A stretch of 60,574 nt of DNA, filler included, from Sphacelaria rigidula (taxonomy: Eukaryota), in assembly GCA_964200075.2 (NCBI GenBank). It is 9 parts of 9 records of this genome, joined end to end, with 100 filler letters (N's around TTAATTAATTAA, not from the genome) between each part and the next. Parts side by side here need not be neighbours in the genome. Positions count along the whole stretch, not along the records: positions 53,934 to 60,574 come from CAXNAA020018884.1; 8 more parts are not named here. One strand, 5' to 3'. Under the pieces are notes generated by a model, which was not told the DNA's origin, made no database searches, and worked only from the letters and a program-made list of their open reading frames with translations. Within the stretch, counting starts at the first letter, position 1. Each line of letters opens with the position of its first letter. The translations under genes and the position numbers were made by a program. Positions 1 to 60,574 of this stretch are shown piece by piece.

Positions 1-91
1 CTCTGGTCAAGGACGCCCGATTGGAATACAAGACCAACATGCGAATGGAATAAGACCTACTGCAGTTGCCACGCATACTGCAAAGCGCCTA

Positions 92-2376
92 CTACACATA
101 CAGTCGATATCCGCCGCAACATATCTCTCTGCCTCGATTTCCTAGCTCTAGCCGTTTCCAATTGGGATTTCCTGTCAACCGTGCTACCCTCTCGGCCACC
201 TCCGACTCCGGCCATCTCGAGATGCCGTCTGCTAGCTCGTTTTCGACGCCAGGTATGTGTTTCGCGATAATACACCACCCGGTGGCGACTTCCATGCGGC
301 CCATCATCCGCATTAGTAGGGCGGCGCGTCTGTCTTTTGATCCCCCGCATTATTTTACCCAGTGTACAGCCGACGAGTTGTCGCCGCGCATCAGGATAGG
401 GTCTCCTCTCTCCGTGGGCCTTTCGGCCTGAAACATTTGGATAGCGTAGGCGGTCATGAACATTCCACTCAGTTCTAGTAGATTGATAGTGATCGCGCAG
501 GTTTCTCTATTTTTTACTTTTCTCTTCAGTTCGCATGTGAGCTCATGGGGGTAAAGAGTACCGCTAGAATAGCCCGAGCTCTGGGCAGTACCCGCCTACC
601 GCTGCCAGGCTCGCGTCGGAGATGTATCTACGAGATGCGGCGCGTTTCGAGTGAGCGAAGAATGGATCGCTAAGTGATTCACCGCGATGCACCAGGTTCT
701 CCGCAATAGCCCATTTCCAAAAGGCGATATCCTCGTGAAACTCCCAGCCAAGGTTCACTGTTCGTCTCACCTTACGTTTCTTTTTCGCGGATACGTGTAG
801 GTCGGTGAGACGCAGTAGTTGCCATACGAAGTATTTCCCGGGTCTTACAACAAACATGAGGTTCCAGAGTTTCCCAGCTATGCTCAGTACGTCTTGCGCG
901 GTCGCGCGTGTCTTGTCGGGGGAGCAGTCGTGCTCCAGCGATTCTTTGATAGCTTCGACCTTTTCTCGAGTGACCTCTATCCGCATGGTGTGCATGTCGA
1001 TCGTGAATCCCAACGCATCTACGCTGGTGTCTCACTTTATACTTTTGTTAGGTGCAAGGATGGGTATCTCACCCGACTCTCCCGGGCCAGACAGTCTGAT
1101 GTGACCTGAGGCAATCGAAGCTGATGCGGCTAGCGCCGATTTATCTTGCACGCCGTGCTGTACCCTTGCAAGGATATAGTCGTCCACATACACGCTAACG
1201 AAAAGGGGTCGTGGAGTCCCCCCCCGTTTGCTGGGGGAATAGTAGCATCGGACCGGACCTTTGTAGGTGTTCCTTGTTCCCAGGGCTCGACTATGGTCAC
1301 GTGTTTCATCATCTCTCTACCTTCGCTGAGTATTATGGCGTCGAGTATTGTGGTATTGCAGTGTGCATGTTCAGCAGCCTGTGATAGGAGTCCCCAGTGG
1401 CCGGGGGACCCCGTCCATCCAAACGTGAGCCGAAAGTCTGCTACTATAACGTCGTCTACCACGTAGCAGCAGTTTTACGCCTGGTCGGGCGCGATCCTGA
1501 CATTTCTGAATGCATTCGAGACATCCGCCTTTGACAGTAGGGTTCTACTATCCGGAAACTTGACACGTAACCTCAGGATTTCATTCAGTAGTTTTGGGAG
1601 TGCCTCTCCGCAGAGGCATTGCGGCACCTCGTCCACAATCGTGTCCCGGTTGACGCCGCCTTCTTCTCCCTTCGGTCCGTTGGGGTCAAACGAAAAATTG
1701 TTGATGATCCTGACTTTGCTAGTTACTACTGCCCCAAGGGGGGCCACTCTGAGGCCGCTGATTTCAAGCGCCGCCCCTTTTCAAACACCAGGCATCTGTT
1801 CCTTCGTACACCCTCAATCAACTTCTCCCAGACTTGAGGCATGTGCTCTTCGATACTGCGGTGATTACTGTATTTCAGTGCTCCTCGAAGATCGGGAACG
1901 CTAGACGATGTGTTCATTGGCACTCCGCACTCAATCATGTACAGGAGTTCTCGTATCCGAGGAAAGTGTTTTTGGTTTCCGAAATACTTGTGGACGTCTC
2001 TCAGGTTTATCGGCGGTGACACTAAAGTGCCGCCGAGTCCCTTTGCTACATCTCCGATTCTTCCGTGGTTGAGTCGGACGAGACTCGTGCAGGTGGCGGC
2101 TAGGTCTGTGATGATGCGTTTCATTTCTGTTGGGTCTATGTGTGTGTTCGAGAGTTCTTGCTGTTGTTGTTTCCACCGGGTATTGAGGTTTTTGCTTGGG
2201 TGGTCTCTGTGTCCGGTTGGGCTTCGGTGGCGTGTGGTCCCAACTGGAGGTGAATTTTTTACCGACCCGAAATTTCGCCTACCGATGATCTCCTTATTAT
2301 CGGTGTTGTAATTTTTCTTTGGGCGCTTCTCACTCTTCAACGTGTGCGAGCCGTTGTCTGGGCTACCTGTGTTCAA
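92..2376 (-). pseudogene. Reverse transcriptase / RNase H (pol) of the DIRS/Ngaro element, with frameshifts and stops
   Basis: ORF pieces 1726-2376, 1475-1747, 1130-1462, 564-1013 and 92-313 carry successive RT and RNase H motifs in the expected order. Confidence 0.88.
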
Positions 2377-2427
2377 CTATTGATCAACGGTTTTGTTTTA
2401 GTGCACTGGGGGCTGTTATGAACTCGT

Positions 2428-2635
2428 TCACGCTTTGCGCTCGTCAACATGGACGTGCCGTTGTCCAGGGTTCCCTCGGAACTGCCAGACAACGGGTCTT
2501 CTTCTGCACCTCTATGTTCCTTTGCTCCTCTCAAGTCACTGGTTATCGAGTTTGCACGCTTTGCGCTCGTCAACATGGACGTGCCGTTGTTCAGGGTTCG
2601 TTCGGAACTGCCGAACGCCGGGTCTTCTTCTGCAC
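2428..2635. repeat. Imperfect direct repeat (~82 bp, 2 copies, ~126-bp period) inside the retroelement
   Basis: CACGCTTTGCGCTCGTCAACATGGACGTGCCGTTGT...GGGTCTTCTTCTGCAC occurs twice. Confidence 0.9.
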
Positions 2636-3296
2636 TGGGTGTGATTCGAATTTCACGGGGAGCACGAGTTCTGTTCTTGTCTGATCTACCGACGTTGAGG
2701 GTTACCTGTGCGTAACTGCCAACCGCCGGATCTGCTTCTACACGTCTCCTGTCTGCGGGGATGTGCGAAGTGGTGTTTGCGTCGTGTATGCGTGTAGTAC
2801 TGTTGTTTTCGTTGCTCATGGACGGGCGAATTACCTGATCTTGTTGCTGACTTACCCGTGTGCGTTCGTGCTTTCCGTTGTACCTCAATGTCGACCGGTT
2901 ACAGTGATCGTGCGGGCCATTGATCGCGTGTTTGTTGTTTTTCGTGACATTGCGCGGGGTGGTGGTCTCATCGAGTATTTCATGCGTGCAAGCTCTACCG
3001 TCCAGTCTAGTGTACCCTGCCGGCATTTCCTTGTTACAGTACGTCTTGGTGGGGTTGGTGATGGAATTTTTGGTCGGTTGTGGGAAATGCGGAATAGGAC
3101 TACGTGGTCTACCGCTGTGACGTGCATATGGGTTGTTACGTGCGTTGGTACTTCTGCTCTCACCGTGAAAGAAGCTTGCCGCCACCGACCCCGGTTGGGG
3201 GGCCTGCGCGATACCCACCGATCTCGCTGAGTCCGTGACCGGTGCTCCTCCTCCCCCCAGACTGGTAGGCCCCGCCGACTGGCGGAGCCCGCACCC

Positions 3297-5243
3297 TCAG
3301 GTGCCCCGCCTAGCTCCACCATTTCCGCCGAAGCTGTGGGGGAAACGCGCCACTGTACTCGCTGCGGCCGCCGGTGCCGCTGGCGCTGGTGGTTTTGCCG
3401 TCGCCGCCGTCGGGGCTGTTGGAGTTATCTGGAACGCCGCTGGCGGCTGCAGGGGAGGACCTCCGACGGCTTCGTGCTTGCTGGTGTGATCCGTGAGGCG
3501 GCAGCCGCGCCCCCGTGGGCATGTGAGGCCCTGCCAAGCTCGTAAGCAGACGCCCGCCGGCGGGGCCCATGACGCCAGTTCCGTGTTGAAGTCGGTGTTC
3601 GGCGGCGTGAGGTGTTGCCACTGGGGCGGGTATGGCGGGGGTCGGGGAGCGACGCGTTTGACCGCGTTGCTCGTGCCCCCGTCGGGGAGTGCCGTTCGCT
3701 TGACGGCTGCCTTGGGGGTGGGCTGCGCGGGTGAGCCTGCTACCGCGAGCCCGGGGTTTTGGCGGCCGATGAGGCTGCTGGGGTGGCCGTCGGCGGTTAG
3801 CGTCTTCACACGTGTGAACGATGGCGCCGGCGCCGCGGGGCCCTGCCCGTTGGCGGGTGGGGCTGCGGGAGACTCCGTGCGTAGGTTCAGTCCCGCGTAC
3901 CTGCATTCTGTGAGCCACCCGTTCATGTCGTCGTTAAAGTCAGCGATTATGCGGGTTTTGACGGCCGCCTCGTCTCTGTGTAGAGCAGCGTAATTTTTTC
4001 CCGTATACGCGTCCAGCGCCGACGCCATCCTCGTCAGCTCTCCTGTGATGAAGGCTTTCCTATCCCGCCCGCCGTCGTTGTCGGTGGTGCCGAAGTTGAT
4101 GATGATGGTCAGCGCCTTGGTGAATGTTGTGACATGGACCTCAGCGAGAAAGTAGTTTTTTTATTACCAGGCAGCACCGGGGAGTAGAAGTTGGTGACGT
4201 CTACGTCGGTCAACGTCTGGAGATTGCTCAGCATGCCCCGGTTGGTGTCGGCCACGTCGCGGAGTTTTACTTTCAAGTTTGCGTCAGACATGTGAATGAA
4301 AATGGAGACCCCGCCCCTGAGGATTTGGAAGAGTGCCTTGTTTTCGTCCGAAAGCCAGCTGTTGATCTCCCGCTTCTCCTGCATTTCTTCGGCCTTCTTC
4401 GTACCGGCGGGGGCGGTGTTGGCCGCTCCCATTGCATGCATGAGTTGTTGGATCTGCCCCCCTCCCCCCGCCACTGAGAAGTTGGAGGAGTTGGTGGACC
4501 GTGGATTGCGGCTGTGCCTGGTGGTATTGCTGTGGTTGCTGGTGATGGAGATGTTGTATGTGGTGTTGGTCCGGCCGTGGTTGCTGTTGTTGCTGCGGCG
4601 GCTGCGGCTGTTGGTGTTGGTGCTGCGGTTGTTGGTGCTGCTCGTGCTGCTGAGGTTTATGATGTTGCTGCTGCTGTTGCGGTGGTGATGCGGTAGTGGC
4701 CCTCCGATGGGTGACGGCAGTGGGACGTTGGGTGCAAGCAGGGAGGCCACGTTTGCTCTTGCCCCCGCCATGTGCTGTTGCTGTGTGGCGCTCGCCGGCT
4801 GCCGGCCGACCACGCCTTGTACGGCCACGCCTTGCGGGTGTGGTTGTTCATACTGGAGAATATGTACCTGCTGTTGAAGGTTCGAAATTGCCTGGCTCTG
4901 TTGCTGCTGTCTGTGAAGGTTTTTCTGGTGTTGCTGTTCCATGTTGATGTTCGTTTTTGCCTGTGCCTGCAGGATTTGAGCTAGAATGTCGGATGGCTGA
5001 CTTGGACCAGGTGGGGGTCCGAGTGGCGGTGGGGGGGGGTGCAGGTGCGTCAGTATTCAACTGGCCTTCACTACCTTGCTGGCGGGCATGTTGGTTGACG
5101 GAAATCGGGTTGCTGTGCGTGCTTCCGGCTTGCGGTGCCGAGGCTCGGCTTGGTTCCAGTCCTGCGGCCCTTCCCTCTTTTACTCCTGCCGCTGCTGTGC
5201 TGCTCCCGATGCTGATGTGTTGTCCATCGTAAAAATCAATCAA
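3297..5243 (-). pseudogene. Gag-like ORF1 of the DIRS/Ngaro element, with Q-rich region and CCCH-like zinc finger
   Basis: Frameshifted ORFs 4848-5243, 4109-4942 and 3297-4028; motif CLRAWQGLTCPRGRGCRLTDH (C-x8-C-x5-C-x4-H); lies upstream of pol. Confidence 0.65.
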
Positions 5244-5790
5244 GTGCCAGGGACTACTGCACTACTGAGACTGCTGGCGTGCAGCTGACTGGTCAACTGG
5301 TCTCGAGTGATACTGTCTGCTTCTTTGGTGCTCTTGCACCAGACCAGTCTCGCCCGCTTGAACCGACTCTGCGGCGTTTGCGCATTGGACACGCAATCCC
5401 TTATATCTTATTTTAACTTCGGCATACGCCATAGTACATCCCTTATAATTCGTCATCCGCCAACACAAACCTCGTATTCGCACTGAATTCACCCAGTCCC
5501 GATCATATTTCGAAAAAAATGTACAGTTTCATTTTTTTGACATTTTGCCTTCTCATTGCGCGAGAGCCGGAAAACCGTGTTTCACGGTCAATAACACCCT
5601 CCTGATGAACGGGGTATTTACTCGTTTCGCCCGATAACACCAACTAGCACTGACATAGGCACTGTGTTTCGATGATGACGTGTTCATTGTACCAAAATCT
5701 ATCGATGCTAGCAATTTCGAGTACTATCAAAGAGTAGAACGCGAGGAATTCCCCAAAACCCCGCTAAATAGTTAGACCGCCCACTACTGT

Positions 5791-6461
5791 AGCCTGGTGA
5801 GGAAGCATTGACTTACCAGCGGGCAGTATAGACCAGCGCTTTCCGGCATGGTGGCTATCACGCGAAAGGTGCGTGAGCGTTGTAGCACCATTGAAACGCG
5901 GACCGTCTCTCGCATGAGGAAAAACAGCGGCAGCCGCAGCAGCAGTATCGGCACCGGCTGATTAAGACCCACCCCCGGCCGTAGACATTTACTGGCAAGA
6001 AAGATACTGCTGCTGCTGCTGCTGCTGCTGCTTCTCGTGCGGGAGACGGTCCGCATTTCGACGTGCGACAGTACCCATGCACCTGGCGCCTTGTTGCCCC
6101 CTCCTACAGCAGTATCTAAAGTAGACTACGATCTGTTTGCGTGTTGTCACCCCCGTACAGTAGTAGCATTTTTAGTACGAGTACATATCATTTGTTTTCT
6201 CCTGTACTCAAGTATTGGATGCTGGCTTCATTCTCATCACCAGCAATAGCCACGCGTGCGAGACACACCTGACGTGCACAGCTCGCACACAGAGATGCGC
6301 ACAGCTAGCTATATCTCCCAGAACTTAGCCTAGTGAGCAAGCATAGACCCATCGACGGGTAGTACGGACCAGCGCTTTCCAGCACGGTGGCTGTCACGTA
6401 CAAATTGCGTGCACGTTGTAGCACGATTGAAACGCGGACCGTCTCTCTCACGAGTAAAAAC

Positions 6462-6495
<34 letters not shown>

Positions 6496-6552
6496 TCGGC
6501 ACCGGCTGATTTAGACCCACTCCCAGCCACGTACATCTACTGGCAATAGCGT

Positions 6553-6586
<34 letters not shown>

Positions 6587-6587
6587 A
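5791..6587. repeat. Two diverged copies of a ~250-bp unit containing (CAG)n and (CTG)n tracts in inverted orientation
   Basis: 5791-6030 aligns with 6328-6587; in copy 1 the arms 5893-5949 and 6003-6059 are reverse complements. Confidence 0.85.
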
Positions 6588-6642
6588 ACAACAAATTGTG
6601 CGAATTGAGGTTTAACTCCGAGATGAGGTTCAAGCCTGAAAC

Positions 6643-6742
6643 NNNNNNNNNNNNNNNNNNNNNNNNNNNNNNNNNNNNNNNNNNNNTTAATTAATTAANN
6701 NNNNNNNNNNNNNNNNNNNNNNNNNNNNNNNNNNNNNNNNNN
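6643..6742. other. Artificial contig linker (N44-TTAATTAATTAA-N44); the same linker is at 13385-13484, 20127-20226, 26869-26968, 33611-33710, 40352-40451, 47093-47192 and 53834-53933
   Basis: Identical 100-bp spacer with stops in all six frames; the intervening segments are 6642 or 6641 bp, as expected for length-sorted contigs. Confidence 0.98.
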
Positions 6743-7685
6743 AGTTGGCGCGTAGACTCCCTGGCACAGTGTAAAGAGCGATGACCTAGCAGAGGTACGT
6801 TCTCGGCCGATCGGTGGCCCAGATAAGGTACGATTGAAAAATAGTTCCTACATGAGGTATACCTCGGCGAAACGTAACCTACAAAAGGTAATCGGTTTCT
6901 GGAGGCGAAATGTCCGTTCTCGCGTGGCCGTATCTCTCGAGTAACATGTTTTTTATCCGTTTTTCTTCCGAGTCCCGGGTGCCGATGGCCCCCACGAACG
7001 ATGTGCGTGAAAACTTCGGAGCGGAAACGATCAAAATGGCGTGTTTGGCTGTTTTCGCGTTTCTGGCCATTTTTTCGTACCTTTCCTAGGAAAAAACGAG
7101 AAGGTAATCCTTTTCTAGGCCACTGCCTATGATGAAACGGCAATCGAAAAGCGCTTCAACATTGCACTTTCTTCTAGGAGCGAGTGGTGGGAGGTTCATT
7201 TTCGACCCTGAGACCACGGAAACCTATTGACACCGGCCAGCCCTCTGGTCAATACAAACGTCTGACTGAACATCAAAATCGGCCTATCCATCATAATCGT
7301 TGAAGCTTTAATAATCATCATTGCGGTGTGATATTGTCTGCTACAAACATTGTTAGTGGGTGAATGTTGGTAGTGACAACGATTCGATATGCATCCTTAA
7401 CTTATGGGCGAGAGAAGGTAACTTGCCTGCGATGCCTCAATTGCCGTCAAGGTTGACAGCTTAAAGCTTGAGCAACTTTCCGAGGCCCTTTCTGGCACCA
7501 CGATCAGTCTCGTATGTTCGTCCACGAAGTCGTCGGGGTTCGTGTCGGCCGTGTAGTTATACCTGTCGGTGCCGGCAGAAGCAGACGTGGCAATTACGAG
7601 ATAAGTAGTAGATCGGCATGGTGCGGGGTTCGGGCGTATCGTGGCGTATGGTGATTCTCAAATTACTAGGTCATAATTCATAATA

Positions 7686-8002
7686 GCCGCCCCGCCCCGT
7701 CGGTGTGATGGTCCGACTGTCGCCTATAGGGTGAGGAGAATGACGGTTCAGATCCCGATGCGTTGGGTTTCTTCTTCCAAGTATCTGATTTCCACCGTCG
7801 AAACCGTTAGTGCGCGACTAAGCAACGAGTAGTTGACTGAGTGTGTTTGACGAGAGTTGATGCGGTGCAGGAGTGCTGATAGTCATGACCCAACCAGCGA
7901 GGTCACAATGTAAGGCGTGTACTGAGTCGATCCCTCGAGACCACGGAGTCGTCCCGAGGAAGGGGAGGGGTTCAAAGTGCTACAATTCAATAAATAAATA
8001 TA
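7686..8002 (+). mobile_element. tRNA-derived SINE, family A
   Basis: Degenerate A/B-box head (GGTGTGATGGT, GGTTCAGATCC), shared body, 3' GTCCCGAGGAAGGG and AT-rich tail; homologous to the copies at 20227, 22772, 29815 and 31931. Confidence 0.8.
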
Positions 8003-11000
8003 ACTAGTTCAACAAAATTACCGACAAAAACATATATAGGAGGCCGGCGGCTGACGCCGCAGCAGTCAGCGGGAGCGATTTCCGAAAATGAGGTGTTTTA
8101 GTTGGCGAATTTAATCGAGAAGTTAATCGATTCCGTGTTCAAAGCCAAAATCACGACGGCCTTCTTCCTTGTTTTACATTTTTCCGTTGCCTGCGGCGTC
8201 CTCCAATTCTAAGGTAGTCGCCGTCTTTGCCATTTTATCAAACGCATGATATATTATGAAGCCCAGATACATGGAGCCAGAAATGGATCACGCTCATGGC
8301 TACGCGGTTGAGGACTCGAAATTGCAGCGATGACATCGAATCGTCTCACAGACTTGTGAGGAAAAATAACGGAATTTGACACTTTCAATATCCCGATGCA
8401 GAGTTCACAATTGGTTCTCCTGGTACATCAACACCCTGAAATCCAACGGCAGCCAGACTGAAAAGTAAGTAACAAAAACGATGTAATGCGAACTGTATTT
8501 ACGTTGTTAGTGTACCCCGTTTCGTAGAAGTGGTTTCCACAACTTTTCGATTGTCTGAGCAGCTCGGCAGACGAAAAAATACGAGCTGGTCCAGCGACTA
8601 GCGTGCTCACGATCAAAGGTGGGGCATGCTCTAGACGGAGGTCAACGTCCAAGGCGGATACCCCGTGCATCACTTCAAGCCCTCCACAACCTCACATGGA
8701 CGTTCCATCCACATTTTAAGAACCCATATGAAAATCTAAACTGAAGGTCCCCGATCGACATCTCGGATGGGCGTCCCAACATTTACGATGAGATCCGGGG
8801 TATATTCAACAGAAGGATGACCCACATGAAGATTCCAGATGGAGGTCCCTGATGGATGTGGCGTTTCCGAGTGATATCTTCGACGGATATCCCAGGTGAA
8901 TGTGATATTTCGGATGAGTATCCCAGGTGAAATCGATTTCCCAGATGGAGGTAGCATGAAAGTGCAGGCCTCCAGTTACTTAGGCCCAATATATCAGTTA
9001 CAACTCTAGCGCTCTCACTCGAAAAAGTCCGCTGTGTTTACAAACGTGGGGACGGGATATCCACAGAACGCGTAGGCTCCGGAGGATGGGGACGAGAGGT
9101 GTCGATTACGATAGATGATGTTATCCCTGACTAATTCAAAAGGCGGAAATTTATCTCAGAGATCCGACATTTCCGCTCGTCAAAACCGCTAATGGAAACC
9201 GACAGAGGGTGTGCACCTTGCGAGACTGCCACTCGTCGCTCCACCACCACGACCCGCTGTAGCAGGCACACTCGGTAGTCGTGTTAAGGACGCATATTGC
9301 ACTCGCACAATGCAATGCCCCACAGGTTCCAAGTGCTCCGTTTTCACTTGGGATTATAGGTAGGGTTGATCTTGGGTGACAAGATTACGGCATTTTGAAA
9401 CATATGTAGGGTGTGCTTGCAAATGGCGAGAGAGGGAGGGCAAGGCGAGACAGGCGAGTCAGAATCATGCGCAGGAGAAGTACCATCAGCACTGTCTGCA
9501 CTGTCTGTGCTGATGCGATTGGCCACGGGACGCCTGTGCTGATGCATTGTTGTACCGTCCGTGCGCGGGCCGAGCACCGATACTGAGTGCTGTCCCCAAG
9601 TGGTTCACGAAGTCTGTGAGACGTCTCTTGGCGGAGATATGCAACCCTTTGTTTTGCATCATACACGCGCGGGCAGTGGGGTTTACGCGAATTTGCCATC
9701 AAACATTTCATTGCTGCTTTACTCGGGTATTAGTTCGGACGTCAAGATCCGCATCTTCAGAGGGCTGATAGTCTCAAGTCCTCACTACCGTACATACCAA
9801 CCATTTCTGCTCAAAGCCCCGAACGGTGCAGATGTGAGCTCTGCCAGTGCACTCTACCCACAGCTCCTTTAATCAATTTTACCCGCACCAATTTCCCCGC
9901 GGGTGTATGATGGTTGATTGTACCCTGAATGTGACGGTCAAACAGGGGTACTATGGTCACGGGTAATTGTCGGGTATTTCGGTGCTTTGTTTCACATGAG
10001 GGCATGATGAAACCGATAAGTTGGAAGGATGTCAAACCATGAAGGAGTGTGGCTATGATTCGACGTATGAGGAAGCGATTGTGTGGTGGATTACTAGCCC
10101 GAGATGTGGACTGTGGATCAGGCTGAAATGTGGCGCTGTGAATCAACTGGAGTGTGGTCTATCATGTAATTGAGGTACGTTGGCTAGTTGCATTTTCGGT
10201 CACGGGAAATTATGTTCTGTGGGCTTGATGAGGTTGATACGCAACCCACTTGCCCCACTCCACCTTTCTCCACCTTGCTCCCCTCGACTTCAGCTTCTTG
10301 CTCCACTTTTCTACTCCTGCTTCCACCGTCGTCTTACGGGTTTCAGCAGTTAGTGAGTTTGTTGTGTTGAGCTTTGTGTATTGATTTCCAGGGTGATTGA
10401 GCATATTTGGTGTCGAGCATATTTGTGTGTTGGTTTTCTGGTGTTGAGCCTTCAGCGCTGTGATAATATATAATAAAAAAAATTGTGTGTATTTTTCTTC
10501 CAGTTTGTTTCTTTATACGGACCTGCTTTGCTGGCCGTGACCAGCTGCACCGCAGAGTTTGTATCGTGGCACCCCAGCCACGAGGTACGGAAATGCCCCT
10601 CTTCGACTTACTGTTCTCTGTCACACACATGCCCGCAAGGACGGTGCTGCTGCAAAACCAGATAGATAGATCCAATATGAACTAAGGGAGTCTTATTCAT
10701 CGTCGATTGTCCGCCACCCCGACCGGGCGCTTGACCACACGCGAGTTGGGGGGAATGCACGAGAGATCAAACACTTGTGAAGACCTTCTTGACATGCAGA
10801 GTGAAAAAAGATACCTACGGTGGTGACCTAACTGTTGCTAGCATCATGCAGAGGGGTGCGTCAGCTGCGATCTGGAGCTTTCGTTGATCTACTCCACCTC
10901 CCGTCTGCAGACGTCTGCCTATAGAGGTCACACTCGGTATTGATATCACATATGTTATTATGTACCCAAATTCGGAACACCTTTGAAAACGAGAGAGTTA

Positions 11001-11249
11001 GTTTTTCCAAAGTACATCGACATGGTTGAAATGACTCCTTTAACCCGAGGGAAAGTGTTCGACACTTCCTACGATAGTCCCCCTACGTTTGTATTTGCAT
11101 ATGCACGAGCAACATTAAGACAATGAGTTGCAACCCGACAGCCTTCAGAGGTCACCTAAATTTCCAAACCGTACAACCGAGCATGGTCCCTGGCCACCTC
11201 GAGCGCCAAATCCTGGTTTTCCTTCGTCACCCCATCGTCGTCGTCGTCG

Positions 11250-13245
11250 TCGTCGATGGTTTGCTCTTGAGCCAGGATAGACTTTGAGTAGTTCGAGGTT
11301 GGGACGCACTTCGGCAGACGACCTGGTCCAACCCGTTTCGGCGGTTGAGTTAGTTGGGCGAACTATCTACCCTGAAGTGCTTGCTCGCATGCTGCGTCCC
11401 GCACTCTAGAAACCTCAGCCTCCTCGGTGTCGTCGGAGACGACGGTGATGATGGTTCGCCCTGCACCCAGGACCACATCAGCCAAGCTTTGTCGGTCTGC
11501 GCCCGTCACCAAGACAGCATCTCCTGTTCTGGAGAACCTGTGATGCCGGCAAGATGGACGTCATCGGCGGTGTTAGTCGAAAAAAACGGCTGGAAAGGGT
11601 AGCAAATATCGAGTTCATCGCGTCGGAGTCGGAATTTCCATTGATACGGACTTCTTGGGTCTACTACTGTCCCGCCATCATTACATGTACATATCTCTAC
11701 CCGTTTGTCGTCAGTTTCCGCGACTGTTGTACACAACGAGTATATTTGGCGGTGGCGGGACCGTCCCGGTCCGATGTCGCTTCATTCGTGACGTGTATTC
11801 TCACCGTTTGATGAAATATTCCGCCGTCGGGGCCACCAGGAATGTGCCGCTGTCAGGTTGCTTCTGTGAAACGATGACGTTCGCGGCCTCCAAAAACCTC
11901 CAGAAACCCCGCCCATTCAGTTGGCGGGGCTGCGCGGGAGCCCCCCCGTCGGTCGACATACGTAAGTCGGCGACTTGTGGGCAATGAGCGCCACTGCGCC
12001 GTGTGAAGGGAGGTCCTGCTTCTTGCCGTCGGGAATACGGCCAGTCTGTCCGTTGAGATATACAGTGAAGATCGGGTTATCTTCGAGGGTTAGTCCCTCT
12101 AGGGCCAGTACATCTGCGCAGTTTCACCAGGCAACAGCACACAGGCGCGTGTCACATATTATGGACGCCAACGATGTGGTGCATTTATGTGTGATAATAC
12201 CACAACCGACGCAAACACTATTGAGTTTGAAGTGACCCTATGGACGTCGGCCTACATTCGTTCGCAGTAGACGCGATCGTGTGATTTCTCCCAAGTGCGC
12301 CATTGCTTGAAACGCAGGACCTGTGCGGCGACCAACGGTCTCCAATCATGGTTTCTATCCCCTTCGGCAGCGCTGGGTCTGTGAGTGTCTCGGGTGAATG
12401 CATTCGAATCACATCGGCAGTACCGACACAAAGCCGGTGTGCCTAATTCACCGCACACGATTTCAAGTACTGGCTTGGGAGCACCAACAGAACATCGCTA
12501 AAACCCACCGCGGATGTGCGGGACGTTGATCATCCAGATTTTCTCCATCGCAATGATGAGGGTGCCTGAGCAGTGAATATAAGCCGCCAGGTCGTTGACG
12601 ACCGCCCTCAGTTTTCCTGCTGATGTGGGATCGTCCTTCAAAATGCCACTGTCTGATGCCGCGTTCCAAAAGCAAAGCATCGCCTCGTTAGCGCATGGCA
12701 TTTTGCGCTGTTGCTCCGCGCCCGGATTCACCAAGTCCTTTACAAAGGACTTCGTCACAGCAGTCCTGGTCAATGAAAGGTCGAGTGCACAGGACGGGAG
12801 GAATAGGGGCACAATCAAAAGATGTGCAGAGCCGGGGGGCTAGTCATTCCCGAAAACTCGTACATTGTTGAGGGACCCTCTTCCCGGTCGGGTACACAGT
12901 AAAACATTGATCTGCGTAAGAACATGGTCAATGGGTGCAACGGTGAATCTCTCACGTACTGCACTCTCTCATCACTACGGTATTGTATATGATATGTGAT
13001 TACCGTACAGATTTGGTTTGCTGACATCGTCCGACAGTAGTTATTAACATCCCTTACCGTTTGTACACTTAATGCACCGTCAATCCTGCAGTGAGCGGCG
13101 TTCCTCACCTCAACTTCGCCAGCCGATCGCTGTGCTTCTTTGCAGCGGTAATGACGGGGGCGGCGGACTCCCTCTTCCTCTTCGACCTCCGCGGTGCGCC
13201 CGCCTTGGCCGACCCGCCTTTGCTCTTGCCTGTCACCATCATCGT
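11250..13245 (-). pseudogene. Decayed spliced protein-coding sequence of unknown family
   Basis: Lys-rich first-exon-like segment (MMVTGKSKGG...KLR then GTGAG), acceptor CATTGACCAG near 12766, then ~1.5 kb of coding-like sequence broken by stops and frameshifts (ORFs 12498-12818, 12252-12458, 11506-11736). Confidence 0.35.
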
Positions 13246-14089
13246 AGAGATGCAGCGGGCACAACATCCCGTTCGCGTTAGTAACCAGGACCAAATTTTA
13301 TGTTTGTGCAGTGCTACGCTTGTTCGATCGAATGTACAGTACTGTTCGGGGAAGAAACGTAAGACTTCAGATGAAACAACACTCNNNNNNNNNNNNNNNN
13401 NNNNNNNNNNNNNNNNNNNNNNNNNNNNTTAATTAATTAANNNNNNNNNNNNNNNNNNNNNNNNNNNNNNNNNNNNNNNNNNNNCCAACATTCCGAGCGT
13501 TCTTTGAGAAATTAAGCAAAATTTGCGTATCGAACGATCAAATATGTTGGTGTCGTCGTGGTTGATCAAATGCCCCCCCCCCCCCGAGAGGAGCCGAATA
13601 CTGAGAGAGCATGCGTCAAATTTCGAAGAAGATTCAGGGTCGTCTTGTTGTCTGCAGAAAAAAAAAGCTTGAAAAAAAAAATGTTGTTGGAGTATGCCAC
13701 TGCGAACAATGTTCCCGAGAGATTGAGTGTTCAAGATACGATTGAGAGTGAGAACCGGTCAACTAATGAATGAAGCAGTTTCAGTTCGGAAATACCCCCC
13801 CCCCCCCACGAGGCCCGACACACTTTATGTAGTAGCTTGGCACTTTTGATATCCCTCGGTAGGATATAGACGTATATCTGTAAGCACACGGCAGTGTTAC
13901 AGGCAAAGAAAAGCACACACACAAAAAATGAAGAACTGCTCAAGTAAAGTTAAAGCGAATACTAAAACTTACTCTCGAACCAACGCTGAACTCTCAATTT
14001 CACGCAAATATTGTTTACGGCGATTCCGCCGAGCGAGATATCCGGGCTGGCTGTGTCTTTCAGAGGCAAAAAAAAAAAAGAAGCGAGAG

Positions 14090-14186
14090 ACGAAACTAGC
14101 GTCCAAAAACAGCACGTTGATTGGTCGCCGGGCGGGTCTACCGTAGCGGCGACCAATCAACATGCTGCTTTTGGATGCTGTTTCGT
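14090..14186. repeat. Long imperfect hairpin (~40-bp arms); related hairpin at 47599-47699
   Basis: GAAACTAGCGTCCAAAAACAGCACGTTGATTGGTCGCCG ... CGGCGACCAATCAACATGCTGCTTTTGGATGCTGTTTC. Confidence 0.85.
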
Positions 14187-17100
14187 TATACGCTTATTAT
14201 TTTCGTCTCGGGAAGACACGGCCGAAGGGCACCACTCCGTGTGAGACAGATGCGAGTCGATCTCCGCTATGTAGGGCACGTTCTTTTCGGAAATGAATGC
14301 GTACGGATTTGAATGCTGTTCCGCATCGCCCACACGATACTGTGGGGGGGGGGGGGCACAGCTCGATCAAACTATGGGGAGGAGAGGCCGCACAATGTCG
14401 GCATGAAGCGGGGTCGTACAGTACTCTCGCCCCGTCCATGGGAGGGTGCGCGACAGCACATGGAGTAAAGGGCTTGGTGGTGTCTGAGGCGTGAGCAAAC
14501 TACGTATCGAGCCTGAACGCACAACCTTGTGAACGTTGTTTGGGCCTCGCACAACACTGTTACGTGGTGCTGTCCCGCACGGCACTGCTGCTATTATTCT
14601 GCTGTCGGCAACACGCTGCAGTGAGCTGTACTGTCCTGCACTACTGCTGCACGGCGTTCTGCTGCCGCTCTGCGCTTCTACTACTGACGTGCAGTACAGT
14701 CAGTACATATTCTGCACCGTTGTATTATCTGCGCTGACGGCTGCGCGCGCGTTTTCAAACAGTTGTATGGGGGTACCCCCCATTCGCAAAGGGGGTATCC
14801 ACCGAAGGATGAAACTGTAACTCCGGGCAGTTCGCACGCGTTCATTTGATGTAACTCACAAATTTGACTAGGGTACTGTTGGCCCAGACTCCAGTTGGGC
14901 AAGTTTATTTCGTGATCACTCTACTGTAGTGTCACGGTTTGAACACAGGAGTGACATTCACGCAGCTGGCGGGATGGATACAAACTGTTTAATCGTTTCG
15001 CGTCTCCACACTTTTCCACGGTGACGTGTGATGCGGACACTTTCATCGCCGTCGTCCACGCACTGCTAACGTGTTTTTTGTTCTTGGTAATGTGACGGTC
15101 GTTGCGCGACGATTTTTTGTATTCTGCCCGCCCGTGGCGTCTAGGCGTACGGTACGGTTGGCTCCGCTGTCACGTGGATTTCATGCGGATATTTGGAAAT
15201 TGTTGTTGATTTTGTCGTGCACTGCTTCGTGTTTTCGGCCCACCGTTGCATTTCGACTTCCGTTGTGTCAAATCACCAGACTTTCGCTCCTCAAGTCATC
15301 TGTGAAATAAATATTTATATATACGTCTATTTATGTATCCAAAACATCTATATCTAAATCTACTTTCTATTTCTATATCGGAAATGGAGTAACAACCAGT
15401 CAGTGGTTCTTCACGCATATAATCAATGTCTTCGATGAAAACGGAAAGGAAGTGACTCTGCCTCAGACCTATCGTGGAAAAAATTTCACACCCTCTAATA
15501 TTTTATGTGGTCAATAGTTGTAATATTGTAGAATATATTGTACTGCGTAAAGTTAGGCCTATTGGAACTATTGACCAAAAATTGCCCGGGGTGTGAAAAA
15601 TTGCGGAGCCGCACTACCGCTACTACGCTGCTCTGCGATACGTTCCCTGAAATGTGCTCACATATCAAAATAGATGGGCAGAACGAGGGACAGCTGTCTT
15701 CATGAAGCAACTACAGAGACTTCCTTTTTTCTTACATATAATTGAAGACCAAACTAGGAAAGGAGATACGTACACTAAATATACAAGACTCGAACAAACT
15801 ACAGGGTATTCTTGGCAACAAACACATACTGATCGAGTCAAATTTCGTGGGAAAAATCTGTTGCATGTATGGAACTCCCTTTCCCCCCAGGAATTCTTGT
15901 TAATGAAGCTGCAGACGTAGGAACAGAGTGACGCTCATTTTTATTTCCTTGGAGATATGTACATTGTGCTGAAAATCTCGTTATAAACCACTGCTCGCCG
16001 CACTTCCACTGCATCGCTTTTTATGTCATCGGCAGGCTGGAGTTGTAGCAATGCTGTTCTTCATGAGTAGGGGCGGAAGGAAGCAGCGCAGGCCGTCCCC
16101 CTCATCCCGCACCGCCACATCGACCATCGATCCCCCGGAGGGGGAGGAAAAAGAAGGGCCACAGGGAGACGATGATGCTGATGGCGATGGAGGGGATAAG
16201 GAAGCGGAAGATGACCAAGATGTGAGGAAGGAGGTAGGGATGGGGAAGAAGAAACAGCCCGAGACCCAGGAGATGGAGGGCATGGTGAGGGGGTGTAGCA
16301 GTCGGATTGAACGAAAATTATGTTTCCCCTATCGCTCCCCCTTCTGTACCGGATACGGATGAAGTACGAGAGGAGTGGGATGACTGAAGGTTCAAATTAC
16401 AGTCTCATGAGAGCGGGGTTGGGGAAGTCACAGACTCTTTGGTGCAGGAAAATTCCCCTCCCCTCCCCCCCTGGATGGAAGCTAGTTCTACGTCTAACTT
16501 CCCATGAAAGCGTATGGCATCTTCGAAGCTTCTCCTTTCTTTATTTTCTCGGGTCACCCGTTAGCCAGCCTTCCGTCTAAGAGGACCCGGGGTCTCAAGG
16601 CTGACAAAACTAGTAAAGTAGTCCCCGGCTGCGTCTCTTATCCAGCGTTGTCATGCGGTGGATCGTTGCTCGTACGAGCTGGTTCAGGGTGGACGACCGG
16701 AATTTTTTTCCCAGCGATTGCTCACGTCATTTTCAGAGTTAGACCCTGAAATTATGCGTACGGGTGCTCTGAGATATGTAGAAAGGCTGTATGAATGAGG
16801 TTGTTCGTTTTTTCTTATTCGCCAGACAGTCGAGGTTACTAAGTTTCGATTCGTGGTGAGATTGGGTTCAAATTGAGTCGGTAATGAAAGTTCAGGACAA
16901 TCTGGAGGCCGCTGGACAGAAATATTTTCACCGATAGCGCCATGGCAAAGGACGCAAGAAAAATCTGGCCATGTCGCACTCTTCGCTCCCTCGTGGGGGT
17001 TACTATGATACCAAAGGTGCAGATCGCCATTTTGGCATATGCGGAGAGATTTCCTTTCATGACGTGTAACCTAGTGAACGGCTGTTACAGGGGTAGTTGC

Positions 17101-20100
17101 CGGGAGCCCCGAAATTCCCATATCTATACAGCCGGATCTGGGACCCCAAAGTAACAGGGATCTTTCCAGCGATCGGCTGGCCATCCCTGGGGATCACTTT
17201 TCCTTCGGGCTAATTCGCTTGCGCTCGTCGAGCTTTCCCGAGTGATCTACTTGCCTGACTACATTACACGAGGAAAATCATCGGCCAACGATTCCTACCC
17301 TCACCGGGAGTCTCACGACCTCCACACAAATATGTTTATATCGATCGGGTCAGTTTTGCCTTCTGTTTCTAGTGGTGCATACATTTCGGGCACTCACCCT
17401 GAACCAGCCCGTACTTGGTGTCAGTGTTGAAGTTGACGATTGTATCGACACTTGTTGTCCTCTTGGGAGAACACTCTGTTGTCCGTTTTCCCGCAGTTTT
17501 TTTGTCGCTTTGTTCGAAACTGATCAAGGAGTGCTGCCTGTGTCTCCCTTAGCTTTTCCGCTTTCGCATGCGGTGGACATGATGGGGCTGCTGTGAGGTG
17601 TATCACTCACCCACCTTCCCACGCCTGATGAGAGACACGAATCATCAGGGTTGCTAACGCTTCAACTTCCGTTGCCTGCAGTAATCTGTACTTTCGGGGG
17701 CCATGAATTTAGAATTGACTCTCCCGACTCTATGCCAGGGGCAGGAATCTTGAAAGAATTCGGACTGAAGTCATTATTCGTCCAATTTCATGTGTCCAGC
17801 GAAGCATCCTCGCAAAGCCATCGCAGAGCAGGTCTCTCTCTCCGTCGTGTACTGCAACCTAACGCAAATCTATCATCCTCCTTCCTCTTGAACAGGCCCC
17901 AATTTCGTCGGCGGATTGATCATCATCCACACGAAGACGACCCGTGCCGAGCCCATGCTCCAGAAGATGAAGCATGTGTACACACACACACACGCGCGCG
18001 CGCGTGGCCGCGTTTGTGCCCGGAATGATGTGACTGCCTTGCAACCGTACAGTAAATCGACGTTGACTTCGTTCAGGTTCTCGTTTGGTTCTCTGGGGAG
18101 TTCTCCAGCCCGCCTCATGTCTATTTCCCGCGCGAATAGCTCGTCGTGGTAATTTTACACCATTGCGCAGAAACACGCGTTGGGACGAGCCCTTCTCAAT
18201 TAATTCATGGAGTGTCCTTGGAGAGTTTGGTTTTCTTGGAGCAGTGATATCTCGATGCTTTGGCGAGGTTAGGGGCGGGGGTTGGAGGGGGGTGGAGGGG
18301 ATGAGGGATGACAAAACTCAGTGAGGATTCGGTGGAAAGAGCGCAACCATTTTGTCGGTTTTGTAACACTGCTGGTGATGCAAGTTTGTCTTGCGATTCT
18401 TCTTCATTCGTCAAGTACACTAGTTACCCCGTCGTTTTGCAACCATTTCGGTGGGTTTATCGCTGAGACCGAACAGAACAAGTCCCATGTGTGGTGGTCG
18501 TCGTTGTGTGTAGCTGTGTGTTTTTTGCTGTTGTGATGAAACCAGTCAGTTTGATGTGTTGCTTCTCGGCTGCTGTTGGTTTTCGAGTTGTCTGACCGTG
18601 GAGCTGTATATGATGGTACTGTATGATGGTAAAGCACGTGTACGGGAAATTCATTTTCACTCTTTTTCTCGCTTGAATTCACTGGTTGTGTAGGGTGGTC
18701 GTTCTGTCTCTTGTCTCGGTGTTTTGTTTCACCGTCGAGTGTAGTACTGTGATGAAAATTTGGAAGGAAAAAACACGCATCGAGTATTGGGAGCGTAAAC
18801 TCCATGGTCCTGCGACACAGAACGCGGAGGGGGTAATTTCCTTGTCCTGAATTGTCGTGCGGGCGTTGAACGGCTGTTCTACCCCCACGTTCAGGAAATC
18901 CCGCCGGCCGCCCGCTTTTCATCTTTCGACGATACGTGGTTCAGCAGAGTGGAAGGTCTGGCGTACGGCTGTAGCGGAACGCCTTTTGCCGTAGGAGCGT
19001 TCCACTTTTTTTTCAAAACAATTACTCGCCCCAGATTAATGGGGAAGAGGTGAGAACGTTGTTGCCCTCTATTCAAACGAAAATATCCTCTGGAGTGTCA
19101 AGATTTCTTTAGATATGTCCCCGTATGTCGCGGATTCATGAGGGCCCGTCTTGACCAGACCCGGAAAATCGCTTGAAAACAAGAACTCGACGACTTGCGC
19201 CCTCCTGTGACTGAGAGCCCTCCTGTGACAGAGAGCTGCTACACCCTGTGATGGGCTGTGATGGACTGGCACGTGGACATCTCCCCATCACAGGGGGAAA
19301 ATCGCCGCATGTGGTTTTTCCAAATGACTTTCCGGATCAGGTTCAAACGGTCCTCGACCACCTCAGAGCCAGAAATCACGGATGGACCTCATCTGAGAGA
19401 CATATTCCCTTGAACCATGTGAGGGTGCGCCCATGTCAGATGCATCCCGTGTAAATCACCACCGTTGAAAAACCTCGGAAATGGTTTGTCTGACCATTAA
19501 CCTGTTACATGGTGACGTGTAGCACCACCACTAACCAGTCAAATGGTACATAATGGTCTGGTCATCGAACGGCGCAGCCGCGAGTCGAAAAGCCCCCCTG
19601 GCAGAGGGGCCCCCGCTGGAGGCGCAGTGCCGGAGGTCCGTTCTTACGCGATTTTGGTCTAACTAGAGCTATAAAAAATACGTGAAATATGGGCCAATTT
19701 TCAAGATCTGTAGTACGTACGTAGCATATGTGTAGCCGGTAACTGCATATAAAGCCGGTGACGGTAATCAATGGTTTGAAACCATTATCCAATTTATTCA
19801 TTGAACCACCACCATTTTAACCATTATAATGATGATGGCCAGTTATAACTGGTACCATCTCTGGGCTCCAACCACTGTAAACAGGGGTTTTTACAAATTG
19901 GGGATGGATGTTGCATTGGGGATGAAAGCCCGGAGAGTTCAAATCTTCGTATCCACACCAAATCTTCGAAGTATGCTTCCGTTTTTTCGCTTGCTGGTAG
20001 CTATTGACTACTACTACAGACATTTTCTACGATAGCCCCCCCCAAAACCAGCGAAAAGCGTCACGAAAAAAATAGCCATGCAGCGCCTGATGTTCGGGTT

Positions 20101-20226
20101 CAGGCTGCATCAAGCGCCTCATATTGNNNNNNNNNNNNNNNNNNNNNNNNNNNNNNNNNNNNNNNNNNNNTTAATTAATTAANNNNNNNNNNNNNNNNNN
20201 NNNNNNNNNNNNNNNNNNNNNNNNNN

Positions 20227-20494
20227 GGGATGAGTCCGTGGTCTCAAGGGATCAACCCATCTCTCCCCCGGTACATGCGTTTCATTTTGGTCTCGCGTAT
20301 TGGAACAGTACTCCCGCATCGCGTCAACTCACGTCACACAAACCCCGTCGACTTCTTTTGTTTACTCACGTTCTCACGATTTCCACGGTGGAAATCGTAC
20401 CTAACGAAGAAAAAAGCCAACGCATCGGGAACCGAACCCCCGTTCTCTCCACCCTAATGGCGACAGTCGGACCATTACACCACCGGAGCGCGGC
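20227..20494 (-). mobile_element. tRNA-derived SINE, family A (3' end cut by contig start)
   Basis: Minus-strand head GCCGCGCTCCGGTGGTGTAATGGT...GGTTCGGTTCCCG; body aligns with the other family A copies. Confidence 0.8.
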
Positions 20495-20869
20495 AGCACG
20501 CATGTCGTGTTTTGTCGTAGTAACCCCATGCGATTGCAGAGGATCAAACTATCTTCCGGGATCCCCTGGTATTGTACAAAGAGTCAAAAAAAGAAAAAGA
20601 AACTGGCACAGACCTCTTCCACATCGCGCATGATCCACAAAAATCAGTCGTGAAGTCGTCGATTTAATTCATGCACGCTATTCTACACGTACCCAAGCAG
20701 GACGTGACTGTGCTGTCCACTACCGCCACCTTACGCCCACGAACAACCGAAACCAAACGAAAAATAATGCAAACCTCGTCTGGGAACATGCGCATGTCAC
20801 GGAGTGGGGGATGGCCTACTGTACTTACTGTGTGTACATATACACGAATCTACTATAGTGTTGTGATAA

Positions 20870-21153
20870 TTTCACCTCGTAGCCTTCCTCAGAACGAGTC
20901 CGTACTCGTAGTGTAAAGGAATCAACCCGCCTCTCGTCTTAGATCCGCCTTGCAATATCTTAAGCCCAGCACTGGACCAGCACTGCCACAGTTCGTCCAC
21001 TCCTACTGGCTACTTTTTTGTTCAAGCACGTCTTCACTCCGCTTTCCACCGCAGAAAACAGGAAAATCACACATCCCTGCGGGCGGGATTCGAACTCACC
21101 ACTCCACCGTGAGTGACCCCTGACGAGCGAGCTAGACCACCTGGCCGCGGACG
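20870..21153 (-). mobile_element. tRNA-derived SINE, family A-related (different head, similar 3' tail)
   Basis: Minus-strand A box TGGTCTAGCTCG and B box GAGTTCGAATCCC; 3' ACGGACTCGTTCTGAGGAAGG resembles the family A tail. Confidence 0.65.
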
Positions 21154-22771
21154 CTCATGAGTCGTGGAACGGTAGGGGTGCACTTTTTGGCCAAATCTTG
21201 CCTTGAGGTGTGAATTCTCGCGTTGTGAAACAAAAATAGTGACACGCTTTTTTTTTTCTACACGATTTGAGGTGTTTGCCGACGAGAGGGTTGCTTCACG
21301 TTAGAACGTAAATTCGTCCCAACTGCCCTATAGTAGTACGAGTGCGCGAGAGTGTGCATCTAACTCCACTACGTCGGCCCAGATTTTTGTTGTTGTTGTG
21401 CACCTCTACCAGAGCACGACTGTCATGCAGATACCGACGCCACAATATGCAGAACCGATCTAGGGACCCTTGCAGCACGGCAAAGACCGTCCCGACAGAT
21501 ACATGAGACGGATTAACCCGACAGGGTCCCGTCTTGTGTATGTGTATTGGGTCCCGTGACCCTCATCCCGTCTTTTGTTCACGTGTTTGGATCCCGGTGG
21601 CCCTCGACAACAGCTTGCATTCTCTTGTAGACCTTGACATCACGAGCAGGGGCCCGCCAGCTGCGCCCAATAAAGTCTGAAGCAACTTCTTGCCCGGATT
21701 CAAGCAAAAAAAAAGGGATCATCGCCATGTTTACCTTGTGGTACACGGACGACCCTAGCTGTCTTCATGAAGCCAAGTGGGGAGACACCCTCCTTCGATA
21801 GCCGCTTTACGTCCTACCTCAAGCGTTCTGGCGATTTTTTCGTACAAGTGGAGATAGAGATGCTATAGTACACCAAGTGAACGCCCACGTTGTGGCGTAT
21901 TGCATGCCAACATACATGACTCCGAATCATCAAGCGTAGCACACAGTAAAAACCACTATACTGCATATAGGCTGAGGACACGACAATATCCCTAACTACG
22001 GTACGTTTTTAGCTCTCTCCTTGTTTCCACGAAAGCTCGAATCACCAACAGATCAACGACAACGACATTCGCGAGCAAACTCTCAGGACATGAGCGCACT
22101 GCGCACGACTCAGGCACTCGAACCTTTTTTTTAGGTGAAATGTTCACATACAGCTTTGTTCTTCTCTTTACCGAACAAAAAAAAAGTAGAGGATGTTTCG
22201 ATTTGCCATTTTGCCATTTTTTTCCTTGTTGTAACACTCTAAACCCCTTCCCTTCCTCGGGCGAATCCGTGAAACACATGTATATGCATACTCATTGATG
22301 AGCACTGTTGCCATTGTTCCATGATTTTCGGTTGGTTTGGTCAATTGGTTGGTTGTTACCTTCATATTATTTCGTTCGTTTCTTGTTTCTCGGGAAAGCA
22401 ATAGAACGCAGGAATGGAAAGGTCACCTTGAAAATTCGCTTCGCTCGACTTACCCCTAGATTTGCATGCGCACGAACTGGCGTGGCCGTTTACATATAGA
22501 GTCAGCCATGGCAGATCGACTCGAGTTACACCCCCCGGAGTCTTCTCCGAGTTCGCAGCGATGACAGGTGGCGAGACCCCACAGGCCGAAGAGACCGGAA
22601 CGGAGCAAAACAAAAGTGGGAAGGAGGAGGGTCGGAGGGTCGGGAGTTTAAATAAGTGACGAACTGAATGACGTATATGCAATACCTCATCCTGTCGCTT
22701 TCATCAATCGTTTGAACGAATAGTACTGGTCACCGCCACTTCTCTTCGTTAGGGGGAAGGGGGGGGGGGGA

Positions 22772-23060
22772 CACTTTCGACCCTTTCCCTTCCTCGAGAC
22801 GAGTTAGTGCTCTCAACGGACCGACCCACCGCTCCCCCGGAGAGTCCTCATAATTTGGTACGGCGGATTGGATCGTGACCCATCAGCACTCTTCCATCGC
22901 GTCGACTCTCGTAAAATCAACTATTTTTGCTATTACACTCACATATTTCATATTATATCGTACTTTCGGAAGAATCCGAATGCATCAGCGGGAATCGTAT
23001 CTGAATGCATTTCCCCAACGTAATGGCGTAGTCACACCGCATGACAAAACCGAACGCGGC
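22772..23060 (-). mobile_element. Strongly diverged SINE family A copy
   Basis: CCCTTCCTCGAGACGAGT tail, CTCCCCCGG, GGATTGGATCGTGAC and terminal CGCGGC are collinear with the other copies. Confidence 0.6.
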
Positions 23061-23979
23061 GTCGAATAATATATCTACAATACCTCTTCTCCCACCCTTC
23101 CTTGTTGTAGAACAAGATGTCGAGAGTCATGGGAAGGCAAAGGGGTTGTCAAATATCGAAAAATGAGGATCTCACTCCCAAGAAATCGCGCACGCTATCC
23201 AAGTCGCTCGTCGTAGAAGTGGTAGATGACTATCTCGTCACTGCGACGAAAGAAGCTATTTTGCGCGCATTCTCGGATTGGTATCTTTGTCCAAAACACG
23301 GGGTGAGCGGTGGCGTCTCCGTCTGACACATTTCGACCCCTTCGGTTAGTTGCATGGCTCAGGGGGGTACACAGGAGTGGTGAGAGAAAATCCAGCGTCC
23401 CACAATCACCGTCTCACGGGGGAGGGGGGGTTGGTGGAGTTCAAAGCATGACGGTTATATGACAAAGCTCATGGTTTTACACACATGACTTCCTATTGAA
23501 GTTTAAAAAGCCAATGCCGGACACTTTGATTGCCCCACTACAGGGTAACAGGTACCGGTGATTCGAACACCCCCCCTCCCCCGCTACCGAACCTCATGGT
23601 GAGACACCTATTTGTATTTTCAATTTCCTTGACGGAAGGAGGAAACCCAACCCAACACTTACCCCACAAGCGAGTTTCGCAAGCGAGTTCGTGTGCCGAT
23701 TACCTGAAGGCTCGCCTAGACCACCTCGCGGCAGTCATGTGGGGAAGGCGCCCTCGAGCGGTTGCTCAAGGCAGTGTGGGGAATCACACCCATGAGGCAG
23801 TGTGGAATCCATGGCTGTCTCAGGAAGTGGCGATACCAGAAAATGAAGCAACTCATTGGAGGCTGTCATCCAAATGCAAAATATTCAGCACGATTCGGAC
23901 CGAACAATCTTAGCCGAATGCAGCTCACCCTTCATGCGACTTGCCGAGCACACCACGACGCTTCGCGCTTGGTGATTGC

Positions 23980-24084
23980 GAGCCGGGTCCGGCGAGAACC
24001 CGGCGTGCTCCGTCCCGGCTTTGTAGGGATGCGAGGTCAATGGTCATATGATCATGGTATGCATTATCATGAGTACACCCCCCC
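23980..24084 (+). repeat. ~105-bp interspersed module ending in poly-C
   Basis: GAGCCGGGTCCGGCGAGAACCCGGCGTGCTCCGTCCCGGCTTTGTAGGGATGCGAGGTCAATGG...CATGAGTACACCCCCCC; other copies at 24672-24733 (-), 31503-31609 (-) and 60510-60574 (-). Confidence 0.85.
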
Positions 24085-24671
24085 ACCCACCCTCCCTCCC
24101 CGCTACCGAACCCGTGACTACAACTGTGCATAGCGAGCTCAACCAAGAGAGACATGAGGGGCGACCTTCTGATCATGAGATGATGGGCCTACCGTGTGTC
24201 GTACCTCTGCCAAGGCTGCGTCGATTGTGCTCAGCACCTCTTCCCCGGACACCCCCATCTCCAAAAGAGGCACGATCGTTTCCACCGCCATGGCGTTTTC
24301 CCTGTTACGTGAATGTCATGTCATTGGCCATTTTTCACAAAATGTAGGGAGACAAATGGTTTGAACGGGATTGTTTTCATCTTTGGACCGCGGGTCTGAA
24401 GAAAAAAGATGATGCGATAGTGAACAAAAAAATAGTAGGGGGCGGCAAAATGAAGACGGCAGGCGAGGGGCGGTACGCAACGGGAGCGGACAGGTTGGAG
24501 AACGGATATATTTCGCGACTCTCGTGGCTATCCCTTACCCTGACAGAGTCAACATTGGCTTGATAGAAAGTGCATAGTAGCAACGCCGAGAAGGACGCAG
24601 TGACAACGGGAGCACAATCTCGTTCTAAGGGAGGATTGTATTCATGATGTTGCTCGGCGTTGTAATAAGGC

Positions 24672-24733
24672 CATTAACCTCGCATCTCTACAAAACCGGG
24701 ACGGAGCACGCCGGGATTTCGCCAGACCAGGCT
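24672..24733 (-). repeat. Partial copy (5' portion) of the poly-C-tailed module
   Basis: AGCCTGGTCTGGCGAAATCCCGGCGTGCTCCGTCCCGGTTTTGTAGAGATGCGAGG on the minus strand. Confidence 0.8.
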
Positions 24734-25032
24734 GTCCCGAGGAAGGGGAGGGGCTATTGAAAATATGACGGATTCGCGTGTATTCGACGTATATATATAT
24801 ATATATATGTGTGTGTTATGATTACACGTGAAATGAGTACACGCGAAATGATTCGTATACAAGACTACATGCACCATTTCTCAGATTGAGCTCTTCACTC
24901 ACCTCAGCGTTCGCTTGTATACGTTGCACGCGTTTCTGTGTTATTCGGGTTTGAATATATGTGCGAGGGAAAGAAGCATACACACATAAACACACACACA
25001 CACACACACAGGAAAGATGAGACAGAACACGG

Positions 25033-25142
25033 CGATGATGATGATGATGATGATAATAATGGTGATGATGGTGATGATGGTGATGACGATGATGATGATG
25101 ATGGCGATGAAGATGATGGCGATGACGACGATGATGATGATG
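25033..25142. repeat. (GAT)n imperfect microsatellite
   Basis: About 36 GAT/GGT/GAC triplets. Confidence 0.95.
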
Positions 25143-25972
25143 GAATAGGACGAACATAGTCAGAGAGGACGTTCCGAGTCGTCGCAAATATAGTGAACGT
25201 CCCGAGTCGTCGCAAATAAAGTATCGAGACCGTTCGCCCGCCGGCATGCACCCGCAGCACGCACACATATACACAGACAAACGCACAACGCACGGAACAG
25301 CCAGAACCGAGCAGACGGGCACAGGACAAAGAACCCAATGAGTGCTGGCACGGAAACGATGTACTGTTATCTTGCTCTTAAGTGGGAATCAGAGCCGTCG
25401 GTCATGTATGCACGTAGGACAGCTACAGTTTCCATACTCCGAGAACCCTGCACTGAGCAATCACCCATCCCCGCGTCTATATGGAGATACAGGTATTCAT
25501 CTTTTGTCACACAGTGGTTGCGTGCTAGCCGACAATCACTCCACCACCCTTCCCCCCCTCCCTCCTCCCTCTTCCCATCGTGGAGAACGACCTATAAAAA
25601 GGGGACCACCGCTTCGAGTGTCTACATAACCAAATACCCTCTTCACATAGGTGTGGAAGGCAGAAGCCCTCAGCTCGAGGTCACAAGGCCGTGGAATAGA
25701 AAACGACCTTAATCACGGCGAATGATCAGAAAGAAAAAAAATCGAGAACCCGCCACAGTTTAGCGGGACCGCAAACAAGGCGGGGAGCACAACACAATTT
25801 CAGCCCCGTACCATTGTATTCCCGAAGTTTTTTCTCCCGACACACTACGATACGGAGGTGAGAGCTTACATATGAGGGGTCACACCGTTAATTTTACTTT
25901 TCCCCGGAACTCTCCGAATTTGGGGGGACACAAAAAACTTTTCATCGAAAAATGTGAGAGCAGACTCCTTGA

Positions 25973-26204
25973 CCCTTTTGGAACTCGCGAAAAACAGCAC
26001 AAAATCTCATATGCGAGCTTCCGTCACCGGAAAAACGTCACTTCGAGTTCGGTGCACGAATCTGTCACATCAGTATACTTGAATTTAGAGTGGTGCACCG
26101 TTTTGATGGGCTGCATCATCAACAGTCGCAGAAAAACAGTCATATTTTGCCCACGAAAACGTCACTTGTAAATCGTCAATTTTGAATCACCGGTTCCAAA
26201 AGGG
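25973..26204. mobile_element. piggyBac-like MITE
   Basis: TIRs CCCTTTTGGAAC / GTTCCAAAAGGG flanked by TTGA and GTAA (degenerate TTAA); an internal ~65-bp core is shared with 37341-37410. Confidence 0.6.
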
Positions 26205-27095
26205 GTAAGCAAGGCAGGCAAGAATATTAGATACATTCGAAAACTGACTGTTGTACAGATTTCTCCGAAAATGTAGCGTCGGTTTTTTTTCCAGCATTGC
26301 TTTTTTCTTGTCGGAAAAAAGTCTTAGGGAAGCCGGAAAGAAAATTTAATTTCCAGGAAAGGATCAGAAAAAATCTTGAAAAAATCTTGAAAAAAAATAC
26401 CCCGTTAACCCTTTTGGGACTGAAGCTCAGTAACAAGGAGTTCACCATGTATTAGTGAAATAATCATAAACAAGTCTGGGAGCGACCTGCCCAATCACGG
26501 CGAGGCGAAATTTATCGACCACATCCGAACGACCAGTTGAGGGGGGCTGTCGACGGGAGTGATGTCACTGCAAAGTTGGTGTACCCTGTCCCTGGCCCAC
26601 AAAAAAGCCTTTGAAGCAAAAGTTAGCCCGAGTGGTCGGGGCTCGGATTCCCGATTATTTCATAATTTACTTGCATTTTATCTAAGTCCGACCTCCCATC
26701 CCCCGATTTTTTGGGGTCATCATCGTATAGTGTAAACTAGTTGATAACACTAACACGTAGTGCTCGGGGGAAATTCGAGAATAAATGCGCCCTATTATAC
26801 ATGCGGTCATGTTCACAAGGCGATTGAATCTGGCAACGCTGTCGGACGAGAGACGGAGCTAGAGGCATNNNNNNNNNNNNNNNNNNNNNNNNNNNNNNNN
26901 NNNNNNNNNNNNTTAATTAATTAANNNNNNNNNNNNNNNNNNNNNNNNNNNNNNNNNNNNNNNNNNNNGCGCGCAGTGTCTGAGATGGCACGCGGACGAC
27001 ACCTCCAGCGCGCCAAGGCGTCGCGCTTGTAGAAAACGTCAAAGTTCCGGCTGAGGTTATTGTACTCTAAAAGCAAGTGAACCGATTCTCGGCAG

Positions 27096-27725
27096 AAAAA
27101 CGCGATTTCACTGCTCAATTTGAAGTCGTTTTCCATGAAATTTTGACACGGTATACATGGGGATATATGTGAATCCCCTACCGTCTGCCCCCCTCTTTTG
27201 TTCTTTTCTTCGTATGTTATTGGTGATCAAAAATTCGGAACAGTTTTTTCTGGTGCAAAAGCGTCGACAACTCATTAAAGAAAAAAAAATGTCAAGGAGG
27301 GACAATAGGGAGTTCAAAACATACCTCATGCCCATCTTGTCGAAATTTCGTGAAAAAATACTTGAAATTCAACAGCATAACCGCGTTTCATTTTTTCGTC
27401 GCTGGTTGATCTCCACATAGGAACCAGTCTTGGACACGAACACGCGATTTAATAGCTGAGTTTCAGGTCGTTTTCAATGAAATTTTGACACGATGTATAT
27501 GATGTATGTGCGAAAACGCCACCTTTCCCCTCTACATTTATTGTTTTTCCCCCGTGAGTTATCGGCGACCAAACATTTCAGAACATTTTTTCGGAACAAA
27601 ATCGTGAATAACTCCGGGAAAAAAAATGTATGGGGGAAAAAGTAGCGTCTTGGCACATACATCCTATACATCGTGTCAAATTTCATTGAAAACAACCTGA
27701 AACTCAGCTGTTAAATTGCGTGTTC
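27096..27725. repeat. Two tandem fold-back (inverted-repeat) units of ~290 bp
   Basis: Unit 27438-27725 has >100-bp imperfect inverted arms (GAACACGCGATTTAATAGCTGAGTTTCAGG / CCTGAAACTCAGCTGTTAAATTGCGTGTTC); 27096-27389 is a diverged direct copy. Confidence 0.8.
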
Positions 27726-29814
27726 ACATCCCTGTCCGCGTCTTAATCGACCCAGCCTGTACATTTCTCTGAAACTGTCGCGTCTGATTTTCTTACAGCA
27801 ACGCACAAAAGACAGAACGTAGGTGAATGAGGAAATAATTTATGTTTCCACACCTCGATCAACCATGGCGAAATGCTGCTGCACGCCCGTTGGTTAGAAC
27901 TTTTTGCACTACTCTTACTAATCACCCACGTCCATCTAGCGAATATCTAAGCCGTCAAAACTTACCCTCCAAGCTCGCGGGACTGTCAGCGGGTCGACCT
28001 GCAGTTAGTTTCGTGGGATACACGGACTTCTGCAACGTGTTTCGGAGGTGAAAAAAACAGAACACGGAATTATTTTGTTTCAAGAAATTAAAAAATAGTG
28101 CGGATCTGACTAAGAAGACAAAGAGTGCCACCACACTGAAACTGTTGCTTTTCCATGTCGCTGGGTTTTCAGTGCGTGTGAGTGACGATATGTTCACTCC
28201 ATGATGTTCTCATTTTTTCTGTACACAAAACTCGGAGAAACAGAAATCGTGTGTACCGCGTTTCCAGTGCGCCTCGTGATAGTCGTGAGTGCACACTGGT
28301 CAGCACGCGAGCTCGTGTGTCCATCTATCTCACGAAATACATACAGTAGTGCGGGAATGAAGCATGATTTCCTCTCTTGTTCCCTCCGTGCTCCTTGCGG
28401 AACTGGTGCGGTCTGACGTGTACCGGTTCGGCGCGGGCTGGTGGCGCTTCAATGTATTCTCTGGGTGCAGTGCGGCCTGTATTTCGAGCGCAAGCCAGGT
28501 GAGACGATTTTTTCGCTCCAAGTTCATCAGCTTTTGAGTTGTACGTTCCGCGATCGCAAGGTCGTGGAAGGAAATAACTGCAAAACAATAAATCACCATT
28601 CGATTGACGTTCCATGTCTAGTCTGAATGGCCAGCTTTTCTCTCACCGCGTCAGTGTATCCGGGCCAACGGTTGAAGGGTTGAATTCGCGGTGGAACATT
28701 CGCTGGATGTAAGCCATTGTCAACGAGGACACCTGCTTGGTGGCTAGCGAATCGCCACACGATGGTGGTGGTGTTTTCGTTTTGTCGTAGCAGGGGTCTG
28801 TTGGCAGAAGATTTTCGGACACATGCTCCCCCCCCCCCCTCCTCCTGGAGGGCAATTTTTCAATAATTGTCAATATATATATATATTAATATTGTTGAAG
28901 AAATTGATTAAGAAACACTTACAAACATCGAAAAGTCTAGCGGGCTTTGCGAGGTTCGTATAGTTGCTTCTCCTCCTTGAGCCCGCTTTGTCCCGATGAC
29001 CTCGGATGCCGGCCACGCTCACACACATGTATGCACACGAGCGCACGGTAGCGACAGCCTGTAGCCAAAGTAGCAACATTAATGTTGACACTATCTCACG
29101 CCTCGCCAAACTTACCCGGACTCCTAGCAGGTACTCGAGGCACACGACACGGAACATGATCCCATAAATGTAGTCATGGTAGGTGATTAGCTCGGAGAGG
29201 CAGCGGGTTCGCCATTTCAGCAGTCTCCATGCCGGGGATCTCTATACACAGCAGCTGACCGCATCCGCCAACGCCTCGGCTATGAACTAGGGGGCAGCAG
29301 GCTGTGTGCCCCCCCCACACACACACACACCCTCCCTCAAAAACTCATTTTTTCGATATTGGGGCCTACGTGTCCCGATTTATTTTTTCGACAGACCCCT
29401 GGTCGCAGTTTTCTTGTCTGTGTCGAGTACTGCCCCCACAAACGGGATAAACTAAGGCCAAACCAATGCGTACCCCTTCTCTCCCCTTCGCTTGGCATCA
29501 GAAAATCAATATCTGCTGATCGATTGGATCGCAGCGAGGAGTAGTGGTCTCGATATTTATTTATTTTCAGTCCAGTCCACACCTTGCCAAACACTGGTTG
29601 CTGGCGGCATGCGAGTTTTTGCCCGAACAAAAATCGACAAGGACGTACAGAGAAAGAGAGCAGATGCCTCATATACGTGGGGTTTTCTCAACCTCGGGTG
29701 CCTGAGCGACATCCACGATGGGTCTTTCCTCGTTAATCGGGAAGTTTCTTGGCTTACTTGGACCCCTACGATCGCTTTGCTGTCTGCGACGGATAACCCG
29801 TGTGTGTGCCCACA

Positions 29815-30123
29815 CTGTTTTTTTTGTCAATCTCTGGACCCTTCCCCTTTCTCGGGACGAGTCCGTAGTCTTGGGGGATATTCCCGTCTCTCCCCCGGTA
29901 CACACCTTGCATTTTGATCTCACGGATTTGATCAGCACTCCCGCACCGCGTCAAATTTCGTCAAACAAAATCGATCAACTGCTTTGTCTACTCACATACT
30001 CACGCATTCGACGGTATAAATCAGATACTGCAAATAAAAAACCCAACGCATGGGGAGTCGAACCCACGTTTTCTCCGCCCTCATGGTGACAGTCGGACCA
30101 TTGCACCACCGGGACGCGGCGGC
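29815..30123 (-). mobile_element. tRNA-derived SINE, family A
   Basis: Minus-strand head GCCGCCGCGTCCCGGTGGTGCAATGGT...GGGTTCGACTCCC, full body and A-rich tail. Confidence 0.82.
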
Positions 30124-31502
30124 GCTACATCCGTAGAAGGCGGACACGCCCTTGGGCTGTAGCCAGTCGTCCGTGGGAGCGTCATAGACGTGCTCGGAAA
30201 CCGGAGAGAGACCCACAAGTGGAAAATGAAGAGGAAAAGGAAAATAAAATATGATATGTTGAATCGAATGTGTTTTTGCTGACTTCGGTCGTTGCCCATT
30301 TTACGTTACGTATATGTTACACTACCGTGCGCATGCGCAACTAATTATCCGTATGCATCGCAGGAGTCAATCCGTCCTCGGCGCAATATCATCGCTGCGA
30401 CCGGTGCAACAACAGGCAGACGAAGGATATGCTGCTTGTCAACGCTACGTGCGGGGCATCGTCTCTTTGTACGGTATCATGACGCGATCTATCGTTTCAA
30501 CTCGGCACTGTGCACAGCAGTGCAGTGGAGGCGACGGACGGGGTGGCTGGGGAAATCGGGAGAGATGAGCAAGCGTCTGAATTTTGCATGCTACTGATTC
30601 GTGTGTGCTCGTGTCTTCGTGCCGCATGACAATATACGGTAGTGCTGCGGCTAATTGCGAGTCGTCAGGGGTGAATGAATATCCTGGTCGGGGTATTGTA
30701 GGGACAAGGCCAACCAAAGGCTGATGGGATGTCAGCTGCTCAGGGATGCATTATACCCGCCTACGTCCTCCATAATCCCTCCTGGATATATGGAGATGGA
30801 ACCTCTGTGCTTTGCCAGATGGAACACGAAGGTCGTACTCTTCTAGGGACCAACTTAAGACGACAGACAGGCTGGTCGTTGACCCCAAACCGTCACCTTT
30901 ATTTGAGACTCAAAGTTACCTCCTTCGGAGGTAGCGCTTCTGCTGTGCTGTTTTGACTTTCTCGAGAACGAGTGGCGAGACCCGTAGTCTGAGGCTAGCT
31001 TATGTATAAGTTGAGGCTGGAAACCCCGTGAGCAAGTGGCGCTATGGTCGACGCCCTGGATCGACCTGCCATTCTTCCGTCTGATTATACGGCATGACGC
31101 TGAAGGGTGCAAGTTTTTGCTTCTGCTGCTAGTATTGTCATTCGAGAGCCCATGCGAGGTTTTGTGTTGCAATAAGTCGCGTGCAAAAGGAGCATTGCGG
31201 GACAGCAGTAGTGGTAATGCTAACACCAATTCAGGCGTATTTGTGGTTCGAAATCTCAACAAAATAGTGAGTGACGACAGATCGCCACCTTAATTAAAGA
31301 ACTGAAGTTTTCCCTTCGGAGAGTATTCATGCGCGATTTTCCATGGTTGGACACGGTGAGCACAGCAATTGGCAGTAGTTGATGACTTGCGTGGAGTTGA
31401 CGGCCTCCGGGAGTGCAGATCCGATGTTTCAGTGATGACGTACAAGGCGAGTAAAAGGGAAACGAGGGACTAATCCCTTGAGACTACGGGTGTTGCCGGG
31501 AT

Positions 31503-31609
31503 GGGGGGGGGTGTACTCATGATCGTGCATGCCATAGTCATCAGACCATTGATCTAGCATCCCTACAAAGCCGGGACGGAGCACGCCGGGTTTTCGCCGG
31601 ACCAGGCTC
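31503..31609 (-). repeat. Full copy of the poly-C-tailed module
   Basis: GAGCCTGGTCCGGCGAAAACCCGG...CATGAGTACACCCCCCCC, with C-rich tracts on both sides. Confidence 0.85.
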
Positions 31610-31930
31610 GGGGGGCGGGGGGGAGAGAGAGAGTTTGTAAAACAAAACATGTCGAGGATCTCTTGTATATCTTTTTCGTCCGGGACTCTTGAGAAACTGC
31701 TTGCGATATACAGTAGGTACCTGCGCACATGCGTATTAAAGTGCACATATTTCTGGTCGGGTCGGGTTGTGTAAAGCGACACGGTTTCTGTTTCCGCGGA
31801 GACGTGTAAAGATGACGTCGTTGTGCTCGCATTCTGCGCAAGTAGACGTTTCAAAGTGTCATTGCATTGCGCGCGCAGTATGCGCGGGTGATGATGCGGC
31901 AAGTGCGACAACGGAGGAAGGGGCCTGCAC

Positions 31931-32266
31931 GCCGCGCCGCGGTGGTGTAAATTGAAATGGTACGACTGAGAGCACGAGGGTGGAAAGATCACGGGCCCGA
32001 TCTCCGCCGGATCCGTGTGGGGGTTTTCTTCAAAGTACTTATTTCGGTGGTTGAAAGCGTGAAGACGTACGTGAGTAGCCAAAAAAGTTGACTCGAGTGT
32101 GCTTGACGAGAGTTGACGCGGTGCGGGAATGCTGACAGTCATGATCCAATCCGCGAGACCAACATGCAAGGTATGTACCGGGGGAGAGATGAACGGATCC
32201 CTTGAGACCACGGACTTGTCTCGAGGAAGGGAATGGATTGAAAGTGTGACGAAATATATATATATA
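31931..32266 (+). mobile_element. tRNA-derived SINE, family A
   Basis: Head GCCGCGCCGCGGTGGTGTAA, conserved body, GTCTCGAGGAAGGG 3' motif and (TA)n tail. Confidence 0.78.
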
Positions 32267-33813
32267 CTGTAGACATGCGGTGGGATGCTCAGAACGTCAT
32301 TTTTTTTTCTAGTCAATCCTTGTGTTATCCTGTGTACCCTTATGGCTTGATTTCAGTGTACTCATGCTCTTTCAGTAAATTTTTCAATTGTTATGCAGTC
32401 CAAAGATTGGATGCGCTCGTTTTTTTCTCCATGGGGCGCTGCTGTTGATTAGTATGGAGCAAAGCGTGATCACACCAGAATGTTCATTTTTTTTTTTCAG
32501 GGAATGTAACGTCGGTGGGGTGCTCATAGGGCACCAGGCATTGTCATGGTGTTTTGTTATTTTGCTACAACAGCATCACCATTATCGCAGTTTGTCAGTT
32601 GTTGTCTCGTCTGTGCTTATCTTTCCCGTTATCTTTTTTCGTCCGTTCTTGTTTGGGTGGGTTGTACTGGTGCAGTAGAAACTTTCCCTGACGTCTGAAT
32701 GCGTGTGTGTGTACATGTGATATTCCGTCCGCATGGCAGGTACGCCACGGTTGCAGTATTTCCATGTATATTGATTGGGTGTGCTGCCCTCTAGCAAATT
32801 AATTCATTCTGGCCACTTCAGCATCGTGAAACTACTGGGCCGAATTCTGGTACAGCTTCGAGCTTGCGGAACTCCATGAATTGCTGCTTGTGCTGTTATG
32901 TAGATGGACGATTGACGTACCTTTACCTTGAATTGTGGGGAATGACACCCCTAGTACGAAACAAATGAACTTCCGATTTCTCGAGAACGATAGATAGTGC
33001 TCATGAAGCCGAACCCTGTACCATTTGAAAATATTTGGTTGAAATAGGTCCATGCACGAAATCGTTTGGCGAGGCAGTGTATGAGACATGGGACGTTGAA
33101 GATGTTCGTCAGTCACCGGGGGGCGAGTGGGCTATCCTTGTGAGGAACCGCGACGGTAAATTCCTTATTTTGGTACGGTTAGGTTGTGAAGTACGTGACT
33201 GTGTCATACAGACTTGCTCATTTTATTTTTTTCAAGTCGGAATGTTGCTGGACCACCGCATGCGTGCCCGATATACTGAACACGACCACAGGGGCTTCGT
33301 GTTTCTTGGGCGTAGCCCTTCCCTCTTCTGAATATATGGATCCCTCCTTCAAGCAAATATCCCTTTTCGAGTCACCCTACGATGGGGGGGGGGATTTTGA
33401 GCCACTTCTTGCACGAAATTCCTCGACAAATCGCCGCTGAAATCAGCAACGGTTGCTCGAACGAGCTTGTTATAGGTACATAACGCTCATTCATACCGAT
33501 TGACACCGTTTTGAACCAAATACAAGCGCATCGCGAGTGTTGCAGGTCATCTGACACACTTATCAGCCTTTTTTTTCGTGCAATCAAATACCCCCCCACC
33601 CCCCCCCCCCNNNNNNNNNNNNNNNNNNNNNNNNNNNNNNNNNNNNNNNNNNNNTTAATTAATTAANNNNNNNNNNNNNNNNNNNNNNNNNNNNNNNNNN
33701 NNNNNNNNNNGGGTGCCCCCTCCCCCCCACCCCCCCTTTTTTTTTTTTTTCCGGAAGGGAAGGGCGGGGGGGGCAAGTGGGACCCCCCCCCCCCCCCCCC
33801 CCCCCGTCGCTTC

Positions 33814-35688
33814 ATGTCTGTGTTGAAGGTGCTCTTAATCCTAAAGTCGGTAGCTTCCTTTCCCGACGGAGCATATGCCTCATCACTGGTAGACCCAGGC
33901 ATGCTGGGGGCGTTGAACCGCATCGCCAACAACGCCTACCCAGGTTTCCGCCCGACAGAAACCGGATTTAAGAGTCAGTCATTACTTCTCTCTCCCACGA
34001 AGAGCAAAGCAGTAGCAACCACCGCTTCGACTTCTCTCAGGGGCGTAAAGTTAACCCAGGCCGAAATTGTCGCAATGTCTTCAACATTTGGACCACCGAA
34101 GCCCGAAAGCGCGGAGGCTAAAGTGATCTCTGACCTGGCGCGAGAGGTGTCGTACCGTATCGGGGAAGGAAGAGATCGCAGCGTGCCCTACTCGGACCTG
34201 CCTCCTTCGGCAACGATGCAGACGGCTGCGGAGCAAGCAGGTGAAGAAACTATAAAATATGAGAAGCAACACGAAGACGTATGCCGAGCAAAGACTGTAT
34301 CCGACTCAGAAATACCGCGGAGCGAAGAAACGATATCGGGAGAGAAACGATCGAACAGCAATATTCAAGGGGAGATTACCCAGGAAGGAGCGTCAACCTC
34401 CAACGTAGTAAACGCTACAGACCTTGAGGCGACAAAAACCTTTACGCCACCACTACGGGGAGGCTCGGCCGAATTTTCAGCCTCAGGAAAGCGCGGTACA
34501 TATCTGGATTGCGGTGCGACATCCTGTGGTGGTCTTGGGTTTAGCGGAGAGCACGGAGGCGTAGAAGCGAACGTGCCACATGCTCCATTTCTGGTGACGA
34601 TGGTCGATCTTCTCGAACGAGGAGATGCAAATGTGAAACAAGATGTTTTGAGCAATACGGGGAACGACGGGAGAGATGGCGTCGCGAAACCTTCCGCGAA
34701 GCACGCCGCCCTGGTGACCCCGTTGGCCTTAACGAGCGCAAGAGATCCAAGTTTCAGGGCAGATATCATCAAGAGGAAAAAGCACTACGGGCTGGGGGGC
34801 ACTGGAGAGACTGGCACTAAAGGTCTTGAAGACGAATCACGCTTGCAAGGGTCACGAACGTCGCCTTCATTTGCTCTAGTCGACAGACCGCGACCACGTG
34901 GACAGGCTCGGCGCAACATCTATGGCAAACGAGCGACAGCATCGTCACCGGTTTGTGTCAATGCTGCACAAAATCCTCTGATGGCGAGCACTCGCCCCCC
35001 AGGGAAGCACCCCGGACCGATGGCCGCGTCGCCACTGGCCGCCGTTTCGCAGAAGATTCCCGCCGCTTTCCAGGACTGTATGGAACCGACAAAGGGGGGG
35101 AACGCTGACGAGATAGCGTTGACTGCAACAAGGCAAGAAGAATTCGTTACATTCGCGCGGCCAGCAGCGCACTGGAGTGTGACCGCAAGCGTCATCGGGC
35201 AGACGGGTAACAGTCCCGGACGTGTTCGCGCAAAGAGCAAAAGAGTGCGCGTCCCCGGTGGAACCCCAGACAACCACGGACCGGTTGCCACCGCCTCCGT
35301 TGTGGGGCGATTTGCGTGCCGCGGATATCTTTTGGACCCCACTTTTTCGGACCATAACCCGATCATTTTGTGCCCTAGGCTGCCGCGAATTAGTGGCAGT
35401 AGTGGTGGGTTCAGAGAAGCGCCAGAGGGAAGCACTTTGGCGGCGCTCATGGTGTCGCAGGCAGGTCATGGGCTTGTGGGAGGTGGAGTGGCGGTGGAGC
35501 CGTTCAGGAATTCTGTGGAAGTGTTGCAGCATCAAGTTTGTGTGTCGGGTACGCGCAAAGCCGGGAAAAAGAGATTTTTTGATGAGAATGGGTGGCCGTT
35601 ATCTCCTGTAAAGTTTCACGATGTATACGATTGCGCGGACAAGAGGAAATTGGAACATGGAGAGCCCCACCTCGTACCTTTTCCCTGA
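33814..35688 (+). CDS. Large exon of an uncharacterised, largely low-complexity protein (probable exon ~33829-35535)
   Basis: 624-codon uninterrupted ORF, Ser/Ala/Gly/Thr-rich; candidate acceptor AG at 33827-33828 and donor GTTTGT at 35536; no recognised domain. Confidence 0.6.
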   Translation: MSVLKVLLILKSVASFPDGAYASSLVDPGMLGALNRIANNAYPGFRPTETGFKSQSLLLSPTKSKAVATTASTSLRGVKLTQAEIVAMSSTFGPPKPESAEAKVISDLAREVSYRIGEGRDRSVPYSDLPPSATMQTAAEQAGEETIKYEKQHEDVCRAKTVSDSEIPRSEETISGEKRSNSNIQGEITQEGASTSNVVNATDLEATKTFTPPLRGGSAEFSASGKRGTYLDCGATSCGGLGFSGEHGGVEANVPHAPFLVTMVDLLERGDANVKQDVLSNTGNDGRDGVAKPSAKHAALVTPLALTSARDPSFRADIIKRKKHYGLGGTGETGTKGLEDESRLQGSRTSPSFALVDRPRPRGQARRNIYGKRATASSPVCVNAAQNPLMASTRPPGKHPGPMAASPLAAVSQKIPAAFQDCMEPTKGGNADEIALTATRQEEFVTFARPAAHWSVTASVIGQTGNSPGRVRAKSKRVRVPGGTPDNHGPVATASVVGRFACRGYLLDPTFSDHNPIILCPRLPRISGSSGGFREAPEGSTLAALMVSQAGHGLVGGGVAVEPFRNSVEVLQHQVCVSGTRKAGKKRFFDENGWPLSPVKFHDVYDCADKRKLEHGEPHLVPFP

Positions 35689-37290
35689 AACCATCGACGT
35701 GCCGAGCTAGAATAGATACGTGCAGTACCCTCGGAAGAGCCGAAGGAATTTGATTTTGTTCATGTTTCCCGCATTGTTTCGGGCATCGTTGTACTAGCAT
35801 GGGCATCTCGCCCTCAATTTTTAGGGCGAAAATATGGTGAAACTATGTTGTATACAGTGTGTCCTAAATTGTTTTTCATCGTATCCTCTACTTGAATTAA
35901 ACGAGTCACGAGCTTGCTGCTCTCAAGGTGTCGTGCCCCCTACTTCCTGGATTTTGACCTTTTCGAGAGCGTTTCCGGTTTGTTCACCTTGGATAGGTTT
36001 ATCTTGTGGATAATGGCCACGGCTGGATCATGACTACCTCGGGGATCAGTTGATGTGCGACAACCCACCGACAGAATAAAGTCAGATATCGCTCGGGGTG
36101 ACATGGATTCTGGCCATACCTTTCTGAAAAAATCACGGTTTCATGCTTTCTATTGCAGGAAACGGTTGCACTAGGAGCAATATCAGAGCGCTTGGTGAAG
36201 TTTGGACTGTTTTGCAAGAAACATTTGAGTCGGGATGTCGCGCATTTTCAAGCACGGCCGTACCATTCTGACCAACCACGGCGTTCAAAATGGTCACTTT
36301 TTTCCCCTACAGATGGACTACTTCGCTGTCGAGCCGTAGTTCTCATTTTGGTCATGGTAATCCAACCTTAGATTACAGGCACAAATGCCGTGCTTTTTAC
36401 CCTGCTCGTGGTCTATGCCGCCTGCCTGGCCCATGTGTTGCCAGCATAGCTTCACACTATATTTGGTATTATTGTTGTGGAACACTAAGCAGAGACATGA
36501 GCAGCATGCAGTACAACACTGAGTTCAATGGAGAGCGATAACACACTTCCTGTTTCTTGCCATTGTATCCAGCGAAGACATACGCCTATTGACTCCGCAC
36601 GCAATAGGCTGCAGGGTCAAAACTGTTCAGGGGTTCTCGGGGACTTTGTTCTACGTAGATACCGAGCACCCATATGTTAATGAACAGGGCGTTTTACGTA
36701 ACGAAATAAGAGTTGCTCTAAATCCCAAATGTGACGAAGTCCAACTCAGTCCACCTGCGGGGGGGTCGCTGTCTAAGGGTTAACAATGGCCCGAATATGA
36801 TAACCCAAACCCTAACCTAAACCATATCAAGTATGATGACATGATACATGGAGCTATCTGCGCCAATCACAAATATACATTTCGGGTTCAACCATATGAC
36901 TTTCTGCTCTGTTAAACTCGGCCGTTCTACATTCCACATCATCACATGGTGTTATGGACACAGCGTAAGTTCCCGAGAACTTAATGATCACACAGAAAGA
37001 CGGAAAACATCACACCCTGGACAATGGAGGTTCAATAGTTCCAATGGGCAAGATGTACTGCGTAAAGTATAGGCCCATGACAATTATTGTCACACTCTAC
37101 GCAGTACATTTTCGTCTACTGCAATTATTGACCATGTATTATTGTCGTTGTCCAGGGTATGGACAACATACACATTTCTGTCGGTACACGCCACGCTGCG
37201 GCGTTTCGATGGTACGTCTATGAAGCCAGTAGGTCGGACGCTGCGGATTCAATTCACGGTATATGTATGATGCATTTTTTGATGTTTCGT

Positions 37291-37410
37291 TCAACCCTTT
37301 CAGCTTTTGGAAGCGTTGGTGGAGAAGTGACGATTTACAAACTCCCATATGCGATCTTTCGTCACCGGGGAAAAAGTCACTTCGAGTTCGGTGCACGAAT
37401 CTGTCACATG
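37291..37410 (+). mobile_element. Fragment of the piggyBac-like MITE family seen at 25973
   Basis: TCAA-CCCTTT start and CATATGCGA...GTCACTTCGAGTTCGGTGCACGAATCTGTCACAT core. Confidence 0.5.
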
Positions 37411-38388
37411 TGTACCACACTGCCAAGTGCATCGAAGTATTTCCCTTCATTCCGTCGGTACAAGGAAAACTGATCACTGCATGGTTTTGGGCTTGCAAGA
37501 CAGCAGTTACATGGTCACTAGTAGTACAGAAGAACAACAGCAAGCCATAACAGGAATGAAGCGACATAGCAATACTGTAAGCATTAACCGATACATTACT
37601 CTACAGTGCCGAAGGTTATGCAGTAAACATTGTACCTGAAGCTCCGTCTTCCTCTCCCGTCAACTGCGGGGCAAAGATCCAGTAGCTGATCAAGCATCGG
37701 GCAGTGTTTGCACGTACAAGGTAGCAGACACTTTTAAGGGAAGAATCGTCAAACAGCAGAACAGCAACATCTCCCTCCATGTAGCACGCACGAATCTTCC
37801 TCACACACCCACTTTATTTATCGCCTAGCCCATCCCACTGCATATTGTGTTCCCACTTGAAAATTGTTTTTCGATGCTGTGTTCCTTCCAGTGTTATTGC
37901 CATGTGAAATCGCCACCCTCACCCCTCCCCTCCCCCTGCTATGATCGTGCGCTCCTCGATATGATATGGCGCACACGTAACTTCGCAGCCCCGTGGCGTG
38001 GAGCGTATGTCGCCCTTGACATTTCGCCGCTTCCGAATCTCCTTCCGGCGGAAATTGGTGGAAATATCGGCAATGAAGAGGGGGGTGTATATGATGTTCG
38101 GGGTGTTCGGGGTGTATATGATGTTCGGAGCAAACCGACACGACGATCGGAAAGGTACCCTACCCCCCACTCTCGCACCACTTCGTCTTCAGTAAGGAAG
38201 TACGCCGCTGCTACCTGTATTCCATTTTGTACACGAACTACATCTATTTTTAGGCATGTTTACTCAACCTGAAGCAACCGGCACTAACTCAATGATGCCG
38301 ATCGCCGTATGAGGTAAACATTTACGATGGGACGGTACAGCTATATGACGACGACAACAGCAGCAACAACATGCAACAGAAGACGACC

Positions 38389-38433
38389 ACCACACCACAC
38401 CACACCACACCACACCACACCACACCACACCAC
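38389..38433. repeat. (CCACA)n microsatellite
   Basis: About 8 pentamer units. Confidence 0.9.
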
Positions 38434-40277
38434 CGACAACAATGGCGAGTACAAGGGCCACTCACTTGATGAACTCATGGCTAAACCCAAGGTTGAGGCC
38501 ATGCACACGTCGCCGCACAACTGACTACTACACACACTACACGCACTGGACCGGCACCCCGACCGTCGTAGTTCATACGTATCACTTGCTGGCACGCATG
38601 CAAGTGTGTGATCTCGTCCGCCTGCACTTGCCTAAATAATCTCGTCGGCAAGTGTTCTCAACGAACTGAAGTGAGCCCCGACAGCAGCGATCAAGAGGAG
38701 AACACACGACACACGCGCAGCACATAAACCCATACACACAACACAGCACACACACACACCACATCAAACACAGTACACACAAGGCACACACACACCAATA
38801 TACACGCCCACCACCACAGATCTCAATTTCTCTCCTCCTGAGTGAAGCCCTGAGGATACATATGCCTGTATCTTCATCGTCCAACAAGTAGTGGTGTTTA
38901 AGTTTGTGTGCAAAATATTTCACCTTCTGTTTTTTTTCTGGCTCCATTTCGCAACCCTTTGCATAAATTTCACTGCAACCAGCCGAGCCCCCGTTGCACA
39001 AACGGCGCAAAACCGCGTAAGTGCTACGAATTTCACACCAAACCGGCGCGACGAGCGGTGAAAAGACGATCAAACAAAGAAAAGAGAAGAACATGACCTA
39101 GCCCTCCACAACCTGCCCACCTTATGAAAAGCATAATAATGTGCTATCGCACTTCCCGGAGCGCCAAAATTGGCTCATTGTTTGTTCTGCTCACTGCTTT
39201 TATTAATAGCGCCGCTCACGCGGCCGGTGGGCTTGGCGAATTACAGTGAAAATTTGGGGTCCTACACGCAAAACGGAAAGTGCCAAGTCTACGAGCAACC
39301 TTGTCGAACAAAGACCTCAAGGTCTTGGCATCTCGTACTGCACGGAGGAACCATGTATGCATTAATACGCGTGTATAGTGAACAGTATATACCCAAATAG
39401 GCAACTCGACTACACTAGCAGTATCACATGTACTGTCGTCTTCATCCGATCTGTGTATAAATCGGCGTTACTGTGTACCCGTAGCCGGAATGCATTCTTT
39501 GACAAATCTTTCACCATTCTTCCGTCCCGCCTGACTTGTGACATTTGTTCCGGCGTCACTTTCTGACTGATCCCTCATTCCTAAAAAGTATTATGTAGAC
39601 CAAACACAACACACATGGCCCAAGATACGGGTGAGGGTGCAAGCCGAAGTCCGCGTGAAAGCTAGGTAGACAACACCTGCCGCTTACCCAGCAACTCTGT
39701 TACTGTGACTCAGTCGGTAACCGGATGGAATTCGTTTCCATTCCCTAAGAATCTCCGTACAAGATCACTGCGGGGCAGGCAAATCCGCAGCCTTCTACAT
39801 CCATGCAAGTCTGACCCTGATTCCGCAACAACAATGAAAACAAGCACACAAAGATGCGGAGCCCGATACACCAACGCCGAGCTCCGAACCTATTGAGTAC
39901 GTGAATATATACATGGGCTATACGCGGCGGGCTCGGACACCATCAGCACATTCCGAAACGCATAAAAAAACGCCAGATCATTTCAACTATATCGCCAACA
40001 CCATCAACGAGGAATGCCGCACACGACAGAGCTTTCTCGGAAGTTTCTAGCACGCACATCTCCACCACCAGGCAGCAGGAAAAGCACACTGGCGACGTGC
40101 TCGCTGTCGGCGTTGTGGTCTCAAAGTCCAAGGTCTGAAACATGGCACCGATGGGAAGTAGCAGCCGGGGATAAAGAGCATATGCAATCCACGCTTTAGT
40201 TATTGACCAGGGTTTGTTGGGTCACTGATATGTCTGCATCACACGTGTAGGATAGAACCCTCCTGAAGTGCCCAACA

Positions 40278-40323
40278 CGTGTGTGTGTGTGTGTGTGTGT
40301 GGGTGTGTGTGTGTGTGTGTGTG
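40278..40323. repeat. (GT)n microsatellite
   Basis: About 22 GT units with one interruption. Confidence 0.95.
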
Positions 40324-40987
40324 ATTCCCGTGGAAGGGGGAAAATGATGAGNNNNNNNNNNNNNNNNNNNNNNNNNNNNNNNNNNNNNNNNNNNNTTAAT
40401 TAATTAANNNNNNNNNNNNNNNNNNNNNNNNNNNNNNNNNNNNNNNNNNNNCCTCAACCCTATTCCCAATCGTATCGAAGATTCTCAATCTCACGAAAAC
40501 ATTGTTATCTCGGAGTTAAACCTCAATTCGCACAATTTGTCGTTGATTGCTTATCCCTTTGACCGCGAGGGTAGGAGGTCTCTGAAACGGCATCATTCAT
40601 ACCCGAAAAATAAAGTGAATTATGCTGATTTATCAGATCGCTGACCCTTGCGGTCACTGTGCTAACCCCTTGACGGCGAGCAAAAGCCATCTGTTGAATC
40701 GGCTCCAATCTCACTTGAAAAACGTATGCATGAACAGATGGACTCGTACCCTTGCGGCCAACCGATCGAAAGAAACGAATCGGTCGATTATTGTAGACAC
40801 TGAACATTGATATTTGTTCTAACCATCCGACCAAGCGAACGAGGATATGTGTTGGCTTCTTTTCTTCCCATCGCGAAGAGTGAGGCAAAACATCACAACC
40901 TAATGATACGTGGCGCCATCCGTTTGAACAAGAATGTTACATAATAAGCGACACGGGATTGGCCAGCGGCGAGTTAGGCATATGACG

Positions 40988-41570
40988 TGAGTGAGCTACG
41001 AGCATGTGTCCCTGGGGTGAGCTACCGGGCGTAGCTCATCCGCTCATGCTTCCCCTGTGTGAGCTACAAGAGCTGTGTGAGCTACACATGTTTGCCTTGG
41101 GTGATCTATCGAGCGTAGCTCATCCGCATATGATTTCCCTGTGTGAGCTATGAGAGCTACATGAGCTGCACATCATGTTTGCCCTCTATGAGCTACCAAT
41201 CCGTAGCTCATCAGCTCATATTCGTCCTGGGTGAGCTATGGGAGCTATATGAGCTACGCACGTTTGCGATATAGGTGAGCTGCCAACCCGTAGCTCATCA
41301 GCTCATATTCGTCCTGGGTGAGCTATGAGAGCTGTATGAGCTACGCACGTTTGCGATATGTAAGCTACCAACCCGTAGCTCATCAGCTCATATCCGCCCT
41401 GGGTGAGCTATGAGAGCTGCATGAGCTACGCATGTTTGCCCTGTGTGAGATACCAACTCGTAGCTCATCAGCGCACGTTTACCTTGTGTTGAGCTATCGG
41501 ACGTAGCTCACATGTACATGTTTGACTGCAAATAAGCTACCGCCCGCAGATGAGCTAGCTCATGAGCTGT
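40988..41570. repeat. GAGCTA-rich tandem minisatellite (~78-82-bp period, ~7 units)
   Basis: Repeating unit GTGAGCTATGAGAGCT...ATGAGCTAC...GTAGCTCATCAGCTCATA with internal GAGCTAC/GTAGCTC inverted motifs. Confidence 0.9.
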
Positions 41571-43012
41571 CCTACGAGTGAATATATGTTGTTCAAAAAT
41601 AGACTCTGTAAATCCTCACCCCGCTTGGTATGGAAGTGAGCAGATGGCGGTGGCAACTGGTGTGTGTCCAGGTGCCCCTTGGAGTTGGAAATCGCCGAAA
41701 TGTTCAATTGCAAACTCTGCTCCAGTTCACTGTAAGTTGACATTGCTGGAAGGACACTACCATAACCACCTTGCCAGTTGCCAGACTTTCACAGACTCTC
41801 AGGACGTAAGATCCGCTAGCATTGCAACTGTCTGTACGGGGGTGTTTCCTCCTTGTCAGGTACGTTTTGGAGCATAATACTGGATGAAGATCACCCTTCC
41901 TTGTACATGGGCACCAAACGCTGGGCTTGTCACTGAAGAGTTCGATTTGGAACATGATAATAGGTAGGTAGCGGCAACTGCTGTGTGTCCAGGTGCCCAT
42001 TGGAGCAGGATGCGTTTGGTGTCCGTTCGACGAAGTTATCTCCAAGAAACCGAAATCGATGAGGGTTTTAGAATGGAAAAATCTAATAAAAAAAACTATC
42101 GCAAGGATCCGGTCGCAAGAATCACGACGCAAAAAAACTATTGCAAGCATCCGATCGCAAGAATCACGACGCAAAAACGGAGTGGCAAAAACCCTCTTGG
42201 TCGAATTTTCCCCCGCAGCAGAAACCAAATTCACTTGGTGAAATTGGAATCGGTGCCGAATCAGTGCAGCTCTGCTGTACATGCCCAAGAAGCCAGATTT
42301 GCGCAAAATCGTGGCATATCGGAAGTTGACGTCCAGACAATCGGACATATGAGCTGGGTTCCTCCTAGTGAGCCAAGCAACCTCCCCCGAAGAACTCAGG
42401 GTCCAGAAGCCAATCCACGGGCTAATCGCCGGCAAAATAGCTAAATCTGCAGATTTGTACGCACGCAGATTAGTTCTCCACACACGACCGTTTCGTGATC
42501 GTATCCGACGGAGGTTGAGTAGCGATTTCGGAATGCTTCCTCCAGTTTGAGGGGCGGGAGGGCAGCAATCCCCCGCCCACCCCCTTCGAGATTAATCCGT
42601 ACGATGGCAATCTCACCCCCGGTACTCGCCTAATGATTCACTGTCGAGCAACGGGTCAGCACTTGCAGCAGTGTGCCGACTTCCGTCAACTATGTTTGCT
42701 TTCTCACGTCCTTACGCTTTCGGGCGGCGGAAACCGCTGACACTCCAACTCATGAAAACTCAGCCGTTGATTCACGAGTTCGACCACCGGAGCACGGCGG
42801 GTAGCTTTATTGTAGAAGAAATGCTGCCACCTATGTTGTTTCTACTATTCTTTGCAATAGATGGCCCATTTACACCGCACGGAAGAAGTGCGTCACAACG
42901 CAAACGTCTGCTGTGTTGAAGGAAACCATTGGCCTCGAGTTGTGTCCACGTCTCTGATGTTTCAGCATCAGTTCCGGTAGCCAACATAAGTTCCTCATGC
43001 GCTGCGTAGGTC

Positions 43013-43271
43013 GGTCGTCCCGGTGGCTCAGTTGGTAACCTCGAAACCTTCTAATGGTTGGGTCGTGGGTTCGAAATTCGGAGCGATCAGGGTTTTTCTC
43101 ACACGCACTGCCAAACAGTGGAGAGCGACATGTCGTGTGTACACAACATTCGACTCGATGGTCGACGAGGGAAAGGAACTGCTGTGAACCCCTCTCGAGA
43201 TAAAAAAGAAAGGCAAGCACCGCAGCACTGCAGAAGGCAGGCGGAGAGGGAAATATATATATATATATATA
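43013..43271 (+). mobile_element. tRNA-derived SINE, family B
   Basis: A box TGGCTCAGTTGG, CTTCTAAT anticodon-like remnant, B box GGTTCGAAATT, ~170-bp body and (TA)n tail; second head at 47038-47092. Confidence 0.78.
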
Positions 43272-43598
43272 CATGTATTTTTTTGAACATGTTGACCTTC
43301 CTCCTGTGTAACCCCGGCTGGTGCGTCCACGTATACCGAAAGGTGTAGACCGGCGTCCAGAGTGGATAGGATGACAACACATACTACGTAGCAAAATAGC
43401 GCACCTCTCACCAAGCACTCATTACAATTTGCAAACCGCCGGAATCGACCACCGTACTCCATTTTTAGCGTGCATTACTGAAGAAAAAACGCTGTCGACA
43501 TCTTTCTTAGATCCCCTCTTCTATTTGTTGTTCATCACACTACATCGCTCACTAAAATATTCATCATAATCATGAACCCTCCCGCAATAGACCATACT

Positions 43599-44813
43599 CT
43601 ATTCAAAGCCTGCATCGCTGACGGTCGCGTACTCCGCAGCCAAAGCAGCAAGCACGCTCTGCGCCCCGTTGCTTTTTCCATCCCCACCAATCCCTCCCAT
43701 TCCAACAAGGCTAAGTCGATACATGGACTTGAACACAGTCGACCTCTTCAGCAAATGTTGGGAATCTCGTACGGCATTGTTTGCTCCCACCCCCCCACTC
43801 GCCATCCCTTCCTTCACGTAACGGTGAGCAGCACCAACACCTTCGGTTATTGCCGACGATGACAAATGTGATTCTGCTGGCGCCGCCGCCGTTTCGGCAG
43901 CTGATGGCGATACACTGAGAACAGATTTGCCTCCCGTGGTGTCACCGCCGCCACCAATCCCCACAGATGGCGGAGCCGAAGAGGACGGTGATGGCGACTT
44001 TTCAAATTCTATCGCAGTGCGAACGAGCCCCTGAAGCACCTTCGGCAGTCGCTCTATCACGCCCTCCAGGAGTCGTTTCAAGCGCAATGCTCCCGGAGAC
44101 ACGAACGGCTGTGCCCCCTGCTCATGTGCCGCTGTGGCAGGGGTCCCCATGCCTTTAGCGGTAGCCGTAGTAGCGGCAGCAACGCCTCGGTCGGTCCTCG
44201 TATCAGCCCTCGTAGCCGCCACTGCTGCAGAAGAAACGGTACTGTCAACTCCGGCCCCGGAGAACACCGATTGTGTCTCGAGCAAGGAACGTAACGCCCC
44301 TTCCAAGCATCGACACCGGACAACGGCCGCAGGACGCAGCAGGGACGACGAGAATATGTCCGCAGTCGTCGACGCTGTTTCCCCCGCAACCCCCACCCCT
44401 GTCTTCGATCTTTCTCGCTCTGAAAACCCGGGAATAGGCACCTCAACAGTAGCAGCGGTTGAGGTTCCGTCAACATTACTACTAATGCGTCCCATACCCT
44501 CAACCCCGCCCCGGCCCCCTCCTGCTACTGCTTCTCCCCCTGTACCACCCCCAGACAGAGATGCACCCGCACCTGCCCCATCTCCCATCGATGCCAACGA
44601 CATATAAAGATCGCACAAGTCGAGAGCTAGAATGATGGACGTTGGGCCACGCTCAAAGGGCCCGAAGTAGGCACGAGCGGCAAGGAAATGCTGTATTGCA
44701 CGTTGCCCGACCTCCCACGCTTTCAGATTATGCAGCTTTGCACTACTGTTATCCGAGCCGGAGCCCAAGCTGCTGCGATATGCTGGGAAAACCTTGGCGT
44801 AGTATTGACCAAT
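43599..44813 (-). CDS. Terminal exon of an EDRF1-like (erythroid differentiation-related factor 1 family) protein
   Basis: Acceptor TTTTCGCAG then IGQYYAKVF..., open to TAG at 43599; in frame with the upstream exon ending AAACHYQ. Family assignment is from recalled motif similarity. Confidence 0.65.
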   Translation of the reverse strand: MGQYYAKVFPAYRSSLGSGSDNSSAKLHNLKAWEVGQRAIQHFLAARAYFGPFERGPTSIILALDLCDLYMSLASMGDGAGAGASLSGGGTGGEAVAGGGRGGVEGMGRISSNVDGTSTAATVEVPIPGFSERERSKTGVGVAGETASTTADIFSSSLLRPAAVVRCRCLEGALRSLLETQSVFSGAGVDSTVSSAAVAATRADTRTDRGVAAATTATAKGMGTPATAAHEQGAQPFVSPGALRLKRLLEGVIERLPKVLQGLVRTAIEFEKSPSPSSSAPPSVGIGGGGDTTGGKSVLSVSPSAAETAAAPAESHLSSSAITEGVGAAHRYVKEGMASGGVGANNAVRDSQHLLKRSTVFKSMYRLSLVGMGGIGGDGKSNGAQSVLAALAAEYATVSDAGFE

Positions 44814-45641
44814 CTGCGAAAGACGCAGGAAGATAGGTGATGCGTCCGGGTCGGAAGTACGACAGGGAAGGGAGTCGACGAGGATTGAGAATCATTGTGG
44901 AATCCTACCCTCTACATGATATCTCCCATTCAGGGATTTTCATCGAAGAAGTAACCATAGTGCTGTACCAAGTCAAGAGCATGTTCGACCAAGCGAAATG
45001 TTCAACACAACCGCTTATGGTTGTCACGGCACGCGAGAAGAATCGTCAGATACGTGCCAAAAGCGAGAATCGCCATCTTGAAAGTATCGACGTTTTCGGT
45101 GAGCACACCGTTCGGATAATGTAGCCATCGTCGACGCGTACGGAAGTAGACGTAAACATGGTCGTTTGGTAGGGGGTAGTGCACGGTGAGGTCGCCGTCT
45201 TGATTTTGGTCGCGAGATCAGCAGTTCAGCACACGAATGCACAAGTCATTGTACCCGCAACCATCGATAACCGGAAAATGAGCCAGAACTTCCTCGCGAG
45301 ATGACCTCGCGTATTACAAAGCCACGGTGCGACGACGCCAGCAACAGTCCAACATGCACTTCTTCTCGCTGAGGTATAGCGGGATGCTTTCCCGCGTACT
45401 CCGATAGGCCATCAAGCACAAGAATAGACCACGATCGATTAGCGTGCGGTCCAACTGTCGAACGGTGCATGGAAGTACACGTAGTCACCATCAAGCGTAC
45501 ATACGCAGATGCTACCGCCCGTACATAGAAACGAAACTATGACTTTCATACAACGGACGAGCACTGCTGAGAAATAGAAAAGAAACATGTATGTATCGAA
45601 CGACAGCAACACTCACAAACCGAAAACACGGAGTCCCGCAC

Positions 45642-45919
45642 CTGATAATGACACGCAGCAGCTTGAGAGGCGTTCGTCATGTCCGAGTAAATCTGGAGGG
45701 CTCGTTCCAAAGGCTCAACGACACCCCGAGCTTGTCTCACGCTGGGAGCGTTGTTTGATTGCGCAAGGGCCGCCAATAACTCTTGTCTACGTTCCACGCC
45801 CAGACAGAGGTATGCCATGGCTAGCTCTCCGCTTGTGTGATCCCAAGTGCGTGGATCAACTTCTCGGCGACCGAGGGTAGCGTGGGCTTCTCCGCAAAAT
45901 TCGATCGCTGCTTCCGCAC
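45642..45919 (-). CDS. Internal exon of the EDRF1-like protein
   Basis: CAG acceptor at 45920-45922 and GTGCGG donor; TWDHTSGELAMAYL...ERALQIY...QAAACHYQ resembles the EDRF1 C-terminal helical region. Confidence 0.68.
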
Positions 45920-46032
45920 CTGCCCCCCCCCCACATACATGCACAAGAACAGACCGCGACAACGTTCAACGAAAAAAACTTTCAGCACCTGGGGCTCGGG
46001 AACGACCAAAAGCGCGTTTTGGTGGCTGGTTA

Positions 46033-46374
46033 GGCCTCATGTTATGGCAAACAGATTTTCGGCCCACGGATTGTTCACTTTCATGACGTTTGACCCACCT
46101 TTTGACGCCCAAGCCGAAAAAACCGCCGACACACGTCTCGGACACTTTACATCACCCCACAGAGAAAAGCCTAGTCTGCTTTTCAGATTCGCTTGGCTCC
46201 GAGGTTCGATTTTTTTTTTTCTGAAAAGCAGACTAGGCTCCTCCCTGTGGGGTGATGCAAAATGTCCGAGACGTGTGTTTGCGGTTTTCTAGTTTTGGGG
46301 GTCAAAAGGTGGGTCAAACGCCATAAAAGAGAGCAATCCGTGGGCCAAAAATCTGTGTGCCATAACATCCGGCC
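46033..46374. mobile_element. PIF/Harbinger (Tourist-like) fold-back MITE
   Basis: ~155-bp imperfect TIRs with GGCC termini, short central spacer, and TTA on both flanks (46030-46032, 46375-46377). Confidence 0.85.
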
Positions 46375-47037
46375 TTAGTGGATGGAATGACTGTGAGAAT
46401 CAGCTGCGAAAAATGGCGTGCAGGCAATTGTGGCTCGCATTCCATATCGGTCAAAGTACACCAATACAGTACAGCACGACACGACACGGTTCCCCACTGC
46501 TTGTTGGTGCTTCCTCGTTAGCGTTGTACAATTGGGGGTGGGGACATAACTAAAAAACACAAGGCGGGGGACTCAGGAGCTCTAGAGATAGTTTTCCTCA
46601 CAAAAACCGTGTAACTGGAGAAATACATTGCAAGTTCCATGCTCGAATCAAATCATTCTCCCGGCCCGACCTGCTCTCAACACCGTGCCTACACCGCCTT
46701 CGGCGCGGTAGCATCAGTTACTGAGTACGTTCTCAAAGTTAATGAAGCAACATATAACAGCTAGATGTTTTTCGCCCGCTGCATCGTCTTTTGCCGACTG
46801 CCGCTTTTATTGGTCGAGTACCAGTCGGGGAAACACACACACACAGCAGTGAACACCGTGTCCACACGATATTGTGAGAGCCACATGCCCCGAAGGAGAA
46901 AAAACGATTTCAATCGGAACTCGCTGCTTATGCACAGGATCAACGTGGACGTCATGAATGACACGAGTCGCGCTTTTACTCTCCGTAGATTTTTGCACAG
47001 GGGTGTCTTCGTTCGCGGTGTATATGATATCGTATCC

Positions 47038-47092
47038 GGTCGTCCCGGTGGCTCAGTTGGTAACCTCGTAACCTTCTGATGGTTGAGTTGTG
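47038..47092 (+). mobile_element. SINE family B head, truncated at contig end
   Basis: GGTCGTCCCGGTGGCTCAGTTGGTAACCTCG is near-identical to the head at 43013. Confidence 0.75.
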
Positions 47093-47598
47093 NNNNNNNN
47101 NNNNNNNNNNNNNNNNNNNNNNNNNNNNNNNNNNNNTTAATTAATTAANNNNNNNNNNNNNNNNNNNNNNNNNNNNNNNNNNNNNNNNNNNNCGCCCCCC
47201 CCCGGGGGGGGGGGGGGGGGGGGTATAAACCGTTTTCCAGTCTGTAGGGCCCCTTGGCCAGGAAAACCTCTTCCACCGACATTATTAAAAAAGACCAATT
47301 TCTGGGCGACACAAATAGAGTTGAACCGGGGCGGTCGCACGGCATAACCGCCGCCGCGATAGATACAACGGGGGAGGCGGGAGGCAGCAATGCGTTGTTA
47401 CCACTCTGGTTATCATCTACAAGTAATATACTGTAGCTCACATACCGTGCTAGGTAACACTCGTCAATTCACTCGTGATACCTTAATTTCAACCTCTTCC
47501 TGCTACCGGACGGACAGCACATGAACGCGGCTACTCGGCACAAAAGCGCCGGCATATTTAGGCCGTGTCTCGTCGGGCTGAGAAAATACAGCCAAGAA

Positions 47599-47699
47599 CA
47601 AAGCTAGCGGCCAGAAGCAGCACGTTGATTGGTCATGCCGCCGCGACGGGACGCGGCGGAATTGGTCAACCAATATGCTGCTTTTGGGTGCTCGCTTTG
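47599..47699. repeat. Hairpin homologous to 14090-14186
   Basis: GCAGCACGTTGATTGGTC ... ACCAATATGCTGCTTTTGG. Confidence 0.7.
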
Positions 47700-48121
47700 C
47701 CCTTGACTGTACTGCGTTAAGATGGGCCCTTAGACCTTACATTGCCTAGTCAAAGCTACCAAGTACCTGTGCCATGCCGTACTGCACTGTCTGAACAGTG
47801 GGTACTGTACAGTTGTACTACTCCGTATTTCTCGGCATCTTACCATCTTGTCCAGTATTTTCACCGATATATATATGTAATATATGTATGTAAAGACCTT
47901 GAATTCTCAATAGTTTCCCATTCATCGAAGCACATTAATGAGATCACCTCAATGACGTCCAGGTTCTGCAGCGTGATTGGGTGACCACAGTAGTGCAGTG
48001 CTGAATTCAATCGACTTTGGATAACTCATCATCCGGATGATGGGGGTGTTATACTACGTCATACACGGCAACACGGTAAGTTAACCGCTGGTCAACCCTG
48101 TCCGTACATACACTTTCTGAC

Positions 48122-48433
48122 CTTTGCGAGACCCCGAACCGGCTCCTTCTCGAGTAATTCCTTCAACCCCTTCTTGCTGTTGTCCTTGATGAATAGGCAC
48201 ATCTCGCAGTCGTCCTGTTTGCGCAAGGGGTGCGGTATCGGTATACGCATGGGCTTGGCGCCCACGTTTTCAGGTATCTTGTGCAGGGAGAGCTGCGCTA
48301 ATATCACCTCTCCTTCGTCCTCCAGTAGGCTTAGTTTCTGTCCATCATCCGCATTACTTTTGACATGCTTAAGAAGGGCAGCCGCAGCGCGGCGTACTTG
48401 TGCTTCATCTAGTCTGTTCTGCTTTTCCGGCAT
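48122..48433 (-). CDS. RSL1D1: Exon 1 of a ribosomal L1 domain-containing protein (RSL1D1/Cic1/Utp30 family)
   Basis: MPEKQNRLDEAQVRRAAAALLKHV...KPMRIPIPHPL...EMCLFIKD...GLAK followed by donor GTCAGA; typical family N-terminus. Confidence 0.88.
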
Positions 48434-48678
48434 AGTTACAGATAGCCACAAGACCACCACGGTTGCAGTGCAAAGTACTCTCAGTCAAGTAGCTGGCTCA
48501 TGGCATGGTGTGCGCGCCCACCCATGTTGAGAAGTATGACGTATAGCATACGCGAAATGATGTTTCGGAACAGTTCTCGGCCAGGGGAGATGTTGTGAGC
48601 GCCTCGTTGGTCTGTCCCCGTTTACCGACTTCAGAACAGTGCATACATACGCGTGTGTGGCCTGCTTCAAGTAGTGAG
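48434..48678. promoter_or_regulatory. Candidate bidirectional promoter
   Basis: Only 245 bp separate the divergent start codons. Confidence 0.55.
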
Positions 48679-48930
48679 ATGGTATCGTTGCATTCAACTA
48701 GGAATAAAATACGAACTACTACCGTTGTGTGTATCTCGTTTCTTCTACTTGTGACAGCAACACTAGTGCAGTGCCTGGGACGGGGTACTGCCTCGCTGTT
48801 CGAGCTATCGGAACATGTTCAGGAGCTCAACGAGGAGTCTCTTGCAGCTATCCAGGACGACCCTGATCAGCGCTGGGCCATCAACGCGTATTCTCCGGGG
48901 TGTCCGCACTGTCGGCGGTTTGCTCCCAAG
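48679..48930 (+). CDS. Exon 1 of a secreted thioredoxin-domain protein, QSOX-like sulfhydryl oxidase
   Basis: Hydrophobic signal segment, then YSPGCPHCRRFAPK (CxxC) and donor GTCAGT. Confidence 0.85.
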
Positions 48931-51356
48931 GTCAGTTGGTTGCGCTATACTGTCGACACATTTGTTTTCGGCCATCGTCGGTACTGTGCGTGCTTGGTAC
49001 ATTCCTCCGCTCTTCGGCATTGGCTCTTGAGTTCTAATGCTGGTTTTATACTGCTGTAAGCAACTACTCGTGGGAGTGTCGAGTGTTGGGTTGCAATCAG
49101 GCAGAGCGTGGCCACCCCCCAACTTCGAGAACCCCAGCTAGTTGTAAATATTGATATCAGTCCCTTCGACGCCAAATGGCGGAAATGGTCCCTAGATTGA
49201 TCACCGTCTACACGGGGTCCGAATAGTTTTTGTATTGACGCTCGCGACAGATGTCGGCAGAGAGCGTCCGTCGTAACGAATGAGCTGGTCCCTGGTTATT
49301 GCCATCGATTTGTCCAAACAAACAACACGTATCAAGGCCGACGAAGTATCTGAACAATCGTGTACCTCCTTAGCGCCCGCGACCAACTGGGTGATCCGGT
49401 AATCGCGCTATTTCTTGGAGAAAAGAATGTGGGTGCAGATTACTGGTATATTTATCTTTATCTTTCGTGATGGTTTTGACTACTATCAGGATTGTAACCT
49501 GACATGAATAAGAGGGAGGGTTGTTCTTTTTTATCGGTCGTGTCTTCCGAAGGTTCAGCAACATATAGCCGCTGATGAAAGCAGGGGCTTGTGAAAAGGC
49601 AAGCTCATCACTTCGGTGCCATGCGTTTCCCTTGTGTGCTTGTCAACATTTGCTCGTCCTGCTCAAATGGCTGTTGGGGGTGAGGGAAAAAATTCGGTAG
49701 ACCTCTGGCCCAAAATCCAGACGGCACCCAACCACGCCCGCACGCGCAGCCTGCAGCACGTATGCCCCGCACCGAACATACCGCGCCCTTTGACCCTTAG
49801 GCCGCGAGCGTCGCCTCGCAACACTTTCGCTGGCTGACAGTCCAGGGACATGCAGGGGTTTCCAGCCGGCGTGAGGGGTGCTTTTCCAGGGGTGGGTGGG
49901 TGCCTGTTCCCAGGTCACCGTAGAAGCTTACAGTACCAACCACACGTGCTTGTAACCTTCCGCAGGGAAATTCCAAACCACAATGGGAGCCTAAACTGAA
50001 GGGAGTGACGATTGTAATAGTGCTGATTGGTCACTTTGGTCAGTTCGTTTCCCCACGGGATCCCTGAGGACCCTTACTTCGCGGTGTAGCCGTATTTGGC
50101 CATTTGGAAATCGGCCTCTTCACCGTGGAAAAACACAAGCAAGCGAGTTATTTTTTGCTCCATGCGCAGACTTCGCGCCCTGCCTGGCCCTTGTTTTGCT
50201 GCTGCGATAGCTGCACACTTTAGCTCTCTTGTGGAACACTACGCGGGTATGGGAATAACGTGCTGTATACTGTGTGCAGTGGAGAGCGGTCGCAAGCTGA
50301 CTGTTTTTATAACGTCTCGTGCAGCCGCTGATGGGAAACGTTGCATGTGTGATACAGTACAGCAGCAGCAGCAGCAGCAGCAGTAATACAAAGAGTAGAG
50401 AAGTAAGTGCACTTGATATTATGTGCCATGCCTGCAAGATCGAACATGCTCGACGAGGTGTGCTAGCACCCTCTCGAAAGTACGCGACTGCGAAATCATA
50501 ATAGGGAGGGATTGATATCTTTGCTCCAGTGCCTGGCACAGCACCCCAGCGTACACCACACGCAAAGAAGGCATGGCAGCATGCACCCTACGAGAAAGGC
50601 TCAGCGAAGGCGTGTAGACACTGCACATCCAATTGGTTTGTGGCTCAGAACTGGTCAGGGGTTTCCCAGCCGTAGTCTTACATCATTGACGCTCTCAAGG
50701 GAGATCTCGAAAAAAAGGAATCAAGTAGAGGGCGAACACCCGTAATGTGAAAGCGAGAAGGAAAAAAAGGGAAGGAACGCAAGTGTTGCTGGATAAAACC
50801 CGGAATTGTCGTTGGGTCTTTGTCATTTGTCATTTCGCTCCGTTTTGACAGGACCTCAGGGCCTCCGGATCAATGTCAGGTGCTAGTCTGTTTCTCCGGT
50901 CGTTTTGAGGAATCAGGAAGTGTTTTCCTACACAAGTGCTCCTACATGAACCCCCAGGTTGCCGGTGTTTGAGTGTTCTTATTCCACTCTCTTCGAAGGA
51001 ATTCTTGGGGTGAGCTTTCCCCAGAATGTCACCACGTAGAATAAACCACTGTGGTGAATCTTTTGCGGCATAGACACCTTCGGGTAAACCATCTTATTTT
51101 CACAAGTTCGACGAACACAAAGTCCGCGTGGAATGCCCTGTCGATTTTTTTATCTTAGTCCATGTTGGTCCCTTCTTGCTGTCACTTTATCACACAGGAA
51201 GCATCCGCGGTTTACATTGGCATTTGCCACCCAAAGTCACAGGGAGCGTCTCTCACCTCTAACTTGGAAATCTGAGAGGTCAACTCCGGCGAATTGTTCC
51301 CATATATCGGGGCCTTGCAGTAATACTTTCACGTTTGAGTTGGGAAATGATTTTCC

Positions 51357-51689
51357 AAGGACAGGCCGAGCAGAGTATACTCAATACTCGGTATTTTTGA
51401 AACGTCAAACTTTTAGTACCCACAAATTGAGTAGAGTATTTGAGGTCATACTCAATCTACCCAAAATTTGTGGAGAGCATTGAGGTCATACCCGAGTGAT
51501 ACTCTATACTCGAGTATTACTGAGAGTACTTATCCGAAATGGAGTAGAGTATTTGAGGTCATAACCAATTTACTCAAAATTTGAGCAAAGTATTGAGGCC
51601 GAACCCAATCTACCAAAAATTGGGTAGAGTAATTGCTCGGGTATTGCACCCGAGTATTCAAAAGCACATACTCTACTCGACCTGCCCTT
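51357..51689. mobile_element. hAT-like MITE in the QSOX-like intron
   Basis: Imperfect 22-bp TIRs AAGGACAGGCCGAGCAGAGTAT / ATACTCTACTCGACCTGCCCTT, internal GAGTA(G/T) motifs, and TGATTTT on both flanks (degenerate 8-9-bp TSD). Confidence 0.7.
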
Positions 51690-53269
51690 TGATTTTTTAC
51701 ACAAACTGTCCCTAAATGACGTTCGAGTTCACCGTTTGACTGGTTTTTTCTTCTCTTGCTCGGCTCCTCAACCCATAGGATCTCCGACCGCAGAAATTAG
51801 TCGGCAACTCAAATAAATCGGTGAAATCGAGTGGAACTAAGGTCACTGTAAAACTCGGCGACCTAGGGTTTGCCATTAGGAAGACACGCGTGAAAATTAA
51901 TTTCCCGTCTTCGATATTACAATCGACACAAGAAATTAAACCGAATGTGCCACCTGACCCCCTTGTGGACCAGCCTGTAACTTATTCGCGGAACACGTTC
52001 AGGTTTGCCCCCATCCCTCACGCAGATTTCATTATTCAGGAGACAAAATTTGACATGTTTCGTGAAGATAGGTGCCAGGGACCCCCAGAAACCGTTGAAA
52101 CTGAAAGGAGTTTGAAAGTACTCAAGAACGGGCGACCTTGGACTTCCCTCCACGAACAAGCCTGTAAAAGTTCGTTCCCCGAAACTTCATTCGCGACAGC
52201 GTGAGAAAATGAATGCCGGCTGAACTTCTAAATTCCTGCCCAGACCAACTTGTACCACAAAATTACCCCTGTTTACTTTTATCCTGCAACTCGTTGACTT
52301 GTTCGGTGCTTGTTGGTCATGCGTGACTACCGCGGTGGAAACGTTTCGCGCAACGTGTATGTAGCCCTGATCACGGCCACAGTCGAGTCGTTTGCAGGCA
52401 ATGGGTGTGCCTCTCCCAGTGTGTAGCTGCGACACCTTACTTGGACAACTTTGTGTCTTCTACGCTTTTTGCCGGGTTTTCCGTGTACATATGAGTTTCT
52501 TGTTATTAATAGTTGGGCACAAGACGGATCAGCCTCTAAGTCGGGCAGCCAAAAGTCCTGGGGTCAGCCACGAACAGTTCCTGCTGTAGTTGTACTGCAC
52601 CATACCACGCACGTGTCTACACCACACTGGGGACTCTCACAGTAGTAAAACACGATTTTGATGGAGTGCTGCGAGAGCCCCGGGCCCTGAAGGGTCAGTA
52701 TAAGAGCATGTAGGAAAAAATTGACGCGAGACTCGTACAGTATTGCGAGTCAAGTGGCAAGCATCACACTATGGGCCGGTTCGTGTTTTGGACGTTCTTC
52801 TCCCACCTGTGTAGTCCTTCCTGCCAGCGGCTTGTGGCTGAATAGTTTTTGCGTGCATAAGGTTTCATGTAAATATCATAATTCGTTTTGATTTGCATTT
52901 TCAAAAATGGTGTAGTGTACTTGAATCGGGAATTGGGTGGCAATTGCGTACATGGTGTCTGAAGTCTCTTCAGGGGGGTATAGGGCGGTGTACCGCAGCA
53001 CATTTCAGTGCAACATGCTGTGAAATACGTGTATCGTAGGGTCGTGCACCGCTAGTTTTTACGGCAGGCAGTATTATCGTACTAGCAAGTACGCTACTAC
53101 ATGATCTTATGAGGTCTAAAGGTGATGCTATCAGATATATAAACTTGAAAGATTGTTGTTGTTTTTTCCCCGCGACACAAAAAACAAAGCCTGCAACAGG
53201 TCTACGAATGCGCTGTGATGTAACACATCCCTTTTGCCGCCCTCGTGGTTTATTGTACCTATTTCGCAG

Positions 53270-53741
53270 TGGGAACAGGTGGGAGAAAATCTGCATGGTA
53301 CCCCCTTTCGCGTCGGCGCCATAAACTGCGTCAAGCATCGGGCATTGTGCCGCTCTCTCAAGGTAGATCGATACCCGACTCTGCTGGCCGTTAACTGGCC
53401 TGGGGCACCGTCAGGAGAGGCGGGGATCCCGGCGCCCAAGCCCATCTCAAAGGCAGGCGAGGTGGTGGATATCGTACACCAAATAAAGACGGGTTTAGGC
53501 GAGGGTGATCAGAAGGATGTGGATGTTGAGTTGCCACCGGAAGGGGAGGAGCAAAGAGTTGCTCCGGTAGAGGTTGGTCCTCCTATTGTTCCCGCTGTTC
53601 CCGCTGTTCCCGCACCTGCTGCTGATATGAGTGATTATGGCACCGAATGCCCGCTGAGGATAGAGGACGCGGTGGCGAGCGTACGATGGGTCTTGACCCA
53701 TGAAACAATGGTTCAAGATTATCTCGAGGAGGACCGATGGA
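53270..53741 (+). CDS. Exon 2 of the QSOX-like protein
   Basis: Acceptor TTTCGCAG; WEQVG...VGAINCVKHRALCRSLKVDRYPTL completes the thioredoxin fold in phase with exon 1; RIEDAVASVRWVLTHE resembles the QSOX helix-rich region; donor GTAAGT. Confidence 0.82.
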
Positions 53742-55451
53742 GTAAGTGTGGAGACCTGACGTTCAAGAATTTTGTTTGGTTGTTTCGCCCCCTTGTGTGT
53801 TTGCCATGATGTTAGACGGGGAATTATCGCAATNNNNNNNNNNNNNNNNNNNNNNNNNNNNNNNNNNNNNNNNNNNNTTAATTAATTAANNNNNNNNNNN
53901 NNNNNNNNNNNNNNNNNNNNNNNNNNNNNNNNNCATTGACCGCCTTTCACTCTCAATCGTATCCTCTACTCTCAATCTCACGAAAACGTTGTTATCCCTG
54001 GAAATTTTCATCACATCATCGTTTTTTTACTGAAAACCCGTGTTTGGCCTTATTTGGCCAAAAGCAAAAGTGCGGCCAGCGGGAAATGCAGAGTTGCCCT
54101 AGAACGGTCTCAACGAGTAGAGCAAGTCATTCCAAGGCGTCAACATCCGCCTAGCACTCTTTTCGGGCGCAAACCGACGGAGAAGGGCCCAAAAGGCAGT
54201 TTCGACAGAAAATTTTGAACGGCTCACATTAGAGTTGGCCTAAGATACAAAGAAGGAAATGTTCAATTGTACAGGGATTGTAAAATTCGGCGCCACGGTT
54301 GTTGTACAGGCAATCAGTGGAGCAACGCAAGCTATGTCCAGGCTCGTTTAACGTACTGCCGACTACGCCGCTTGAAAGCTACTCTCGGGCAAGACCTTTG
54401 CGGTCGGCGTTCGACGACGTGGGTCACGAATACACCGGCAAGTAGTTGATCATACTCGTAGAACACCCTCGTTTATGGATAAAACACATCTCGCCCCAGT
54501 TTGTTATGGCCTCCTCACACAGGATTTTTCGAAAGACACATACCCATGCACATACTGTACCCTGCTGAGCACGCGACCGGTTGTGCATCAGAAAAATCTC
54601 AGATTACAGGATGGCAGCCCCCGTATGGGTCACGCCAGCAACAGGTTGGTCACCCCCGGAGATATCTTTTTCACTCCGCATGCCTAGAAGGTCTCCACGA
54701 GTGTTTGATCTCTCATCCATCCCCCCAAGTTGGGTGTGGCAAACTCTTGTCCTTGTTGTGCACACACGGGAGCAGAGGTCGGGTAAAATCAACGATGACA
54801 ATAACGCCCCCCAAGTTGCGATTGGATTATTGCCGCGACAGCGTCCTTACTGCCATGCGTGTGTGAGAGAGAACGGTAGCGGTGACGGGAACGTCGCCTT
54901 GCTTTTCGACGACGTGTTCTGCAAACGCACAGAGGTGCGTCCTGTCCAAAAAGCGAGGCAGAGAGGAATCGATCGTTGCATTGGTCAGCGCCACAGTCAA
55001 GAGACGGTAACCCTCGGCATCCCGATCTTGGGGGGACTGTGCGGCAATAACTCGCCTGCCAGCACATGGAGAATTGGGTATGTGCTGGTAACATGATACC
55101 GATTCTTCCAGCGATTGGGAATCGCCGAACGAGGACACACAAAGGACACCGGCGAGGAGCTTCCTCTCCGCCGTTGTCGCTCCTCCGGTGGTGTTGTCAT
55201 TGGCAAGCGTGCACACCCCATTCATTTGGTGCACCTAGCCACATCTGCTTCACTGCGACATATTCTTTTTTCGCGAAGGCGCTTTCCCTTGGCGTAGCTA
55301 TTTCGCGCAAAAACTGGGTTTTGGGTTTCGCCGGTTGAACCTCATTTTAGTGTTCAATCCCAATTTCGAGGATCCTCTGTTCTCTCAGTATAGCCATCGT
55401 TTCCTCGCTAATGTGCAATGTATCAAACGATTTCATGCGACCTCTGTTTGG

Positions 55452-55796
55452 ATTTGTTTTGGTTGATCGATTGATTGATTGATGGATTGTCGCACTTTCA
55501 CTGATCCCCCCAGGGGTCATGATCCAGCCGTGGTCACATGATAGACGTATCTGACGGAGACAAAACAAAACCGAAACACTTGCTGACGAAAAAAAAAGGG
55601 GAAAAAAAGTCGAACAGAACGACAAAGCAGCCTAAGACGTAAATCAAAAGAAGAATGAAAGTCAAGAAAAGGAGACACAGGAAGAAATGGCCGGTCTGAA
55701 AATAAAAGGGGGACAAAGCCCAAGGGATTCAGGTCAGCAGAGTAGATACAGACACGCACTAGTGGGGACCGCGAAGCCACCGACTAAGGACATAAT
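55452..55796 (-). mobile_element. ~345-bp insertion with (TCAA)n tail interrupting the LINE C-terminus
   Basis: LINE-like reading ...MRKVN stops near 55800 and resumes as RGRMKSFDTL near 55450; the insert ends in ATCAATCAATCAATC; boundaries approximate. Confidence 0.5.
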
Positions 55797-55851
55797 CAAC
55801 AACCGTTTACTTTCCGCATTCCCCCCTCCAACACGTCCCGTTTCTCCTTGT

Positions 55852-56703
55852 TGTGGCGATTTACAGGCAACCGATTAGGCTACCGTACAGTCAGCGCTGA
55901 CTGTACGGTAGCCTAATCGGTTGCCTGTAAATCACCACAACAGTTAGTCGCTGGTTCGATTCCCGTCGGACGCACTTCCTTTGAAGAAAAAGAGGAAAAC
56001 CCTACCTCCAGTAAAGAGGAGGGTGAAGGGGGAGAGTCCAATCCCCGAGTTGACTGCTAGGGACCCCAGTGCACACATTCTGGGAATGAGTGGGGGAGAC
56101 GAGTAACTCCGAATGCATACGTGTGTCAACATTAGACCGGTACCGCGAGCGCGAACAGTTGAAGAGCGGTGGCAAGGGGAGTCGCCCTCCTCGGAGTGAA
56201 AGCGACGGATATCGAATGGCCACGACTAACTTTTGTGACGATTTATAGGCAATCGATTAGACTACCGTACAGTCAGCGCTGACCGTACGGTAGCCTAATC
56301 GGTTGCCTGTGAATCGTCACAAAAGTTAGCCGCTGGTTCGATTCTCGTCGGACGCACTTTCTTTGAAGAAAAAGAGGAAAACCCTACCTCCGGTGAAGAA
56401 GAGGGTGAAGGGGGAGAGTTCAATCCACGAGTTGACTGCTATGGACCCCAGTGTACACACTCTGGGAATTAGTGGGGGAGATGAGTAACTCCGAATGCAT
56501 ACGTGTGTCAACATTAGACCGATACCGTGAGCGCGAGCAGTTGAACAGCGCTGGCAAGGGCAGTCGCCCTCCTCGGAGTGAAAGCGACGGGGATCGAACG
56601 GCCACGACTAACTTTTGTGACGATTTATAGGCAATCGATTAGGCTACCGTACAGTCAGCGCTGACTGTACGGTAGTCTAATCGGTTGCCTATAAATCGTC
56701 ACA
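55852..56703 (+). mobile_element. Tandem non-autonomous element: three 88-bp palindromic terminal repeats (55852-55939, 56234-56321, 56616-56703) and two 294-bp bodies
   Basis: 382-bp period; TGT...ACA termini; loop-less palindromes centred on AGCGCT; flanks TTGT/TTGC whose collapse restores the LINE frame (ELHKEKRDVLEG). Confidence 0.9.
55909..55963 (+). promoter_or_regulatory. Pol III type-2 internal promoter (A box + B box)
   Basis: TAGCCTAATCGG (55909-55920) fits TRGCNNARYNGG; GGTTCGATTCC (55953-55963) is a canonical B box; repeated at ~56291-56345. Confidence 0.7.
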
Positions 56704-59700
56704 TTGCGCAGTTCCCATTCTGCCACTTTATGAGTTCTACTCTCCATTGCTTTGCCACAGGGGCACTTCTATGCATCTACTTCCCCCTCCTTTCGACTAC
56801 TGGTGTATCCCCTTCTTCCTGGCAGGTCCAGTGCTCCCACCCAAAATCACAGTTTCATATTTTTCGCCGAGTCTATTGGGCCATGCAGATACATTTTTAT
56901 CCCTATCCCCTCTCAAAACCCCCCGTATATCTTCGGGTGTTCTTCCGCGTCCACTTTCCGTCTTAGCGCTTCTTGTCCCTTGTTTCTATCATGTTTCTTA
57001 ATTCTGTCTTGTAGCTGCCACATTCACCTGTGGACATCTTCTCGTCTTGGTGTTGACCCATGTCCTTCCATACTTTCTCCATGTCTCAATCCCACCTTAT
57101 TCCAGTCTGCCCTTTCGTCACTTTCTTCCGTACGGCCCTTTCAACTATGGCTGGCAATTTCGTTTTTGACATTCTCCTTGCGGTACATTTCCATTTCAAT
57201 TTTTCATGTCTATGTTCTAAGTGCGTACAACCCCAACTCCGCTATCAATGCGGTATTGCTCGTCATTTTTGAACATCCTAGTATTTTCTTAGCTGCTGTC
57301 ATGTGTAATGTTTCTGGCTTCTTCGCCGACTTCGTGTTCCCCTCCCATACTTCTCCTGCAGATGCCAGCTTTCGGTACAATCACATTTATCGGAATACAT
57401 CTCCCTAACACTTGTATCTAGGTGCGAATCGCGTAGGATCACTTTCATCTTGCCTCTGTGTCTTACCCTTTTCCTTTACTTTATTTTTGTGTGTACCCCA
57501 AAAATAGTTTCTTTAGATCTCTACGCCAAATTATGTACGCTGGTCTACGATCGGCAGTTCCTCTTCTCCCCTCTTCCATTCGAAATCTACGGGGTTTCCC
57601 TTGTCTTCGTCACATACAAGTACCGCGCGTTTGTCTTCAATCGCTGCCACTCTTCGTTCCTTAGTGTGTTTCAGGGCCTTCTCTATTTGCTTCTATAACC
57701 CTCCTGGTGCTTCTGAAATCCCCACAAAATCATCCGCGAAAGTCAATTCCGATACCGTATTTTCCACACCTTGACTCCTTGATTTGCTGCTTCTATTGCT
57801 ATTATCAGGTCATCAATGAATAATTTGAATGCAGTGGATGGTTATGTACATCCTGGTGTTTCTCCTGGGGAAATATAAAAATATTTCGATATTTTCCCGT
57901 CTAGTATCATAGCACAGTTTGAGTATATCTGTCGTCTACTTCACCACTCTCCACATTTCCCCTCCGATCCCAGTTTCTCACAACTTTTTCCACAGCCCAT
58001 TTCTCCTTACTGCCATAGCCCTTTTGTACGTCCAGAAAGAAACAGTACGTTGTCAGCCCGGCGTCTTTCCTACCTTAAACAAATTTACCTCATGTGTGGA
58101 CATGGTCTACGCAACTACAGTTTGGCCTAAAATGTGCCTGCCCCTCGCTCCTTCTCTCCGCCTCTTGGGTGTGTACTCGTTTTCCCAGATCCAGTTATGC
58201 AGCATAACCATAATCTTAATCATTCCCTTTTCCCGTAATTCAGACATTCGTTCACCATGTCGTCTGCCCCTCATGCCTTCCTGATCTTGGGTTTAGCTCT
58301 ACACTCCTTTATTTCATCTCTGGTAAACGCTCTCCGCTATTCTTCGAAGCCACTATCCTCCCGTTTTGATGCCCCTACATTTGACTCTGCCCACGCATTG
58401 ATTTCTTTCTCAAACCTCGTGTCGAACATCTCGTTAGTTTTTGGTGTTCCTAGTTCACGATATTGCTCCACTAGTACTGCTCTCGTCCCCCTCGAAATAC
58501 TAACCAATTTACCGCTCTTTGCCCGTAGTGTGGCTATCCCCTTGTCTACCTTTCCTGCCCGGTTTCTCATTGACCCTATTTTATCCCTACCCGCATTTGC
58601 TTTGTCCCACCATCGAAATATTCATTTGCTTTATTCACTACATCTTTCCGTCTTCTCTTTTTTTCTTCTCTGCCTTCTTTTGTACTTCATTTCGAGCTTT
58701 AACATGCTCCTCCCATCCTACCGTAGTTTTAGTCGAAATATATCTTACGTGTGCCTCTCTTCTTACTCTTACGACCTCTTTCTGCCTCCTCATCCCACCA
58801 TTTTATTGCTCTGTTGCATACGATCAGTTTCTTTCGGATGACCTTGCTCGCTTTGGTCTTGACCAACTGCTCGCATCCTTCTCTATTCTTCGCTCTTGTT
58901 CGATCTAATTCCATTTCGGGGTGAACTGTACCTACGCTTTCCAACAACTCGCAACATTTGACCGAAGTTTTGGTCATATCTTCTTGGATCCCTTCCCGTA
59001 TTTCTTGTATTTCTAGCTCATCTATTCTCCATTTGTACAACTTCCTACCCCGCTTATTTATTTTCTTTAGCTCTCGTCTGTTGGCTGTCTGTTCACAGTA
59101 GGCAATGATCTGTGCTTCCCACGCCTTCTGCGCATACATGTACTTCCATATCCTTGTGATTTCCGTACTCTACTCCTGCATAGTCAACAATGAAATTTTC
59201 TGTCTTTTTTCTTTGCACTGTCTAGTCCATGCATATTGCGTCTTTGGCTTTAGTGTTCAATTGTTCAGCGTCTTCTCCCTATTTTCAAGGAACTTCAGCA
59301 TCTCTACCCCATTTGTGTTCTTCATCTCTTCTCCGTATTGCCCAACGATACCATCCGGTCGACTTGCATTTCCAATCCTTGCATTAAATTTTCCCACGGA
59401 CATCACTTCTCCTCGCCTTCCGTACGTTTGTACCTTTGGTGCTATCTCTCCAAACCTCCTCTGCACATTGTTTACCGTGCTCTTCGGTTCTTGGGGCATA
59501 AAGATGTTTCCTAATAGACAGCATTTCGTTCCCCGCTCTCCTGATATCCTTATCCGTATGCTCTCGTCAAATTTGGAGTCTGCCATCACTTCTATGATAC
59601 CATACAGGTATTCCTTATCTAAGAATCCTACTCCCCCCGCTCCCCTGTTCTTGGGATTCTGTCCCTTCCGCTTTTCCCCGATCCATGTGTACTCTCTAAC

Positions 59701-60509
59701 TTTGCATCCTGTTTCCACTCCCTCTTTCTCCTATGATGCTTGGATTCCCACTATATCTAGGTCGCGCTCGCTTATTTGTTCGGCTATCTCCATTCTTTTG
59801 CGCTTGTATAAGACGAATCCACACATGTTCCACGATCTTATTCTCAAGTTCCTTTTCAAATCATGATGCAGCCCACTCTCCTCTCTCCACCGTTTTTACT
59901 TCTATTTTCCCTTGCTTGATTTTTCTTCCCGTTTCCGGTTTGGTCTTTGTTTGCTTCGGGTCGATATTTCCCCTTCCCTTCCCCTTCCGGGCATTTCCCT
60001 GTTCCTGCTTCTCCTTTCCTCTATTGACCCGCGGACTACGCCTCAGGTTTGTTGTTCCATGGGCTATGCATACTCTCCATCCTACCCTTCCAACCCGTGC
60101 CGACACCTTACTTGCCTCTATTATTTCCCGCTCCTTGCTCGCGCTCTGTTTCAGCGTGACTAGAAAGTGTTCCTCCTCTCTTTCTACTTTTCCTCTTGCC
60201 AACCAGTATATTCCTACTTCATTGCATTCGTATTGATTCCGAATACCAGCACTACTAGTACTTTAACCGCCCACTCTTTACTTTACTCTCTCCATCCATC
60301 GTTCCTCACCGTCTCTCTCTCTCTCTCGATCTCTTTCGAGAGTATCTTCCGCTTGTTCATTTTAAGTATTGTCGTGGGATGTAGTCAACGTACTGAGATA
60401 TCCCAATCCTAGTACGTGTCGGGGGTCTAGTGAGGAGAGGGGGGCGTACTCATCTGTTGCTTGCCTTAGTCGTTTGACCATTGACCAAATGGAGAGAGGG
60501 CGCGCGCGT

Positions 60510-60574
60510 GGGGGGGGGAGTATACTCATGGTCATGCATACCATAGTCATCAGACCACTGACCTCGCATCCCTA
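60510..60574 (-). repeat. 3' portion of the poly-C-tailed module, upstream of the LINE ORF, cut by window end
   Basis: TAGGGATGCGAGGTCAGTGGTCTGATGACTATGGTATGCATGACCATGAGTATACTCCCCCCCC on the minus strand. Confidence 0.8.

Follow-up and report, generated by a model that had tools for sequence, protein, structure and literature searches.

Which kind of mobile element ends in repeats that are direct and inverted at the same time? The question is raised by an 852-bp element in the DNA of Sphacelaria rigidula, which was located in a stretch of 60,574 nucleotides (60.6 kb; hereafter the window) and consists of two bodies and three copies of a loop-less palindrome, P. A preliminary description made from the sequence had recognised the layout. 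Here, its structure, insertion site, promoter-like signals and relatives in other sequence data were analysed, and possible origins were compared.

Structure of the element

The element occupies 55852-56703 in the order P-body-P-body-P with a period of 382 bp (3 × 88 + 2 × 294 = 852 bp; Table 1), which confirms the arrangement given in the preliminary description, the units being 92% alike. With TRF, a single indel-free array was obtained (55851-56703), comprising 2.2 copies of period 382 with 92% matches. A repeat search found an 88/89-nt repeat in three copies, spaced 382 bp apart and 91-92% alike, as well as three inverted repeats whose arms (44-55 nt, 89-98% complementary) adjoin without a loop. 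The basic unit is P-body-P with 470 bp; elsewhere within the 60.6-kb window, further copies of P or of the body were not found. The two bodies are separated by 15 transitions and 8 transversions, and the pairwise differences between the P copies amount to 5/88 (P2-P3), 7/88 (P1-P3) and 8/88 (P1-P2). This divergence is compatible with an insertion and a duplication soon after.

Table 1. Positions of the element's parts, its promoter-like signals and its surroundings, counted along the window.
Feature	Positions	Strand	Basis or remark
Host, decayed LINE copy	55470..59730	-	endonuclease ORF, RT-like fragments, C-terminal Cys/His knuckle, 3' tail
Target-site duplication, left copy TTGT	55848..55851	.	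TTG(T) once in empty site, twice here
P1, left terminal repeat, loop-less palindrome TGTGG...CCACA	55852..55939 (88 bp)	.	arms mismatched at 1/44 pairs
tRNA-like module 1	55902..55974	+	A box 55909-55920 in right arm of P1; B box 55953-55963 in body 1
Body 1, non-coding	55940..56233 (294 bp)	+	outer ~32 nt on each side form an imperfect inverted repeat prolonging the palindrome
TTTT at body 1/P2 junction, Pol III terminator position	56231..56234	+	T-run scan
P2, internal palindrome common to both units	56234..56321	.	arms mismatched at 5/44 pairs
tRNA-like module 2	56284..56356	+	A box 56291-56302; B box 56335-56345, 1 mismatch
Body 2	56322..56615 (294 bp)	+	23/294 differences to body 1
Mirrored, decayed B-box-like motif of inverted module left of P3	56590..56600	-	1 mismatch to B-box consensus
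TTTT at body 2/P3 junction	56613..56616	+	T-run scan
P3, right terminal repeat TGTGA...TCACA	56616..56703	.	arms mismatched at 2/44 pairs
Target-site duplication, right copy TTGC	56704..56707	.	sequence and comparison with other LINE copies

Each P had been described as an 88-bp palindrome. Such a palindrome is present at all three places, but at the internal junctions it continues past P into the body on both sides, at first perfectly (about 8 bases) and further on imperfectly (about 32 bases, with identity at 24 of 33 aligned positions). The central part of the body contains no palindrome (best local score 17 vs. a shuffle mean of 18.4). Taken as inverted terminal repeats, the ends of the element have arms of 99-100 nt with 91-94% identity, prolonged to about 120 nt. 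All six half-P ends carry TGTGG or TGTGA, and a 27-nt terminus pattern matched six times in the window, always within the element, with 0 matches expected from 100 shuffles. The TG...CA ends reported earlier were thus recovered in the form TGTGR...YCACA. Each P amounts to two 44-bp inverted ends (5'-TGTGR...) abutting at their inner sides and is, for this reason, a terminal repeat of the direct and the inverted kind at once; in principle, each could act as a minimal element alone. Snap-back (hairpin-primed) cDNA as the source of the palindrome was rejected, since the bodies are direct instead of inverted repeats and the centre of the body has no palindrome.

Insertion site and host LINE

The element lies in a decayed LINE copy on the opposite strand. 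The endonuclease ORF of this LINE (59260-59730) is 68% identical to a 469-aa protein with PF14529 and PF03372, and the nearest Atlas clusters are eukaryotic endonuclease/exonuclease/phosphatase. RT motifs in the LINE fragments were recognised by eye; a Pfam search of these fragments and of 14 larger ORFs gave nothing besides one weak Ribosomal_L1 match. The C-terminal Cys/His knuckle is situated at the insertion site and a short (ATCA)n-type 3' tail near 55470-55490. In other sequencing runs, the LINE is represented by thousands of contigs whose likeness stops at about 55469, with unrelated flanks beyond. Neither body nor P is similar to the host LINE.

Other copies of this LINE in public sequencing runs display the empty site, which reads ...CCTTGTAT and then AGTTCC, without the element. 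Compared to it, the window has 852 bp plus a 4-bp duplication (TTGT/TTGC) extra, and deletion of these 852+4 bases restores the LINE frame on the minus strand (...KVAEWELHKEKRDVLEGGMRKVNGC and the stop). The right flank, TTGCGCAG, corresponds to TTGTATAG in the LINE consensus, three transitions apart. In three of four runs, 73-103 contigs per run matched the right flank from 56710, and their unmatched side ends in the left-flank sequence ...CCGTTCCTCCTTGTAT; contigs joining 55851 straight to 56709-56712 were also present. Hence, the element is a true insertion into a LINE copy and has left a duplication of four, possibly three, base pairs. The insertion had been deduced earlier and is now seen directly from the empty site in other LINE copies as well as from the restored frame. 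Regarding the 4-bp target-site duplication (TSD) assumed before, four bases are indeed extra relative to empty LINE copies, but the two duplication copies agree at only three of four bases in the one insertion inspected; a 3-bp TTG duplication around an 853-bp element starting with TTGTG fits equally well.

Putative RNA polymerase III signals

The right arm of each P together with the first ~35 nt of the body is tRNA-like, the A box being inside P and the B box in the body, about 12-13 nt past P. Module 1 begins 6 nt right of the palindrome centre. It alone combines an A box with a B box in the 60.6-kb window, at a spacing equal to that of tRNA positions 8 to 52. Judged from the sequence, the palindrome centre would coincide with the start position of RNA polymerase III. 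Runs of at least four T on the plus strand of the element occur twice only, at the two body-to-P junctions. A mirrored and decayed module is indicated left of P3, and the equivalent mirrored B-box motif left of P2 has more than two mismatches; good preservation of Pol III signals and terminators is confined to a single strand. In the window, ARAGORN predicted no tRNA gene, and the tRNA-like part was not recognised by the tRNA model of Rfam either.

Features of other element types

For a primer binding site (PBS), the 20 nt after P (ACAGTTAGTCGCTGGTTCGA and AAAGTTAGCCGCTGGTTCGA) were inspected: no TGG is found within 11 nt after P, the earliest one being that of the B box; an unusual primer among the host tRNAs is possible. 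A polypurine tract (PPT) is likewise missing, with purines at 7/16 positions of the sequence that precedes P2 and P3 (GGCCACGACTAACTTT). Because of the inverted symmetry, both PBS and PPT are missing in either orientation. This bears out the earlier remark that the element fits neither TRIM nor MITE cleanly, as it has terminal repeats both direct and inverted yet neither PBS nor PPT.

No ribozymes or other Rfam families were detected within 55852-56703 at E-values up to 10, and a retrozyme was rejected for the missing hammerhead ribozyme in the repeat. Matches of P to microRNA hairpins stayed below threshold (best 34.7 bits vs. a gathering score of 80). A 93-aa minus-strand frame which is open across both bodies was discarded as a gene for want of a protein relative (of 3 candidates, none scored). 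The element is without coding capacity, and a transposase or integrase gene bounded by TGTGRCGATTTA-type ends was not found within the 60.6-kb window. Helitrons and Helentrons produce no TSD and have 5'-TC...CTRR-3' ends with a 3' hairpin; they were rejected in view of the four duplicated bases and the TG...CA ends.

Related copies in other sequence data

Related copies of the element were present in tens to more than 100 contigs in other sequencing runs. These contigs have at least 80% likeness and come from metagenomes or a related organism, so that some copies may belong to other species. Body positions were covered by 31-102 contigs per run, e.g., 102 at position 56561 in run X4. Thus, the multi-copy family anticipated in the preliminary description exists in contigs of other runs. 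Among the boundaries listed for X4, 49 contigs lose likeness exactly after 56703 and have unrelated continuations (agreement 0.36), and another 154 contigs break at 56690, running through the P end. The left end at 55852 was not among the contig boundaries listed. In X4, P is also adjoined by another common sequence, GACCTCAG..., as if P served several bodies.

The source locus itself was searched in public sequencing runs. A part of it was contained in 18 of the 20 runs listed, none of which reached half of the words (best share 0.20) and none of which was an RNA run. A metagenome scan with the P core gave three loci, all chance matches of 19-26 nt without further likeness. No hits were obtained with two patterns each in viral contigs and in contigs of prokaryote genomes.

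Proposed origin and alternative explanations

The element is an unusual variant among known small transposons, not a new class. To the following origin we assign about an even chance: a non-autonomous, composite-like element was moved by a DDE transposase or integrase and later doubled by unequal crossover or re-entry of a circle. A DDE-type enzyme supplied in trans, of the kind at work in Ginger2 transposons and Gypsy-like elements, would have cut the target in a staggered manner and joined the outer TGTG/CACA ends to it. The second unit may have been added later, through unequal crossing-over of P copies or because a circle with one P and one body re-entered; each route would result in P-body-P-body-P within a single duplication, as in KolobokP and TRIM multimers. 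A tRNA-type Pol III unit with its start at the palindrome centre appears to have given rise to the body and the adjoining P arm, and a plus-strand Pol III RNA of ~340 nt, ending at the TTTT of the next P, is predicted and probably made. The Pol III signals on one strand count against a DNA transposon, since they are needed by an RNA-borne element, not by one that is purely cut and pasted.

Alternatively, the element may be a Pol III-driven LTR retroelement of the TRIM type (TRIMp3, as in Helenus), with P in the role of the LTR. The tRNA-like promoter would then yield an RNA that is reverse-transcribed and integrated with the help of a Gypsy-like partner; template switching or LTR recombination would account for the dimer. 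Terminal direct repeats, TG...CA ends and a 4-bp duplication agree with this, as do the A and B boxes, located on one strand, and the T4 runs that close the units. A post hoc observation also fits: the 9 nt directly after P are pairable with the 9 nt that begin right of the palindrome centre, which would resemble a self-priming site such as that of Tf1. Furthermore, according to the part of the TRIMp3 account available, the 470-bp monomer is inside the Helenus range of 311-1263 bp, and animal Helenus elements have 4-bp TSDs (PMC10886601); tandem (LTR-internal)n-LTR arrays are typical of TRIMs, as stated in the accessible part of PMC9587614. However, the retroelement origin is weakened by the lack of PBS, PPT and coding capacity. 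Moreover, the B box is outside the repeat, and a Pol III transcript would be stopped by the TTTT where the next P begins, before terminal redundancy (R) is reached. A fully palindromic LTR was not found described in the literature searched. We consider a TRIMp3 origin rather unlikely.

Three further explanations were considered. A tRNA-derived satellite or SINE-like piece, a small extrachromosomal circle or a hairpin-ended fragment could have been captured in the repair of a staggered break, the 4-nt overhang being filled in, so that no transposon would be involved. The imperfect duplication at the one insertion inspected is in keeping with capture, and since parts of the body far exceed P in summed depth in runs X1 and X2 (e.g., 328,058 vs. 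1,032 in neighbouring bins), the body may exist independently as a high-copy repeat; this contrast is weak because depth over palindromes is unreliable in k-mer contigs. Capture is nevertheless very unlikely, considering the symmetric ends, located 44 nt either side of two palindrome centres and carrying TGTG/CACA, and the recurrence of the right end as a boundary in the 49 X4 contigs, as random capture would not repeat ends. Copying of a tRNA-derived SINE or SINE dimer by target-primed reverse transcription of a LINE is suggested by the tRNA-like spacing of the A and B boxes, by the T4 closing the unit, by the ~340-nt unit, which is in the SINE size range, and by the high copy number of the body in related runs. 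This is highly improbable given that the insert is bounded by whole palindromes instead of a Pol III start and a 3' tail, that neither an A-rich or microsatellite tail nor similarity to the 3' end of the host LINE is present, and that a 4-bp duplication is short for LINE-mediated insertion, for which long and variable TSDs are expected. Finally, the assembly might have spuriously triplicated one repeat; palindromes and tandem repeats are hard to assemble, and the exact locus was found in no public run. The units differ without indels (23/294 between the bodies, 5-8/88 between P copies), whereas artefactual duplicates would be identical, and the divergence of 8% between units rules out duplication in the assembly; the probability left to an artefact is close to nil.

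The palindrome as a possible module

Beyond the transposase- or integrase-mediated origin preferred above, P might be a self-contained 88-bp module, serving both as a minimal mobile unit and as two head-to-head Pol III promoter halves sharing a start. P-bounded elements would then form an undescribed class linking Pol III-driven TRIMs and integrase-type DNA transposons, which we regard as decidedly unlikely. In such a module, the palindrome could be kept or regenerated in each round of movement via a hairpin or self-primed intermediate; this is conceivable because pairing is possible between the 9 nt that follow P and the initial 9 nt of the predicted RNA. Two observations hint at such a module. 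Where the three P copies vary, the affected sites are mirror images of each other more frequently than chance predicts (3 partner pairs, P = 0.005, 200,000 random draws), one mirror pair being a G-C/A-T double change; and in X4, as mentioned, P is also adjoined by another common sequence. One of the three pairs has changed in different copies, however, which speaks for mutable sites and against an upkeep of the palindrome.

If the family is confirmed, it would be the most compact composite architecture in eukaryotes so far, the terminal repeat itself being a mini-element, with tRNA-type Pol III signals arranged around a hairpin with a 44-bp stem. Such elements would be annotated by software as both LTR elements and MITEs, and the P palindromes are potential sources of small RNAs and potential sites of cruciform-driven breakage. 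The Pol III start, boxes and terminator on one strand raise the question whether a Pol III-driven integrase-type element can exist without PBS or PPT. For now, the element is a curiosity for transposon specialists and opens no long-standing problem.

Comparison with known systems

The closest known systems are Ginger2 derivatives, KolobokP and Helenus, and with each of them the element shares some characters and differs in others, so that full membership was found for none. A literature search on palindromic LTRs, terminal repeats or MITEs yielded only papers on retroviral LTR-LTR junctions, software or parvoviruses. The earlier remark that no described family of this design was recognised holds for the wholly loop-less palindromic terminal repeat, which was not found described, but not for the repeat architecture, described for KolobokP, or for tRNA-like repeats, described for Helenus (PMC9587614 and PMC10886601, as far as these accounts were available).

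Foldback and palindromic MITE-like elements are likewise small and gene-less and form long hairpins from their ends or over their whole length; in Anopheles gambiae, 6 palindromic repeats are among 32 MITE-like clusters (PMC3212995). These are single palindromes or have long inverted ends, and the available part of that paper describes no design in which a palindrome recurs as direct terminal repeat on either side of a unique body, together with tRNA-like signals.

In Helenus TRIMs, terminal repeats contain tRNA-like Pol III promoter parts and the TSD is 4 bp in animals (Kojima 2024, PMC10886601). Similarities are the small size, the lack of genes, TG...CA direct repeats, A and B boxes and the 4-bp duplication. 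In contrast to the present element, Helenus has PBS and PPT, its tRNA-like part is within the LTR instead of straddling the repeat boundary and being mirrored on the other side, and its LTRs, as presented in the sections at hand, are not palindromes (PMC10886601).

KolobokP elements of marine invertebrates have direct terminal repeats with inverted ends of their own, solo repeats and (repeat-internal)n-repeat multimers in one 3-5-bp TSD; the multimers are attributed to unequal crossover or to a circle of one repeat and one internal part (Kojima and Bao 2022, PMC9587614). The architecture is the same here, including the multimer inside one TSD. However, going by the same partial source, KolobokP repeats measure ~450 or 660 bp with inverted ends of 11-18 bp, whereas the 88-bp repeat here is all palindrome; Kolobok ends are RR...YY instead of TG...CA; non-autonomous forms have 1.7-3.3 kb; and the family encodes a transposase and a His-Me nuclease, of which there is no sign in the element (PMC9587614).

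Ginger2 transposons have TGTNR termini, 4-bp TSDs, terminal inverted repeats of 50-180 bp and a preference for RTATAY targets (Bao, Kapitonov and Jurka 2010, PMC2836005). The target CTTGTA (empty site ...CC TTGT ATAG...) misfits RTATAY, in a single insertion and for a preference which is not absolute. The portions of that paper available report neither self-palindromic Ginger2 ends nor ends forming direct repeats, and make no mention of tandem multimers or tRNA-like parts (PMC2836005). A Ginger transposase linked to the element was not found in the window either. On the other hand, the TGTGG/TGTGA ends fit TGTNR, the inverted repeats of ~100-120 nt are in range and a 4-bp duplication is shared with Ginger2/TDD; the four extra bases correspond to the Ginger2 TSD, with three of four identical in a single insertion and a 3-bp reading possible. 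The Ginger2 transposase is a DDE enzyme related to the Gypsy integrase, which explains the LTR-like look of the element's ends (PMC2836005, in the part available).

Structure of the array

At 55852-56703, TRF gave a period of 382 with 2.2 copies, 92% matches and zero indels. A repeat search recovered an 88/89-nt repeat three times at a spacing of 382 bp (mutual likeness 91-92%), and an inverted-repeat search found three inverted repeats with 0 bases between the arms (arm length 44-55 nt, complementarity 89-98%). These searches agree with the preliminary description, in which a P-body-P-body-P array of 382-bp period with loop-less 88-bp palindromes (P) had been proposed. A 27-nt terminus pattern matched six times in the window, always within the element, and 0 times in 100 shuffles; no further P or body copies were found elsewhere in the 60.6-kb window.

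Coordinates of the element and of its tRNA-like promoter signals
Feature	Position in the window	Observation
P1	55852-55939	arm-pair mismatches 1/44
A box	55909-55920	9/9 constrained positions of tRNA residues 8-19 satisfied
body 1	55940-56233	
B box	55953-55963	perfect, exactly at residue 52
P2	56234-56321	arm-pair mismatches 5/44
body 2	56322-56615	
P3	56616-56703	arm-pair mismatches 2/44

The P copies differ pairwise at 5-8 of 88 positions (P1-P3, 7/88; P2-P3, 5/88) and the two bodies at 23 of 294 positions (15 transitions and 8 transversions), which is compatible with a duplication not long after insertion. That the array was duplicated in assembly is unlikely, because the units are 8% divergent without indels. 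The exact locus was present in none of the public sequencing runs, the best share of words being 0.20.

The palindrome exceeds the terminal repeat: at the internal junctions it continues on both sides into the body for about 8 perfect and about 32 imperfect bases (24/33 aligned positions), and the inverted-repeat arms delimited by the repeat search are 99-100 nt long (91-94%). The ends of the element are thus inverted repeats of ~120 nt, the outer 88 nt of which are self-palindromic; analysis of the middle of the body gave no palindromic character. Ten sites vary across the three P copies, including three mirror-image pairs (5/84, 13/76 and 28/61); at least three such pairs were obtained in 0.5% of random draws. 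Pair 5/84 is a double change (G-C vs A-T) and pair 13/76 forms the series C-G, T-G, T-A. At 28/61 the changes are in two different copies, a pattern equally suggestive of mutable sites and of palindrome maintenance.

Host LINE and insertion site

Contigs of four public sequencing runs (X1, X2, X4 and X7), assembled from k-mers and derived from metagenomes or a related organism, were compared with the window at a likeness of at least 80%. The DNA around the element belongs to a minus-strand LINE that has decayed, and thousands of copies of this LINE occur among the contigs. Its endonuclease ORF (59260-59730) has 68% identity to a 469-aa database protein with PF14529 and PF03372, and its nearest Atlas clusters are those of eukaryotic endonucleases. 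RT-like fragments and a Cys/His knuckle were recognized in LINE frames by eye only, and none of the LINE fragments scored in a Pfam search. A short microsatellite tail of ATCA/CAAT type, near 55470-55490 within 55465-55490 (minus strand), terminates the LINE; contigs of X2, X4 and X7 lose likeness at 55469-55475 and continue into unrelated flanks. This tail marks the LINE 3' end, ~380 nt downstream of the insertion.

From 56710 onward, the right flank was matched by 102 contigs of X1, 103 of X2 and 73 of X4, the unmatched side of which has the consensus ...CCGTTCCTCCTTGTAT, the sequence that flanks the element on the left in the window. In several contigs, 55851 is joined straight to 56709-56712, 1-3 letters intervening. 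From consensus and joints, the empty site reads CCTTGTAT followed by AGTTCC, and the window reads CCTTGT, 852 bp, TTGCGC and AGTTCC, a gain of 852 bp and of four further bases. Since the right flank, TTGCGCAG, is the counterpart of TTGTATAG, three transitions apart, TTGT stands on both sides of the element, with TTGC as the right copy. Removal of the 852+4 bases restores ...AEWELHKEKRDVLEGG..., at which point the LINE consensus, translated from the contig consensus, would be E-L-Y-K-E. The empty site in X1, X2 and X4 and this restoration bear out the insertion into a LINE claimed earlier: an 852-bp P-bounded piece was inserted with a short duplication. Of the 4-bp TSD claimed with it, the four extra bases relative to the empty site stand, but TTGT/TTGC is imperfect, and the single copy is explained equally well by an 853-bp element starting TTGTG with a duplication of 3 bp (TTG).

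Compared with the LINE consensus, 56704-56709 contains three adjacent transitions (TAT to CGC). Judged by the letters between the contig joints, other LINE copies have TGT, TAC or similar variants here, and the LINE family may vary at this site.

Related copies and their boundaries

Element-related sequence occurred in all four runs. Body positions were covered by tens to more than 100 contigs (e.g., 56561 by 33 in X1, 51 in X2 and 102 in X4) and P positions by 5-31. In X4, the likeness of 49 contigs stops exactly at the final base of P3 (56703), beyond which they have a median of 255 nt of unrelated sequence (agreement 0.36). A further 154 X4 contigs break at 56690, running through a variant P end; many continue with GACCTCAG..., which differs from the window's body, so P also adjoins other sequence. 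One X4 contig of 2281 nt passes from body through a whole P into 2.1 kb more. The P end is therefore a recurrent boundary elsewhere, as seen for the right end (56703) among the loose ends listed. No element copies were found in metagenome, viral and prokaryote collections.

The loose ends of X1 and X2 include 15-21 contigs whose match to the body begins only at 56047 or at 56163. Upstream of these points they contain other well-agreeing sequence (agreement 0.84-0.95), one of which looks tRNA-like. Parts of the body may thus be modules common to other repeat families.

Promoter-like signals and coding content

The right arm of each P and the first ~35 nt of the body form a tRNA-like part, and the A box and B box of the first unit combine in a way seen nowhere else in the window. 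The A box is identical in unit 2, where the B box carries one mismatch; on the opposite strand, the mirrored modules have decayed further. The palindrome centre is located 6 nt upstream of the tRNA-like position +1, in tRNA genes the usual place of Pol III initiation. Within the element, the only plus-strand T runs of at least four are two TTTT, both at body-to-P junctions. The predicted RNA of ~339 nt would fold with the inverted ends of the body paired (z = -2.6). Neither ARAGORN nor the Rfam tRNA model called a tRNA in the tRNA-like part, and its D and anticodon stems are unpaired. It is a promoter-like relic of the kind present in SINE heads. Neither PBS nor PPT was found in the element, an Rfam search (E up to 10) returned no ribozyme or other RNA family, and no protein relative was found for the 93-aa open frame across each body.

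Other features of the window

Between 6643 and 53933, N runs of 44 bases occur in eight pairs (12 bases between partners) at intervals of ~6742 bases; this regular spacing looks like a masking or scaffolding convention, not biology. On the minus strand, 60-5056 holds a series of long open frames of 149-315 aa, none with a Pfam match (E up to 0.01). By eye, frame 567-1031 (minus strand) resembles the thumb/connection region of an LTR- or DIRS-type reverse transcriptase, and 60-5056 may be another decayed retroelement. A 196-aa open frame at 53219-53806 (plus strand) has eukaryotic thioredoxin-domain proteins as nearest Atlas clusters (score 0.91) and was not scored in a Pfam search; probably it represents a host-gene exon that the N block at 53834 interrupts. 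A weak Ribosomal_L1 match at 48095-48484, minus strand (E 7.7e-05; 22.8 bits, under the 32.2-bit cut-off), may represent an exon or pseudogene fragment.

Proposed mechanism and alternatives

A DDE-type enzyme, supplied in trans, would make 4-bp staggered cuts and join the TGTG/CACA ends. Each P amounts to two 44-bp ends that meet at their inner sides. It is thus at once direct and inverted terminal repeat, and the mobile piece would be set by whichever two ends are outermost. Doubling to P-body-P-body-P would follow from unequal crossover between P copies or from re-entry of a one-P-one-body circle. Unequal crossover and circle models have been proposed for KolobokP multimers in PMC9587614, which also cites TRIM arrays.

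This DNA-transposon route is favoured, at about an even chance, because of the long inverted ends, the lack of PBS and PPT and the fit to the three sequence hallmarks of Ginger2 (PMC2836005). The main rival, a Pol III-driven TRIM like Helenus (PMC10886601), would explain why start, boxes and terminator were retained on one strand; it appears unlikely, as TTTT precedes the next P and the predicted RNA would have no terminal redundancy. Mobilization of a SINE by a LINE would account for the promoter, but the ends are wrong for a SINE and a tail is absent; this is less likely, as is the reading that repeat DNA was captured at a break.

Comparison with known families

The preliminary description had recognized no described family of this design. 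This holds for the wholly palindromic, loop-less terminal repeat, of which no description was found in searches of the literature, but not for the architecture, which is shared with KolobokP (PMC9587614). Its interpretation is supported in part, and the underlying observation is confirmed. None of Ginger2, KolobokP and Helenus agrees with the element in every membership feature tested. KolobokP has RR...YY ends and 450/660-bp repeats, which the element lacks, and the hammerhead ribozyme of retrozymes is likewise absent. The direct repeats and TSD of Helenus (PMC10886601) are present and its tRNA-like signals partly so, with the A box inside P and the B box in the body, whereas its PBS and PPT are missing. 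Ginger2 (PMC2836005) agrees in ends, in TIR length and in TSD and differs in its target preference. In its mode of action, the element would resemble a non-autonomous element of the integrase type.

Follow-up and report, generated by a model that had tools for sequence, protein, structure and literature searches.

A putative mobile element with palindromic end-repeats and tRNA-gene-like promoter motifs in Sphacelaria rigidula

Overview

On sequence grounds, positions 55852-56703 of the window (the whole stretch of Sphacelaria rigidula DNA that was analysed, 60,574 nucleotides in nine parts joined end to end, filler included) form a small mobile DNA element that encodes no protein, has fully palindromic end-repeats, carries promoter motifs like those of tRNA genes and lies inside another repeat. 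It is likely an integrase-inserted, TRIM-like element. The reading tentatively preferred here, at somewhat less than even probability, is that the block represents one insertion of a short, non-coding, highly repeated mobile element of tandem-TRIM build, which a trans-acting enzyme of integrase type (retroviral/LTR-like DDE) inserted. A preliminary description of the locus as the source of a self-priming Pol III RNA is partly supported: its structural premises hold, and the Pol III transcript, its reverse transcription and its self-priming stand as proposals.

Layout and abundance of the element

The block consists of three palindromes of 88 bp alternating with two bodies of 294 bp (Table 1), corresponding to a tandem layout with a period of 382, 2.2 copies and 92% identity; direct repeats of 88-89 nt occur three times, separated by 294-bp domains. 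All three palindromes are centred on AGCGCT, with the axis between AGC and GCT, and their arms are 89-98% complementary. The outermost arms, L1 and R3, differ from each other at 3 of 44 letters, their outer ends reading TGTGG and TGTGA, respectively. The inverted symmetry continues into the bodies, where segment b and the inverted segment b' are identical in 30 of 43 aligned columns, and terminal repeat 2 together with the flanking b' and b forms a palindrome of ~150 bp (56203-56350). Since the arms are near-identical (1, 5 and 2 mismatches per 44 letters) whereas b and b' agree at only 30/43, the 88-bp repeat behaves as a unit separate from the sequence on either side, with an edge that falls at the ends of the insertion described below.

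Table 1. Positions of the element's features within the window
Feature	Positions	Strand	Description
Host repeat, left part	55711-55851	.	resumes at 56708 to at least 56900
Left target-site duplication	55848-55851	.	TTGT
Terminal repeat 1	55852-55939	.	88-bp palindrome, arms L1/R1, 1/44 mismatch, outer end TGTGG
A-box-like motif	55909-55920	+	TAGCCTAATCGG, fits pattern TRGCNNARYNGG; 13 nt past palindrome centre
Internal domain 1	55940-56233	+	294 bp: segment b, non-palindromic core, segment b'
Segment b	55940-55970	+	first ~30 nt past repeat (PBS position); holds B box and T-arm-like string
B box	55953-55963	+	GGTTCGATTCC, 11-mer, 32 nt past A box
Purine-rich runs	55983-56036	+	17, 11 and 12 nt; 44-97 nt past 5' repeat, hence not PPT position
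Segment b'	56203-56233	+	last ~30 nt of body, inverted copy of b; ends in T run 56231-56234
Terminal repeat 2 (internal copy)	56234-56321	.	88-bp palindrome, arms L2/R2, 5/44 mismatches
Internal domain 2	56322-56615	+	294 bp, 92% identical to domain 1; B box degenerate (GGTTCGATTCT); T run 56613-56616
Terminal repeat 3	56616-56703	.	88-bp palindrome, arms L3/R3, 2/44 mismatches, outer end GTCACA
Right target-site duplication	56704-56707	.	TTGC, 3/4 letters as left

No reverse transcriptase, integrase or transposase was found in the window, no Pfam domain was detected in the ORFs of the element-bearing piece, and a protein-atlas search with a 624-aa ORF returned no usable match. The family itself is highly repeated, with 5665 contigs of set X1 and 4855 of set X2 falling on the 1.2-kb stretch; each contig is placed at its best-fitting copy, so this depth does not give a copy number. 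Many contigs share parts of the body and then run on into other sequence, producing loose ends at 55991, 56047 and 56163. A blastn self-search revealed no further copies in the window outside 55851-56703, and exact-pattern scans of metagenome, genome and viral contig collections gave 0 matches. The element resides in a very repeat-rich marine eukaryote, and one public run containing the family is labelled algae metagenome. Hairpin-type repeats also occur elsewhere in the window, at 46032-46375 and 27438-27725.

Insertion into a host repeat

The element interrupts a host repeat whose flanks are covered by thousands of public-run contigs, marking it as very abundant. Empty paralogous sites were recovered among these copies: many contigs of both X1 and X2 join 55842-55851 directly to 56709-56812, skipping ~860 nt, and contigs of paralogous flank copies pass from 55851 to 56709-56747 without a break. 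Of the 11 X1 joints listed as skipping the block, 9 are exactly 4 letters shorter in the contig than in the window. These joints come from short contigs with 18-46 nt on the shorter side, aligned at 85% likeness. The consensus of the loose ends before 56716 (47 X1 and 41 X2 contigs) is left-flank sequence. The existence of block-free copies of the host repeat and the four extra letters of the window together identify the block as an insertion with TGTG...CACA ends and a 4-bp duplication (TTGT/TTGC), a signature of integrase-type insertion, the complete termini of the one insertion examined being TGTGG...GTCACA.

Most LTR retrotransposons have TG...CA ends and duplications of 4-6 bp in the account of PMC12440569, and the single insertion described here carries both. 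Its layout is likewise that of a TRIM, with terminal direct repeats around a short non-coding domain and a total below 1 kb; a tRNA primer-binding site (PBS) past the 5' repeat and a PPT before the 3' repeat, the two other TRIM hallmarks, were not seen. Under the preferred reading the element would, like other TRIMs, move via RNA. A Pol III-type promoter of its own may drive transcription, a proposal also made for the TRIMp3 group (Cassandra, Helenus, Ajax). An autonomous LTR retrotransposon that makes 4-bp duplications would provide the reverse transcriptase and integrase for copying and insertion, and unequal recombination or read-through could have given rise to the three-repeat form, as with other arrays of TRIMs. 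Several observations count against a TRIM-like element. Its symmetry on both strands is what inverted-repeat DNA transposons, unlike LTR elements, typically show, its target duplication is imperfect (3/4), its 88-bp repeat falls below the usual TRIM range of 100-250 bp given in PMC6934838, and TGTNR ends with 4-bp duplications also fit the Ginger transposons as characterised in PMC2836005.

Promoter-like motifs and T runs

The preliminary description had placed an A box 13 bp past the palindrome centre, a B box 32 bp past the A box and a tRNA-like 3' half behind them. Both boxes are present at these distances (Table 1), and a T-arm-like string lies at 55947-55974. The start-to-start distance of the boxes is 44 nt, the canonical spacing of tRNA genes, where the A box stands at position 8 and the B box at position 52 in tRNA numbering. 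Judged from this spacing, the expected Pol III start would fall at the palindrome centre. The A box lies within the repeat and the B box 14 nt beyond the repeat end, so that the pair straddles the boundary.

The weight of these motifs depends on their combination. The B box taken alone is not significant in 60 kb (2 found against 0.61 expected, with 12 of 100 shuffles reaching 2), and the A-box pattern has 4 matches outside the element in 121 kb. From the latter frequency, the chance of an A box within +/-5 nt of tRNA spacing from the B box is ~4 in 10,000. Within the element, the pattern TRGCNNARYNGG is also matched from 56291 (+) and from 55882 (-), and in the remaining three arms one letter is changed. 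At the 3' end of the body, positions 56600-56601 read C C in most contigs (88 counted in X1, a public-run contig set), which, as read here, gives a B-box match on the minus strand as well; the B-box motif therefore belongs to the inverted repeat rather than to a single strand. Six letters in or beside the A box are missing in one X7 and one X9 contig spanning the right arm, and the X2 loose-end consensus represents a diverged arm apparently lacking the A-box start.

A tRNA gene is ruled out, as ARAGORN predicted 0 tRNA genes in the window and no Rfam tRNA model matched at E<=10, only the 11-nt T loop being recognised. In an Rfam scan of 55000-57500 at E<=1, the only matches were to miRNA hairpins, all below threshold, and, outside the element, a weak one to RAGATH-13. 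A known RNA family or ribozyme, including a hammerhead or similar self-cleaving motif as in retrozymes and circular RNA repeats, was likewise rejected: the miRNA-family scores of 20-30 bits, compared with gathering thresholds of 60-100, reflect the hairpin only.

The first TTTT had been reported to lie exactly at the junctions of body and next repeat, and on the plus strand between 55896 and 56703 the positions 56231 and 56613 are indeed its only occurrences. No significance attaches to the lack of a TTTT before them, which is shared by 3689 of 5000 shuffles of the body and by 568 of 2270 stretches of 335 nt from the window. The run at 56231-56234 overlaps the first T of terminal repeat 2 and is the complement of the AAAA that follows the repeat. 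Parts of the element, in some cases across the T4 run, are also found in contigs of sets X7 and X9, whose RNA nature is a guess; contigs cannot show the start, end, strand or level of a transcript, and these speak neither for nor against one.

Pairing of the 3' end and candidate priming sites

The complementarity of the 3' end to the segment just past the repeat, a central premise of the preliminary description, was borne out. The predicted duplexes between the 3' end of the body and the post-repeat segment have energies of -35.1 and -36.5 kcal/mol, which none of 1000 shuffles reached, and the MFE folds of the two putative 339-nt RNAs each contain the b/b' helix. This predicted helix sets the 3' end beside the repeat boundary and leaves a 5' overhang of 43-44 nt. 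The letters that break its terminal 12 bp, C at 55941 and C at 56330, are minority variants, the pairing letter being found in 42 and 76 X1 contigs, respectively.

Conventional priming sites were sought at the same boundaries. As the preliminary description had stated, no TGG-type tRNA PBS is present, as judged by the position of TGG: there is no TGG within 12 nt past the repeat, and the first TGG lies 13 nt past the repeat in either strand's reading, where on the sense strand it sits inside the T-loop motif. No PPT was found, with 10 of 20 purines before both 3' repeats and runs of at least 9 nt only at 44-97 nt past the 5' repeat. With the palindrome centre taken as the assumed start of the RNA, its 5' end (the first 20 nt past the centre) paired with the 25 nt past the repeat no better than shuffles, 272 and 446 of 1000 being as good, and 5'-end priming of the Tf1 type was rejected on this basis. 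By these predictions, the only visible primer candidate would be the 3'-terminal b' paired with b at the repeat boundary.

The same pairing forms the outer part of the 150-bp palindrome, and the complementarity proposed for self-priming is therefore equally an inverted repeat at the DNA level. The complementarity and the TTTT are not independent features, as any inverted-repeat DNA element would show both.

Alternative explanations

Aside from the tandem-TRIM reading, the most serious contender, although an unlikely one, is a non-autonomous cut-and-paste transposon (MITE or foldback) acting at the DNA level and moved by an integrase-like DDE transposase such as that of Ginger. In such an element the outer arms of the first and last palindromes would be its 44-nt TIRs, the interior a tandem duplication of a unit with inverted ends of ~75 nt, and the tRNA-like boxes remnants of a SINE or tRNA sequence that the inverted repeat had captured. 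The symmetry of the strands agrees with this, as 44-nt inverted repeats (95-98% in the outer palindromes) extend to ~75 nt and, through the C C at 56600-56601, even the B box is matched on the minus strand. A DNA transposon needs neither PBS nor PPT, and neither is present; the window holds other hairpin-type repeats (46032-46375 and 27438-27725); and TGTNR ends, TIRs of 40-270 bp and 4-bp duplications define Ginger1/2 in the description of PMC2836005. What speaks against it is that each TIR is adjoined by its own inverse and that a full palindrome also stands between the bodies, the pattern of an LTR-like direct terminal repeat and not that of ordinary TIRs. Furthermore, the target is TTGT and not CCGG/CCGT (Ginger1) or RTATAY (Ginger2), and variation among the arms clusters outward (positions 5, 6, 11, 13 and 20, as opposed to 28 and 38), where a transposase site is expected to be most conserved, although the sample is small. 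The palindromes inside the array have inverted flanks without direct 4-bp repeats; this shows that they are not separate mini-insertions, a possibility that was rejected for the palindromes in general.

The mechanism of the preliminary description is improbable. It envisaged a ~340-nt Pol III RNA running from the palindrome centre to the T4, whose U-tail would pair with the post-repeat segment and be extended by reverse transcriptase over the 44-nt overhang to yield the arm and hence the palindromes. The boxes at tRNA-gene distance, with the centre lying 13 nt before the A box where a Pol III start is expected, the T4 found only at body ends, the predicted overhang of 43-44 nt at the repeat boundary, the minority status of the helix-breaking C at 55941 and 56330 (pairing letters in 42 and 76 X1 contigs) and the lack of both a tRNA PBS and a PPT are all in its favour, as are arms far more alike than b and b', expected if one arm were regenerated from the other. 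The model as stated fails to yield the observed ends: its product, arm-body-arm, would end at palindrome centres, whereas the actual insertion ends at the outer ends of complete palindromes. Moreover, the pairs that it predicts to be copies of each other, R1-L2 and R2-L3, are the least alike in the array, differing at 5/44 and 4/44 letters compared with 1/44 for L1-R1 (only 7 sites vary), and the pairing and the T4 follow automatically from the 150-bp palindrome, with the lack of an earlier T4 not significant. The X7 and X9 contigs missing six letters in or beside the A box, together with the X2 arm consensus apparently devoid of its start, also weigh against it.

An extended version of self-priming, to which little credence is given, would account for the outer arms where the original does not. 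It pictures a TRIM-type retroelement that could dispense with a tRNA primer and a PPT because its terminal repeat is palindromic. Briefly, a short T4-ended Pol III RNA, from palindrome centre to body end, would serve as primer in cis or in trans, its 3' end pairing with the 12-30 nt immediately past the repeat, and removal of the primer would define the TGTG/CACA ends. On a read-through RNA, from arrays or past the weak T4, the 44-nt strong-stop DNA could transfer to the next copy of the arm, each arm being identical to its own complement. The second strand could then use this primer and palindromic repeat again, giving complete palindromes at both ends.

Very improbable is a tandem repeat or satellite fragment that is immobile, stems from a tRNA-related SINE and was placed here by recombination or inverted duplication at the SINE 5' end, without transposition ends: the tandem structure with its 382-nt period and the blocks that the body shares with other repeat subfamilies (deduced from the loose ends at 55991, 56047 and 56163) would suit it, but on both sides the boundary is the outer end of a complete palindrome, the window's 4-nt surplus over empty sites appears in 9 of the 11 joints listed, and the flanking 4-mers match at 3/4. 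A rolling-hairpin or poxvirus-type concatemer was rejected, the bodies being direct and not alternating in orientation, and Helitron, Crypton and DIRS types were dismissed by the presence of a target duplication.

Comparison with known systems

Literature searches found no description of a palindromic LTR, returning only software papers and an integrase-site structure, nor of a TRIM or MITE of such architecture; the supplementary family tables and consensus sequences of PMC10886601 might hold a similar family. The Ginger1/Ginger2 transposons, which insert by an integrase-like transposase (of Gypsy-integrase type in autonomous copies), share with the element TGTNR termini, TIRs in the range of 40-270 bp and target duplications of 4 bp, as set out in PMC2836005. 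The element's counterparts of the TIRs are the 44-nt arms L1 and R3. Its target is TTGT, its hairpin-like, fully palindromic ends recur inside the element, and no transposase is known for it. If the element is a DNA transposon, it shows that a single element can unite LTR-like and TIR-like architectures, and automatic classification would be misled by this. Whether retroelement or DNA transposon, the family would probably be mis-filed by standard LTR, TRIM and MITE finders.

tRNA-derived SINEs combine a tRNA-like head with a LINE-type or A-rich tail and a variable target duplication. The element resembles those of the SINE2 type in its A and B boxes at tRNA spacing, its non-foldable tRNA-like head and its high copy number, but in place of an A-rich or LINE-like tail and a long variable duplication it shows terminal repeats, ends of the TG...CA type and a duplication of 4 bp.

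Tf1 self-priming uses the 5' end of the RNA, whereas here the 3' end alone pairs with the post-repeat segment. Common to both is an LTR-type element without a tRNA PBS, priming by its own RNA being only proposed here; Tf1-type elements are listed among self-priming elements in PMC6934838. If the element is a retroelement, priming other than by tRNA is needed, and the helix between the 3' end and the post-repeat segment is a concrete candidate. The extended self-priming outlined above, if true, would be a third priming route of LTR-type reverse transcription beside tRNA priming and Tf1-type 5'-end priming.

Among TRIMs, Cassandra likewise carries Pol III promoter motifs and forms short arrays in which about three LTRs alternate with internal domains, and its transcripts are predicted to form stems between repeat copies (PMC7215508). 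As portrayed in the same source, it differs in its 5S-type boxes (promoter and terminator in the LTR), the canonical tRNA-Met PBS included in the search pattern of that paper, its non-palindromic LTRs and its occurrence in plants. The biv-TRIM elements of bivalves occur as TDRx_I(x-1) arrays and, as far as the account in PMC6934838 extends, have no identifiable canonical PBS; that account considers whether inverted repeats of their inner domain might take the place of one. They are set apart by terminal repeats that are not palindromes and by Pol III boxes that go unreported in that account.

The closest comparison is with Helenus and the TRIMp3 group, i.e., TRIMs with Pol III promoters, which were defined only in 2024, with reports so far from plants, fungi and animals, and, in the text of PMC10886601, always have a tRNA PBS and a PPT. 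Like these, the element is short and non-coding, has direct repeats at its ends and carries A and B boxes resembling those of tRNA genes; its repeat-body-repeat unit of 470 bp lies within the 311-1263 bp given for Helenus, and animal Helenus also shows 4-bp duplications and occurs in tandem arrays (PMC10886601). By the same description, Helenus carries its entire tRNA-like sequence inside the LTR, together with a PBS that has complementarity to a tRNA, and a PPT, whereas here the B box falls outside the repeat and neither site was seen. Kojima (2024) found no complementarity between the tRNA-like part of Helenus and its PBS (PMC10886601), whereas the post-repeat segment of the present element pairs with the end of the internal domain. 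Unlike in Helenus, the terminal repeat here is a complete 88-bp palindrome. Taken together, the element bears the insertion signature of a TRIMp3, but with a fully palindromic repeat, a promoter that straddles the repeat boundary, and neither PBS nor PPT.

An inserted block of palindromes and bodies

The window is made up of nine pieces of ~6.64 kb joined artificially by linkers (~44 N, TTAATTAATTAA, ~44 N) that recur about every 6742 nt, so distances and synteny across the linkers are meaningless. Since the element lies in the ninth and last piece, its true context is 53934-60574 only. Across 55852-56703, three palindromic terminal repeats alternate with two 294-bp bodies (units 1 and 2), for which Tandem Repeats Finder gave a period of 382 with 2.2 copies and 92% matches, and a repeat search returned three direct palindrome copies together with inverted arms at zero spacer. 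The six 44-nt arms (left and right halves, L1/R1 to L3/R3) differ pairwise by 0-5 letters. The first and last ~30 nt of each body, termed b and b', are imperfect inverses (30 of 43 aligned columns identical within a body) and are much closer to their counterparts in the other unit (36/40 and 37/40). Together, b', the 88-bp repeat and b form a ~150-bp palindrome (83% for 56203-56350 in self-comparison), of which the central 88 bp are matched much better than the outer parts. No further copies of the element were found in the window by pattern and self-search of its whole length.

Features of the element and of the joined window
Feature	Position	Remark
Linkers	6643-6742, 13385-13484, 20127-20226, 26869-26968, 33608-33713, 40351-40452, 47092-47193, 53834-53933	
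Palindromes	55852-55939, 56234-56321, 56616-56703	88 bp each, centres AGC|GCT
Element ends	55852, 56703	starts TGTGG, finishes GTCACA
Bounding 4-mers	55848-55851, 56704-56707	TTGT and TTGC, 3 of 4 letters equal
A-box-like TAGCCTAATCGG	55909-55920	13 nt past palindrome centre
B box GGTTCGATTCC	55953-55963	32 nt after A box
T-arm-like string	ends at 55974	
TTTT	56231, 56613	only occurrences on + strand of 55896-56703

Contigs of four public sequencing runs were aligned on 55700-56900 at 85% likeness, and the entire stretch turned out to be extremely repetitive in the organism of origin, with 5665 contigs from run X1 and 4855 from run X2. Many contigs skip the block, passing straight from the left flank (55842-55851) into the right flank (56709-56812); for such X1 joints, the window is exactly 4 letters longer than the contig between the anchors in 9 of the 11 listed rows. 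The commonest sequence before 56716 is likewise the left flank (47 contigs in X1, 41 in X2). These joints and this preceding sequence indicate that both flanks belong to one abundant repeat and that 55852-56703 was inserted into one copy of it. The evidence concerns one insertion, is drawn from short contigs (18-46 nt on the shorter side) of paralogous copies at 85% likeness, and includes a duplication matching in only three of four letters.

The host repeat itself (55711-55851 and 56708-56900) is present in thousands of contigs of the source organism, and A-rich sequence precedes 55711 in X7 and X9, two runs that are presumed to be RNA. Body blocks 55946-56110 and 56163 are common to many contigs, which diverge at 55991, 56047 and 56163; one alternative sequence before 56047 resembles by eye the 5' part of a tRNA with a paired D stem. 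This pattern suggests related SINE-like subfamilies with body blocks in common.

Promoter-like boxes and predicted pairing

All features listed in the preliminary description (A box, B box, T-arm-like string and TTTT) were recovered in place, and the absence of a TGG-type primer-binding site (PBS) was borne out by the lack of any TGG within 12 nt past the repeat. The absence of an earlier T run is not beyond chance, as TTTT is absent from 3689 of 5000 body shuffles and from 568 of 2270 335-nt windows of the window, nor is the perfect B box alone (2 observed against 0.61 expected in the window); beyond the element, the A-box pattern is matched four times. The A-to-B start-to-start distance is 44 nt, the same spacing as that between tRNA positions 8 and 52. 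The combination of both boxes at tRNA spacing is unlikely by chance, at an estimated ~4 in 10,000. A tRNA gene was rejected, as ARAGORN predicted none and Rfam, searched as far as E<=10, recovered just the 11-nt T loop.

The described pairing of the 3' end with the segment following the arm recurs in the MFE structures of both putative 339-nt RNAs (units 1 and 2; z = -2.6 and -3.1). The isolated duplexes reach -35.1 and -36.5 kcal/mol, values matched by none of 1000 shuffles.

Self-priming and the DNA-transposon alternative

The mechanism first proposed, in which a ~340-nt Pol III RNA running from the palindrome centre to the T4 run would prime reverse transcription from its own 3' end and thereby create the palindromes, is a reasonable hypothesis that needs modification. 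The palindrome centre, 13 nt before the A box, is where a Pol III start would be expected, the predicted terminal 12-bp helix lies flush with the edge of the repeat, the two window letters that break this helix (55941 and 56330) are minority variants among contigs, and the two arms of any one palindrome resemble each other far more closely than b resembles b'. No other primer site is visible, and Tf1-type priming by the RNA 5' end is unsupported, 272 and 446 of 1000 shuffles being equally good. However, the pairing and the T4 run are nothing more than outer portions of the 150-bp palindrome, in which TTTT is complementary to the AAAA that follows the repeat. At 56600-56601 most contigs have C C, which on the present reading yields a minus-strand B-box match too, so that the motif is a feature of the inverted repeat rather than of one strand. 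As stated, the mechanism also fails to account for the observed ends, since its product would end at the palindrome centres instead of the outer ends. Moreover, the arm pairs in which one member should be the copy of the other (R1-L2, R2-L3) show the greatest divergence (5 and 4 of 44, over only seven variable sites), six letters are missing in or beside the A box in one X7 and one X9 contig, and an X2 loose-end consensus has a diverged arm.

The main rival, a DNA transposon of the Ginger type, is rather unlikely and ranks below the TRIM-like reading. Ginger elements are defined in a passage of PMC2836005 by TGTNR ends, 40-270-bp inverted repeats and 4-bp duplications, and the element shares such ends, inverted repeats and a 4-bp duplication; its perfect two-strand symmetry and the absence of PBS and PPT would also fit a DNA element. 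Nevertheless, each 'TIR' has its own inverse directly behind it, the bodies are also separated by a complete palindrome, the internal palindromes have no direct 4-bp flanks, and the target TTGT matches neither Ginger group.

Returning to self-priming, an extension that would fit the observed ends is quite improbable: the T4-terminated RNA would prime on a read-through RNA, primer removal would set the TGTG/CACA ends, and the palindromic repeat could provide homology for both strand transfers and priming of both strands.

Other features of the window

A 344-bp hairpin-type repeat at 46032-46375 (156-nt arms 87% complementary, 32-nt loop with a T11 run) is likely of foldback or MITE type and unrelated in sequence to the palindromic element, and ~290 bp at 27438-27725, consisting almost entirely of two nested inverted-repeat pairs (48 nt, 94%; 50 nt, 86%), look like a MITE. 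A tandem repeat (period 85/172, 3-5 copies, 71-83% matches) occupies 41030-41541, and at 5893-6585 CAG/CTG microsatellite blocks form inverted repeats whose flanks have 20-mers in common. Of conserved proteins the window shows a single trace, a Ribosomal_L1 match at 48095-48484 (-) that stays below threshold (22.8 bits, cut-off 32.2) and may mark an exon; for the 624-aa ORF at 33814-35688, neither Pfam nor the Atlas protein search gave a relative. Over ~3 kb downstream of the element the + strand is C/T-rich, its open frames having no Pfam match, and 58001-60000 displays strong strand asymmetry (GC skew -0.36, AT skew -0.38).

Comparison with TRIM elements

The element is real, abundant, mobile and non-coding, with an unusual architecture. 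The abstract of PMC12440569 gives TG...CA ends with a 4-6-bp duplication as the integrase signature of LTR retrotransposons, and the element resembles TRIMs in its TG...CA ends and 4-bp duplication. Its repeat-body-repeat-body-repeat order is the usual tandem TRIM form, denoted TDRx_I(x-1) in part of PMC6934838, and short Cassandra arrays are described with about three LTRs (PMC7215508, in part). It lacks two features that define TRIMs. No PBS complementary to a tRNA is present, the repeat being followed by a sense-strand T-loop motif, and no PPT precedes the 3' repeat, where purines make up 10 of 20 letters; purine runs sit 44-97 nt after the 5' repeat. A TRIM form without recognisable PBS, biv-TRIM, also appears in PMC6934838. 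A TRIM-like reading is put forward tentatively.

Pol III-promoter TRIMs, comprising Cassandra (5S type), Helenus (tRNA type) and Ajax, are grouped as TRIMp3 in a portion of PMC10886601, where animal Helenus is credited with 4-bp duplications and possible arrays. Unlike Helenus, the element has its B box 14 nt outside the repeat, and its repeat is a complete palindrome, a combination for which a literature search found no description. TRIMp3 is the nearest described kind, and the element probably works like, and is related in kind to, TRIM/TRIMp3 without being a Helenus member. The most fitting description is that of a TRIM-like and TRIMp3-like element whose terminal repeats are palindromic.
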